Of a stretch of DNA of 64,000 nucleotides, positions 1-64,000 are shown piece after piece (position 1 is the first letter of the stretch; each line of letters starts with the position of its first letter). A program made the position numbers and the translations under genes. Location of the stretch: the NCBI GenBank assembly GCA_965113315.1, contig OZ220365.1; one strand, written 5' to 3'. The stretch comes from Podarcis vaucheri (taxonomy: Eukaryota). A model generated the notes under the pieces. That model made no database searches and had not been told where the DNA came from. It was given only the letters and a program-made list of their open reading frames with translations.

Positions 1-207
1 GGGGAAGCCAAAACAGCGAGCGGGATCCATTCCGCTCGCTGCCTTGGCTTGTTCCATAGCTGCGCGCAACCCCTCTGGCAGGGAGAGGTTGTGTGCAGCC
101 TGTACGCTGCTCTTTGGGGCTGGGGGGGAAATTTTTTTCTTGATTTCTCCCCCTAAAAACTGGGTGCGCCCTATGGTCCGGTGCGCCCTATGGTGCAAAA
201 AATATGG
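1..207. mobile_element. Right end of a non-autonomous Tc1/mariner-superfamily element
   Basis: Ends gtgcgccctatggtgcaaaaaatatgg|TA, which resembles the right TIR region of the element at 26965-27698. Confidence 0.7.
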
Positions 208-853
208 TACATATTTTTTAAAAAATGTAAATCACTTTCCTACTTACATATTAGTAGCAAACATAAAGCAAAAGCAAACCGTACTATAAAATTAAACGAT
301 GAAAATTCTAAAAGCTTAAAATACCAAGAATAAGCTGAAAAATTATCAATAAGCAGCAAACAAAACAAAACAATGAAAACAATGAAAAAACTCATTAAAA
401 CTTACTGTTACTTTTTAATATTTTGTTTCACTTTAAATAAATGGCAGTGTTAAGCTAAACTTTACTAACTTTAGTTTCAGTGGAACAAAACCAAAACCCC
501 TTATTTGGACTTTATGGTAAACTAGGGGTTGTACTGTTCCCTAAAAGTGTGATTCTTGAAGTAATACTGTCTCCCAGGATTCTTCTGTTACATATTTTCA
601 TTCTCCATGCAATGTCTGTTCCTGCCTTGTTAAGTAGAATGTTGTTTCTAGCACATGACGAGAACTTTTTGGCCAAGCCTACCATAATCCCTTTACTGAC
701 TTCCAGGTCTACTCTGTAAGTATATGAATATTTAAATTAATTCTCCCAGTCATATCTTCCCCACAGCTTTATCTTAGGACCTATAGTCATCTTTAAGAAT
801 TCTAACACATTCTTCAGACACTCAACCTTTGTGCTTACTCTCTGGGTTTAGAT

Positions 854-1111
854 CAGGGGTCAGCAACCTTTTTCAGCCTTGAGCCGGTCCACCGTCCCTC
901 AGACCATGTGGTAGGTCGGACTATATTTGCGGGGGGGGGAGAGAATGAACGAATTCCTATGCCCCACAAATAACCCAGAAGTGCTTTTTAAATAAAAGGA
1001 CACATTCTACTCATGTAAAAACACATTGATTCCCAAACCATCCGCGGGCCGGATTGAGAAGGCAATTGGGCCGCATCCGGCCCCCGAGGGGCCTTAGGTT
1101 GCCTGCCGCTG
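854..1111. mobile_element. hAT (Charlie-like) MITE
   Basis: TIRs caggggtcagcaacct...aggttgcctgccgctg; perfect 8-bp TSD gtttagat at 846-853 and 1112-1119. Confidence 0.85.
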
Positions 1112-1439
1112 GTTTAGATCAACTATTTCAGTAAGATTCCCACTTTCCCCCCAGGCTGTCAATAATAGTGCCTGAGGGCTATCTTCCGCAACTGTACCTA
1201 GTCCTTGGCCAGCAAACCTGAACGATTACATATTTTAAAATGCTGCCTCTAATATATTCACTATTCTCATTCAACTGGACACCTTTTCATCATTCTAATT
1301 CCTGCTGAATGCTATGACACATGCAGGAAATCAGGTCAACACTAACCCCTAGGATGACTGCCAGCAGTATAGTACAGATTTTCATGTTTTGCTCTCATGT
1401 TTTTTAAGTAACTGGAAACCAACATACTCTGAAACATAA

Positions 1440-1827
1440 CACAACCTTATGATACAAAATATCATAATTCTTCCTCTTTTCGTTTGTTAAAGACACCGTG
1501 TTCTTTTTTCCACATACTTTATAGCCAGTGAAAATATCTAAGTACACATGTTTCCCACTGCCAAGTGGGGTAATTCATGACACAAAGTAGTGTAGGGAAT
1601 TTTTAAGTTCTGATCCAGGATCCAAATTGACATCTGCACAACCTTATGATACAAAATATCATAATTCTTCCTCTTTTCGTTTGTTAAAGACACCGTGTTC
1701 TTTTTTCCACATACTTTATAGCCAGTGAAAATATCTAAGTACACATGTTTCCCACTGCCAAGTGGGGTAATTCATGACACAAAGTAGTGTAGGGAATTTT
1801 TAAGTTCTGATCCAGGATTCAAATTGA
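1440..1827. repeat. Tandem duplication, 2 x 191 bp with a 6-bp spacer
   Basis: 1440-1630 repeats at 1637-1827 with one visible mismatch. Confidence 0.95.
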
Positions 1828-2909
1828 AATAACAGTCAGAAAGAGAGATCTATACACAATATTAGCCTTGTTAATATTTTCTGTTTGATGAAGATATCAT
1901 TTGGCTTATCTTCAATACCTGGAAATTAAGTGTACCTCTCAAAGAAGATGTGGGAAACATTTCAGGAAGTCCTAGATTGTTAAGATCAGAGTGTGAGCTG
2001 AGTGACAAACCAGCTAAGTTAGCCTTGTCATAGCCAATAGAACAGAAATAACTATAGTTGATGGATTTTCCTTTGGAAGACATGAAAAATATATTGCAAA
2101 ACTCTAAGTTCTGAAAATAAATAGAATCAGTCAAGTTTTCCTAGTATTTGTCATAAGGACAGGACAGAACACAGTAAACAACCAGTTGTCTGGGGAAAGG
2201 CTATTCCCTTGTGTGCATAACTGGCCATAAATGCACTAAAACCAAAATGATTTTTGTAGTACATAGATTACATACTGCTCCCAAGAAGCTGAAAGTATAC
2301 GTCTAAGAAATAGCAAAAAAATAAATCACAAGAAATAAATCACTAGATACAAGTGAAAATCTACAAAAAGTAACTGCAACCCACCAGCTCAAACATTTAA
2401 TTCATCCATTACACAGAATTAAACTAGAATAAAATTAAAAGGTCCTTGAGTTAATTTAGTTACTGCCATGAAACTAACCTTGCAGAATTTACTAACATTC
2501 ACTGTAATCTGTATTTTTTAGAGTTCATGTAATGCTTATATTCACATCAGTTTGCTACTGGCATTTTTACTATGAAACATTTTGATTAAAAAGTGCAAGA
2601 TGGGTTCATACTTTAAACAGAAATTTCCTTCACTGAAATCATCAGCATACGATCAAATGAGATAATAGTATAAGATACTGTACTTTATGTTCTCATTTTG
2701 TCTTTGCACAAAGTGTGGATCCTATAATTGCTTTATAATTGCTTTTTACTGTAATGCTTAATAGTTTGTACAGATATAGAAACATAAGAATTGCCTTGTA
2801 TTTGATGTTCTACATCAAACTAAGGTCTATCTTATCCAAAATTCTAGACTTGTTCAGATGGTATATTGATCCTGGGGAGAAACTGGGAGTGGGCCTCAGA
2901 GCAACCTTC

Positions 2910-2910
2910 C

Positions 2911-2968
<58 letters not shown>
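2910..2968. repeat. Compound microsatellite (CT)n(CA)n
   Basis: Read directly from the sequence. Confidence 0.98.
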
Positions 2969-2970
<2 letters not shown>

Positions 2971-4659
2971 AATTTATCTTCACAGGGGAAAGAGAGAGAG
3001 AATCTAAGAGATTTTAGGTTTATTTGAACTGAGGGTCTCCCTTAGCACTGCAATGTACAAGTTATCTCCAGCTGAAGCTATCCAGGACAGATACCCCCTA
3101 GTAAACAAAAGTATATCCCTATTGCTTCCTAACATGGAGGTCTAAAGAAGCAGCACAAATAAAAACCAAGGAGGATTGCAGCAAAGGTTTTTTGCTGGGG
3201 AAAGAAATGCCAAGCTAACAAAAATTACATTGCTGACATACTACACTGCCTCATTTTATTAACTATGCAGTCAACCACTTCCCCTGTCTTTCCTTCGAAT
3301 ATAAGAAGTACTGCCGAACTTCTCAAAAGAGCAGGGACAGTGCAAAACTTTGTGATGATTCAGACAGTGGCACTGCACAGTCTAAGAAGTGCAATTTGAA
3401 ACCCTTTTTAATTTCACTGAGGATGTTGGCACATACAGCCTTCAAGCTGGAGCTAGAGCATCCAAAGGATAATAAAGGAAAACCTCTAGGTTCATACACT
3501 GTTCCATTAACACCTCTAAAAGCATCACACCTCCAGGCAACCAGTTGAGTTAGTTGTGCATTCTTGAAAAAGAGAATTTATAGTCATAGGATAAGGCTGA
3601 AGATGGAATTGGGCGGGGAGGGGGCAGTGAAACCACTGTATGTAACCACTGCCAAGTGAAGGGTCACTTCAATAAATGATTCAGTTCATTGCCACTTCTA
3701 AACAGTTGGGGAGGGCAATTTGCTAGAGATCGAGCAGTTGTGCCTCCATTTTTCAGTTACTGTTTCCTTTGCATTTACAGTCCCAGAGCAAAAATGCTTA
3801 AGTTTTAGCTGCAAATGCTCTGAAGGAATGCCTGCATTGTTAGTTCTGCACGTTTATGATTAACAAGTTCTCACTGACTAAAAACAAATCAAACTTTGTT
3901 GACCATCAAAAGGGTTTGCCATGAACTCGAAGCTGCATGCACATGACTAAACCCATTTATTTCTACATTGGGAGAGACTATATTATAGCACGTAATGGAG
4001 GGAAATTATTCAAGTAGAAAATGTATTAAAATATTCAGGTAAAATGGAAATAACTATGAAGGAGTCGCATAATGCAAGAAGGGCAAACAATGATTCCATA
4101 ATTATAAGGGAAGTATATTAAATTTTCCCCTCACAATTTAGAGGAAATTTTTGCATGTTTTAACTTTGCTATTCAGCTTCCTTAGCTTTAAAGTCAAGGG
4201 TACAACAGCCTCAAAAGAGGACACCTACCTGCCCTTGGTTTACCAAATATACCACTAAGCAATCAAGGAAAATAGCTCTTACAGAATCTCCAAGAAAGAA
4301 AAGGGGACAGATATGAACATAAGAATGTAAAAAGAGGCCTGCTAGATAAGGCCAATGGACCATCTGGTCTGGCATCCTTCTCTCACGGTAGCCAAGCAAA
4401 TAAGGCTAGTCCCATTTCCTTCCAGTACCTTAGTGATGAGATCAAAAATGTGTTTAGTAATAATGCTATACTGAAAGACACCCCCCATTCACTCTCCAAA
4501 CAATATTTGAAGTTTATCTGTCCTTTTATCAACTTTGAGACAGTTATAAAAACCATCATGCAATTTATTTTCAGCATTCAAAACTTCTGAGCCAATTCTT
4601 AGCTGCTCACTCTTCCTTTACCATCTATCATCCACATTAGTCGAGAGCAGTGGTCAACA

Positions 4660-4947
4660 GTAAAGGAACCCCTGACCATTAGGTCCAGTTGTGGCCAACT
4701 CTGGGGTTGCGGCGCTCATCTCGCTTTATTGGCCGAGGGAGCCGGTGTACAGCTTCCGGGTCATGTGGCCAGCATGACTAAGCCACTTCTGGCAAACCAG
4801 ACCAGCACCTATTTATCTACTTGCACTTTGACATGCTTTCAAACTGCTAGGTTGGCAGGAGCAGGGACCAAGCAGTGGGAGCTCACCCATTGTTGGGATT
4901 CGAACCACTGACCTTCTGATCGGCAAGTCCTAGGCCACCCGCGTCCC
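4660..4947 (-). mobile_element. Sauria SINE with internal deletions
   Basis: Minus strand has the gggacgcgggtggc head and B box ggttcgaatccc; TSD gtggtcaaca at 4650-4659 and 4950-4959. Confidence 0.9.
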
Positions 4948-5011
4948 TCGTGGTCAACAATAGTTTAGAGTTTAAGACTAGTTGAGGGTTAGAGAGCTCA
5001 GAGGCTAAATA

Positions 5012-5226
5012 CAGTGGTACCTCATGTTAAGAACTTAATTCGTTCTGGAGGTCTGTTGATAACCTGAAACTGTTCTTAACCTGAGGTACCACTTTAGCTA
5101 ATGGGGCCTCCAGCTGCCGCCGCATGATTTCTGTTCTCATCCTGAGGTAAAGTTCATAACCCAAAGTAGTATTTCTGGGTTAGTGGAGTCTGTAACCTGA
5201 AGTGTCTGTAACCCGAGGTATCACTG
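5012..5226. mobile_element. Tc1/mariner (Tigger/pogo-like) MITE
   Basis: TA|cagtggtacctc...gaggtatcactg|TA. Confidence 0.85.
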
Positions 5227-6141
5227 TATAAGAATAAACTGGGAAATCCATAGGTGCTAATAGATAAAAGATAGCTACATTATAATTATGTGTCTTCAGA
5301 ACAGCCAGAAACAAAACAGGCAACTCTTACTGAAAAAATGAATACTAACAAGACCAAGAGAAGACTTCACAAAAATATACATTTGCTCTTTTAGCAAGAA
5401 TTTACTGAAATCTCTTTTTATATCGCAGAAAATCATATTGCATATCATAATGATCCCACTACTCCAAAGCCTATGTCTAAAAATCAGGTTGGGTTATGGT
5501 TTTCCTATGTGAATTAATGGCATTCAATCAGCAACGGTAAGCTGTCACAAGGTGTTTTCCTTCCTGCCACCAATCATACCTTTGGACCTTGCTTGCTAGT
5601 AAATAACAAGAAAGGGAGACACCTCATAGCAGTTCCCATCAGCAAAGTTTACTTATTGATTCCCTCCTATCTGACAATATAGGAGCTTTGTGTCTCTGAG
5701 AGATTCTTGAGGCAAAATTTAGGCTGGTGTGAGATATGTAAGACATCATGATACTCTGATTCTTGATTTGCAGCATCCCTACTTAGAAAGTATAGAAATG
5801 CTTGTGAAGAGGCCCAATGGGCTAGAGGTTTGGGGAATACTTCATTAAAATCACTGCAACTTTTAAGTACAGATTTACTAAACAAGGTTTATGGAGGAAA
5901 AAAACATTTACTTTGTGGAATTTTCTTTAAAATACACACTCAGATTTAGCAGCTCATTTTGATCCCTTAGCTGATGGCTCTCCTTTACTGTGCAGCAGCC
6001 TTTATTCTTCAGCAGGCATTGGACTCGTTATTAATTGCATGTTATTGTTGTTTTTATTTATTGCAATCTGGCTTTAGCATTTTAAATGTAAAGGCAAGTT
6101 AACTACTTTAACTAACACACACAAACTTGTCATGCTCTTAC

Positions 6142-6331
6142 CTCTATCTGCTTTTTCAGTTCCCTTCCAGAAGCACTGTCCTGAACAGCACGTTCGCGTT
6201 GTGATGCGTCTGCAAGCACGTTAACTGTAGCTTCTGCTTCTTGTATCCACTTGAGGAAACTTTCAAGGTCTTTGAGCAAGGCATGCACTGCCTTCAGCTC
6301 AGCCTCCAAAGCATTCTGCCTATTAGATGTT
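6142..6331 (-). CDS. UTRN: Utrophin exon, DMD ex55-equivalent (190 nt, phase 2/0)
   Basis: cctacag|A ACA...GAG|gtaaga; TSNRQNALEAELKAVHALLKDLESFLKWIQEAEATVNVLADASQRERAVQDSASGRELKKQIE. Confidence 0.95.
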
Positions 6332-7621
6332 CTGTAGGGAAGAGAAATAACACTGACCTCAGAAAAATTGCAAAAAGTAATCATTAAATCTAAGAAAGAG
6401 CAGTTGGTGCGCATTTGTTTTGGTGCATTATGCCACAGGTTCTAGAATTTCTATGCTTATTAATTTACTTGCAAGATGCTACAATTTATGAAAATAATTC
6501 AATATATCAAATACGCCTCTTCTTGCTGTAACCATACTGCAATGTTGCAAGTGTGAGGAACTTAACTGCACACTTTCAGGACGTTGTGAAGCAAGCAAAT
6601 AGTTTTTGCGCAATGAATGAAAACAACTCCCTAAAGTGTACAGACCACAATGCTGTTAAAAAGTGGAACAGATGTTCTTTATTTTATCACTTACTTGGGA
6701 GATTGCAACTACTCCTTTAATAAAATCATAATTTATTTGAGAGTTTTTTTCATATTGCACTTGTCTTCTATTACACACTTCAATATTCTGTAAACATTTG
6801 CAACACTTTTGACCTTGTCTGACCTTCATCTTTCCAAACTGAAATGAATTCAGGCAACATGATCAACTCACAGGATTTAATTTTTAAAGATTGTTTTGGT
6901 GATAATCTATTGGTAGGCTAAGAAGGTGCCAAATCTATATTTTTTCCCTGCCAAAAAATCTCCAATAAGCAAGTGCCAAATTGCAGAGCTATAGTACCAA
7001 AAGCATCCTCTCCAAATATCTACTTCAAGTATTATATCATTGAATAATACGTTATTTTAAAGTATTGGTGATTGCTGGCACAATGGTTGAACTTTGTGTG
7101 CATGCTTTCTTTTTTTTTTGAAACAAAGAATGAATAGATCACATTTCAATTATATGTTTAAAATAAATAGTTAATAACATTTTTTAAGGCAGCTACAACT
7201 TTGCTCATATAAAAAGGATAAATGCATGGGGCTTAGGACCTCTAGACATAATAATCGAGGTATTTTCCTCATCTTCAGTTTTGAGCCAACACAAAATACA
7301 GTTCTATATGGAAGAATTATACCATCACAGAACATTAATATCCAGAGGATTTAGTGTGTGCAGCTACCGACAGCAGAATCCACACACTTCCACAAATTAA
7401 ATTTTATGCTGGAGTGCTCCAACAAAATTGTAGTTACTTCCCACAAGATCTTTTCAGCATTTAGCAGAAAATACATATCCAGATTTCCTACCAAAGCATC
7501 TTAATATAATCACTGTTCTGCAGTAAGATATTTTCTTGTGATTCCTAATAGCCAATGTGTAAAGCCACCATATAAGGTGAAGTGGGACCTGTGCCAGTAT
7601 GGAACATACCTATGAGTGTAT

Positions 7622-7623
<2 letters not shown>

Positions 7624-7690
<67 letters not shown>
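7624..7690. repeat. Compound microsatellite (GT)n(GA)n
   Basis: Read directly from the sequence. Confidence 0.98.
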
Positions 7691-7694
<4 letters not shown>

Positions 7695-7815
7695 CACACA
7701 CTCACTCACACATGCACCCACACCACCCATTCACATAAAATATCAAAGAGATGCACAACATAAAAAACACAATACAAAAAAGCCCAAGAATGACTGGTTT
7801 GTCCAAAAAGGGAAA

Positions 7816-8010
7816 TTAAACAACTGAATAGGCATTAAAAGCCTTAAAGAGACATCCGAAGGTTAACCGTGAGGACACCTGCTGAATCTCTGTTGGAAGA
7901 GTATTCCAGAGCATGAGACCAAATGCTTGACATCTAGTTGGAGCCAGCAGGGCTTCTGAGATACAGGGGACCACCAACTGTGCCCCTCCAGATGATCTCC
8001 TATGTAAAAC
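7816..8010 (-). mobile_element. L2-clade LINE ORF2 3' fragment
   Basis: Degenerate C-terminal motif QAFGLMLWNTLPTEIQQVSSRLTFGCLFKAF (compare RAFS..AP.LWN.LP...F...LK); boundaries approximate. Confidence 0.65.
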
Positions 8011-10845
8011 CCTGTGTGAACTGCAGCATAAAATAATAAACTGATGCAACAGTCCATGTGATAGTTACTACTACTCACAGATCCAGATCTAAATAACTGT
8101 GAAATTAGTTCCAAGAACAAATTGTAAAACAGCTCTGCCTAAATGAGAAATGTTTGGTGGAAATATGGGCAGATATTCAGATGATGGATGATTTCCATGA
8201 AATGATTATCATTAAGATCAACAACTGCTAATGTCTTGGCATGCTTATTTATGCTCTCCTGTTAATCCATGTAGTATATTATGGATCAGGATTAAGCCAT
8301 GGTTTTATAACCTGGTTTGTAGAGATCACTTAAACCACAGTTCTCCAGTCCCAACAAAATTGGAACCTGCAGTTTAACAAACCTTTGAAGTATTTATATG
8401 TGAGAGGCAACGGTAGATGAACAAGGAGCACACATACACACATCCATGTCTCTTGGTCCTACATACATAATGAGACAGCACTCTGGCCTTACCCCTCAAA
8501 CTCCTCCACTAAATGCCCTTGCAAACGCCCCTTGGTCATGAGAGCTTCACCTGCTGGATTTCTTCCTGTGGCGCATTAACTAAGTGGCCCAAATCTACCT
8601 GAATACTATCAAGAAGCACGTGTGCAATAAAGAGATAAAGTGGAGCTATTTGTTCACTAAAGTAGACAAGGATGCAATCCTGTGCACCCTTTGCTAAGAA
8701 TAAATCCCATTTCATGTAAGTATATTTAAGATCGTGCAGTAGGATTGTGCTGTTTTTGGAGTATAGGGATGCTGCCAAGGCAGAAAAACAAAAGCTAAGG
8801 AGGAAGTTAAGATGCTATGAACCACATGATCCTGTGAATGTATCAGGTGACTTGCTGGATCAGAGGAAAGATCCATTTAGTCCAGAACATTGGCCAGCCA
8901 GCTGCATCTAGGAACACATAACATGAACACAGTCGTAAAGAACCATCTTCTGTTCATCCCCAGCTGCTAGACAGATGTAACATTGAAATTCTGTACTGTT
9001 CAATGTATTCTTCAGTCTTGAGTCCAAAATCTGTTCCCTGCGTAGTCCTAGTTAATTTAAAGAACATTAGCACTTTAAGAAGATAAAGCAAAAGAATTGT
9101 CAGGTAACAGGAAATCCAAACCCACGTAATGTTTGAATCAACGATAAAGCTAACAACAAGAAGTTAAAGGACCAATGAAGTTAAAAGGTAAATCTAACGT
9201 CATATTTGCTGTAGCTTTACAGAACTCCAAAAAGTCCAAAGAATAACATTGCTGATTATCATAATGGTAATAGGTGAGCACATGCATGACAGAAACAGTG
9301 GTTTTTAAAGTTGCAAGGAGGATGTCCTATTTTTAAAATCCCTTTTAGGGGTTTTAAAAACATGAAAGTAGACTTTTTTAAAAGTCTAGACTAAATTCAA
9401 GAAATAATATCTGAGACTGGGGATAAAGAATGTAATTTATTCATCTAGGTTGCAGAGATACTGACAAATTACCCAGTCTCAACCCTGAAGTATAAACAAT
9501 TATTGCCCACTGTGTAGCATATCTAATTTATACAGCAGCTCAAATTTGAGAGGGCAATCTCTTCAATGCCAGTGGTTTTTAAATGGTCTGAATTAATATA
9601 AGAAGCAGGGACATGTTGGTTTTAAAGAAGTTTCAGTTAGAGAAAATGCTGAAATTCTCCATTATTTTCAGCAGTCCTTTACTCCCAGCTGTTGTTAATC
9701 TTTCTTTTCCTTGCTGTTAATTATCGATTTTAATTGCTGTTTTTTTCTGATAATTTTAGCATTTCTTGTAAGCAGAGGTTTTGCTACAATCAGGCAGTAT
9801 ATACATTTTGCTACATACACATAGATAAATTCCAGCATGTTTACCTGCTTCATGGTTTGAAGTATTTAAACAGATTTCTAAATGTCGGTTTCCTCCTCCA
9901 CCACATTTTCAATATAAAACATAATCTACCCAAGCTTCTTTTAAATAGCTGCTTGTTCACTTTTGCCTTCAAAGCCTGTTTCACCGCTTGGCTTCATTTA
10001 CAATAAGATTGCACTGTTCCTATCAAGTCCCAATACAAATTCCTCCATAATTTACCTTAAAATTATTGGCCAGTTTTTTAACCTTCAAATCTTCATGCCA
10101 AAATGAATTAGCCATATACCACCCTACATTACCTGGGAAGTTATTTTATTTTAGAAATGTTGCAACTATCAATACTTTGCAATGCATATTGAGCACATTG
10201 AGAATGAGCATACTATCTTTTTATTCTCCAGCACCATGAAGTATATACATTTTATTATTTGACATATTTTTCAAGTCTATATTTTATAACATATACATAA
10301 AGTCTAATAATTATACTCAACCTGCCTGAAAGAGAGTTGATGTACAGAAACCACAAATGCTAACAGAAGATAAAGGGAAATCCAGACGAGAAGGGACTCT
10401 TGGGTCTTAACACAGTGAAAGTGACAGGACTGATGAAATTATGTGGAATGATGAAAAAAGGCAACATAAAAACAAACCATCTTCACATCTCTAGAGGAAA
10501 CTTTTTTCGGATTAAAATAAAATTGTTCAAGGTAACGAAGAGAATGATAGCTGGAGGCAGAAAACATACTATTATACAAAGAAGGAATTGTGACTCAACT
10601 GCAAGAAGTTTATTTTCAAATGGGAAAAATCATTAACTCTATTCCTTTCAGGATCAGACAGGGAGCTTCTGTGGCTTAAAACACTAAAAACTGAACTTGA
10701 GGGATATTTTCTCAAAGTGTAATCCAGGACTCCCTACAGAGGACAGAGGGCTTTCTTGGAGAGCAGTACTTATACAAGGGAATGAGGTACATCCATGAGG
10801 CAATAGTCTGCTTTCACAATGTTACTGCTTTTGAAGACTCTAGCT

Positions 10846-11174
10846 CAGGGGTGCTAAACGTTTGGTTCGTGGACCCAAACTGGAAGGCCATTTCCACCAA
10901 GCTAGGCCCACTTGCTCTACAGCTGATGCCATATACGACCTCAGGCATGGGGCAGGTAAAGAAATATCTGACTCATCCAAAAGTCCATTTGCAGGCACTG
11001 ACGATCAGTTGATTGATTGCTGGGTCTTGCTAAAGCCCTTGCAAAGTGCTCTGTTGTGAAGCAACAGCACTCAGCAAGACCCATATGGACAAAAAAGTCA
11101 GGTCAAACTTGGTCTGCAAGAGATGGGGAAAATAATGATCCAGCCCACTGGCCAGATCCATTTCCCTACCCCTG
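10846..11174. mobile_element. hAT MITE (older)
   Basis: caggggtg...tacccctg ends; 8-bp TSD ctctagct / ctctagcc. Confidence 0.75.
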
Positions 11175-11921
11175 CTCTAGCCTGTGGATATAGGGATGTC
11201 CAGGTATGTTGCACATGCATAATCTTTTCCTTTGACCACTACCTGACTGGGTCAGGCAGAATGCTGCTAAACAATGATGTGTTCTGGTTACATTGAAGGA
11301 GACACAGATAGCTGTTTTTCTGCTCAAGGACTTTCCATAATGAAATCTGTTATTTCCTGGCACTACAGTACTTGGGGCTGAACCAAATGAGATGCATGCT
11401 CACATTTTTTGGAAACATCAAAAAGCACCTTTCTTTCAACCATTTTCCAGAAATGACTTCAAGAAGGAATTGAAAATGTTTCCATATTCAGGAAGCACTG
11501 CTTTCACTTTCAGTAGGTTTTGTGTACCCTTGGTGATAGGGATGTCAAGGAAATCCAAAAGCACAAGACAGTTGACAACATAGCATAGACAAGGAAGAGG
11601 TGGTCAATCTTGAGGGAGCACTCCTCTCAATCAGTGCTGGAAATGCTGATTAGAAAGTAGTTAATGATACAACCTTATATTTTCCAAAAACAGGCCATAT
11701 TTATTAAACAAATATCTCAGGAACTTTAAAGACCTGGCTACACCTGGATCCATGCTGAAAAAAAGTCAGATATCTGACCAGCTTCATTTGGCTTGCACTG
11801 CACAAAGGAACAGTTTAGAGTTCTTCCTCGATTTAGACACACTTGGTAAGAAAGCCCCCAATTTAGGTTATACCTAAATTAATAGAATATGAATTTGAGG
11901 CACACGTTTGTTCGCACATAC

Positions 11922-12076
11922 CTTTGTTTCAAGTTGATCCATGAGGTATTCAAGTGATCCATTATTTCCTTCACTTTTCTTGTGTCATCACCATTGTAGT
12001 CTTGAAGAAGTTTGTTTGATAGATCATTGAATTGACTCATCTTGGTATCCCCTTTATCTAAATCCTGTAGTAACAT
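11922..12076 (-). CDS. UTRN: Utrophin exon, DMD ex54-equivalent (155 nt, phase 0/2)
   Basis: tgcttag|ATG...CAAAG|gtatgt; MLLQDLDKGDTKMSQFNDLSNKLLQDYNGDDTRKVKEIMDHLNTSWINLKQ. Confidence 0.95.
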
Positions 12077-12163
12077 CTAAGCAACAAATTCAGAGTAGTT
12101 AAGAAAAAGCAAGAGGGGGATATCAGTGTAAAACTGAAAATCAAATATGGTTTCTGATGGTGT

Positions 12164-12257
12164 TTCCTGCTTGGCAGGGGGTTGGACTCGATGGCCCTTG
12201 TGGTCTCTTCCAACTCTATGATTCTATGATTCTATGATTCTATGATTCTATGATTCT
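12164..12257 (+). mobile_element. CR1 LINE 3' end
   Basis: gggttggactcgatggccctt...ccaactctatg followed by the (ATTCTATG)n octamer tail typical of CR1. Confidence 0.9.
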
Positions 12258-12519
12258 CAAATTCTGACTATACTTTTAAATTAAAGGATCACTCTTTCAT
12301 CCAATGTCGTGAACTACAAAAATAAAAAAATATCAAATCAGGAAGGAAGAAGGGTCTGTTCCACAGAGACATCAACTACAATCTTAACAGAAAGGAACAG
12401 CCCCATGATTCTGCAATCTAGCAGAAACTCATCAATACTGGGGAAGGAGAATCCGAAAAGTGTAAATCGCTCCTTTCCCCACAACACAAATAAAATTCCG
12501 GTCAATAAAGTGAATATGA

Positions 12520-12920
12520 GGGGGGCATAAAAGAGATATTTAAAATTGTGCGTGGTGTGTTGAAAGTATATAGGAAGACTCTTTACTCCCTTTCTCTTAA
12601 TACTTTAACATGGGGTCATCCACAGAAGCTGAATGTTGGAAGATTCAGGGCAGATGGAGAACATTTTTTCTTCATACAGTGCATAGTTGAAATAGTGGCA
12701 TTTACTACCACAATATGTAGTGATAACCACCAATGTGGTTGGCTTTAAAGGGGCTTTAGACAAATTCATGGCTGCTAAGGCTATTGATGGCTACTAACCA
12801 GGGTGACTATGTACTAAATCCAATATCAGAGGCAGTATTCCACTAAATACCACTTGCAGAGGAACACAAGAGTGCTGTTGTGCTTACAGGCTTCCAATAG
12901 ACATCTGGTTCGGCACTGTG

Positions 12921-12967
<47 letters not shown>

Positions 12968-13050
12968 TTATTATTTATACCCCGCCCATCTGGCTGGGTT
13001 TCCCCAGGATGCTAGATTAGATAGGGCTTTGGTCTGATCCACCAGGATCC
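12520..13050 (+). mobile_element. CR1-type LINE 3' fragment interrupted by an L2 tail
   Basis: Degenerate ORF2 end (GHPQKLNVGRFRAD...FFIQCIV) and a 3' UTR ending gatgctagattagatagggctttggtctgatcc; boundaries approximate. Confidence 0.7.
12921..13007 (-). mobile_element. Severely 5'-truncated L2-type 3' tail with (TTA)n repeat
   Basis: tataccccgcccatctggctgggttt is shared with the 3' end of the L2 element at 43304-43360. Confidence 0.75.
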
Positions 13051-15066
13051 ACCAGATTTGGTTTATAGAAGTGATGAGGAGTTAAAAGAAAGTAGAGATG
13101 ATTAAATGGCTTTAAGTGAGCTTTCATTCCAGTGCATGGCAAAGATGTGGAGTTACTCTCAACACCATGTTGGGAAGAGGTACTGGGTCCAATTGTTTAT
13201 TGCTTGCTCGTCATAATGGCTACTTCATCAATGGCCTTTGCTGTATTCTGTAATGAGTTGTGATGCAGGGCTGATCTTTCTCCCCTAATGACTCTAGTTC
13301 TTTTGGGTTATGAAAAGAGTTGAGAAGGGGATTACTGGAGGCTGATGTGGTGCCCTGCAGCAACCCAACCTCCTGCTTGCCAGACAGAATCTATTTTAGG
13401 CTGAGGGGGCAAAATGTTCATCTCCTGTCAACTTCTTCCAGTCCTGCCTGCTAGCTAAAGGAAGGAACTGTAACATGAGTAAACTGCTTTCCCTAGCAAC
13501 AGAGAATAGATTTTAACATCAGAGTCATTTTAAAGAGCATCTACTAGTGTCACTATATACCATGCATTTAGCATCACATGTGTTCTAAGGAGAAACATCC
13601 ATAACCAAAGGTAGGAAGGACAAAGATGAAGGGCCACATTTTAAAAATAGCGAGGATCTATGGGTGAATCAATCATTTAAAAGGCTCTCCTGAAACATTC
13701 TTGCAAACATTCTCCTCAACTACTAAACTTTTCACATATTTGCTGTCTAGCCTTAAAAAGTAATTGGAGAGCTATGCTGTTCCAAACATAATATTAGTCG
13801 CAAAGTACAAATGAGATTATATTTTTATAGAGAAACTGTGGTCTGAATTTTATGTCCGCTTAAACTAACATAAATAATATGCAGATGTGCCTCCAACAAC
13901 AACAAAACATGAATGATGTTTAAATCATTTGTTTTCCAAATAAAAATATACAATGCAGGTGAAACATTATGCATGGTCATCTATAATAGAACAAATGAAA
14001 TATATCCATAAATACTTATTTTTAGCCTTTCATGTTCCTTGTAACATTGCTGACATTTATTTGTGGTGTATTTATTTGCAAATTTAAAGTTCCATTATCT
14101 GTAATAACATTTATGGATGTACAAAGAAGTATGAAACAGACATAAACCTGGAATTAGTGATGAAGATTATGTTGTACCATTAAAAATAAGCAGGTTTTTC
14201 ATCTGTTTCTTCTTGAGGCTATCAGTAGCTGCTAGTCTTGATTGTCAAAAGCAGTAAGACTCTGACTGCCACTTGCTGGGAATCACAAGTGGGTCAAATG
14301 CTGTTGGGCTCCTGTCCTGCTTGTCCCATAGGAATCTGTGAGAACCACATGGAGGACTAGATGGACCTTCAGAAACATCCAGCATGGATCTTATGTGTTT
14401 TTTAACTGACACTTTACAAAACATTTTTGAATGTGGGTGCTACTTAGATTTGAAAAAATCTATTCAGCAAGGTTTTACAAGCGGACAGACTAATTTTACA
14501 CGCCAATGGATTAAAGATGGAAGGCAAGGGGACTGGTGGATCCCAGCCAGAATGATCAAGTGATCCTCAGCATAGGTATGACTAAATCAGGGAGAAGGGA
14601 TGAGTAAAATGTGCATGTGTGTTCCCGTGTAAAGCAAACGTTTTGCTAGTCAGTATTGATAGTACTGAGCTGTATGGCCCAATGGTCTAACTCAGAATAA
14701 TGCAGCTTCCTATATGCTGGGGAGCATTCAAGTTCTATGTGCATTTTGAAGCTCTACTTTATAATAAAGGCTTCCAATCTTTAGAATAGGTTTATCAGCC
14801 TTTACAAGGTCCTTCAAGAGAAAGGATAAGATACAAATTTAATAAATGATAATAAGTCATTCTCAAAGGCAACTTATTTCAAAAAGTAGCTACAGAAACA
14901 ACTAACTTTCAACAAGTATTTTGAATTTAAAGAAAGCAATTTTTCATCTACAGAATGTAAATTGTCAATTATCAAATATATTTTTCTGGGCATGTGAATA
15001 AGACAAGTGCAAGATGGATTCATAAACCATTCAGAGAATCAAATTAGAAAGCACATTTTAACTTAC

Positions 15067-15272
15067 TTTGTTTTCAGCAATCTGCTTGGTGAGCTTCTCT
15101 TTAGGAGACTGCAGAAGGGCATGCAGGTGGATCTCATATTGTCCAATTAGTTTCTCCATTTCTTGCTTCTGGTCATCCCACTTCATGCTGTCAGAAAGCA
15201 TACGTTTTAACTGCTGCTGACGTACTTCTACCCCATGTTGTGTACTATCCCATTGGTTCTTAACTTTCTCCA
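15067..15272 (-). CDS. UTRN: Utrophin exon, DMD ex53-equivalent (206 nt, phase 1/0)
   Basis: tttttcag|TG GAG...AAA|gtaagt; EKVKNQWDSTQHGVEVRQQQLKRMLSDSMKWDDQKQEMEKLIGQYEIHLHALLQSPKEKLTKQIAENK. Confidence 0.95.
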
Positions 15273-15488
15273 CTGAAAAAGACAAAGGAGGAACATGTAA
15301 CCAAACAAAAAGCATTTTGTGGCTATTACATTATCCTCAATCTTTCTGTTACTCAGAGTAACCATCCAAAAATCACTGAAGCCAACCCTGAGCCCTTGGG
15401 AAGCTGTTACGCACAGCTCTCACAAACTAGCCCATTCATCTTCACAGAAGGACAGGTTCATTTCTACACATGGATTCCCTTTGCTAGA

Positions 15489-15519
<31 letters not shown>

Positions 15520-15833
15520 CTCGCACACACATTTATGCTACAAGCATAAATGCATATTCATAATTACCACTAAATGTCCCTCCTCCTCCAGGCCAATATT
15601 AGTTCAAATGTTTAAAGAGGCAATGAAGCTCCCACCACTCCCACATATAGCTTGCTTTTCTCTATGCTGGACTCTGATATGTGGTAAAATTTCAGGTCTC
15701 CTCCATATTCCATCCTGCCTCCAACCATGACTTGCCAGATTATGTCAGTCTCCACCCGGGCCATTGCAAGCTCTGGCCCCTGCATCCCTTCAGTAGTTAC
15801 TGTCAATAAAAATTGGTCGCCTTTCCCCTAGCG

Positions 15834-15971
15834 CAGGCATCACCAAACTTGGCCCTCCAGATTTTTTTTCAGACTACAATTCCCATCATCCCTGACCACT
15901 GGTACTGTTAGCTAGGGATGATGGGAGTTGCAGTCCCAAAATATCTGGAGGGCCGAGGTTGAGGAAGCCTG
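15834..15971. mobile_element. Palindromic hAT MITE
   Basis: caggc...gcctg ends; internal arms ggccctccagat / atctggagggcc and tcccatcatccct / agggatgatggga; TSD ccctagcg / ctctagcg. Confidence 0.85.
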
Positions 15972-16034
15972 CTCTAGCGTAACTATTGAGCATTTGTACC
16001 CATCTCCTCACACTTCTGTCTACTAGGAACATAC

Positions 16035-16152
16035 GTTTCTCTGTGATTGCTGTCCTAACATCAGAACTTGATGTTTTGTTTTTCAGATTCTGAGCCAAGG
16101 TAAAAACAAAATCCAGCCGGGGATGTCGATGTTCTAAGTCTTCTTTTGTTAT
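16035..16152 (-). CDS. UTRN: Utrophin exon, DMD ex52-equivalent (118 nt, phase 0/1)
   Basis: ttaacag|ATA...AAA C|gtatgt; [39 protein letters not shown]. Confidence 0.95.
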
Positions 16153-17894
16153 CTGTTAAGAGCCAGGATTAAAATGTGTTACTTTCTGAGATTTAAATAA
16201 AGAATAAACCATGGGGGGGAAATCAAGAATATTCACATTTATATTACAGAAGGTTATCAAGTTGGTAACTTCTTAATAAACATATTCCAAAGCCATTTTA
16301 AAGGCAGAAATGTTCTCACTATTTCTGTACTAACCAATATGATCAACATATTAAAATAAAGGCTCAACTTTTTTTGCAGTATCTATACAGAGATGAGACA
16401 TGAGTGGATGAGAAAATAAAGCTGGTAAAAATCATATTGTTGTGCTGGGCTTAACTTTGCAGACTTTCATGCATTCTGTGACATCTCCTCAGGCTATCAG
16501 GACATCTTACCTATATTTATCTGCTCCAAGGGTGTGGGGCAGGGTGTGGGCATTTGCAATATTTTATTTTGGTTCTTAGGACTTCACACACTATATATTC
16601 AGTACTGTTTTTGCAAGAAAATTCCATTTTTACCTGCATGAGTACCATTTTAACAAGCCTTTTCTTCATATCAAGTAACTGAAATCTCTACAATGAGCCA
16701 TTATAGTCATAATAAGTTTGTGTGTCCAAAGACAGGCAGCTGAAAGGACCTCAGAGATCAATCCCATGAAATTGCATTACATGTATTATTGCAGCAAAGT
16801 GTTTTGACAATTAATTTGACCACTGCTGTGAAGGTTATTTTTAAAATACACACACAAGTACCCTAAAGCTGTTAGTTACTGCTTGCTTTCACTTCACTAT
16901 GTTGCCAATATCACAAGCAAGGAAAATGTCAACATAAATATGTGTAATCACTTCCCTTTTAACTTCAGCCAGTGCAATTTTAAATGTCGGTGTAGATATT
17001 CACATCTCTCTTTAAACAATCACAGGCTGCCTAAGGCTGGATCCCAATGTTTAACAATTATTGAGCAAGGCAATTAACCTACATTAATTGAATTTCATTA
17101 TTTCTAGTTGAATGCACTACACCTATTTGTAGATAATGATCATGTTTTGTGGAAGGTGAACGTGTTCTGGTAATCTGCATTGTATGTCATGTGCTAGACA
17201 CAACAGAACACAACACACATATAAATGAACACCCAGGAATCACTTATCAGTGTTGACTTCAAAATAGTAGGGCATCGGATTACAGAAAGGCATTATACTA
17301 TAGGCCTTAACCATCAAACACAGAACAAATTCAGAAGCAATATGTTAAAGAAGAGGCGCTCCTAAATGGGAGCACCATTAATCAAACAGCAGGACGAGGG
17401 CAAACACAGCATTGTTCTTCCTGTTCATTGAGCAAGACTGTGCACATTTGCCACCTTCGCCTGCTTCAAGCATCCCCAGCAACCTACTTGGGGCAGAAGA
17501 AAAGTGGAGGCAGCAGTGCTTTAGGGTTGCCAGTCCTCAGCAGCTTGCGATGGCGAAGGTTTGGTTGGAACTGGACACAAACCATTCATTGCTGCTCATG
17601 ATTCTCAGTGGGAAGGGGCCCCCAATTTCTTCTGCTCCAATATAAGTTTCAAGCAGGGTTGAGTAGAATAAGGAGCAAAGGCAAGCACTTTATGCATGTT
17701 CCATCAAACATATGCAAAGCGTTCAAGTCTTTGTGAATATTCATTCGTAATACTCACAAAGGCTCAAAGCCTTTCAAGACAAGCAGAGAAATCATCCACA
17801 TCTAAACCAAATTTTATTTTTTTCCAGCAAAAAATAAAGCAGGGACTCAAAATATCTTCAGGATTTCAACACAACACCTCATGGCACCACATAC

Positions 17895-18109
17895 TTTCAT
17901 GCGTGCAATTGTCCGATTGATTTCTTCAGCATTTCCCACAGTAACTATGTTGGATTTGAGCATCTGGTCAATCAGGGCCAACCAGTCAGCCAGTTCTGTT
18001 GTAGTTTTATCCAGATCAGCAGGTGCAGAAATTTCCAAAGCCTGCTGAGTTTGAGCAACATTTTCAGAGGCAGAGGACACTAGCACCATCTTTTGGAGAA
18101 CAGGGTAAC
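17895..18109 (-). CDS. UTRN: Utrophin exon, DMD ex51-equivalent (215 nt, phase 1/0; hinge 3 region)
   Basis: tgtttag|GT TAC...AAA|gtatgt; [71 protein letters not shown]. Confidence 0.94.
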
Positions 18110-18896
18110 CTAAACAAGACAACACAATTCACTGGGTATTTCAAATTGCACTTAGTATAGTACTTGAATTTATTTGCAGTTGGAAAAACAAGCAACAAAA
18201 TACCAATTCTTGCCATTTTAAGAATATCCTCTGTATTTTTTCTCCATCCCCATCTAAACAAGTTAAAAACCTTAAAGGCTTAGCCTTCAGTTCCAAACAT
18301 CATCTGTTTTACTGCCTTCCTGGTCCAGAATGATGTGAAAATGTTGATGACATACTCATCACTGACAGATCTGGTGAGGTGTGAGAAATTCACTGCCAAT
18401 CCCAATACCCAGGCAGTTTAGGAACATTCAAATAATGTGTGGTCAAAATCTAAACATTGTTAAGCTGTCACCCACAGGAAAAATCACAACCTGCAGCTGA
18501 TCCTAGTTTACCATCTGATTAAGTTCCAGGAAGAAACAAATTCAAACATTTATTGCCAGTGAAAAAAAATTCTACTGAGTCAGAAGCAAGAATTCATTGT
18601 TGATCCTCTGAATCATACTGATGGAAGAATACGTCAGTACAGAACTTCAAATGGTGAAAGGGATTAATTTCTGTTAATTTTGAAGTCTGCAAATGTACTT
18701 TCTTTTGTTCATAAAATGTATTAGAAGCCAATTTCCTTTCAATACATTTGGACGCATGGTCTTAGTGACTCAGTGCCATGCCCTTCAACAGAAACAGAAT
18801 CTAAAACTTTCATGGCCTTAAAGATCAAAAAATGAGATGACAAAGAATACTGAAAACTGTCCTGTAAAAGAAACACGTTCTCTTTCCGGAGCTCAC

Positions 18897-18981
18897 CAGG
18901 TGGCAATGTCTGTGGCACCAGATGAAACTGATGAACATGGGCCTCTAGTTCTCTCACTCTGTTGGGTGCTTCTCTGAACAC
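18897..18981 (-). CDS. UTRN: Utrophin short exon resembling the 5' part of DMD ex48 (85 nt, phase 0/1)
   Basis: ccatattag|GTG...CCT G|gtgagc; VFREAPNRVRELEAHVHQFHLVPQTLPP. It supplies the phase-1 junction the next exon needs. Confidence 0.87.
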
Positions 18982-19239
18982 CTAATATGGCAGAGAAAAA
19001 CTTCACATTACAAAAACCTTTTCATGTCAAGAACTGAGGATTAACATTTTTAGCATTATACAGCTAAAGCGATACCACTATAGACAGCTGAGCACAAAAT
19101 CCATTAACCCCCAAGACCAAAGAGTTTAGAGATGAAGGGGTTTGCATTTAGCCCCTAAAAAGGGTCTGGGGTGCATTTTAATGTAAGTTGCACATTTGGG
19201 ATTCTTTACTAAGAATGGGTGGCAAAGGTGCAAAATGAA

Positions 19240-19373
19240 NNNNNNNNNNNNNNNNNNNNNNNNNNNNNNNNNNNNNNNNNNNNNNNNNNNNNNNNNNNNN
19301 NNNNNNNNNNNNNNNNNNNNNNNNNNNNNNNNNNNNNNNNNNNNNNNNNNNNNNNNNNNNNNNNNNNNNNNNN
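19240..19373. other. Assembly gap (134 N)
   Basis: Run of N. Confidence 1.
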
Positions 19374-19559
19374 TCACAACAAACATTGTGTTGTTCAGTG
19401 CAACCAAAAACTAGGGGAGGAGGAAAGAGTTGCAATAGTCATTCAAAGACTGAAATATAGTACTAAAAGCAGCTACTGTTTGGGGAAATACGATACGAAC
19501 AATATACGTTAATACAAGTGAGTTATACCATGAGGAGGAATGATTGTGAATTCAAGCGG

Positions 19560-20170
19560 AAGTGTCCTCAGTTCTCAGGACTGGTAGGCGGGGACAGTCT
19601 GTGCTGGACCAGATTGTACTTCCCTGGAATGAGCTTTGGGTCTAACACTGTGAGTGGAGGCTCAGGTGCCAGCTAAGGTCCCTTTTGGACTCAGCTGACT
19701 TGGCCACTCTACCCCATGCCTTGGTAACTTCCAGGCTGTATTATTGCAATGTGCTCTGTGTGGGGGCTTGACGATGTCTTAGAAACTCCAACTGGTCCTA
19801 ATACAGCAGCAAAATATTGGATAGTGTTACATTCATTCATACAACCCTGTTTTATTTAAAGCAGATGCATTCGTTGTCAGTTTATGTCTGGACCCAATTC
19901 AAGGTCATGCTAGTGTTTGAACTGATGGCTTAGGCCACAAATATATGAAATACCACATCCATCCCTGGAGGCTCCCTTGGGTGTTATGTTGGGTAGAGCG
20001 GGTAGGTACACCACCCCCAGAAGCTCAGGGATGCATGTGTTCAAGGAGAGGATATTCTCTGTAGCAGTTGTGGAACTCTCTCCCCACAGAGCTGCATCTG
20101 GTATCTTCACTATATAGTTTCCACTGAATGCTGAAGATGCACCCCTTTAACCTGGCCTTTGGCACTTGAA
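19560..20170 (+). mobile_element. Degraded L2-clade LINE fragment
   Basis: ttggtaacttccaggctgtattattgcaatgtgctc resembles LVTSRLDYCN.L; aaactccaactggtcctaatacagcagc resembles KLQLVQNAAA; boundaries approximate. Confidence 0.7.
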
Positions 20171-20643
20171 ATGTATACTTTTAGGAAACACACCCACCCC
20201 AGCCACAATTGTGATCATTTTAAGCTGTCACTTAGTACATTCCTGCTGGGAGCCCACCTCTTCAGAATGCAGACAAGAGATTTCATGTTTGATTGTTGAT
20301 CCAATTAAAAGAATCGAAGAAGCAAAATAACAGAATCTGATATAAGATGAGGACTAGGCTGGAACTTTTTTCTATGCCATGCTAGTTCCCCTACTTTTCT
20401 ACAAGCTCAGTGAGTGGTCTAGGAGTGCTCAGCGGGTGTTTCCTTCTGGGAAGAAAACATGGAGCCCTCTGTAAGTTGCTTTGAGCTTACTATACAAGTA
20501 TAATAAATTAAATTCATAAAATTCATAAAGCATGAAGGATGTTTACTTCCCACTTGTGAAAAGTATTCCAGGGTCACATTTAGGAATTCTGCTTCTGATA
20601 CAATGCATGTTGCCCCAAACTAAAGAAAGCTATTGATCTGGAC

Positions 20644-20779
20644 CAGGCTAGTTAATTGTGGTTACATGCCAGATGTTGTTGCTCTGCAGCTGCCATAAAC
20701 CCCAGCCAACATAGCCGCTTGTCAGGGATCACTGGAACTATAGTCCAACATGTGGAGTGCACCACACTGGTTACTCCTG
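20644..20779. mobile_element. Degraded hAT MITE related to 15834-15971
   Basis: cagg...cctg ends; ccagatgttg...gtcagggatcactggaactatagtcc core. Confidence 0.55.
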
Positions 20780-21345
20780 ATGTGGACTATTAAGAAGAAA
20801 AGCATTGCCATGCAGAGATTTAACACTATGGCTATGTTCACATGTCACTGGAAACCACAGTTAATGGTTTATTTTGAATGCACAGGTGGACCCTTCTTCA
20901 CTTGTCCCCAAGCATGAGTGGGAGCAGCAAATTACAATCCCTAGTTTAGTGTTAAATCTGATGCGAGGATGGTAGTTTGTTTAACTCCAAACAAACCAAT
21001 GAATTTAAGCCAAGGTTTGTTCTTGGCTTACCAGCTGTAATTTTCTCTGAGCAAAATAAACCACAATCTCCAGTTCAGATAGAACGCTAAGTAGGAATCA
21101 TGGCTGGTTGCTCACACTCACGCCAAAGGAGGAGTGAAGCAGGAGAAACCCATGCATTCAAGGTGAGGAACTGTGGTTTACCATAGCATGTGAATGCTGC
21201 CTGTGACACAAAACACTTCTTTACACTGACTTGTCCAATCATGCCTCCCCCGACAAGAGTATTCCTATGTATGTGGCAGGAACTCAATCAAAAAGAATAC
21301 ATTTTATACTTGCTGATTTTAAGGAATCCATATTGCAATCCATAC

Positions 21346-21495
21346 CTTCTTCCACTTAATATTCAGGGTCCTCAGTCTATCAGAAATATTCTCTCTCTCT
21401 CGAGCCCCAATGCTTTTATTTGAAATCAGCTCAGGTTCATTCTTGTTTAGCCACTTAAGTTTTTCTCCTTGCATGTCCATCTCCTCGATCAAGCC
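21346..21495 (-). CDS. UTRN: Utrophin exon, DMD ex47-equivalent (150 nt)
   Basis: actttag|GGC...AAG|gtatgg; GLIEEMDMQGEKLKWLNKNEPELISNKSIGARERENISDRLRTLNIKWKK; not in the ORF track. Confidence 0.93.
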
Positions 21496-21534
21496 CTAAA
21501 GTGATTAAAGAAAGCACTTTTGGTGGAATCTACA

Positions 21535-21859
21535 GACATGGGTGGCAGGTGGCGCTGTGGGTTAAACCACTGAGCCTAGGACTTGCTGATGAGAAGGTTG
21601 CGGTTTGAATCCCCGTGACGGGGTGAGCTCCCATTGCTCGGTCCCTGCTCCTGCCAACCTAGCAGTTCGAAAGCATGTCAAAGTGCAAATAGATAAATAG
21701 GTACCGCTCTGATGGGAAGGTAAACGGCGTTTCTGTGAGCTGCTCTGATTCGCCAGAAGTGGCTTAGTCATGCTGGCCACATGACCTGGAAGCTGTACAC
21801 AAGCTCCCTCGGCCAATAAAGCGAGATGAGCACCACAACACCACAGTCGGCCATGACTG
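21535..21859 (+). mobile_element. Sauria SINE (3'-truncated)
   Basis: A-box region ggtggcgctgtggg, B box ggtttgaatccc, body shared with the other copies. Confidence 0.9.
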
Positions 21860-22590
21860 ATTCCACAGGTTCTAAATACAAGTTATTTACTGACTTTGGG
21901 AATATTAATGAAAAGTTTTAGTATTGACGTTTAAATTAAAACTAACACGGTCACTTTCCTTTCATAGGCAGCAGTGGAAATTTGTTGCACACCCAGTCTG
22001 CTGGACTGAGATTATTGGTCCAGTGCTTAGCCCCAAATCAATGTGCTAGATTGCAGTTCTTTGTACTTTTAGCAATAATTTCATGCAAGGATTCTGTTCA
22101 TAAAAGGGACTTTGATTCACCAGAGGCTCCTCTTGCACAAGGAGGAGGAAATGTTTTTCACTTATTCCTCCTTCCCACACTGTTCCAGAGAATTCACCAA
22201 TTCTGCAGAGCAGGTTTTCAGGAAACTGCAAGAGACAGGAGGATTTTGCAAAAAACCACCTCTTCCTTTCCACCAGTTGGGATGTCCCAGAGTGCAGTTC
22301 TGCTCAGTGTGTCCTGCCACAGGCAACGAACAGACCCAGCGCTGCACTTGGGTTGTGTGTGATGTATTCCGTACACTTCGACTGGGTCCATTTAGGCAGC
22401 AGTAGCATTGGCTCTCTTAGTATCAAATTACTCATCTCAACCTAATGCACAACAATTATTTGTGAACTAAAGAACCCGCTTACCTTTCAAATTAATTAGT
22501 TATTCAGTAGCACCAGTAATTATTCAGTAGCACCAGTAGGAATAAGGAATAAATTCAAATAAAATATGCAATCATTTTTATCTAACTTGC

Positions 22591-22726
22591 CATTAATTCC
22601 TTCAAATTTTCTTCACGGCTGATTGTAGGCTTCTCTTCCTGTGCATTTTCTATGTTTTCCAGCCAGCAACTAAATTCATCTAGGTTTCTTGTGAAGTCTA
22701 GTAATGGTTGATTTTCTCCTTTCAGT
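22591..22726 (-). CDS. UTRN: Utrophin exon, DMD ex46-equivalent (136 nt, phase 2/0) with GC donor
   Basis: ccttag|A CTG AAA...TTA ATG|gcaagt; LKGENQPLLDFTRNLDEFSCWLENIENAQEEKPTISREENLKELM (45 aa, same length as the human UTRN segment as recalled). Confidence 0.88.
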
Positions 22727-23666
22727 CTAAGGCGCAAACCCCAAAGTGGAATATAAAACAAGAACATCAATATAAATACAGAAAGGTAAAAGCAATAAGA
22801 AAACACACTCCATCTACACCTTACTAATATAGAAAACTACAAAGTTGAATTTAAAAAATCAATTCAAGTGTACAAAGTTCTTCATGTGCCATTTCCACAT
22901 TCTCTCCAGCAATGTGACTTCAAGTAAAGAAACACTTAAAGTGTTCCCTGGGTTGCCTTAGGCCTAAAAAGATGTATTTAATTTTAAACAATTCCCTGCA
23001 ATATTTCATATTCTGTGTAGAAATTGAAAGAATTTGCACACTGTCTTCAATCATGCCAAAAAAGTATTTTTTAAATTATCTATGCACTGCATAAAGCTAG
23101 ACTGGTGGTGGAAATGACTATAACATTGGTACATTATGCCTCTGTGGTAAACTAGCATTTTGTTTATTTTGATTGGGGTGGGGAATAGATATTAACTTAA
23201 ATGTACATTTCAAAATGAAATGGCAACACAACTAATAATTCAACTTCAGACAGACTAATCTAGCTGCATCTTGAATGCACTCCTTTCCTTTTTGCAGGAA
23301 ATCTAGGGGGAGGGTTAGCCTTGCTAACCACCTGTATGCTAAGAAGGACCAAAGGCAATGTGCAAATATCATCAATAGATAAAATGCAATTCCAAAACAT
23401 GAACGTAGCACTCATATACCCGAAGAGTATATTAAAAGAAATGAAAGAGCAATTTCCTAAAACAGAGCAAGGGGAAATGGAACAAGTATGCACATTAAAA
23501 ACAGCATTATCACTAATTGTTTCAAAGGAGCCTTGAGGGACCTTTCAGATTCAGGGCATGGACGTTTCAACCAAATAGGAAATACGCAATGTCATTTGGA
23601 GCTTCTAGAGAAACTTGTTCCCAATGCTTCTCCTAAGATATCCCAAAACCTGACTGAACCAGTTAC

Positions 23667-23842
23667 CTCTGTTGTCTTTCCATAACTTCAGCAGTGATGG
23701 CTTTCCAGCGATTATTTAACCCTGCTAGTTTCTCCTTCAGGAAGCTTCCATCTGTAGTAGAGAGCTTCTGTACAATTCCTTCTCCTGTTCTGTTCAATGT
23801 CGAAAAGCTGGTCTGATGGCTGCTGACTCCCTCTTCAAGTTC
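23667..23842 (-). CDS. UTRN: Utrophin exon, DMD ex45-equivalent (176 nt, phase 0/2)
   Basis: tgacag|GAA...CAGAG|gtaact; [58 protein letters not shown]; not in the ORF track. Confidence 0.94.
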
Positions 23843-25126
23843 CTGTCACAAATATAAAAACCAAGCTGAATTTTGTTGCTTACCCAATATGACATTGACG
23901 TGTAGCCTGAAACAATGACTTGGGCACACATTGCTCGTTTAAAAAATAAAATAAAAAATCACTGTTGTTTAAGTGAATGATTAGGCACTTGTTATTAAGA
24001 GTAAGCTAATATATTCATGAATATCAATCTACCAAAGGCAAACAGTACAAGGACATGCTGTTGAAATCAAATCAGTATGAAGGCTAAGCATTCCTCACAT
24101 AGTATGCATGTATGCCTTTGAGATAAAAGGGGAAATACTGCCTACAGATTTTGGTTTGTGGGGTAGGGATGAAGGGGAAACACTGCATTAGTTTGTCTCA
24201 GAATAGATATGCTGCCTGTTCTCTGTAGCCTTACTAAGATTTCAGCTAGGCTAATTAAGGACAGTGTTCCCATGATCTGCAGATATGGCAGGAAACCCAA
24301 GGAAATTGAGGGAAGTCAGGGAAAGTCAGGCTCAAACTTTCACATATCACTAACAACCAGAAAAAAGCATGAACTGTCAAAAGAGATCTCTCTGTTCTAT
24401 ACAATATACTATGCTATAAAAAAAATACAGCTCAAATATTTTTTTTATAAAAATCAGATACACTCTAAAAATAATAAAACAATACTCAGTGGTCTATCAA
24501 TGCTTTTTGTAGCTAAATTAAATTATATGAAGTTATAGCAAATTAAAATGTGCCAAATGTAAGTGTAACTACTTCTGTCTATGTAAGATCATGAAGGATC
24601 ATGCCTTAAGTTATGTTGTTTTAAAAATTAAGTTGTGGTGTTTTTTTTTAAGGAGAACAGTAAAGTGTTGTTATTTAACATTTATTTATTTACCAGGGTA
24701 TTGGGGATAAGACTTTCAGTAAAATGCATATGTTCAGTAAAATTCAGTATATGCATATGTATAAAGCGCCTTCACTAATAATTTGAGAGTCAAGGGTTTT
24801 CATTAGGTTTCTATCCATTTGTGGTCCAGCATGTCTTCCATCAGCTTTGGCTGGTACAACCCCTATGCCTGCTACTGGAAATAGAGACCTGGCAACTGTC
24901 ACTCATGTGTTGGTGGTTTATGGGCTGGGTTAGATGGGGCTGCCTGAAGATTGTTTGGAAATTTCGGCTAGTACAGAATGCAGACATCCACTTATTAACA
25001 GCTTTTGGCCCATGTTTGTGCATGTCACTTTGAAGCATTCACACTGGCTGACAATTAGTTTCCAGACCCAAATCAAAATGTTAGCAAGTTCTTAACAAAC
25101 CACCTTAACAAACCATGATCAGATAC

Positions 25127-25277
25127 CTGCTGGTGTATCTTTGCCATTTCTAAATCCAGGCCGCCATCTTGAGTTTGGGCCTCAGCCAGCAACCCTTCCG
25201 CTTCTGCTAACCACTGGGAGAGATCGTTGAGATCACAATGGAACTGTCTCCACTCTTCCACAGACTTATCAAAGCAA
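25127..25277 (-). CDS. UTRN: Utrophin exon, DMD ex44-equivalent (151 nt, phase 2/0)
   Basis: cttttag|T TGC TTT...CAG|gtatct; [50 protein letters not shown]. Confidence 0.95.
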
Positions 25278-26964
25278 CTAAAAGAAACAGAAGGGGGAGG
25301 GGAAAACTGTTAATTGCCTGTGCATATATTCTAAAAGCAAGAGTGTTTTGTGCAACAAAAAATCCCACAAAATGGAAATATCCTTGCAGAATGGGTGTTG
25401 CTTTTGTAAAGAGCAATATTGAGTGGGTGGGGGACAACAGAAGCACTGCCACTTAGCAAAAAGAGCAACAAGTGATAAATAAAATTTAACACCATGAAAA
25501 ATAAAGATTGATTAGGTGTCACTCACCAGTTGGTATGCAAAAAAATGATTAATTATTCTCGATTTATACACAGCAATGTTATGATTCAATCCACCCACTG
25601 CTATTTTTGCCATTCAGAAGGGAGTTGGACATAGTCAAAGCCTATATTCTGAGATGCAACAGAACAAATTGCACAACGGTCATATCTCCCTTATTCCAAA
25701 ATGAAATTTGTCCACAGATACATCAAAAAACCACTGTTGTTAACAGCATATCAAGAAAAAGTAGGAAATGAGCCAAATACTATAGCTATGTGGCAGTGAG
25801 CTCATATGAACTAGTTTTTCTCCAGGACTGAGCACCATGAAAATCAGTTCTACAGATTTTGCAGCAGAGCAGGTGCTGGCACCCCACCATGCCCCCAAGA
25901 ACAGTTTGCAATGTATTACAAATGGATTGTGCTGTTTTCAGAAATGACAGTAAGTTGCTCTATATGTAAATAAATGCATGAACATACAGGCAGCTCCTTT
26001 AAAAGCAACACCAATCTATTTATAAAAAGGGTTGAGATGTCAAACAATTAGAGTTCTTTGTAACTGACCATTGGCTAATCAACTGCTGTACATTACCAGT
26101 TCTGCAGTGAAATTTGCAGAACCAGCAAAAAACATATTCAGAAAAGACGCATGAAAGGGGGCCGGGCTGCATCAACTAACCCCACCCAAACACCTTCAAG
26201 TCTGAAGCGCAGGGTCATGTGCACACAAAGGTTTCCAGGTTTCCATCCACATGAAGGGTTCTAGATCATTTGGAAGCCATTTCATGTACTGTTGTATGCA
26301 CAGAAACCAGGGAGAAAGGCTACTCCACATAGCTCCATTCCTTCCCCCATATGCTGATCCAGCTAGTGAGGGAAATGTATGAAGAGGATTGGGAAGAAAC
26401 TAGGTTACCCACACAGAAAATAATGTGGCAACAACTGGTTAGAAGGCGCATGACATGGCCCCCACCAAAGGTATTGCCCTCCCCTAATAGCCCATACATG
26501 CTGGATATAAATGCACCTCAAACAACCCAATTTAGTACATGAGCAAGGAACAAATTAGTACTATGTATGATAATCAGTTTTCTGTCTGTGTGAAGACTGA
26601 GCCCTAAGAGGTCTGGATCAGGAGTGAGTAACGCAGCAAACAGAAGACCAGCTAATTCTTGCGTTCTAGCAGAAGATATCCAAATAAACTTTCAAAGACT
26701 TCTAGCACTGGAAATCGTAACAAATTCAAAGACTATAATAAGGTACTTTGACAACTAAGTATATTTGATCATAATGGAGTCCAATATCCCATCCATTTAA
26801 AATTTAAACATGACTGATACAAAAGTCAGTATGAATCATTATAATAATAATCATTTCTTTATAATGACTGATTTTAACTTTATGGGTAAAAGCAACTCCC
26901 TATAATATATAGGGAGTGTTGATCAACAGTCTTCAGGACCTTAAATTGTACTGTCCGTGAATTA

Positions 26965-27698
26965 CCGTATTTTTGCTCTATAGGACGCACTTTGCTCTAT
27001 AGGACGCACTTTTTCCCCTCCAAAAATGAAGGGGAAATTGTGTGCATCCTATGGAGCGAATGCAGGCTTTCGCTGAAGCCTGGTGAGCAAGAGGGGTCGG
27101 TGCACACCGACCCCTCTCGCTCTCCAGGCTTCAGGAAGCTCTCCGCAGGCTTGCGGACAGCTGCCTGCAGCCCAAAGCCCGGGGAGCGCATGCCAGGCTC
27201 CGCAGGCTTGCAGACAGCTGCCTGCAGCCCAAAGCTTTGGGATGGCTGCGGAGGCTTGAAAGGCTGTCCCCAAACCAAAACAGTGAGACGAGGCGCTGCG
27301 CAGCCCTCCGTCTCGCTGTTCTAGCTTCGGGATGGCTGCGCAAAGCCTCCACAGGGCGGCAGGGTGCCTCCACCCCACTGCCCTGTGGAGGCTACAAAGG
27401 ATGTCCCCGAAGCCTCAAGCCTTTGGAGTGTAGCTGCGCTCCAAAGGCTTCAGGGATCTTTGAGGTTGGCAGTGGGGGAAAGCAGCACTTCCCCCAACGG
27501 CCATGCCCCAGAAGCTCGGGGGGCAGCGGCAAGGCTGCACGCAGCCTTTGCGCTGTTCCCCGACCTGCTCTTGAATGCACCTTGAACGCACCTTGTTTTT
27601 GAGGGGGAGAACAAGAAAAAAATTTTTTTCCTGTTCTCCCCCTCCTATGGTCCGGTGCATTCTATGGTCCGGTGCGTCCTATAGAGCGAAAAATACGA
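26965..27698. mobile_element. Non-autonomous Tc1/mariner-superfamily element with GC-rich interior
   Basis: TA|ccgtatttttgctctataggacgcac ... gtgcgtcctatagagcgaaaaatacga|TA; no transposase ORF. Confidence 0.85.
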
Positions 27699-28080
27699 TA
27701 CATAAAATAAAACCTGTCAACAGTGGTTGTAAACACTACTCGTAATGTTACAAGCCTTAGCCTCAAAGGAAAGCTTAACAAGCCCAGTCACATTTTAAAT
27801 AAGATGCAAAATAAGATGCAATATTTATGAGATTCAAGGAATGTCTTACCCTTCAATGAATCAGCTAGAAAGTCAATCTGTTGTACTGCACCAATTAACT
27901 GCGAAGGTTTAATTTATCTTTTTAAATAGGAAGAGTGGTTTGGCTGCTTAACTGTTAACTTACAGATTACTGAAGTTTCCAAAAGGATTGGGAAGATTCA
28001 AATATGCAGAGGAATATTGCCCGGAACTTCAAATTGCTACTTGTTTGGAAATGGTGGTGGATCAGCCCATATAGAAGTTA

Positions 28081-28318
28081 TGTATTGAAGTTCTCACCCT
28101 GGCCACCTATCTATTGTGTATAGAGTTTTCACTCAGGTCCAACTTAAGTTAATTTAGGTGGGAAATCCTGGGCTGTTGTAGTTACAATGTTGACAGCCGG
28201 CTGCCTGTAAAAGCAGGCCGGTTGAGCTGTGCTCAGTGCAGTTCAGTTCCAGCTTGCTTATAAAGAACTACTTGGAGAAATCTCTGTGTCGTCTGCTATG
28301 TCCACCTTCTACATAATA
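28081..28318 (+). mobile_element. Possible solo LTR
   Basis: Starts TG(tattgaagttctcacc), with TATA-like and polyA-like motifs in LTR order and a degenerate 3' end. The TSD is not clear. Confidence 0.35.
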
Positions 28319-28397
28319 GAATAGAAGCCCAGCATCCCAGAATCCTACATATGGAAGCTCCTTAAGAGACTTTAGGACCTTGGTAACCCAGCCAGGC

Positions 28398-28725
28398 GGG
28401 ACGCGGGTGGCATTGTGGGGTAAACCACAGAGCCTAGGGCTTGCCGATCAGAAGGTCAGCGGTTCGAATCCTCGCAACGGGGTGAGCTCCCGTTGCTCAG
28501 TCCCTGCTCCTGCCAACCTAACAGTTCGAAAGCACATCAAAGTGCAAGTAGAAGGTAAACGGCGTTTCTGTGCGCTGCTCTGGTTTGCCAGAAGCAGCTT
28601 AGTCATGCTGGCCACATGACCCGGAAGCTGTATGCCGGCTCCCTCAGCCAATTAAGCGAGATGAGTGCCGCAACCCCAGAGACGGCCACGACTAGACCTA
28701 ATGGTCAGGAGTCCCTTTACATTTA
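28398..28725 (+). mobile_element. Sauria SINE
   Basis: gggacgcgggtggc head, B box ggttcgaatcc, tail cctttacattta; TSD cagccaggc at 28389-28397 and 28726-28734. Confidence 0.92.
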
Positions 28726-30071
28726 CAGCCAGGCACAGGCTGATGGGAAATGAACATTAATTTCAATTGATGGTTAAAGGCAGAATAGCATACATCTTGT
28801 ACTGTTTGCCTTTGGTGGGATTTTTCTTTTTCTATACCATCCAGCAATTGGGCTGTAAGTTGGGGCATCTTTCATTCTATAGCTACTTATAGGGATCCAG
28901 GAAATTCTTGTTAGAGAGGGCCACAACTATCCCTAAGAGTAGGGAGGACCCTGCCCACCCCACAGATAATTAGACCAAAATAAGGAGGAAGATGTGCAGC
29001 CCTAGCATTCCCATCTTGCTTTCTGTGTCCTGGGAACAGAGCTTTGCTGTGAAGGAAACAGTAAAGCTAAGCTAAACACTAACGTATAGAGAGAAAAGGA
29101 GAAAGAGTTGAGGTTGAGAGTGAAGAGGCTGAGCCTTGAATAGTGAGCTTCTTCTGTGATTCATGAGAAAGTACTATTGGTACTCACCTAAACTGTACAT
29201 CTCTAATGACATCATGGGGTCACTGAATTGGGTTGGGCTCTGGGCTCCATCCTGGTCATGAGGCAGAAGAAAAAACTCTTTGGGAAGTGGGCAGCTCCCA
29301 AAAAGTTTTGCGGTCTCACCAAGCTCAAACAGTCATTGGCATCACAAACAGTAAAGGAAAAGAAAGGTGCCCAGTTTCCCCTAATAATAGGAACAAACTG
29401 CAAACTTAAAGGCATGTGGGTAATAGCAGAACCAATATTTGCAGTCAATATTAGGGCATGGTTCCAGTGACCCCATGATGCCATCAGCAATCTACACTTC
29501 AGGTGAGTACCAATCATACTATCTCTCCCATGGGCATCATGGGATCACAAAACTTACCCAATTAGGGCGGGTCTCAACTGCAACCAAAATTACTATGGCA
29601 GGGCTTACTGAAGAACAGGCAGGAGCAAAAACTGATTGGGAGCTGCCACTTTCCCAAAGATATTTTTCTCCTGCCTTGTGACCAGGGTGGAGCCAGAGCC
29701 CAATCCAATCCAGTGAGCCCATGATGCCAGTAGGAGATCAGTCTTTTTGGTAAGAATTCCTTTTGTATTTCAATTTTTAGTTTTAATACTGGACTACCTT
29801 GGATCCCTGACCTTAAGAACACCCCTAGAGCCCCTGCCTGCTCATGAAACAGACATTGCTAAGCAACTTCATGATAGCTATTAATAATAATAATTTTAAA
29901 AATCACTCAAGCTTGGCAGGCCCAACAAAACTGTTCTGCCCAAAGCAGAAAATCCCCACCAGGGTGTATTAAATTTCCCCTACAGATTCACTTCTTCATC
30001 ACAGAAATCAGCTTTTCTGGGTGCACGACTGTTTGCTTTTCAACACAAAGTAAATGTAGTCCTTTACTTAC

Positions 30072-30244
30072 CATTTACGATCATTGTACATCCTGTTAAT
30101 TCTGTCCCATTCTGCATTCAGTTGGATTAGAGAATCTGCTATTTGAACAGCCTCAGATCCAGATGCTTCCAATATAACATCTGGATGTTTTTCATGAATG
30201 ACTGCAATCTGATCCCCAAGTTTGTCCAATATGTCTTTTATGTT
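30072..30244 (-). CDS. UTRN: Utrophin exon, DMD ex43-equivalent (173 nt, phase 0/2)
   Basis: cttacag|AAC...AAATG|gtaagt; [57 protein letters not shown]. Confidence 0.95.
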
Positions 30245-30564
30245 CTGTAAGCATAGAAAGACAAAAATCCTGTTGAAGTGCTCTACAAGGAAGTATTAGC
30301 ATACCCTCAAGGATGACTGCCAACTTGACAAATTGAACCCTTTGATTGGATTGCAAAAAGCATGAACAACGTAATTTTAACACTGTTAGTATAGGTTTCT
30401 TTCCCTATTTTTTAAACCACAATGAGTTCTTCTATAACATCTTACTAAGAGTAAAAATAGATTTGTATTCAATGAGCTTAAGAGCCCAAAGACAATGCTT
30501 TCTGTTTATTTTGTCTGAGCATGTACTAACTTTCATTCTTAAAAAGTAAATTATCAAATTTTAA

Positions 30565-30565
<1 letters not shown>

Positions 30566-30612
<47 letters not shown>

Positions 30613-30614
30613 AC
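30566..30614. repeat. Compound microsatellite (CT)n(CA)n
   Basis: Read directly from the sequence. Confidence 0.97.
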
Positions 30615-30939
30615 TTACACATAGCTCCTGAATGGAGAAGTATCAAATATATTTAATTTCCTTGAGCCTACAATCCACCCCCTGCTCTTGGAGACATGAT
30701 ACTATCTAGTAAACGTAGCAAGTCCTGGTTCAGGCAATGCATTATACATGTGATGAAAGGATCAAGCTCATATGTAGAGATCTGAGGTGGGGGAGAGGGG
30801 AGGGGATAGGGGGAGGGGGAGGGAGGGAGAGAGAATACCAATGACCAGCCCCAAAATGACTACTACCTGCAACGTACTTGTACAACGTATTGGCACTACT
30901 ACAGGTGCCATGTAATACCCAATCTGCATTTGTAAGAAC

Positions 30940-31225
30940 TCAGTCATTTAGTGTGGTAGCACCTGCTCCGTGGAACTCCCTGCCTTTGAGCTCAAGCAGG
31001 CCCCTCCACTGTACACTTTCCAGTGTCTGCTAAAAACATTCTTCTTTAGTCAAGCCTACACAGATGCTTAGAAAGTTGAGGCAACTTTAATCTGTTTTAG
31101 TATTTTAACTTTGGTATGTTTTAAAGGAAGGTTGCAAATTTTTCTTGATTTTCTTGTTTTATCTTTTGGTAAACTGCTTTGATGTTTATTACAATCAAGT
31201 GCTGTATACATTTTATGAAATAAAT
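30940..31225 (+). mobile_element. L2-clade LINE 3' fragment
   Basis: tttagtgtggtagcacctgctccgtggaactccctgcc resembles FSVVAP..WNSLP; ends aaataaat; boundaries approximate. Confidence 0.65.
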
Positions 31226-31282
31226 ACTTTTAAACTCTTTCCAATATGGGTTCTCCACATTTTATTTGCCCCATATTCCATT

Positions 31283-31710
31283 CATAGAATCATATAATTG
31301 TAGAGTTGGAAGGGACCCCAGGAGTCATTTAGTCCAACCCCCTGCAATGCAGGAATCTCAGCTATAGAATCCATGACAGATGACCCTCCAACTTCTGATT
31401 TAAAACCTCCAAGGAAGGACAGTCCACCACCTCTTATGGGAGTCCATTCCACTGCCAAACAGCTCTTACTGTCAGAAAATTCTTTCCGGGGTTTAGACGG
31501 AATCTCCTTTCCTGTAACTTGCACTCCTTGGTTCAGGTCCTACCCTTCAAAGCAGGAGAAAACAGATTTGCTCCATCCTCCAAGTGACAACCCTTTAGAT
31601 ATTTGAAGACGGCTATCATATCTCCTTTCAATCTCCCCTTTACCAGGCTGAACACCTAGAACTCCTTCAACCACTCATCATGAGGCTTGGTTTCCAGACT
31701 CTTGATCAAG
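31283..31710 (-). mobile_element. CR1 LINE 3' fragment
   Basis: Minus strand encodes KLQERRFRLNPGKNFLTVRAVWQWNGLP, then a CR1 3' UTR and attctatg tail. Confidence 0.88.
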
Positions 31711-32165
31711 AAAAAATCTTGCACATACATTAAGGAGCAAGTCTGTGCGCCCTTGGCCCTACCCCAAGCATTGGACACACCAGTTGGCCCCACTCTAAAT
31801 GCTGGCATGGACATCAGGGCAACGCAGCATGTACAATGTCAGGAGCAGGCCCAAGACCATTGTGCCAGTCTTTAGTAATCATGTGATTTTCCTTTCCCAT
31901 AAACAACATGTGGAGGATGGCCTTTTACAGTTATGTTTCAATATATGAAATTGCTGCTGTGTAACAAATTCAGGGCAGCGTTGTACTAGGATTGTGTGAC
32001 CATGCTAGAAAAATTGGTGCCTATGAATCAAGGAGCAATTTTGTAACATTTAGAAATACATTGAATTTCCTTATGCTTATACCCAAGTTAGAATGTTTGG
32101 GGAAAATAATCACCATTTTTAATACTCAATTTTCTATTCTAATATTTTGTTTCAGTTTCTAGTAC

Positions 32166-32351
32166 CTTTAATGATTCTTCCTGAGTAGAAAAATCTTCAT
32201 AGACACCAGAATGAAGTTCCGGAGCATTCAGCAAAAGCTCAGCATCAGCTATAGCCAGCAAAATCTTGTTAATTTCAACCAGGTATTCTGCAGGGAATGG
32301 AGATGCCCTCGTTGTTGATGAGAGAGGACCTTGAATCTTCTGCAAGACGGC
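32166..32351 (-). CDS. UTRN: Utrophin exon, DMD ex42-equivalent (186 nt)
   Basis: ttctttag|GCC...AAG|gtacta; AVLQKIQGPLSSTTRASPFPAEYLVEINKILLAIADAELLLNAPELHSGVYEDFSTQEESLK. Confidence 0.93.
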
Positions 32352-32429
32352 CTAAAGAAAAATAAACTTAAGCTTAGCTCTTTTAAAATAACTTCAGTAT
32401 AAGATAAAAACAAATTTCATTTATTTGTA

Positions 32430-32640
32430 CAGTGGACCCTCCAGATATAAACTTAATTCGTTCCGGGGTCCATACATACCCCCAAAAGTCCACATCTAGA
32501 GGCACTGCTTCTGTGCATACACAAAGCGCACAGAGTGCTTCTGCGCCATGTGCACGTGGCAAAACCCAGAAGTATACACTTCAGGCTTTGTAACCCAAAA
32601 GTTACGTTACCCAAAGGTAACGTAACCCGAGGGTGCACTG
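32430..32640. mobile_element. Tc1/mariner (Tigger/pogo-like) MITE
   Basis: TA|cagtggaccctc...gagggtgcactg|TA; related to 5012-5226. Confidence 0.8.
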
Positions 32641-35600
32641 TATTTGCTTTATGTCCTCTCTTTCAGGTTCAGTGCAGATTAAAGCCTTTTTAAAAAGTAC
32701 TGAACTGAAAAATAAGCTATTAAAATATACCAGATAAAATCAAGTTTTTAAAATTGAAATCCTATCCCCAAACTAAAATCCCTGCCATGTGACTCCTTGT
32801 TATAATTAGAAGGAAGTATATCTACTTTGTCCAGAGCAGGTACACCAATAACTTAATTTACTTTCTTTAAAATGAATCACCCTATATACCAATACAAATA
32901 TACTCCAGTCAAACAAGTATCACCTCAATTTATCAGCTCTAGTTATGGGGAAAGGGTGGAGATAGCCCATCCTAAATTAACAGAAAGTCTTTTCCCAGGT
33001 TCTCGAAATGTGGACATTCATTTTTATAATTCTCAGTTGGCATGGAGGCTAATGCATGCCCATGATGACTTCTGACATTTTATGTCTATAGACACACTAA
33101 GCTAAGTCAAAAGAGAACACTAAAAAGCATGTTTTCCTACAGATAGCAAGAGCTTCCTCAAAATAGGAAAGCAGCCATACAACAAGGTTAAAACATATAA
33201 TCAGTCTTGTAACTTTATTCCATACAGAGCATATCATTGTTTGGGGAGCTTCTCTCTCCTCCTTCTTTAAAGCAGAAAGCATCAGGAAGAATGTGGGAAA
33301 TAAAAGTATTTTGAAGTGCTGTGCCTGAGCCCCATCAACTTCTGGAAAACCATGAGTTCCCCAACCCTAGTTTAAAAGAATCAGTTAGACAAATTCATAG
33401 AGAACAGGGTTCTGAATAGCATAATAGTTGAAGCACCATAAGCTAGTGGTGATAAACAACAGTAAATGGTCACCTTCATGCCTTGCTTCCAGAGACATCT
33501 GGTTAACTGCTGCTGGAAGCATAACACTGGACGAGACAGACCTTGGTCTGATCCCCAAAGGCAGTTCATTCAAAGGGGAACAGCAATTATCTGCTTCTGT
33601 TCATCAAAGTTGTATTCTGCCCTTCCTCCAAGGAGCTCAGTTTGGTGTATGAATGGTTACCAAGCCAACCTTATGCCAGATGCAATGAGCTAGATAATAC
33701 AGTATCCCCAACTGGCTAATCACTAAAAGATGAAGCCAATCAAAACCAGGCACAAAAATATGGTTTTTCCTTTTCTGAATCACCATATACAGAATTGCAT
33801 CTTCATCAGAGTCCAGTGCAGAGTGAAGGTCATCAACAAGGTCTCCAACAGAGAAATGTTAAACAAGTTGCAGTACTATTGATCAATTGCTGTTTTGTCA
33901 CCTACAGTATGCCAAAAATTAATGAAAACCTAAACCTCAGCAGCCTTATGTTCAAGGTTCAATTCAGAGAAGACAACAGCTATGATTTTCCAGATCCTAC
34001 ACAAAGGGCATTTGAGCCAGAAAAATAGACTGGGGCAATTCATATAAAATATTTTTAAAATATAAACCGCAAACCAATGATTAATACTTGGTGCAGCTCT
34101 ACACATGCAAATCCATCTTTTTGATTTCTCTTCATTACTTGAGCACTACCTGTACAAAGGAGAATGGGGGTGACAATCAGGCTCCCACCCTGTCTGATAT
34201 TTGCATGCTGACATCAATTCTTAACAGGAGGTTTCCTATGTGAAGTCCAGTGTGCAGAAGGAAAATGATTGGCTGCTACAAAGCAATGACTGGTACTTTT
34301 CCTAAATACATTTTCTGTGGGGTAAAATGATCCAAACCTGTTGCTGGCCGCCTTCACTCTCATATTAATTCACAAATTTCAGCCCTTTTTGTAAGAAAAT
34401 AATTGTCACCCATTCTCCTCACACTATATCATCCCAACCTAAATTCCCTGACTTTAAAGCTGCTGTTAGCTCCATGGAAAGAAATGGAGGTAGCTGCTGA
34501 CAAAACAGGGCACTAAATTGGGAGGACTTTAGGCATCGTTATTCTATGCTGCATAAGCTTGAATTTGAGTCTTTCACATTCTATGTTCTCCTCAATAATT
34601 GGCTCTGGGCTTTAAAGTTATAGGAGAGTCATAAAGAGATTGATTCATTTAATTATAAAGTCCCATAACCAGAAATGCAAAAGTATTTGACAGATTGCCT
34701 AATGCACAAGCTTGTCCAAAAAATTACTTACTGCTTCAGACGACTCTTCACTATTATATAAAATATAACAACAATTCTTATGACAGACTAAATATTTGAG
34801 AAAAGTGGACGCATTAGAAATGGAAAATGAAAAGCTTTGTATGTATGAATAATTGAAACAGACAAGCTTTCTGAAGTCAGTATCACAGTACTGCACTCAA
34901 TAAAATTCTCACAAATATTTGACTAAACAGCAGATTTTAATACATCCAATTTAAACATATCCAAAATAAAATCATAAGTGGTCAAATTAAAATCAGATCA
35001 GGGGTTCACTTGACTCAGGGCTTACCAAGGCTCAAGAAACTGCCCAGAAACATAGCAGGATATGATCCTTCTCCTTTAGTCATGCTCACCTGTGAGCAAA
35101 ATCTGAACACAAGGAAAACTTGAAAGGCCCAGGAAACGCCTTAAGAAGAGATGGCTAATGAACAGAGATAAAAATAATCACAGATTCCCATTCATAGATA
35201 TCACAGTTGTCCTGAGGCCAGAGAATTGAAGAGTAGCACATTCCAGCTTCTGCCAACAGCCAGGAAACCTAGGGTCACTACCTCCCGAAAGAAACATTGA
35301 GGCAACAGGGAGACTAACTGGCCTTTACCATCAGCCAAATAAGAAGCAGCTACAAAGAGCTTACTTCTCCCCATCCTGCCTGAAAAAATACTCAGCTTTA
35401 GCTGTGTTTAGCCTCTGGGACTGCTAAAGTAAGAAGAAAGAACACTCTGGCCTCATCCATTGGCCAAAGGGACCAAAGTCACCAATTGCTATTCAAGCAG
35501 ATGAAGATCAACCTTGCCTGAACTGGATATAAATGCCCTCTCACAGCTCACCACTTTATTCTGGCTTTGAATAACTAATCTCCCTCCTTCACCTTTTCCC

Positions 35601-36008
35601 TCTTCTCCTGCCTTTTTACCGTAGTTTATAAACCAAATGACAAGGTCTTTCTCTCATTCTCTCTCTCGTCCCCCTCCCCCTCTTTCTCTCTTTGATTAAT
35701 ATGAGACACATTAGCAGACAATTATCTGAAAAACAAGACTGAAAATATAGTAAATAGATAAAGAAGATCCACTTCTCTCAAGATTTCACATGCTATTGAT
35801 AAATAATTTATCTGAAATGCAGCAACCTGAATGTAAGTAAATATGCTTTCGAATCTGATCTTTCGCTACCCTGTACAGATCTAGCCTCAAAAGTCAGTCA
35901 TAACATTGCTGGATCCACTCACAATTGAATGTGTTAATGGCCAATGTAACATTTCAAAAAGAGATGGCAAGTTCTTGTAGCCCAATTATAGGAACGTGTC
36001 TTCTTCCT

Positions 36009-36366
36009 TAAAGGTAAAGGTACCCCTGCCCGAACGGGCCAGTCTTGACAGACTCTGGGGTTTGTGCGCCCATCTCACTCAAGAGGCCGGGGGCCAGTGC
36101 TGTCCGGAGACACTTCCGGGTCACGTGGCCAGCGTGACAAAGCTGCATCTGGCGAGCCAGCGCAGCACACGGAACGCCGTTTACCTTCCCGCTGGTAAGC
36201 GGTACCTATTTATCTACTTGCACCCGGGGGTGCTTTCGAACTGCTAGGTTGGCAGGCGCTGGGACCGAGCAGCGGGAGCGCACCCCGCCGCAGGGATTTG
36301 AACCGCCGACCTTTCGATCGGCAAGCCCTAGGCGCTGAGGCTTTTACCCACAGCGCCACCCACGTC
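36009..36366 (-). mobile_element. Young CpG-rich Sauria SINE
   Basis: Full length on the minus strand with (ACCTTT)n tail; TSD gtcttcttcctta at about 35998-36010 and 36364-36376. Confidence 0.95.
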
Positions 36367-36654
36367 TTCTTCCTTAGTGGGGTCTAAAACATTAAACTCC
36401 AGCTAGATGGACAAATCCTTTATCAGCGTCCTTTACCAAAGGGTAAATTTTGTGCAGTGGTCCAGTTTAGAATTTATTGACAATTTTATTTTGTCAATAA
36501 TATGATGACATTATTGACAAAAAACCTTTAAAAAAACCCATCCTCTAGTAACAGTTACAGTACTGGTAGTGAAAGTTTATTGGCTAGATGGTCTGTTAGT
36601 GTAACTTAAGGGGAAAGTTTTAAAAATATTTTTTTCACAATAAATAAGATCTAC

Positions 36655-36807
36655 CTGCAACCTCCCCTCATCTTCTGCTTCCTCTGTTCCAGAAAGGCTT
36701 CCATCTGTCTCATTGAGCCAGTGCAAATGACTGTCTTGTTCTGTCTTATATTGGGAGAATGAAGGAGAGAGCTCCACCACCTGTCTCCTTTGTAACGACC
36801 TAAGTTC
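36655..36807 (-). CDS. UTRN: Putative extra utrophin exon homologous to DMD exon 40 (153 nt, phase 0/0)
   Basis: ttcccttcattctttgcttatag|GAA...CAG|gtagat; ELRSLQRRQVVELSPSFSQYKTEQDSHLHWLNETDGSLSGTEEAEDEGRLQ. Same length, phase and position as DMD ex40, with a gapless match to its peptide as recalled. Confidence 0.8.
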
Positions 36808-37912
36808 CTATAAGCAAAGAATGAAGGGAATATAAAGCAAATGGTTGACAGAAGCAGCAGAAAAGCAGTTGTGTATGTTCAATCACAGATGTTTAGAATC
36901 TACAAAAGAAGTGCAAGCTGAAATGGCAAAAGTATTTGTTGACAATTACGACCCCAAACAACATCTGGCAGGGAGCTGGGTTGATATTGCATGCTGCCAC
37001 AATCACCAATTTCTGTCTTAACACAGATTGCCTTATTTGAAAAATAATTCTGCCAAGGATCAATTTGCCTATTTCCCAGGCACCAAATTTAAATGGTTCC
37101 CCAACCCTCAGCTGGAGGTGGGGTTCCTTGAAGGCATCTGAGGCAAAAGAGGATCTTGCCAGGTTGAAGAAGAGTCTTCTCAAGTGCTGAATGTTACATC
37201 AGTAATCCAGAAATTTAAAAAAATGCAACCCCTCTTCTGTCCCACCCCCATTTCTCTTACCACCATGCTGGTGTAAATTAAGTTGTGGCTGGGGGCGGGG
37301 GCTAATACCTACTCAGTTTCTATGAGCCTAATATGGAACTCTCTGGTTCCATTGGGGAAGATGACAGGGAATTAGAAACAGGGCTCTGCCTTTCATCAGT
37401 CGCAGACAAGAATAAAAGAGCTGAACAATTTTACCCAATATTAACATATTTTTTTAATATGGAGGCAACTGCAGATCTAATTGGCCCCGATCCCTCACCC
37501 AGTTTCAATGGCACATGCACCTATAAGCATATTTTCTTTCTTCCATTGAAAGTGGGTAAAGAGCTAACTCAGAAGATCAAATTCATACAGAAGAATATTT
37601 GTGTGCAGAGAGTACTGGGTTTTGGGCAGAACTAAAACATTTAATGACTAATTCATCCATTTAACCATCCTAGTTTCAGGGTGATGAGAGAAAAGATTCC
37701 AATATATCAGAAGTGGAAAGCCACGTGCACCTGGCTTGAAAAGACATCTGTGTCAATGAAATGAAAAATCAGAAGTTGGACATGGGTGTGTGCATGAGAG
37801 TTACAGAGTTTTCTGATGCCGGCAGGCACATGTTGCTTAGGAGAGAGGAAACTATACTGCAGATGTCTATCCTATTGGATGGGTGGGTGGAGGGAGAACA
37901 CAATAGCTTCAC

Positions 37913-38050
37913 CTTAGCGCTGCTTTGCCTGGTCTGCAGAAGCAGAAGCTGCAAACGAATTCTCTCATGCCTGCTCTCTTCCATTGGCTGTTGCAGTAGC
38001 TTTTCACCTTTTTGTAGAACATCCTCAATTTGAGCCCTCTCTTCATCCAA
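37913..38050 (-). CDS. UTRN: Utrophin exon, DMD ex39-equivalent (138 nt)
   Basis: ttttag|TTG...AAG|gtgaag; [46 protein letters not shown]. Confidence 0.93.
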
Positions 38051-38473
38051 CTAAAATGATAACAGCACAAGAACACTAAACCGTTAATGATACTTTAAGG
38101 GAAAATATTCCCCTTCCTCTCAAAATGGATATAACGGGCAGTATTCAACTAAAATAAAAATGCATGAGCAGAACAACTTCCATTTGCATAATGGGACTCT
38201 TCCTTCTCCTAACCACATCCACCCTACACCTTCCCAAAATCTGCTCTAGAATGTTGGGGGAATCCCCAGGAAAGGTTTAGGGGGTGCACAGGGGGAGGGA
38301 AAGGATGGAAAGTCCCTTTCTGCAGCATAATTCATTCCGCTCACACAAGTGCTACACTGAACACAACCCAGTATCTGTGAAGAGAAACATGCATAAAAAT
38401 GTACAGAAGAATAGCTGAAAATGTGTTTAATAAAGGCAAGTGCAATAATCTGTTTCATTCTAATCTCACACAC

Positions 38474-38629
38474 CTTTTCATCATCTTCCTTTGATTCCAT
38501 GTGTTTCTCTACAACCTTCAGCATATCCTGTAACTCACTTTCGAATTTATCAATGTCTGCAGAATCCACTGCAATTCCATGGGTCCCTTGCTTGACAAAC
38601 ACTTTATGAGCCTCCTGACTGAAAAGCAT
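38474..38629 (-). CDS. UTRN: Utrophin exon, DMD ex38-equivalent (156 nt)
   Basis: ccatcag|ATG...AAG|gtgtgt; MLFSQEAHKVFVKQGTHGIAVDSADIDKFESELQDMLKVVEKHMESKEDDEK. Confidence 0.9.
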
Positions 38630-39959
38630 CTGATGGCAAATGGGAAGACAAAAAACACACATTGATTAATGCCTAAGTAGCTGCATCAGTAAAGTTGCAC
38701 ATGAACATCACATTCAGCATCAGATTTTGCTGTGTAGGAGAACTTAGGCTACAGATTATCCTGTTTCACTGGCTCAGTTGAAAAATGAAAAATACTAAGC
38801 TGCACCTAAGAACGCAGAATAAGCTGATTCCCATTCCCAGAGACCCAGGCTAAGGAAATGCCTAGTCATGAGTAATTGGGATACTCAAGGCCTAGCTTAT
38901 ATGCTTCTGGAGAGTTGGAGGCATATCAAAAGCCAACGGATGACATCCAGTTGTAACAGCCTGTTGAAGGAACAGGCATTCTGCAAGTGGGAGCCTCATT
39001 CTTAGTGCACTGCAACAGTTGTATTCTGTAAAAGATGTTGCAAAATCCTTAGCACAACCACTGTTGTTTTGATACTTGGTGACAGTTAAGCTTGTGTGAT
39101 ACCACTTGTTCAAGAACAAGTTCTCAGTCATCTTGTGCTAGTGTTATGCTGGATCTCAAGCTTAGTGTTATGTACCCTATCCACTAAACTGGTAGCATTT
39201 TGTAAATTAAATGTGTGTGTGCTTTTTAAAAAAAAGAACACCCAATAAGTATTACTTAAACAATATATCTTGTCAAAGGCAAGCAGATATTTGTTTGTCA
39301 GTGTACAGCAATGTACTATCTTTCTCTAAGTTATCATCAAAACCTTTCTCCCCAGCCAAAAAAAAATTAATCATAACCAACCAGCTCATTAATAAAATAC
39401 TAAGAAGCAGCTTCCCTACCACATACACTTGTTATCAAATTAGGAGTTTGCACCTAGCTGAGCTCTAAAAATAACTAAGTAGCATTCATTCCACCAAAGC
39501 ATTAAGAACTGATCAAGGATCTTAAGGGGAATGCAAAATCCAGTCAATATGGGCACATTACCCAAGGGCTGTTAGGGATTCTGTCTGCTGACCAGGAAAT
39601 GTGCATAATTCCATCTTCATGGAAGGATTATGTGCACAGTCTCTATGAGGCCTGGTGAATGTCCACAATGGCCTGTTTTTTGCACATCACCTGATTCTTT
39701 CTCTGAAATATGCACATTCTCTGAGGCCTTTGGGGGCTTATGTATATTGACCAGGAAGTGCGCACAATTTCCTTTTCATGGAAGGGTTGTGTGCACATTC
39801 TCCACGAGACCCAGTGAATGTACACACTGGCCAGTTGATATGCACATTAACTGCTCAACTTACATTCCCCTTAACATATGGACTTCAAAATGGGAAGAAA
39901 TCAATGCTTTGGGATCATGAAGCAACATCCTTGTTTTGCACAACATCTTCCATCCTCAC

Positions 39960-40130
39960 CTTAGCACTTCTGATGTGCTGCGATACCTTCTCAAAGTTCC
40001 TGTTCAGTTCAGCCAGCTTCGGCTCTACCAGCTCACGGCATGACACACCACGGCCATTCATCAGGACAATAGCTTGGTCACGCACATTATCTACTCTGAG
40101 ACTAACATCATCCAATTCTGATGTTAGACG
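39960..40130 (-). CDS. UTRN: Utrophin exon, DMD ex37-equivalent (171 nt)
   Basis: ttctcag|CGT...AAG|gtgagg; [57 protein letters not shown]. Confidence 0.95.
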
Positions 40131-40300
40131 CTGAGAAGAGGGGGAAAACAGCACAAGCTTAGTGTTCAGTACACAGCAGGATAAAACAGGTGGGAGTGCA
40201 GCAAGAAAGTTATCAACCAAGAGATTTGGCAGAGTTTCATTTGGAACCAAAATATACTATTACTGTATAAGCCATGTCAGTAAGAGATTAGGTTTGCCAC

Positions 40301-40429
40301 CTTCACTGTCTCTTCTTTCTTGCTGGCTGGCTTTTTCTCAATCTCATCCAACAGGGCTTCAGCTTGGTACAGCCAAGTGCTTATGTGGGCGACATTCTCA
40401 TCAAAAATCTCCAGTTGACTTTGGTGATT
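40301..40429 (-). CDS. UTRN: Utrophin exon, DMD ex36-equivalent (129 nt)
   Basis: gtccag|AAT...AAG|gtggca (weak donor); [43 protein letters not shown]; not in the ORF track. Confidence 0.93.
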
Positions 40430-41129
40430 CTGGACAGCAAAGACAAGGATAAATCAATGAAAGAAATACCTAGAGAATGATCAATAAAATGAAAAAATGC
40501 TGCATATTAACAGGAAACACTTAGCAATAGATAGTCATCACTACATTTATTTAGATTTCTGGTCCAGTCCATGCCAAGACCTCTGGACAGTTTACAATAA
40601 ATTTGCATACTCAATTCAAAAAGAAAATTAGACTAAAATTTAAAAGGTATTAAATCCGCATCCTATCCCCTTTTGCACTATTTTCTATTTCCTGTATCCA
40701 TATTTTTGCTACAGGATAAAGCCTGCCCAGACCCACTTCACCTCTCCCTAAGAACATACTTCCCCAAACAGCATAGAAAATATGCAGCATTCATATCCCC
40801 ACATCATAACAGGGTTTAATAGCCAATGAATAAACCAGTATGCTCAAACACATAACAAATCCTTAACATATTCAAACAACGCTGCTCATTATAGATTGCT
40901 TTCTGTCAACTTTACATAAATGATTATTTCACTGATAAAAGAATACATAGTTGTGAAATTGGATTTCCAAAAGTTCTTGATTTTTAAAGAACTGGTTTAT
41001 TCTTATAGTAACACTTTATAGCAAAGGTTTTCAGATTGCAAAAGTATAGAGAAAGAAGCAAAGGTAGCAACTTTTAAAGCACTGGTGAAATTCTGTAGTG
41101 TGTTCACCTTATGCTTTGATTCAACATAA

Positions 41130-41830
41130 ATTCTGAGGTTACCAGCGCATGAACAATAGCAGCTAAACTATCCATGTCCTGGAAAGGGTGCAGTTGCCGT
41201 ACAGCTTAAGCTGATAACAGGCATCCCCACAGAGATCACCTGAGCTTCTAGTGATGGATCGAGGAGCACCCCCAAACTATAAACTTGTTCCTTCAGAGGA
41301 GTGCAACCCCAACCAGAACCAGTAAACTCCCCAACTCCTGTACCTGGGAGCCACTCACCACAGTCCCCCATCTAGCTAGGATTCAGTCTCAGTTTGTTGC
41401 CCTTCATTCAGCCCATCACTGCATCCAGGCACCAGTTTAAAACAGCCACAGCCTTTCCTGATTCAGGTGTAACAGAAATAAAACTGGGCATCATCAGCAA
41501 TCTGATGGCACCGTGCCCCAAATCTCCCAATTACCACTCACAGCAGCTTCTTATAGATATTGAACAGCACTGGGAACACATGGTGAGAAGGCTATCATAA
41601 TATGCCTTATTGCCCTGCAGCAATGAACAGCACAATTGGCAGGAGGCTGGCACATAACTCCCTCAATGCTATTCTATAAACCTGGCCCCATAGTTCCATC
41701 AGTCCCCCACTCATGAAGATGGTCCAGGAGGATACTGCAGTATCAAAAGCCACTGAGAGATCAAGCAAGAGCAACAATATCACATTTCCCCTATTCCCTG
41801 TAATGTATCAAGGAGACCAAGGGTGATTTT
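41130..41830 (-). mobile_element. Degraded L2-clade LINE RT fragment
   Basis: Minus strand gives PLKEQVYSLGVLLDPSL and a degenerate CHQ.ADD.Q.Y RT motif; boundaries approximate. Confidence 0.75.
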
Positions 41831-42659
41831 GGAAAGATACCCAGGAAAGATTTTTACTTTTTTAAACCTTCAGATGTTTGTTTGAATGCATATCCTCACA
41901 GATACCCATTCCCCGTTCAGAACTTCTGACATGGAAGGGAAACATCTGAATGAAGATTCTAAGCACTGGAATTCTCCCATGATCTGAACTTCTGCCTTGT
42001 CTTCCTCTCATTCCAGGAATGGGAACTGGTGCATACAGTGAAGTTTGGGGTGGGGATCATATGTGAAACCCCTCCCACCTCATTAATCCTACACATATTC
42101 AGGCAAATGTCTGAAGAGAGCTTCAGAGATATTATAGAAGATCAGTCTTGATTGTGAATGACTTCAAAACAGGGAGCTGACAGATAAATAGATAACTCAC
42201 AACAGAGATCAGAGAGGACACAAGAATGAATTAAACTGCCATGGGTGCATTAGATTTTCTTAATATTTTCTTTGGGATTATGGCTGCAACATATTCATGT
42301 CAAAAAGTAAAGGCTATTAAAACTGGCCGTTTAGATAGCAATAATCTTACAAAGTTCAGGTAGGCACATTTTAAACTGAGCGAAATTCATGACACATTTT
42401 AAAATTATATTGGCCCCTCACCTTTCTTATTAAGTATCTTCAATCCTACATCTACTGGGCATGCTGATATCTTCTCTCTTCACAGGAATTTCTATGCTTT
42501 GTGACAGTACACACAGTGAGAAGGCTATCATAATGTACCTTATTCTGCTGAAGCTAATTACACTTTGGAAATCTTAATGTCAGACAGATAACTCAGCTAA
42601 TAAAAAAATATTTTTAAAGGCAGCAAATATTGTAAAGTAAAAATTGCATATAAGCTTAC

Positions 42660-42839
42660 CAAAAGCGTATTGCACCAATCTTCCGTCCAAGTTCGGACTC
42701 TACTCCATCCAGCATTAAGAACACAGAGCTTTTCCTCCAAAGTCGTCTCACTGCCTTCCACTAAGGTCTGAAGTACTGCACTACTCTCTGTTACACTGTT
42801 AAGATCAACCTTCTTCCTTTCCAGTTCTCTCAGCACATT
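42660..42839 (-). CDS. UTRN: Utrophin exon, DMD ex35-equivalent (180 nt)
   Basis: ccttttag|AAT...TTG|gtaagc; [60 protein letters not shown]. Confidence 0.95.
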
Positions 42840-43303
42840 CTAAAAGGCAACAGAAACTATTAACAGAACCAAATTCTTCATGATTGCAAAGTCAAAGATG
42901 GCATCAAATGCATCCATAGCATATGACCATGTTTCTAATTTGACCACCTTGCCTTTTCATATCATGTAAGGCACTTACCAGCCGACTGCATATATGCCCA
43001 AATAACCACGAGGTATTCTAATATTGATAGCGATATTTGCACTAATTGTAGAATTTTCATAGAAGTTCTAGCAGCATGAAAATTCTCCTTCAATAAAAGG
43101 CAATTGAAGCATTGTGAAGTTATTGGGACCATTTGACAGGTCTGCATTTCTGTGATCATACAGACTAATGGACAGGGCTGGCCCACCCATGAGGCAAGGT
43201 GAGGTGACTATCTCAGGTAGCAGGATCCACAGGGGTAACAGATCCCAATGTACATATTTATTCCCCCACTCTGCCCTTGTTCCTAATATCAATCTTCACA
43301 ATC

Positions 43304-44130
43304 ATTTATTTATTTATTTATTAATTATACCCCGCCCATCTGGCTGGGTTTTCCCAGCCACTCTGGGTGGCTTCCAACAGAACCCTAAAATACAATAACC
43401 TATTAAACATTAAAAGCTTCCCTAAACAGGGCTGCCTTCAGATGTCTTCTAAAAGTTTGGTTATTTTTCTCTTTGACATCTGGTGGGAGGGCTTTCCACA
43501 GGACGGGTGCCACTACCGAGAAGGCCCTCTGCCTGGTTCCCTGTAACTTGGCTTCTCGTAGCGAGGGAACCAGAAGGCCCTCAGTGCTGGACCTCAGTGT
43601 CCGGGCAGAATGATGGAGGTGGAGACGCTCCTTCAAGTACTGGACCAAGGCCGTTTAGGGCTTTAAAGGTCAGTACCAACACTTTGGCGGGACGCGGGTG
43701 GCGCTGTGGGTAAAAGCCTCAGTGCCTAGGGCTTGCCGATCGAAAGGTCGGCGGTTCGAATCCCCGCGGCGGGGTGCGCTCCCGCTGCTCGGTCCCAGCG
43801 CCTGCCCACCTAGCAGTTCGAAAGCACCCCCGGGTGCAAGTAGATAAATAGGTACCGCTTACCAGCGGGAAGGTAAACGGCGTTTCCGTGTGCAGCTCTG
43901 GTTCGCCAGATGCAGCTTTGTCACGCTGGCCACGTGACCCGGAAGTGTCTCCGGACAGCGCTGGCCCCCGGCCAATAGATGTGAGATGGGCGCACAAACC
44001 CCAGAGTCTGTCAAGACTGGCCCGCTCGGGCAGGGGTACCTTTACCTTTACCTTTACCAACACTTTGAATTGTGCTCGGAAACGTACTGGGAGCCATTGT
44101 AGGTCTTTTAAGACTGGTGTTATATGGTCT
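43304..44130 (-). mobile_element. Young L2-clade LINE 3' fragment
   Basis: ORF2 C-terminus ARTLRSS...RQRAFSVVAPVLWKALP...FRRHLKAALFREAF, 3' stem-loop and (AAAT)n tail. Confidence 0.88.
43687..44054 (+). mobile_element. Young CpG-rich Sauria SINE inserted in the L2 element
   Basis: Full length with (ACCTTT)3 tail; TSD taccaacactttg at 43674-43686 and 44055-44067. Confidence 0.95.
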
Positions 44131-46462
44131 AGAGGGAAGAGGGATTCATTTTGTGGTTTGTCTCAGGTGCCAAAATGTCTTGGGCGGCCCCTGCTACCTG
44201 AAATTATCTACTGATGGGAAATGAAGTTGTAATTTTTAAGACAACTTATATCTTCCTCTTGCCTTTATCAAATTTGATTTTATTAGATTCTGCCATTTAT
44301 TTTATTATGCAATTACTCCTTGTTCCAGTTCCATTTGTTATTTCATAAAGTTTCTTGTTCTGCATGTGGGGAACTATATATCTATCTATTATGGAGCAAT
44401 TCAAACTACTTTTTGTCTGCATGTGTGCATGTACTTTTCGTGAAGTGGAGGGAACCTTATGTAATTCTTCCCACTATAATATACATTTTTGTATAATGGT
44501 ATGTGCGTAAGCACTTGTTAATTAATAAAGTAGTGCCTTTTCTCTAAATCGCTGTGAAGCACAGAGGATATTGCAACATTTCAAATACATTACACTGAAA
44601 CATTTAAATACTACTAATCATATTGAAGTATGTTGTATACAGATAGTAAAAAGGTCCTCAGATCACAATTATTTATAGCCATTTTAACATAAGAAGGATT
44701 TGTGCAGTTTCCTTGCACGACAAGAAATTATACTGTTCCATTTTTAACATCAATCCTCAGAACACAATACTCCTCCTTGTAGGCTAATGACTTTTTGCAC
44801 TCAATTAGGCAAATAATTGACTAACCATGACATTCTCTAAAATAGCAATCAATAATTAAAACAAGCAATTAAATTCAAAAAGCGAAGAACTGTATTACAT
44901 TATGGAAAATGAAACACATTGGTGAGCCTTGGATCTAATACGCCTTTTTTTGGCTGGCACAATTCAGCTTTTAGAGAAAACATTTTTTTAAAAAAATGTC
45001 TATAATAAGGCAATCAAATTTAAAAGATAGTGTAAGGTTTTAAATTATCCATGCCAGCTTGGGAAAAAGCAGTAAAGGAAGCATAGATACAATATATGCT
45101 TAAATATATGCTCAGAACTAAGTATTGGGGAGAAATTTGGAACAAAGTATGATATTTGTGTAGTTAGCTACTTGGTTGATTTTTTAAGTAGGTAAAAAAA
45201 AAATCTTTATATAGCTATTTTAACCACTTTAATTCATCACTGAGGGGATTTATCATGTAACAGATAGCAAATATTAAGTGTTGCTGCTGTGGAATTATAG
45301 AGATTAGCTTCTCCAATGCGGTTTTGTATAGTGGTTACAGATCTAATAGCTAATTCTTTAACATTTTAAATAATTTTCTTTGAGCAACAGCCAACAAAAA
45401 GGCTTATATTACTAAACTCTAACTTATCCTAGAAGAACAGGCAGAGGTGAAGATAGGGCTTGGCAAAAACAGCACCTGACGAGAACACAGGCCCAGGTGG
45501 AGTGCAAAAAATCACCATTCAGACTATGAAGTGTATGGTGTATATGTGTGTGGTGCCACACCTCCGCTGTTGCAGCAAGATCAGATGCAGAAGCCTCCCG
45601 TCCTTCTCGCACCGTGGCAAAATTATGGGGGGGGGTCAATACAGCTCCTTGCCAGGGGCAGAAGAGACCCTTGGTACACCTCTGAGAACAGAGGATAAAC
45701 ACTACCCACTCACAATAATCATGTACCATATGCAATGTTTTTAGAATCTAATGCTGGAAGAAAATGCCTAAGATTTTCCTATTTATAATCAGCAATGCAT
45801 AGTTGACCACCATTTGCATAGCAGAAAATTGTACTTGAAAAGCATGCGTCAATTTTTCTTCATCAGCTTAATGTAAACCAGGAAAAAGTTGCACTATGGA
45901 CTAAGTATTGAACCAGCAAAAAAGCAGCACAACAATTCCTTCTAGTGCAACAGGACTTTCCACTTTTCCTTCCCCTAGCCCCCAGCTCTCTGGTACCGTC
46001 CCCAAAATTGCTCTGGGTGGTCCAGAGACCACCATCATCCGCAAGAATGGGGGGGGCGGTTGTTCCATCAGGCAAGCTGAACATGGGGGGGATGAGGACA
46101 GATTGTTCCATCAGGGAAACAGAAAAGGAGAAAAACTATTAAATAAATTATTTGGAAGCACTATGAGCCCTGCAGCTGGGTTGCTATTGACACTGCAGCA
46201 AAAATTAAGGCAACAGTAGCTTCACAAGTGAACTAGAGGGACAGAATTATGTTGGTGCTTCTACATAGTCTGGAAATTTCTAGCGCTTATATAATTTGTT
46301 TAATTTATATACAAGGCTTCAAGATGGGCTACTCATAAGAAAGTGCATTTTTGTTAACAGTTGCCCCAAAGATGAAATAGAAACAATTGTCTCTGTTTTG
46401 TTTTCGGTTTTTAAATCACAAAGGAATACAAAGGAGAAAGGACAAGATACAGTTTTTCTTAC

Positions 46463-46633
46463 TTTAGCCCATGCGATTTCAGTGTCCAGATCAGTGAGCA
46501 AATTCTCTGAGGTGGACTTGTGCACTAACTCAGCCTCCGTAGCCTCTAGCCATTTCGACAAGGAAAGAGAGACTTCCTTGAGCTTACATGACAGCTGCAA
46601 TGCCTGCTCCAAATCTTGCTTCCCTTCAGTGAC
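46463..46633 (-). CDS. UTRN: Utrophin exon, DMD ex34-equivalent (171 nt)
   Basis: atgcag|GTC...AAA|gtaaga; [57 protein letters not shown]. Confidence 0.95.
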
Positions 46634-46764
46634 CTGCATAAGAAACCCAGCATGTAAAAACAGAAATAAGGAGTTCTGCTTCTTCAATAAGAAATACGTA
46701 GCAGTGAAAGTAATTGGCAACACCCAGGTGATATTTTTATAAAAGGTCATACTAAGAAAAAAGA

Positions 46765-47411
46765 AAAAAAGGGATCCAGAGGGGATCCTGGAAATGACAT
46801 GCTGCTTAGCTCAGGAAAACTGGTGGAAAGTATAGGTAAGGTAAAAGTAAAGGACCCCTGGACGGATAAGTCCAGTCAAAGGCAACTATGGGGTTGCGGT
46901 GCTCATCTCACTTTCAGGCCAAGGGAGCTGGCGTTTGTCCACAGACAGCTTTCCGTGTTATGTGGCCAGCATGACTAAACCACTTCTGGCACAACGGGAC
47001 ACCGTGACGGAAAGCAGAGTGCATGGAAATGCCATTTACCTTCCTGCCGCAGTGGTACCTATTTATCTACTTGCACTGGCATGCTTTCAAACTGCTGGGT
47101 TGGCAGGAGCTGGGACAGAGCAATGGGAGCTCACCCTGTTGTGGGGATTCGAACCGCTAACCTTCCGATCGGCAAACTCAAGAGGCTCAGTGGGTTAGAC
47201 CACAGTGCCACCCGCGTCCCTAGTTTAATGTCCCTGCTTAGCTTAATGTCTGGCACAGGAAAACTGGTGGAAAGTATATTTAAACATAAAGTAACCAATC
47301 CTATAGAACAGCAAGCTGAAGTAGGCTTCTGCAACAGCAAATTTTGTCTCGCTAATCTATTAAGAGTTCTTTGAGAGTGTCAACAAAGCATATAGAAAGA
47401 GGTGATCCAGT
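46765..47411 (+). mobile_element. CR1 RT fragment interrupted by a SINE
   Basis: [10 protein letters not shown]... then SLMSGTGKLVESIFKHKV...GFCNSKFCLANLL...RGDPV, resembling the CR1 ORF2 RT N-terminal region. Confidence 0.8.
46835..47220 (-). mobile_element. Sauria SINE (third subfamily variant)
   Basis: gggacgcgggtggcactgtgg head, B box and ACCTTT-like tail on the minus strand. Confidence 0.92.
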
Positions 47412-47811
47412 TTGCTAGACAGAGCATCCAAGGTGGCTTACAATTTAGATTATACATCACAATGAGGTACTGAAGAACAAACAGTTCAGAAAGAGAGCAA
47501 AACTAAAACATTTGAAGATGCAGTGTGCAAAGTTAAAACAATCCAAAAGCCTTAAAAAATAAAATGCACTGACCATTTATATAAAAAACAAAAAGAAGGA
47601 AGCCTGCCATGGTTTCCCAAGGAAGAGCTTTTTACAATCTTAAAACCATTACAGAAAAGACCCTATATGTGTCCCAGGCAACAGTACCTCTGAAGGCAAA
47701 AAATCAAAGAGCAAGGCCTCTAATGGTCATAAGGGTAGTCAGATTCATGTGGCAGAAGACTGTCCTCAAATAGCCTGGCCCCAAAGCCCAAAAGCAGCAC
47801 ACAACTCTTAC

Positions 47812-47967
47812 CTGTGCGCCCAGATCATTGTATAGAAACTTCAATGCCGTCAGTTGTTCATCCATGCTCTTAGGGTTATCTGTTTGTTGTTTCTGTACAA
47901 TTTGCCTTCCTGTTTTGATTACAGTTTCCACTTCAAGCTTTACTTCACTGAGAGTCTTGTAGAGTTT
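47812..47967 (-). CDS. UTRN: Utrophin exon, DMD ex33-equivalent (156 nt)
   Basis: ctctag|AAA...CAG|gtaaga; [52 protein letters not shown]. Confidence 0.95.
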
Positions 47968-48533
47968 CTAGAGCCAGAATGAATTACACATTTGTTACCG
48001 TTTAACGTCTCAAGGCTTGTTTGTTTCTGTTTCCAAATAATGGTTAAACTTGTTCATGTCATATTACTTCTTGAAAGCAGGTCAGACATAACAATGCATC
48101 AATTCAAACATCCGGGACATAACAAATGTTTCATCCAGAGTTTTAAGAAATAGATGTTTGGGGTTTTTTGCTTTAATGCTAAATATGACAAAGATAAAAT
48201 TATGTTATTTACTCTGCATCAAATTTGTCTCTATGTACCATTAAAGTGAAAAGTTAAGTAAGCTTCCCTTAGAACTATTTTGATAATATGAAAGTGTTAC
48301 GTTCTTTTGATAATTCTATCTAGGTATAAGAACCAAATCACTTAAAAAGAATTGTTCCTTTTATCCAAGCTTTCCACCAAATCTGTGGATATGCTTCTAT
48401 AGAAGGATATCTTTGGTAGGAGTCTTCATTTCAGTTGAGACACAGAAGCAAAGTATCTTAAATCTTCATGACCTCATGGATATAATATGGAGGGAGAGGA
48501 AAGTAAGAAAGTGCAGCCAAAATTCTGTATTAC

Positions 48534-48707
48534 CATGCACTTATCGAAGTGAGACTGAATTACATCTGGGTCAATATCCTTCACATCCAAGACATGGAGC
48601 TCAGCCTTTACACTGTCCAGAACCCGTTTACAATCCAGCATACGTTGCTCAAAGTTCGCTGGTTTCTGGAAAAGCTGATACTTTGTGGATACCTCCCGCA
48701 GTTTCCT
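48534..48707 (-). CDS. UTRN: Utrophin exon, DMD ex32-equivalent (174 nt)
   Basis: aaacag|AGG...ATG|gtaata; [58 protein letters not shown]. Confidence 0.95.
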
Positions 48708-49426
48708 CTGTTTATAAAAGAAGGCAACAATATCAAACTGTGACCAGAAAGAAAACACCCCCAAGAGGTTTCAACAACCCTCCTCCTCCATCTCATTGCT
48801 TAGACCATGCAGCACGTCTCCCAGATACCTATCCTAGTTTCTTGTACAGTCTTGAGCCTAGCACAGGATGCTTGTCCTTATCTTCAAAGGACTCCAGATT
48901 CTCATGCCCTTATCACATCTCTCTGCTCTTAAACCTCAATACATCTCTACCTGTGACTGTCACTCCTACAGCAAAACCCTAGGCTATCCAAGGTCTCCTG
49001 TTCCCTCAAATGATTTCATCCTTTCTCCCACTATGACGAGAAATACCTCTTACTTATGTCTTATATGACCCACAGGAAGCTGCCTTATACTGAATTAGTT
49101 GTCTACAAAGACTTACTGTCCGTTCCCTAGTTCCCATGCTCGGGGTCCAGCTTGGCAAGCCATGAGAAGTGGTCCATCAGCCCGGGCTTATCACCAAATC
49201 TCAAAGGTATTGTGCTCAGTGTTCAGGATAACCCTTTGCCTATTCTTTAGAAATTGTTCCAAACTAATTAGGTTTTATGTAGACTTATTGTGTAATTTAC
49301 AGTGTAATATGCTGTATGCAGGCTAGTTCTGTCCCAGGGTCAGGCTTTAGTAATATGGCACTCTGAGCAAGGACAAAATTTGGCACACACTCCCAACTTT
49401 GAGTAGGTACCCATATACATACAAAT

Positions 49427-49480
49427 ATGATGATTATGATGATGATGATGGTGATGGTGATGGTGATGGTGATGGTGATG
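49427..49480. repeat. (GAT)n/(GATGGT)n microsatellite
   Basis: Read directly; it explains the poly-His and poly-IT ORFs. Confidence 0.97.
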
Positions 49481-50087
49481 CACTCCCTTAGCTCTGTGCC
49501 CAGTGGAGAAGAACTTTCCACACCACCCTAAATCCAGAACTGCCAGTGCTTTACACTCGGAAACTATATGTATTGTACACTGATTCCTGCTGTACATGAA
49601 TAAAGTGCGTAGCCTTCACCCTAAGTGTGCTTACCACCCCCAAATCACAAAGAAGGCTGCCCTTTGTCAGAACACATCCTGCATACGAATTCTGAAATAA
49701 TTCAAATCATGCTTTATTTCTACAACTAGCAGTGTCAACCTCCCATTTTATTTTTGGAGCTGTTCCAATGACAATGAATGTATTGAAATTTAGAAATCAG
49801 ATCAACAGATAATTTAAACAAACTTCTAAGATGCCCTTCATCTACTGGATCTCAGGGTGATTTTCTAATGATTAATAGAACAATTAATATTGAAAAGCAG
49901 CATCAAGACAAATCAAAGACGCACAAGAAATTTATAAAGCATCAAAATTATTTATCTATTAAACTTCTGCAAATCAAATTCAAGTAGCAGGACTCATGTT
50001 TATCATCCACAGGTGCCCTCTCCATTTTTTACTTATGCGGTCAGTTGCACTCCGTCCTGGTCACTGTCAAATGTTTGTGATATTTAC

Positions 50088-50216
50088 CTGCAAGGCATCC
50101 AATTGAGACCCAGTACGAGGAGATCTGCATTCTGGGGAGGCTGGCATCAACGACCGCACGTTCTTTTTTAGCTCTTCCAAGGTGGATTCATGAGCAGCAA
50201 TTTCAGTTTGGATTTT
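50088..50216 (-). CDS. UTRN: Utrophin exon, DMD ex31-equivalent (129 nt)
   Basis: ggcag|AAA...CAG|gtaaat; KIQTEIAAHESTLEELKKNVRSLMPASPECRSPRTGSQLDALQ. Confidence 0.93.
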
Positions 50217-50514
50217 CTGCCAAGTCGTTATTGGAAAGGCAAAAAACAGTACATGGCAGATATCAGCCTTACTAGCAATAAATCACACCACAGAAGTCTA
50301 TTATGAGTGCTACAGTGTCAACATCAGTCATGCTGGCTTTGATGATAGGCTCCTTCTTTCAAAGTCATTAGCCCTATTACAGCAGGTACTCCAATGTGTC
50401 CGCCTACACACACATACACAGCTAAATTATACGGCACAGATTCCTTTCAAGAAGCAATCTATCATCATCCTACACCCAAAAATCCTGCGTGGCAGCAAAG
50501 TCTACTGAAAATAC

Positions 50515-50676
50515 CTGTGCCTCCTGTGGCATTTGGAAGGCATCTATTCTGTCGGTCAAGTACGAAGTTAGCTGCCTATCCAGATCCTTCAAGCTCTCTT
50601 GTAGGACTTGCAACATGTGCTCGGTTTCTCGCATTGTCTGAAGCTGCTGTTCCAAGCAAATCTGTCTGCTCACTGC
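50515..50676 (-). CDS. UTRN: Utrophin exon, DMD ex30-equivalent (162 nt)
   Basis: attcag|GCA...CAG|gtattt; [54 protein letters not shown]. Confidence 0.95.
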
Positions 50677-51273
50677 CTGAATTTTGAAGCAAAAGAGTAA
50701 GTTGCACAGCATGATTACTTTTGAATTTGCACACAGAAAAATATGAATATGAAATAAAATGGGAACTGCAATTTCCTTTCTTGCTGACAAGGGCTGCAAT
50801 TTAAGCACTGAATTTTTCAAGATTATGAACCACTCCTAACAGAAGAGCATTTAATTCAGATATCCTTAACATGGGAAGCCCAAACAAAGATGTACATGAT
50901 TATGTTCCCCCATCAGCATCATTCATCTCAACATACACAAGAATGGCATGGTTGGAGGCACAGCTTGAACTCTCTAGGGAATTCTATCAATCATTTCCTA
51001 CTATAAAGGCTGCCAACATGGATGGCTTTTCCCCAGAGAAAACCCACTCCATACAGCTGAACCAGAACAAATGGCAAATGGGTTTTCGGTGGATTGATGT
51101 TTGCTCCAAGTCAGCAGTAAAGAGCGGATTTTCCAAAGGAAAGTGGTAGGACAAACAGAAAACTGCTTGGACTGTGCCTAGTGTCTAAGCAAAGTGTGGA
51201 CAAGCCCAAATCCATTAAGAAAAAGGTGATCAATGGATACTCGTGATGATGGATGTGTGTACCACCTCCAGTA

Positions 51274-51329
51274 CAGTGGTACCTCGGTTTACGAACTTAA
51301 TCCATTCCGGAAATCTTAATCCATTCCGG
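51274..51329. mobile_element. Truncated Tigger/pogo-like MITE end
   Basis: TA|cagtggtacctcggtttacgaacttaatccattccgg; the other TIR is absent. Confidence 0.65.
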
Positions 51330-52646
51330 TTGGCCTGAGGAAACAGGATGCTAGACTAGAGGAGTGCTTAATTTGATCCAGCAGGGTTTTTCTTATGTTC
51401 TTTTCATTGTTGTTCTTAGAACATTACTGCTGAAATTCATTTTGTTCATTTCTCTCTCTCTCTGTGTCTCTCTCTCTCCTTAGGCAAGATCCCTTGGGTC
51501 TTAAACATTCCTAATGCTTTCACAATCACACACTTCAAAGGTCAGGGAGCAGGTCACACTCAAAAACAGAGGTTAAGTGGTTCTTTTAAAACCACTTGGC
51601 CGTATCAGTCATCAGAACAGATGTGAATAGAGTAAGGCAATATGCAATGGAAATGTGATCAGAACTGAAAGCTGCCGCAAAGGGAGTCCCTCGCTCAAAA
51701 GAATAGCTGTGGCTCCACCAAGGTAGTATAAATTCATGGTAAGGCAGTATAACTAATAGTTGAGACAAGTCTTCCTATGAGTAGAACTCCATTTGCTGGG
51801 CACACCAACTAGAAGAGGGGCAAGGTCATTTTTGCAGAAACCCGCATCCTCTGAAAAGCTGTGGGGGGGGGGTTGAATGGGGACTGAAGGTGGAAGAGGG
51901 AAGTGGCAAAATCACCCCCTCTTCTTTCAGTGAGACTCTTCAGTGGATCTCAGTGTATTCCATGAGCAGAGGGAGTCCCTCCCTCAAAAAGTAGAAGGGA
52001 CCTTTTGGATCCAACCCTGTGTTACACATTGCTGGTAGCATCCTGCTAATCTCTAAAATGAATCTGAGTCACCAATCCAGATCTTAATCTGTTTTGTGAT
52101 TTTCAGAATTAATCTAGTTAGCCATTAATACACTTCAACTAATATTCCGCTTACAGAAAGATTTTCTTCCATTTTGCACAAAAGCTTATGGGAACATTCT
52201 CACAGTCTTTTTATTCCTTGCTTTGCATCTTACTTATGATGGCAAAAACATTAGTTTACATATTGCCTCTTACTGATTTTTAGAAGCATGGAAGGAGTCC
52301 ATTTATGAATCAACAACCCTATCATCTTTTGTTCTGCCCTGCACAGTGGATTGTGACCCACCAAGCTAAATGCAGCCAACCAGTCTGAATGTTGGCTAAT
52401 CGGGGGCTTAGTAAGGCTTCAATTTTTGCTGTGTGTCTGACAGCTGCCAAACACCTGGAAGGCTACAATGGATGATTTGTGCATTATTTGGCTTGGTGGG
52501 TAGCAAGTTGTACAGGTCTGATCTTGATACTGAGTGCCAAAGATTGCTGTCAGCTTGTGATGGCTATTTAAAGCTTTGTTACATACTAAGAATAGAGTCA
52601 TTAGTGAAAACAAATTATCCATCTTACTAAAAATACAAATTCTTAC

Positions 52647-52796
52647 CACATGACTTAATTCTTCATAGCGGGCATTGAAAGCTTCCAATTTTTCACTGAT
52701 GATTTCATCAAGGATCCCTCCATCAATCAACGTTTGGCCAAGTTCCCGAATTTGAGTCCGGTTATCAGTTGGATGGCGTAGGACAGATTCCAATGA
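52647..52796 (-). CDS. UTRN: Utrophin exon, DMD ex29-equivalent (150 nt)
   Basis: ttgttag|TCA...GTG|gtaaga; [50 protein letters not shown]. Confidence 0.95.
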
Positions 52797-54399
52797 CTAA
52801 CAAGAATTGCATTGTTAGTTTTTTTTAAAAAAATGCATCACAACAATGCAACAAAAACTAGTATAGGTAACTCAAATCTTACATTTATTTTACTTGCACC
52901 ATCACAGCTTTGGGTGGGGAATAAACAAACGGAGAGCAGAGGAAACCCACCCTCAATTTATTTCCCAGCCCCCACCCGTGCACAGCTGCAGTCGCAGACT
53001 TACTTGACTTTGGGAAGGTAGTGCACTACCTTGTGCCTCCTTGCCAAAACCCAGCACCTCGCTTACCAGCTTTGGGAAGGTGGTGGAAGGGCTCTGGGAG
53101 CCTGACGAAGCCCTTGCGCCTCCTTCCCAAAGCCAGGCAAGCATTTACATGTTTATGTGTGGACCCTCAGAACCAAATCCTCACATAAAATGTGAGTTAC
53201 CTGTATCTGAAAGCATGTGGAAACAATTATTTTAACCTGCCTGCCAAACACCAAACACATCACATGGAAGTACACTGAGTAGCTCCAGGACAACAACCAA
53301 CAAGGTTCTGCTTCTGCCAATCTGACCTGCAGCAATGATGGGACCTGAAGCAGATCCTCCTCAGCTGATCTCAAGCTATGGGGAGTTTTGCCCTGAAATA
53401 TCCAGGACCCAATGCATTTAAGACAAAGTGAGAACTCATAATTTTGCCCAGAAACACACCTGTAACCTGTTATGTTGTCTGAGCACCAGTGTTTGAACAT
53501 CATGCTGATGCGCACCTGACAGCACTTGTTAACCTGTACCCTGCTAGGCCTGCAGAACCAGCAACTTTAGCAAATACACAGAAGAGCAGCCATGATGGGT
53601 GAAAATGTAGAGGTCTGTCATTTCTGTGCAAGCAGCACTGAATGTTTTGCTAGATTTTGCTAACTGCTGTGTGAGACTGGCATCCTGGATGTTGCTAAGA
53701 TTAAAAGGAAACGTCACGCTGTCAACATAATGTTACCTACATGAAGAATACAATATCCATGGAGTCAAAACAAAGGTGAAAGCCAGTGCTGAAGTGCGTC
53801 AAAGGTGACTTAAGTGAAGAACTGCTGAAGAAGCAGGGGTCCCAGATGCACAATTCCCCTTCCCAGATAGATTATAGTCTTTGTCCTTCATGGGTCCACT
53901 CATGTGGTTAAATTAATTGAAAAGATGGAAAACTCCCATCCTCTTGGCCCAGTTTCCAATCAACATAAATAGTGTACAGAGAATCATTTTTGCTCCTTTT
54001 CACTGCTAGCTGCTACCTGCTGTCTAACTCTGCTTCACATGCTTTCACACAGCTGAAGCTCAAAAGATCCTGCCGTATCAGCCTGGATTTGTAACAATGA
54101 ACTTCAGTCCAACCTGCTAATATGCTTGGGAACTTAGAAAATCTGTTTCAAAATTAGAGGAAGTTAGGAGGAGTCCATATTAATTATTTGATTACTTTGT
54201 CAGTGCAGTCACCAAGACTTGCATATGCAATTTATATCACATAATACTTTAAGTTGCTTTATTTTCACAAACTTCATAATTTTTTAAGTTACTTGGTTAT
54301 CTTAAAATTGTATAACAACATTAAGCATTGTACACAAATAAGCCAATTGATTTGTTTCACTTGCAATCTTGAGCTTTTATCACTGGTCATGCTTTACAC

Positions 54400-54620
54400 T
54401 TTATCTCACTGGGTTGCTGCTGAGCAAGCCCTGATTGAGGGAATGCAATGAGCACTGGCCTATTGGACTGGCATACACTAGTGTTGATTGGATCCCCAAA
54501 TTTGGCCAGTTGTAGTTTCCACACCATCTTTATGAACAGCCACTCATAAAGCACTTTGCAACTGTCTAATGTAGGTGTCACTGTGGCATGGATTATAGAA
54601 TTCAGGTCACTGTCCTCCAA
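54400..54620 (-). mobile_element. Degraded L2 fragment
   Basis: IIHATVTPTLDSCKVLYEWLFIKMVWKLQL resembles HA.VTSRLDYCN.LY.GLP....KLQL. Confidence 0.65.
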
Positions 54621-54896
54621 CTGGAAAAAGGTACGCCAGTTAATTAAGGCAATTACTTAATTAAAGCACTTTTGGAAGAATTAACCCCAAAGGACATCTG
54701 TATCAATAAATAAAACCAAATATACAATAGCTTAACTATTATAAAGATTAGGCGGAACTGTTTATTCATTACAAATGCAATGATCATATGCTGTAATGTA
54801 GCAGAAAAATATTGTTCTAATAAATAAATTAAAAGTCCACGTGCATTTTCTGCCTTTTCCTTGAGCATACATGAATTGATGGAATGCCTACCATAC

Positions 54897-55031
54897 CTCA
54901 AGGGCTTCATTGACAGCATCCACTTTATCTGGCAAGTTTTCAGTGGTTTTCATCCTTTCCTCCAAAGTATTCAGCCAGGCTGTTTCTAGATCCAGATAGT
55001 GGAGCAGCTCAATCCAGCAAGACCAGACTTC
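54897..55031 (-). CDS. UTRN: Utrophin exon, DMD ex28-equivalent (135 nt)
   Basis: ccttcag|GAA...GAG|gtatgg; [45 protein letters not shown]; not in the ORF track. Confidence 0.95.
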
Positions 55032-55662
55032 CTGAAGGTGATGGGATTTCATTTAAAAAAACACAACTAAATTACATTTCAGAGACAAATCCCTATTCAA
55101 TCTAGAGAGGCACATATTTCTCAAGTTTCAGTTGGCACTCTAAACAGAGTTAGTTGTCAACCAGCAAGACCTTCATTAACCTCTGCATACACTCCACAAA
55201 TTCTTTAGCAACAAGGCCTAGCAAACCACTCTGCAGTATAGCATGTCCTATCCGGTCCCAAGTTTCACCCCCTATCCTATCTTTTGCCACACCTCAAATG
55301 CATACCGTTCCACTGGAAAGTGGAAGAGCTATGAGATAAACCAAGGGATCTTGCTCTGTACCAATACCCACATCATTACAGTATAATCTCTCTAAATAAA
55401 ATTTTGACACGCTCTGTCAGCTTAGCAAATGAAGATACGAAGGGATATTCTGCCCATGTACAGTACATAGTTGCTTTGTTTCTCCTTTGGAGATAGCCAT
55501 GATTAAACCAACAAATCTCTAAGCATAGTTTTCCAATTTCATCCAAACCAGAAAACCATGAATGTTCATTTTTGAATACAGTATGATCTTAAACCATTCA
55601 CTTGTTAAGGTGAGATATGATTTTCCAAAGCAAGCCAGTGTCTCCCTCTGGGACAACTAGAG

Positions 55663-55798
55663 CTGGCTTTCACAAACTCAGCCCTCCAGATGTTTTTGTC
55701 CTACAACTGCCATGATACCTAGCTAGCAGGACCAGTGGTCATGGATGATAGGAATTGTAGTCTCAAAACATCTGGAGGGCTGAGGCTGAGGAAGCCTG
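55663..55798. mobile_element. Palindromic hAT MITE (same family as 15834-15971)
   Basis: ctcagccctccagatgtttt / aaaacatctggagggctgag arms; TSD aactagag / aactaaag. Confidence 0.85.
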
Positions 55799-56024
55799 AA
55801 CTAAAGCATGTGTAGAGAATTATTATCTGAAATGCTTTGCAGATGTACACATGGTCACATCTGACCTCAAGTATCATTTAATATAGAAATTATGGTCACA
55901 TTAAATAAAAGTTTTCATGTTTTCTAGTTCTTCGGCTTTTCAATGATGTACTAGCATTTCCTATTGCCCAATACATCCCAGACATATGAAACATTTCTGC
56001 TGAAGTTAGATTATTCGGCAATAC

Positions 56025-56204
56025 CTCCAAAGTGTGGCATTTCCCCCGGATTCTGTTGCAGAGTAGCTGGTAATTCTCCAATACAAGGTTAAGCTCAGTT
56101 GTTAAGTCCTGACCACCAGATGGCAGTTTAGCAGCTAACATCTTAATGTTGTCTTTCAGAATTTTCACCCGCACTTCTTTCTGTAGCACATCCTCTTTTG
56201 CTCT
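56025..56204 (-). CDS. UTRN: Utrophin exon, DMD ex27-equivalent (180 nt)
   Basis: gggcag|AGA...GAG|gtattg; [21 protein letters not shown]...[11 protein letters not shown]. Confidence 0.95.
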
Positions 56205-57452
56205 CTGCCCAAAGAAAGTGATTGTTGGTCAAATGGTTACTGACAAAGACAATTATAAAGTCTTAATCTTTAGTATACAAATGGAGGTCACTACTCATTC
56301 AATTTTTTTCAATATTTCATTATAGAAGCTGGCAGGAACAGAACCATTGTGCTCCATGAAGTTTCACTTGACGCTCTGTTGTATTATTTATCACATCATG
56401 CTGTCATGTTCATCATGCTGTCAAATGACATGATTTCTAACACAACAAAGACTCTTGTAGCACCTGAAATAATTTATTATTGCATGAGATTTCAGGATGT
56501 GCAAAGACATTTATTTGAACATGATCTATCTTTCATAGGCAAACTATTGCCGTTTCAATTCATTAATATTTTTACCAAAACAGTGTTACAGAAATTGCAA
56601 AAACAACACTATAGAAAAATCCTTTACATTCGTAACATTTTTAAGCAATTCAATAAAACATTTCCCAGGTGAGTAGCCACATAAAATATGTTTGTTAGGG
56701 TGGTCCTCCCATCTCATGTCTTATTTCCAATTCTGTCACAGAGCTGAAATACCAACATGGCACTGCAATTAAAAATATCTGACAAAAAACTAAATCATGA
56801 CATAAGTTTGAATGAAAGTGGTGGTGGTAGGAAAAGGAAAGTGCACCTACTTACAGTGAATCCTATGCCCCCTCTCAGTTTGAGTGTGCAAAGTTCCCTC
56901 ATCAAATCTGCTAGCTCTGTATTCAGTTCTGCACTCTGAAAACATATAGTTTCAACCCCTTCTGTCCCTAATCCCACTACATAGCAAGATCTACAACTTC
57001 TTCCTCCGCCAGGCCCTGAAACTCCAGCAATAGTCCCAGGCCATTTGGCCAAGATAAGCAAATAGTGCCAGACCAAGTAAGAGCCACTTCTCACAATTAC
57101 ATAGGATCTCCACCACCACCACTGATTAGTTCCAGTTTTTCATAATTCATATTCCGTTCTCCCTTCCAAAAAAAGGTTTAGACACAGCGGTTCACAGTTC
57201 CTTTTTTTCATTTTGTTTCATTTTCACAAAGCCTTATAAAAGATCATTTCCTGAAACCTAAGCTACTTTCCAACATCACACCACACCCACTTCTATTATT
57301 CACTCTGGGTTTTCTAAAGCTAACATTTTTTTTAAATTAAATTCAAAAACTCACAAAAGCAATTCAAAAAAGGAATTTCTTGTTTAATAATGGATAATAT
57401 GCACATAAACTTAGAGACCCACATAACCTTTCGCACAATCACGTTTTCTCAC

Positions 57453-57623
57453 CTTCATTTCATCCACAGCATTTTCTAGCTCATCTGGACTCTTGTATTC
57501 AAAATCTCTCTCCAAATATTCTTCTTCGGCCTGAGTCATCCATTCTTGCATCTCCGTCAAATCCTTTTTGAGGTTTACAGCTTTTTCTTGACTTTCGGAC
57601 AATTGATTTTTCTGACTAATGAT
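57453..57623 (-). CDS. UTRN: Utrophin exon, DMD ex26-equivalent (171 nt)
   Basis: ctgctag|ATC...AAG|gtgaga; [57 protein letters not shown]. Confidence 0.95.
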
Positions 57624-59334
57624 CTAGCAGTTCAACCAAAAACACACAAGAGAGGTAAAAGCTATCTGCATCATTTGAAGAGAGTCTCAGCACTGATTCA
57701 ATGTAAAGTATAAATATCAGAGGATTGAAAGTTTCAGCAGCTCACTTCTAAAGTAATTATTGCATTATAAAATATCTGGCAAATACTGTTGCTATGGTTA
57801 CAAAAAAAAGATCTTTCATCACAGCTTACTAGAACTGACAGATGTAATAGAATACTATTCTGCTTATTTTTAGCTATAGAATGTTTGCTATAGTTTTAAG
57901 TCCTATAATAACACATCCATGGTTGAACATCCCTAGGATATGGATCATTCAAACAGGATGTTTATTGGAGTGAATCAACACCACAATTTACTGTTACATG
58001 TGCTTAGGTTTCTGTTACTTCAGGCAAACACACACATTATATACATATTAAATGGACAGGAGGTTCCAATGCAAATCTTATCCAGAATGAATATGTGCCC
58101 ACTGGTACTGCCTAGACTGAAGGATGCCAAGAACTAGTTGAAATGTCTGGCCTTTTAAGGGATGCCTTCCTAAAATATAATAAAACGAGGAGTAAGAAAT
58201 ACCTATCTGGGTAAATTAAACTTCAGATTCCACAGACACAATTTAAATTGGGGCAATGTTGTCTAATGGGGCAAGAAATAAAATGAGCATTCAACCAGCA
58301 CAAGCAGCAGACCTGATCTGTCATTTTTTTGCTAGTCACAAACTCTTATTTTTCTTTTGGTCTGGCAGAAAACATGGGCAGGCAAGACCTAAAAGGTCTC
58401 AGTGGCTGGAAAAGACGACACTGATTTATTAGATACCAAAAAAAGGCAGTCTAGCTGAAACAATATGCTGTACAAAGTTACAAACAAGATGATTTACTTC
58501 GGTGTTTATTGATCCCATGGCCCTCAAGCATTTATCCAGCAGCAAAACCAAGAAGAGAAAGGATATAAAATAGTTCTGTTAGAAAGATGAACCCCACCCC
58601 TACCCCCTCCTCTAAGGAAGTTTACTGTGAAGGAAGTCTTGGGTCTGTGGCCACATTGTGACCACGAATACCCCACCCAAAGAGGCCTTGCCAAGCCATT
58701 TCATTACTATTTGTCAAAAGATGACTTGCCTATGGTGCCTTTGGAAATGGTCAGTGGCGTTTGGCATTCTGTTACATAATATAATGCTTAGTGCTGAATA
58801 CATACATTATAAGCAACCATTACAATAATCCTGGAAGATAAATCACTATTCTTATCCCACATGGTCGTGTTGAGGCCAAGGGGCAGAATGACTTGCTAGG
58901 TCTACCTAAAGTTCATATCTAAGATGAGATTTGAACAGGGTGTCATTCCAGATCACAGCTTGCACTCTAACCTTCTTTGCTAAACCAATAGTAGACAGCA
59001 GTCTCGTGGTTTCACTGCCAAACAGTTAACACAGTTTCAATGTTTTAGGATGGACTGTTTCCTGTTAATGTTTATTAACTTATCTAAGTACACTTTTATC
59101 CTGCATCTCTTCCATAATGGAGCTCAAGGCAGTGCTTGTGAGATTCTCAGATGATCTCTCATCCAGGCACTGATCAGACCCAGACATTGTGTTTTAATAT
59201 GCATGTTAAATATATTATTTATATGGCTACCAAGTCTGTTATTTCAATGTATACAAGAAAGCAAATACAGTACTATGAATACAAAGTGACGGACAAGACA
59301 ATGCAAATAAAGAGTAATGCTGTCAGTAACTAAC

Positions 59335-59481
59335 CTGCTTGCTGAGTCTCTCCCATTGTGACTGGACATCTGTCAGCTTAGATTTCACCCAGGCATTAAC
59401 TGGCTGGCCTCTTAAAGCAGAGTCTATTTCTTTCATCTCCTTTAAGGACAACTCAGTCTTCTCCATTTCAGTAACAAACAG
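59335..59481 (-). CDS. UTRN: Utrophin exon, DMD ex25-equivalent (147 nt)
   Basis: aatcag|CTG...CAG|gttagt; LFVTEMEKTELSLKEMKEIDSALRGQPVNAWVKSKLTDVQSQWERLSKQ. Confidence 0.92.
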
Positions 59482-60532
59482 CTGATTACAAGAGAGAAAA
59501 CACTTTAACAACCACTTTTCAGGATACAGGCAGAAATGTTGTCCATTTCCGAAGGCATTGTGCAAATACTTCTGATTCTATTTTTTATAACTCCTAAATT
59601 ACTCCACATGCAAAATTATTTTAAAATAAATATCCAGTTGCATACTTTCATCTGAGTCTGAAAATGGATCCAATCCAGAGAGCTTCTTCAGGTGTGTGAG
59701 GGTTTGTATTCAACTACAGGGAATTCTTTTCTCTGAATAGCTTTGAGCAGCTGCTGCCCACACACAAATATTACATTACAAATGGCTTGTGAAAATCTCA
59801 ACTTGCAAAGAAAATTTGTGTCATATATTATGATGGGCTGTTGATGTCATGGAGTTTCCTGAGCAGTTATCTGGATTTTGGCCATTGTCTCTTTCTATTC
59901 AGGAATGGTCTCACAGTCAAGACTCAAAAGGGTATCAAGGGTACTCTGGCTCTGTCCCCACTACCTATAGTGATAAATTCAGTCAACTAAAAACCTTACA
60001 GCTACTAGGCTGGTTAATATACAAAGAACTGTGCAACAGTCCCTGTGCCCAAAAGAGGCTTATTTGATCTTATGCTTCTTGAATAGCAGACCAGTATGCC
60101 AGATGGCAACCCACTTTTGGAAGCAAGTAAACTCTAAATAAGCTTGGAATATGTGGGTCTAGTCTTCTATTCAAAAGGAGAATATGATCAAATATCATGA
60201 CAGGCACACCCAATCACACAGGAAAGGCAGATTTTTGGAAACCAGTTATAATGGCTGCAATCATATACTATGGAGGGTACTAACCTCACACTTCAATTTA
60301 ACCATACTGAAATACATCTATATTTTAGGGAAAGTGTGCCCGTACTTTTGTGTTTTTTGAATGCATGGCACAATTCAAATAATATCAGCACAATTGCACT
60401 TTTCTCCCAATCTCCCTATGACCGATGTAGTTTTTATTTTGTTTTTATTCCAACAGCATCTCCACGTGGGCAAAGCTCCAGCTAATTTATAGGCTACTCT
60501 GAAGACTTCATCATCAGATCTTGCAGCATTAC

Positions 60533-60862
60533 ACACGGGTTGCACTGTGGGTTAAACCACGGAGTCTAGGACTTGCCCATCAGAAGGTCGGTGGTTCGAA
60601 TCTCCGCGACAGTGTGAGCTCCCGTTGCTCAGTCCCAGATCCTGCCAACCTAGCAGTTCGAAAGCACATCAAGTGCAAGTAGATAAATAGGTACCGCTCC
60701 GGTGGGAAGGTAAACAGCGTTTCCGTACGCTGCTCTGGTTCTCCAGAAGTGGCTTAGTCATGCTGTACACTGGCTCCCACGGCCAATAAAGCGAGATGAG
60801 TGCCGCAACCACAGAGCCAGCCACAACTGGACCTAATGGTCAGGGGTCCCTTTACCTTTACC
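60533..60862 (+). mobile_element. Sauria SINE
   Basis: B box ggttcgaatctcc, shared body, tail cctttacctttacc. Confidence 0.92.
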
Positions 60863-61150
60863 TATCTCTCTGTTAGAAATCTTCATTTAAACAAAATAAG
60901 TGAGACAGTTCTAGTATTCCTATCTATATTGTAATACTGAACCGGCTCTCAAATTTTTAAAACGAGGTTCCACAACTGCATTTTAGTACTATGTTATCAG
61001 GGAACAAAGGAATGCAAAACACACTTTTGTGTTGCTTTATCCTTTTTTGACAGAGAGGGGTTTTTATGAAATGCACTATATAATGCTTTGAAGTAGCCAA
61101 AGAATAACAGAGGAAAATAAGCAACTCTGTTCTACATTAGCAGGGCTTAC

Positions 61151-61264
61151 CATGCATTGATCAAGCTGTCTCTGAAGGCCTTCAGGATCCCTTTGGATTG
61201 CTTGCTCTTTCATTAAGAAGTCTTTTACACCATCCAGCCACTTCTGAACCAGTTTTGAATCCGT
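61151..61264 (-). CDS. UTRN: Utrophin exon, DMD ex24-equivalent (114 nt, phase 0/0)
   Basis: ttctgttcag|ACG...ATG|gtaagc; TDSKLVQKWLDGVKDFLMKEQAIQRDPEGLQRQLDQCM; not in the ORF track. Confidence 0.93.
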
Positions 61265-61474
61265 CTGAACAGAACATAAAAAAATGTAATTAACTGTTTT
61301 AACCTATTTGTCTTCCAGATTGGAAAACCCCAAATACAATAGTAATCCCAACTTGCTCCCCCCCCCCATTGTCAGGCTCATGTAAAGATTTGCTAACCAA
61401 AAACCCAATTATAGACTAGCTAATAATCCAAATTCTGGACAAATGGCACCAACACTGGAGGAAGAGAAATAAAA

Positions 61475-61660
61475 ACACACAAAGAAGCCTGGCGGATCAG
61501 ACCAAAGGCCCGTCTAGTGCAGCATCCTTTTCTCACAGTGACCAGCCAAATCCCTATGAAAGTCCACAAGCAGGACCTGAGAGCAACACTGCTCCCCCCC
61601 CCCAATCTGTGATTTCTAACAACTGGCACTCAGAAGCATACTGACTCCGTTAAGTGGGGG
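61475..61660 (-). mobile_element. CR1-type 3' UTR fragment
   Basis: Reverse complement of the cactgtgagaaaaggatgctgcactagacgggcctttggtctgatcc motif; related copies lie near 8850, 13010, 14340, 33530 and 51340. Confidence 0.65.
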
Positions 61661-62529
61661 CAGCTCACTCAAATCTTCTGTACCAGCATAGAACATGGGT
61701 TTGAAGGGTTTGAGGCATTTTGAAAACAGAGCAATAAGCAACTGGCTTGTGAGATAAAAGCATAATTTCATACTGTCAGAAAAATCTGAGTTGTAAACAT
61801 AGCTCCTTCTGGCGTTAACACAGACTTTGCTTGCAGAAGCACAAAATTGGTAGATTGCCTCCTCCCCCTTCTGTCAGCAGGATCCTTCACTGAATCAAAA
61901 ACCTTCCATTGACAGAAGGAGCCCTTTTATTCACAGGAGGTGAAATTAGGATCCAACCCAATAATTACATTTCACCACAACTGCCAACAGCAGCAATCAT
62001 GCACTATTAATGGAATGGTGCTTAGAGAACTACAACAAAAAAGAGAACTCACTGCCCCCAAGAGCCTAACACTTCCTACAAAAGATGAGCTTTGAAATTT
62101 CAGTGATATGAAAGAGGCATGGTGTCATGGTATTCTAATAAGGAGTTCCAGAGAAGGGAGACATGACAAAGTAATTTTAGTGCAGGGTGGTTGAACACAC
62201 AGCCCAAGAGCTGCATGTGTCCCTTGGGGCCCCTTTTTGGTGGTCCTCAGCAACATTTCATGCCTCCTCTACAGCCCTTGCACTGCCTTTCCAGTGTCGT
62301 CACTGGGCTTTGAGAAAGAGGTGTGAGGACAGGGTCCTAGAGTCTTCCTGCCTCCTTCCCAAAACCTAGTTAGCATTTTCCCAGCTTTGGGAAGGAGGTG
62401 GGAGAACTCTAGGACTCTGACAGAATGTTGTGCCTCCTTCCCAAAGCCAGGTACCTCACCTATCCAGCTTTGGGAGGACAGCACCAGGTCTGGGGGTCGT
62501 CAAATTTTGACCTTGCCTTCCCCCTCCTA

Positions 62530-63120
62530 CAAGACAAGACACTGTGGAGCCCACGGGTTCAATGTCAAATTACTCTTGCAGCCCACTTGGTATGGAAATA
62601 CTAGTGGGCACAAAAGGAAGCAGGTTGGTACCAAAGAAAATAGAGACGGCAGGGACTCTGACCAGAATATAGACATTTGGGTAGGTGATGCCACTGTGAA
62701 TGGATATATAAGAAAAGGAGGGATAGGTTCAATATGTCTGAGACCAAACATGAGTTTAATGAAGAACTCAAGGAGAAATGCATATGCACAAATGGGGATA
62801 CAGGATTGGATAAAGATGGAAGCTCTAAGGTAGAGAGCTGGGAAGCATCATATAGGAAATACTGAAATCCATGTGATTTGAGGTGACCACCGAAACCAAG
62901 AATGCAGGGAAACAGAAGAGCAGGGGACTCCAAACATCCCTGAGGGTCTATAAGGGAGAAAGTTAAGAGAGAGCAAATCCCTGAAAGAGTAGGAAAAGAA
63001 ACAGTTGAGAGCAGGTACAGGTTTAGGTTGTGAAGGGAATAAAGTAGAAAAGAGGATAGTCAATTGTATCAAAAGGCAACAAAGAAGTCAAGAAGGATGT
63101 GAACAGGCTTGAGAGCCTTG
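62530..63120 (-). mobile_element. Old L2 RT fragment
   Basis: Minus strand SHGFQYFLYDASQL resembles SHGFQYHLYADDTQL, and there is a degenerate ILLDL..AFDT.D motif. Confidence 0.7.
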
Positions 63121-64000
63121 AATTCAGCAGAGTTGGGTTGGGAATTAAATTCTGTTCTATTTTAGATCAACTATATGATCAGCCTCAGTGGTTTTAGAAA
63201 TATCTCTACCAGAATTCAGTTATGTTTCTCATTTTTATTCTTTGCTGATTGTGCATATATATTGCCATCTTAAAGGATACTTGTTCTAGGTATTCATCAA
63301 AGTACCTATTGTGCTCTGCATCTTGATACAGAGGGATAATTTATGTTCAGATTCTTGGCATTTTTTGTTCTACCTCCAGCTTCTGGCATTTTTTCAGCTG
63401 ACTTGATTTGCTTGTGAAGAAAAATTTCCAAAACAGGAAGCACACACAGTAGTTCCAAGGATATTCACTACAGGCCAATAGAGATACACTCTAGCCTGTA
63501 GAACTGAGCAGTAAATATTCTTCAGCCAAAATACTATTTATATATTGCCTAACATTGACAAGGCATTTTATTTACCTAAAGCAGACATCTTATGACCAAG
63601 GATTTCTCATGATCCCTTTGATCATTTTCCCTCCTGACTTCTAGCTGCCACATCTCCACTGTCATTATCCCTCCTCTCCACTATAGCAAACCCAACCTTC
63701 TCCTTTAGCTCCAACAGAGTCGCTATGTCCCCCAGCCTCCAAAAATGATTTCTTGCCCCATCTGCACCTATAAATACCATCAGATATCTATGGAGCAACT
63801 TGCCTTTAGTCTCCCAAAACAATGGTGGTGCTGATGCTGGGTTCCCCTGCCCACAGTGGGTCACTCTGACAGGTGAGTGGGCTGTTCAAATCATTTCATG
63901 TCATTATGATGTCAGATGACACACAACTTGAATTCAAATAGGTGCTACAAAGGAAAATTCAAGCCCATCAAGTAAGCCTTGAAGTCAGCACCACTCAGCT

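Follow-up and report, generated by a model that had tools for sequence, protein, structure and literature searches.

A utrophin coding exon of a wall lizard as the probable counterpart of dystrophin exon 40

Exon organization of the lizard utrophin locus

The window analysed here is a 64,000-nt stretch of the genome of the wall lizard Podarcis vaucheri (GenBank assembly GCA_965113315.1, contig OZ220365.1; position 1 is its first letter), which carries a series of utrophin exons on its minus strand. In the direction of transcription, these are (i) an exon-38 equivalent (38474–38629), which served as a rate comparator; (ii) a 138-nt exon-39 equivalent (37913–38050), ending in ..QTRQSSAK|gtgaag; (iii) a 153-nt exon (36655–36807) that encodes 51 amino acids and is the subject of this study; and (iv) a 186-nt exon-42 equivalent (32166–32351), which starts with AVLQKIQ.., ends with ..QEESLK|gtacta (AAG|gtacta) and corresponds to the start of spectrin-like repeat 16 (R16). 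The 138-, 153- and 186-nt exons are all in phase 0/0, and the last two are separated by a 4.3-kb intron (32352–36654).

The 153-nt exon sits inside the utrophin gene and on its coding strand: its flanks match both a utrophin-like gene model, P0001 (KAJ7342012.1, labelled 'hypothetical protein', 195 aa, from the agamid lizard Phrynocephalus forsythii and found with the 51-residue exon as query), and dystrophin residues 1743–1862 and 1994–2039. The dystrophin reference is PDB 9c3c_D, a full-length rabbit chain of 3696 residues and the one such chain in the PDB sequence set. The exon-38 equivalent is 71% identical to P0001 residues 35–86 and the exon-39 equivalent 80% identical to residues 87–132, which reach dystrophin residue 1862, while residues 17–62 of the exon-42 equivalent match dystrophin 1994–2039. 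We also considered that the gene might be dystrophin itself and rejected this reading, as the window is 67–94% identical per exon to P0001, while P0001 aligns to rabbit dystrophin with many mismatches and several gaps (60 bits over 185 residues).

The minus strand contains no stop codon over the 153 nt from 36807 to 36655. The exon is preceded by an acceptor with a pyrimidine-rich tract and AG (tattcccttcattctttgcttatag; 36808–36832), which reads ..ttatag|GAA at the exon boundary, and is followed by the donor CAG|gtagatct (36647–36654), the GT position of which is kept in all orthologous fragments (..Q|V..). The original prediction had described a stop-free, phase-0/0 segment of this length with a strong acceptor and a CAG|gtagat donor; direct reading agrees with it throughout, and the 51 residues it quoted are the translation of this strand. 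Its placement of the segment between equivalents of exons 39 and 42 is likewise borne out by the alignments of the flanking exons to dystrophin. The presence of a 153-nt exon-like segment in utrophin is therefore confirmed. Stop-free stretches of similar size are common in the window, with many open reading frames of at least 55 aa, so the open frame of the exon alone proves nothing. It is more than chance because it is spliced in RNA and because its open frame and 3' boundary are conserved in other species, as described below.

Several other features were observed in the window. The 4.3-kb intron contains a Sauria-type SINE (36010–36366 in plus-strand coordinates) flanked by the direct duplication tcttcttcctta; this element has no Rfam match above noise. 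The SINE motif ..TFRSASPR.. also occurs in open-reading-frame translations near 21565–21882, 28271–28651, 43673–44162 and 60583–60839. A run of 134 N (19240–19373) marks an assembly gap or a masked stretch, and a CAC/CAT microsatellite (49343–49615, minus strand) gives ∼20 histidine codons in an intronic open frame.

Transcription and splicing

Transcription was inspected in raw reads of a stranded RNA-seq run (X23) that bears the same species label. About 12% of this low-coverage run was read, for the region 32150–38100; junctions were listed from three reads upwards, and the depth of each bin was adjusted to its exonic part. All X23 reads lie in one orientation. A joint at 36806>37912 (cut +1, CT..AC on the plus strand) reads as GT..AG on the minus strand and connects 37913 to 36807, as had been predicted. 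Five reads with five different starts carry this joint, the shorter side extending over as many as 63 nt. After adjustment to exonic sequence, one half of the exon is covered ∼3.9x and the other ∼6.9x, compared with ∼6x for the upstream exon and ∼1.3x for the downstream exon; depth is 0 in all intron bins outside the SINE. The junction reads and the matched depth together indicate that the acceptor is in use and that the exon occurs in RNA roughly as often as the one upstream of it.

Two further joints had been proposed for inspection along with that at the acceptor. Neither the donor joint 36655>32351, which leads into a downstream exon covered only ∼1.3x, nor the skip joint 37913>32351 reaches the 3-read listing in this single low-coverage run; splicing of the exon is seen at the acceptor side. 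Within the exon, reads and window differ only at 36766, where a serine codon changes synonymously.

Three other runs (X1, X4 and X9) consist of sparse, low-depth, DNA-like pieces and very high-copy SINE sequence, and are uninformative on splicing. The SINE at 36010–36366 reaches enormous depth in every run examined. In the same intron, a 39-nt stretch (35854–35892) is matched by ∼3,700 RNA-seq reads of which both flanks are unlike the window; an abundant transcript or a repeat from another genomic site probably contains this stretch too. At 32315, a T>G difference appears in all three covering RNA reads and replaces Thr by Pro at codon 13 of the exon-42 equivalent; of the five exonic positions at which the RNA run departs from the window, this one alone is non-synonymous.

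Conservation across species

The 51-residue translation was compared with 1.84 billion representative proteins in a full scan, and a profile search was added. Exons were searched singly, and the spliced context was taken from the database protein P0001. This protein represents part of the same gene in spliced form: three preceding exons are followed by the 51-residue exon immediately after ..QTRQSSVK, and its gene model places the donor at the same position as in the window. Identities between the window and P0001 are 94%, 71% and 80% for the three preceding exons and 67% for the 51-residue exon (34/51, no gaps), the lowest value of the four.

The protein scan and the profile search also returned 13 further short open-frame fragments that fall into three sequence groups. 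In the aligned exon sequences, W30, L31, E33 and G40 are invariant and S14, P15, Q19, Y20, K21, S39, E45 and D46 are nearly so, and the exon end followed by V (Q|V, i.e. CAG|GT) is common to all fragments. Groups 2 and 3 are 85–95% alike within the exon, while their read-through translations of the intron diverge within three codons. Stops or frameshifts in close relatives, together with a lack of spliced reads, had been named as the mark of a dead remnant; the 15 sequences contain none of either, and their single indel is an in-frame deletion of one codon in P0019. A frame of 51 codons that stays open and free of indels from Podarcis to Phrynocephalus, across a deep squamate split, would not be expected of neutral sequence.

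The first ∼24 nt after the exon (36630–36654, minus strand) read VDLIYCEK in the window and VDTFYCEK and VDALNCEK in P0019 and P0002. Judged from these translations, a splicing signal adjacent to the donor may be conserved at the intron start.

Other searches returned less. Two metagenome scans gave no match. A homologue search with P0001 residues 87–132 plus the exon returned only P0001 itself, and one with the exon alone gave no candidate, both within a length window that excluded full-length utrophins. The 469-aa protein P0023 was considered as a spliced utrophin fragment and rejected, because it is an unrelated protein resembling bacterial-type response regulators. Its listing in the cluster of P0013, which otherwise consists of 48-aa exon fragments, looks like a clustering or look-up artefact.

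Correspondence to dystrophin exon 40

We then compared the lizard sequences with dystrophin. P0001 residues 2–186 are colinear with dystrophin 1743–1916 (E 2.5e-15, 60.2 bits), and the alignment is gapless across the exon at 1863–1913. With the orthologous fragments included in the profile, the score against dystrophin increases from 60.2 to 67.7 bits. The end of the upstream exon falls at dystrophin residue 1862, and residues 1994–2039 are matched by the downstream exon with an E-value of 5.6e-4. We take dystrophin (DMD) exons 40, 41 and 42 to encode residues 1863–1913, 1914–1974 and 1975–2039, respectively, and exon 40 to be 153 nt long and in phase 0/0. On these coordinates, the alignments make the three lizard exons equivalent to exons 39, 40 and 42. 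This agrees with the proposal of a dystrophin exon-40 counterpart, which lies gapless against residues 1863–1913 and is flanked by exon-39 and exon-42 equivalents. A repeat of the earlier hand count again gave 16 identities in 51 gapless positions. The position just upstream of the R16 equivalent stands as well, the downstream exon being that of exon 42.

Exon-only comparisons point to the same register. The best stretch for the lizard exon alone is dystrophin 1863–1912 with 11.0 bits, the next best in the 24-repeat rod scoring −0.3 (E 1.3); for P0013, a group-2 fragment, it is 1874–1914 with 15.3 bits, followed by 3.4 (E 0.21); and for profile A4 of group 3 it is 1873–1912 with 15.6 bits, followed by 1.0 (E 0.1). 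Three independent queries thus fall into one register (1863/1873–1912/1914), 10 to 15 bits above the other 23 repeats. None of these matches is significant database-wide among solved-structure sequences (E 1.3, 0.21 and 0.1), and the exon-only profile A2 did not retrieve dystrophin from the PDB sequence set. As the exon-only E-values are not significant, the case for homology rests on register, position, length and phase rather than on score.

Missing exon-41 equivalent and predicted structure

In dystrophin, the sequence of exon 41 follows that of exon 40. The 4.3-kb lizard intron contains no phase-0/0 AG..GT segment of spectrin-like composition, and neither the intron scan nor the RNA depth nor the alignments reveal a counterpart of dystrophin 1914–1974 in lizard utrophin. 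Because an exon-41 equivalent is absent, lizard utrophin lacks repeat 15. A complete spectrin-like repeat comprises ∼105–110 residues in three helices (A, B and C), of which merely 51 residues are present here, and Pfam gives no match for any of the three exons, spectrin included. The original prediction that ancestral R15 sequence is retained thus holds for the half encoded by the exon-40 equivalent, while the whole repeat is not there.

Confidence is low in an AlphaFold2 single-sequence model of P0001 (mean pLDDT 56; ∼42 over most of the exon). The model contains one helix that spans the junction of the exon-39 and exon-40 equivalents up to exon residue 13, and the rest is undefined. Together with the alignments, this outlines a possible role for the 51 residues, which are added between the utrophin repeats equivalent to R14 and R16. 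The first ∼12 residues (ELRSLQRRQVVE) would prolong helix C of the preceding repeat. They would be followed by an S-P break, a segment resembling helix A that includes the spectrin-type tryptophan (FSQYK....WL.E) and an acidic loop (SG..ED), directly after which the linker and helix A of the R16 equivalent would begin. Helices B and C of repeat 15 are supplied in dystrophin by exon 41 (residues 1914–1974), and this partner is absent in the lizard, so that the insert is unable to fold into a complete three-helix repeat. Its most likely role is that of a helical extension followed by a flexible, acidic inter-repeat linker.

Alternative explanations

The exon might be a regulated cassette that is included or skipped by tissue or isoform, in which case it would still be real. 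The original prediction had reached a cassette from a donor that it called weak, an argument that finds no support: against MAG|GTRAGT, the donor CAG|GTAGAT agrees at 7/9 positions, compared with 7/9 for the upstream donor (AAG|GTGAAG) and 6/9 for the downstream one (AAG|GTACTA). With a donor that is not weak, a depth equal to that of the upstream exon and no skip joint listed at three or more reads, inclusion looks predominant in the X23 sample, where five reads carry the inclusion junction. Points in favour of regulation are that the 153-nt exon is in frame, so skipping would be tolerated, and that the first ∼24 nt of the downstream intron are recognisable in P0019 and P0002, a kind of intron conservation typical of regulated exons. 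The single informative RNA run is also of low coverage, and some skipping may be compatible with it. On balance, we regard regulated inclusion as rather unlikely.

Two further readings concern the origin and fate of the exon. If intron sequence had been exonised in reptiles, its likeness to dystrophin exon 40 would be a chance resemblance among spectrin-type helices, and both the database-wide non-significance of the exon-only searches of solved-structure sequences and the lack of a Pfam spectrin match would fit. Chance would, however, have to account for three independent queries that settle on one dystrophin register, 10 to 15 bits above the other 23 repeats, for an exon located exactly between the exon-39 and exon-42 equivalents, and for a gapless alignment over 51 residues that equals exon 40 in what we take to be its length and phase; we consider this highly improbable. 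Scarcely credible, and already disfavoured, is a decaying remnant that is spliced in merely as noise. Such a remnant might well evolve faster than the other three exons compared (67% identity) and be unable to form a full repeat alone, but it should not match its neighbouring exon in RNA depth, nor stay free of stops and frameshifts in 15 sequences with one in-frame codon indel (P0019), nor differ from the RNA run by a synonymous change only.

The proposal of a genuine utrophin exon thus finds agreement in the acceptor junction in RNA-seq, in a depth close to that of the upstream exon and in a frame conserved in other species. We consider it likely that positions 36655–36807 are a genuine coding exon of wall-lizard utrophin, included in most transcripts and derived from a common ancestral exon with dystrophin exon 40.

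Evolutionary meaning

The absence of R15 and R19 is a textbook difference between utrophin and dystrophin, and utrophin is closely studied as a dystrophin substitute in Duchenne muscular dystrophy. Our results show that in a reptile utrophin the exon-40 half of R15 is still present, transcribed and conserved. In mammalian utrophin, the exon-39 equivalent is presumably spliced directly to the exon-42 equivalent, and the exon described here would then have been lost later in the mammalian line. It is reasonable to infer that R15 was lost from utrophin stepwise.

A broader scenario would be that selection has preserved in non-mammalian utrophins a 51-residue module with its own function. This module, a lone helix A with an invariant pattern (SP..QYK....WL.E....SG....ED) located just before the R16/17 equivalents, might serve as a phospho-regulated hinge or a partner-binding site. 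In such a scenario, mammalian utrophin would be secondarily reduced, and R15 would have disappeared in two steps, exon 41 before exon 40. We regard this scenario as speculative and, on present data, improbable.

Dystrophin R16/17 bind nNOS and syntrophin. The lizard exon therefore provides a natural variant of the R14/R16 junction, adjoining a region whose dystrophin equivalent recruits nNOS. The finding refines gene-family history and annotation within a well-known protein architecture and adds no new mechanism; its use lies in annotation and in reconstructing the loss of the two 'missing' repeats, and its evolutionary interest is modest. At least one automated gene model, that of the agamid P0001, already includes the exon, and automated models in general probably contain it. 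Our literature searches yielded no description of an exon-40 equivalent in the utrophin of any vertebrate, and the gene-family survey of Jin et al. (PMC1790709) does not mention the region of this exon.

Comparison with known systems

The closest known counterpart is dystrophin exon 40, which encodes the end of helix C of R14 and helix A of R15. The lizard exon shares its exon order, its gapless length of 51 residues and its phase, as well as the residues LRS, E.S, QYK, L..L and DE, although the two are only ∼30–35% identical. In dystrophin, exon 41 comes next and completes R15, whereas in lizard utrophin the exon-42 equivalent follows directly.

The rod domain of mammalian utrophin is the product of the same gene and has the same flanking exons as in the lizard, and a complete R15 is present in neither. 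By contrast, the lizard transcript has 51 extra residues between the exon-39 and exon-42 equivalents, which presumably adjoin each other directly in mammalian utrophin. Utrophin has been described as having 22 repeats and as being without the sequence of dystrophin R15 and R19 (PMC10789850).

Finally, the non-repeat linkers and hinges of the dystrophin and utrophin rods (e.g. the short R15–R16 insert) likewise lie between full repeats, contain proline and glycine, are acidic and have no three-helix bundle of their own. The lizard segment differs from them in its origin, a former repeat, and in its remaining helix-A signature, of which the conserved tryptophan is part; its role as a hinge is putative.
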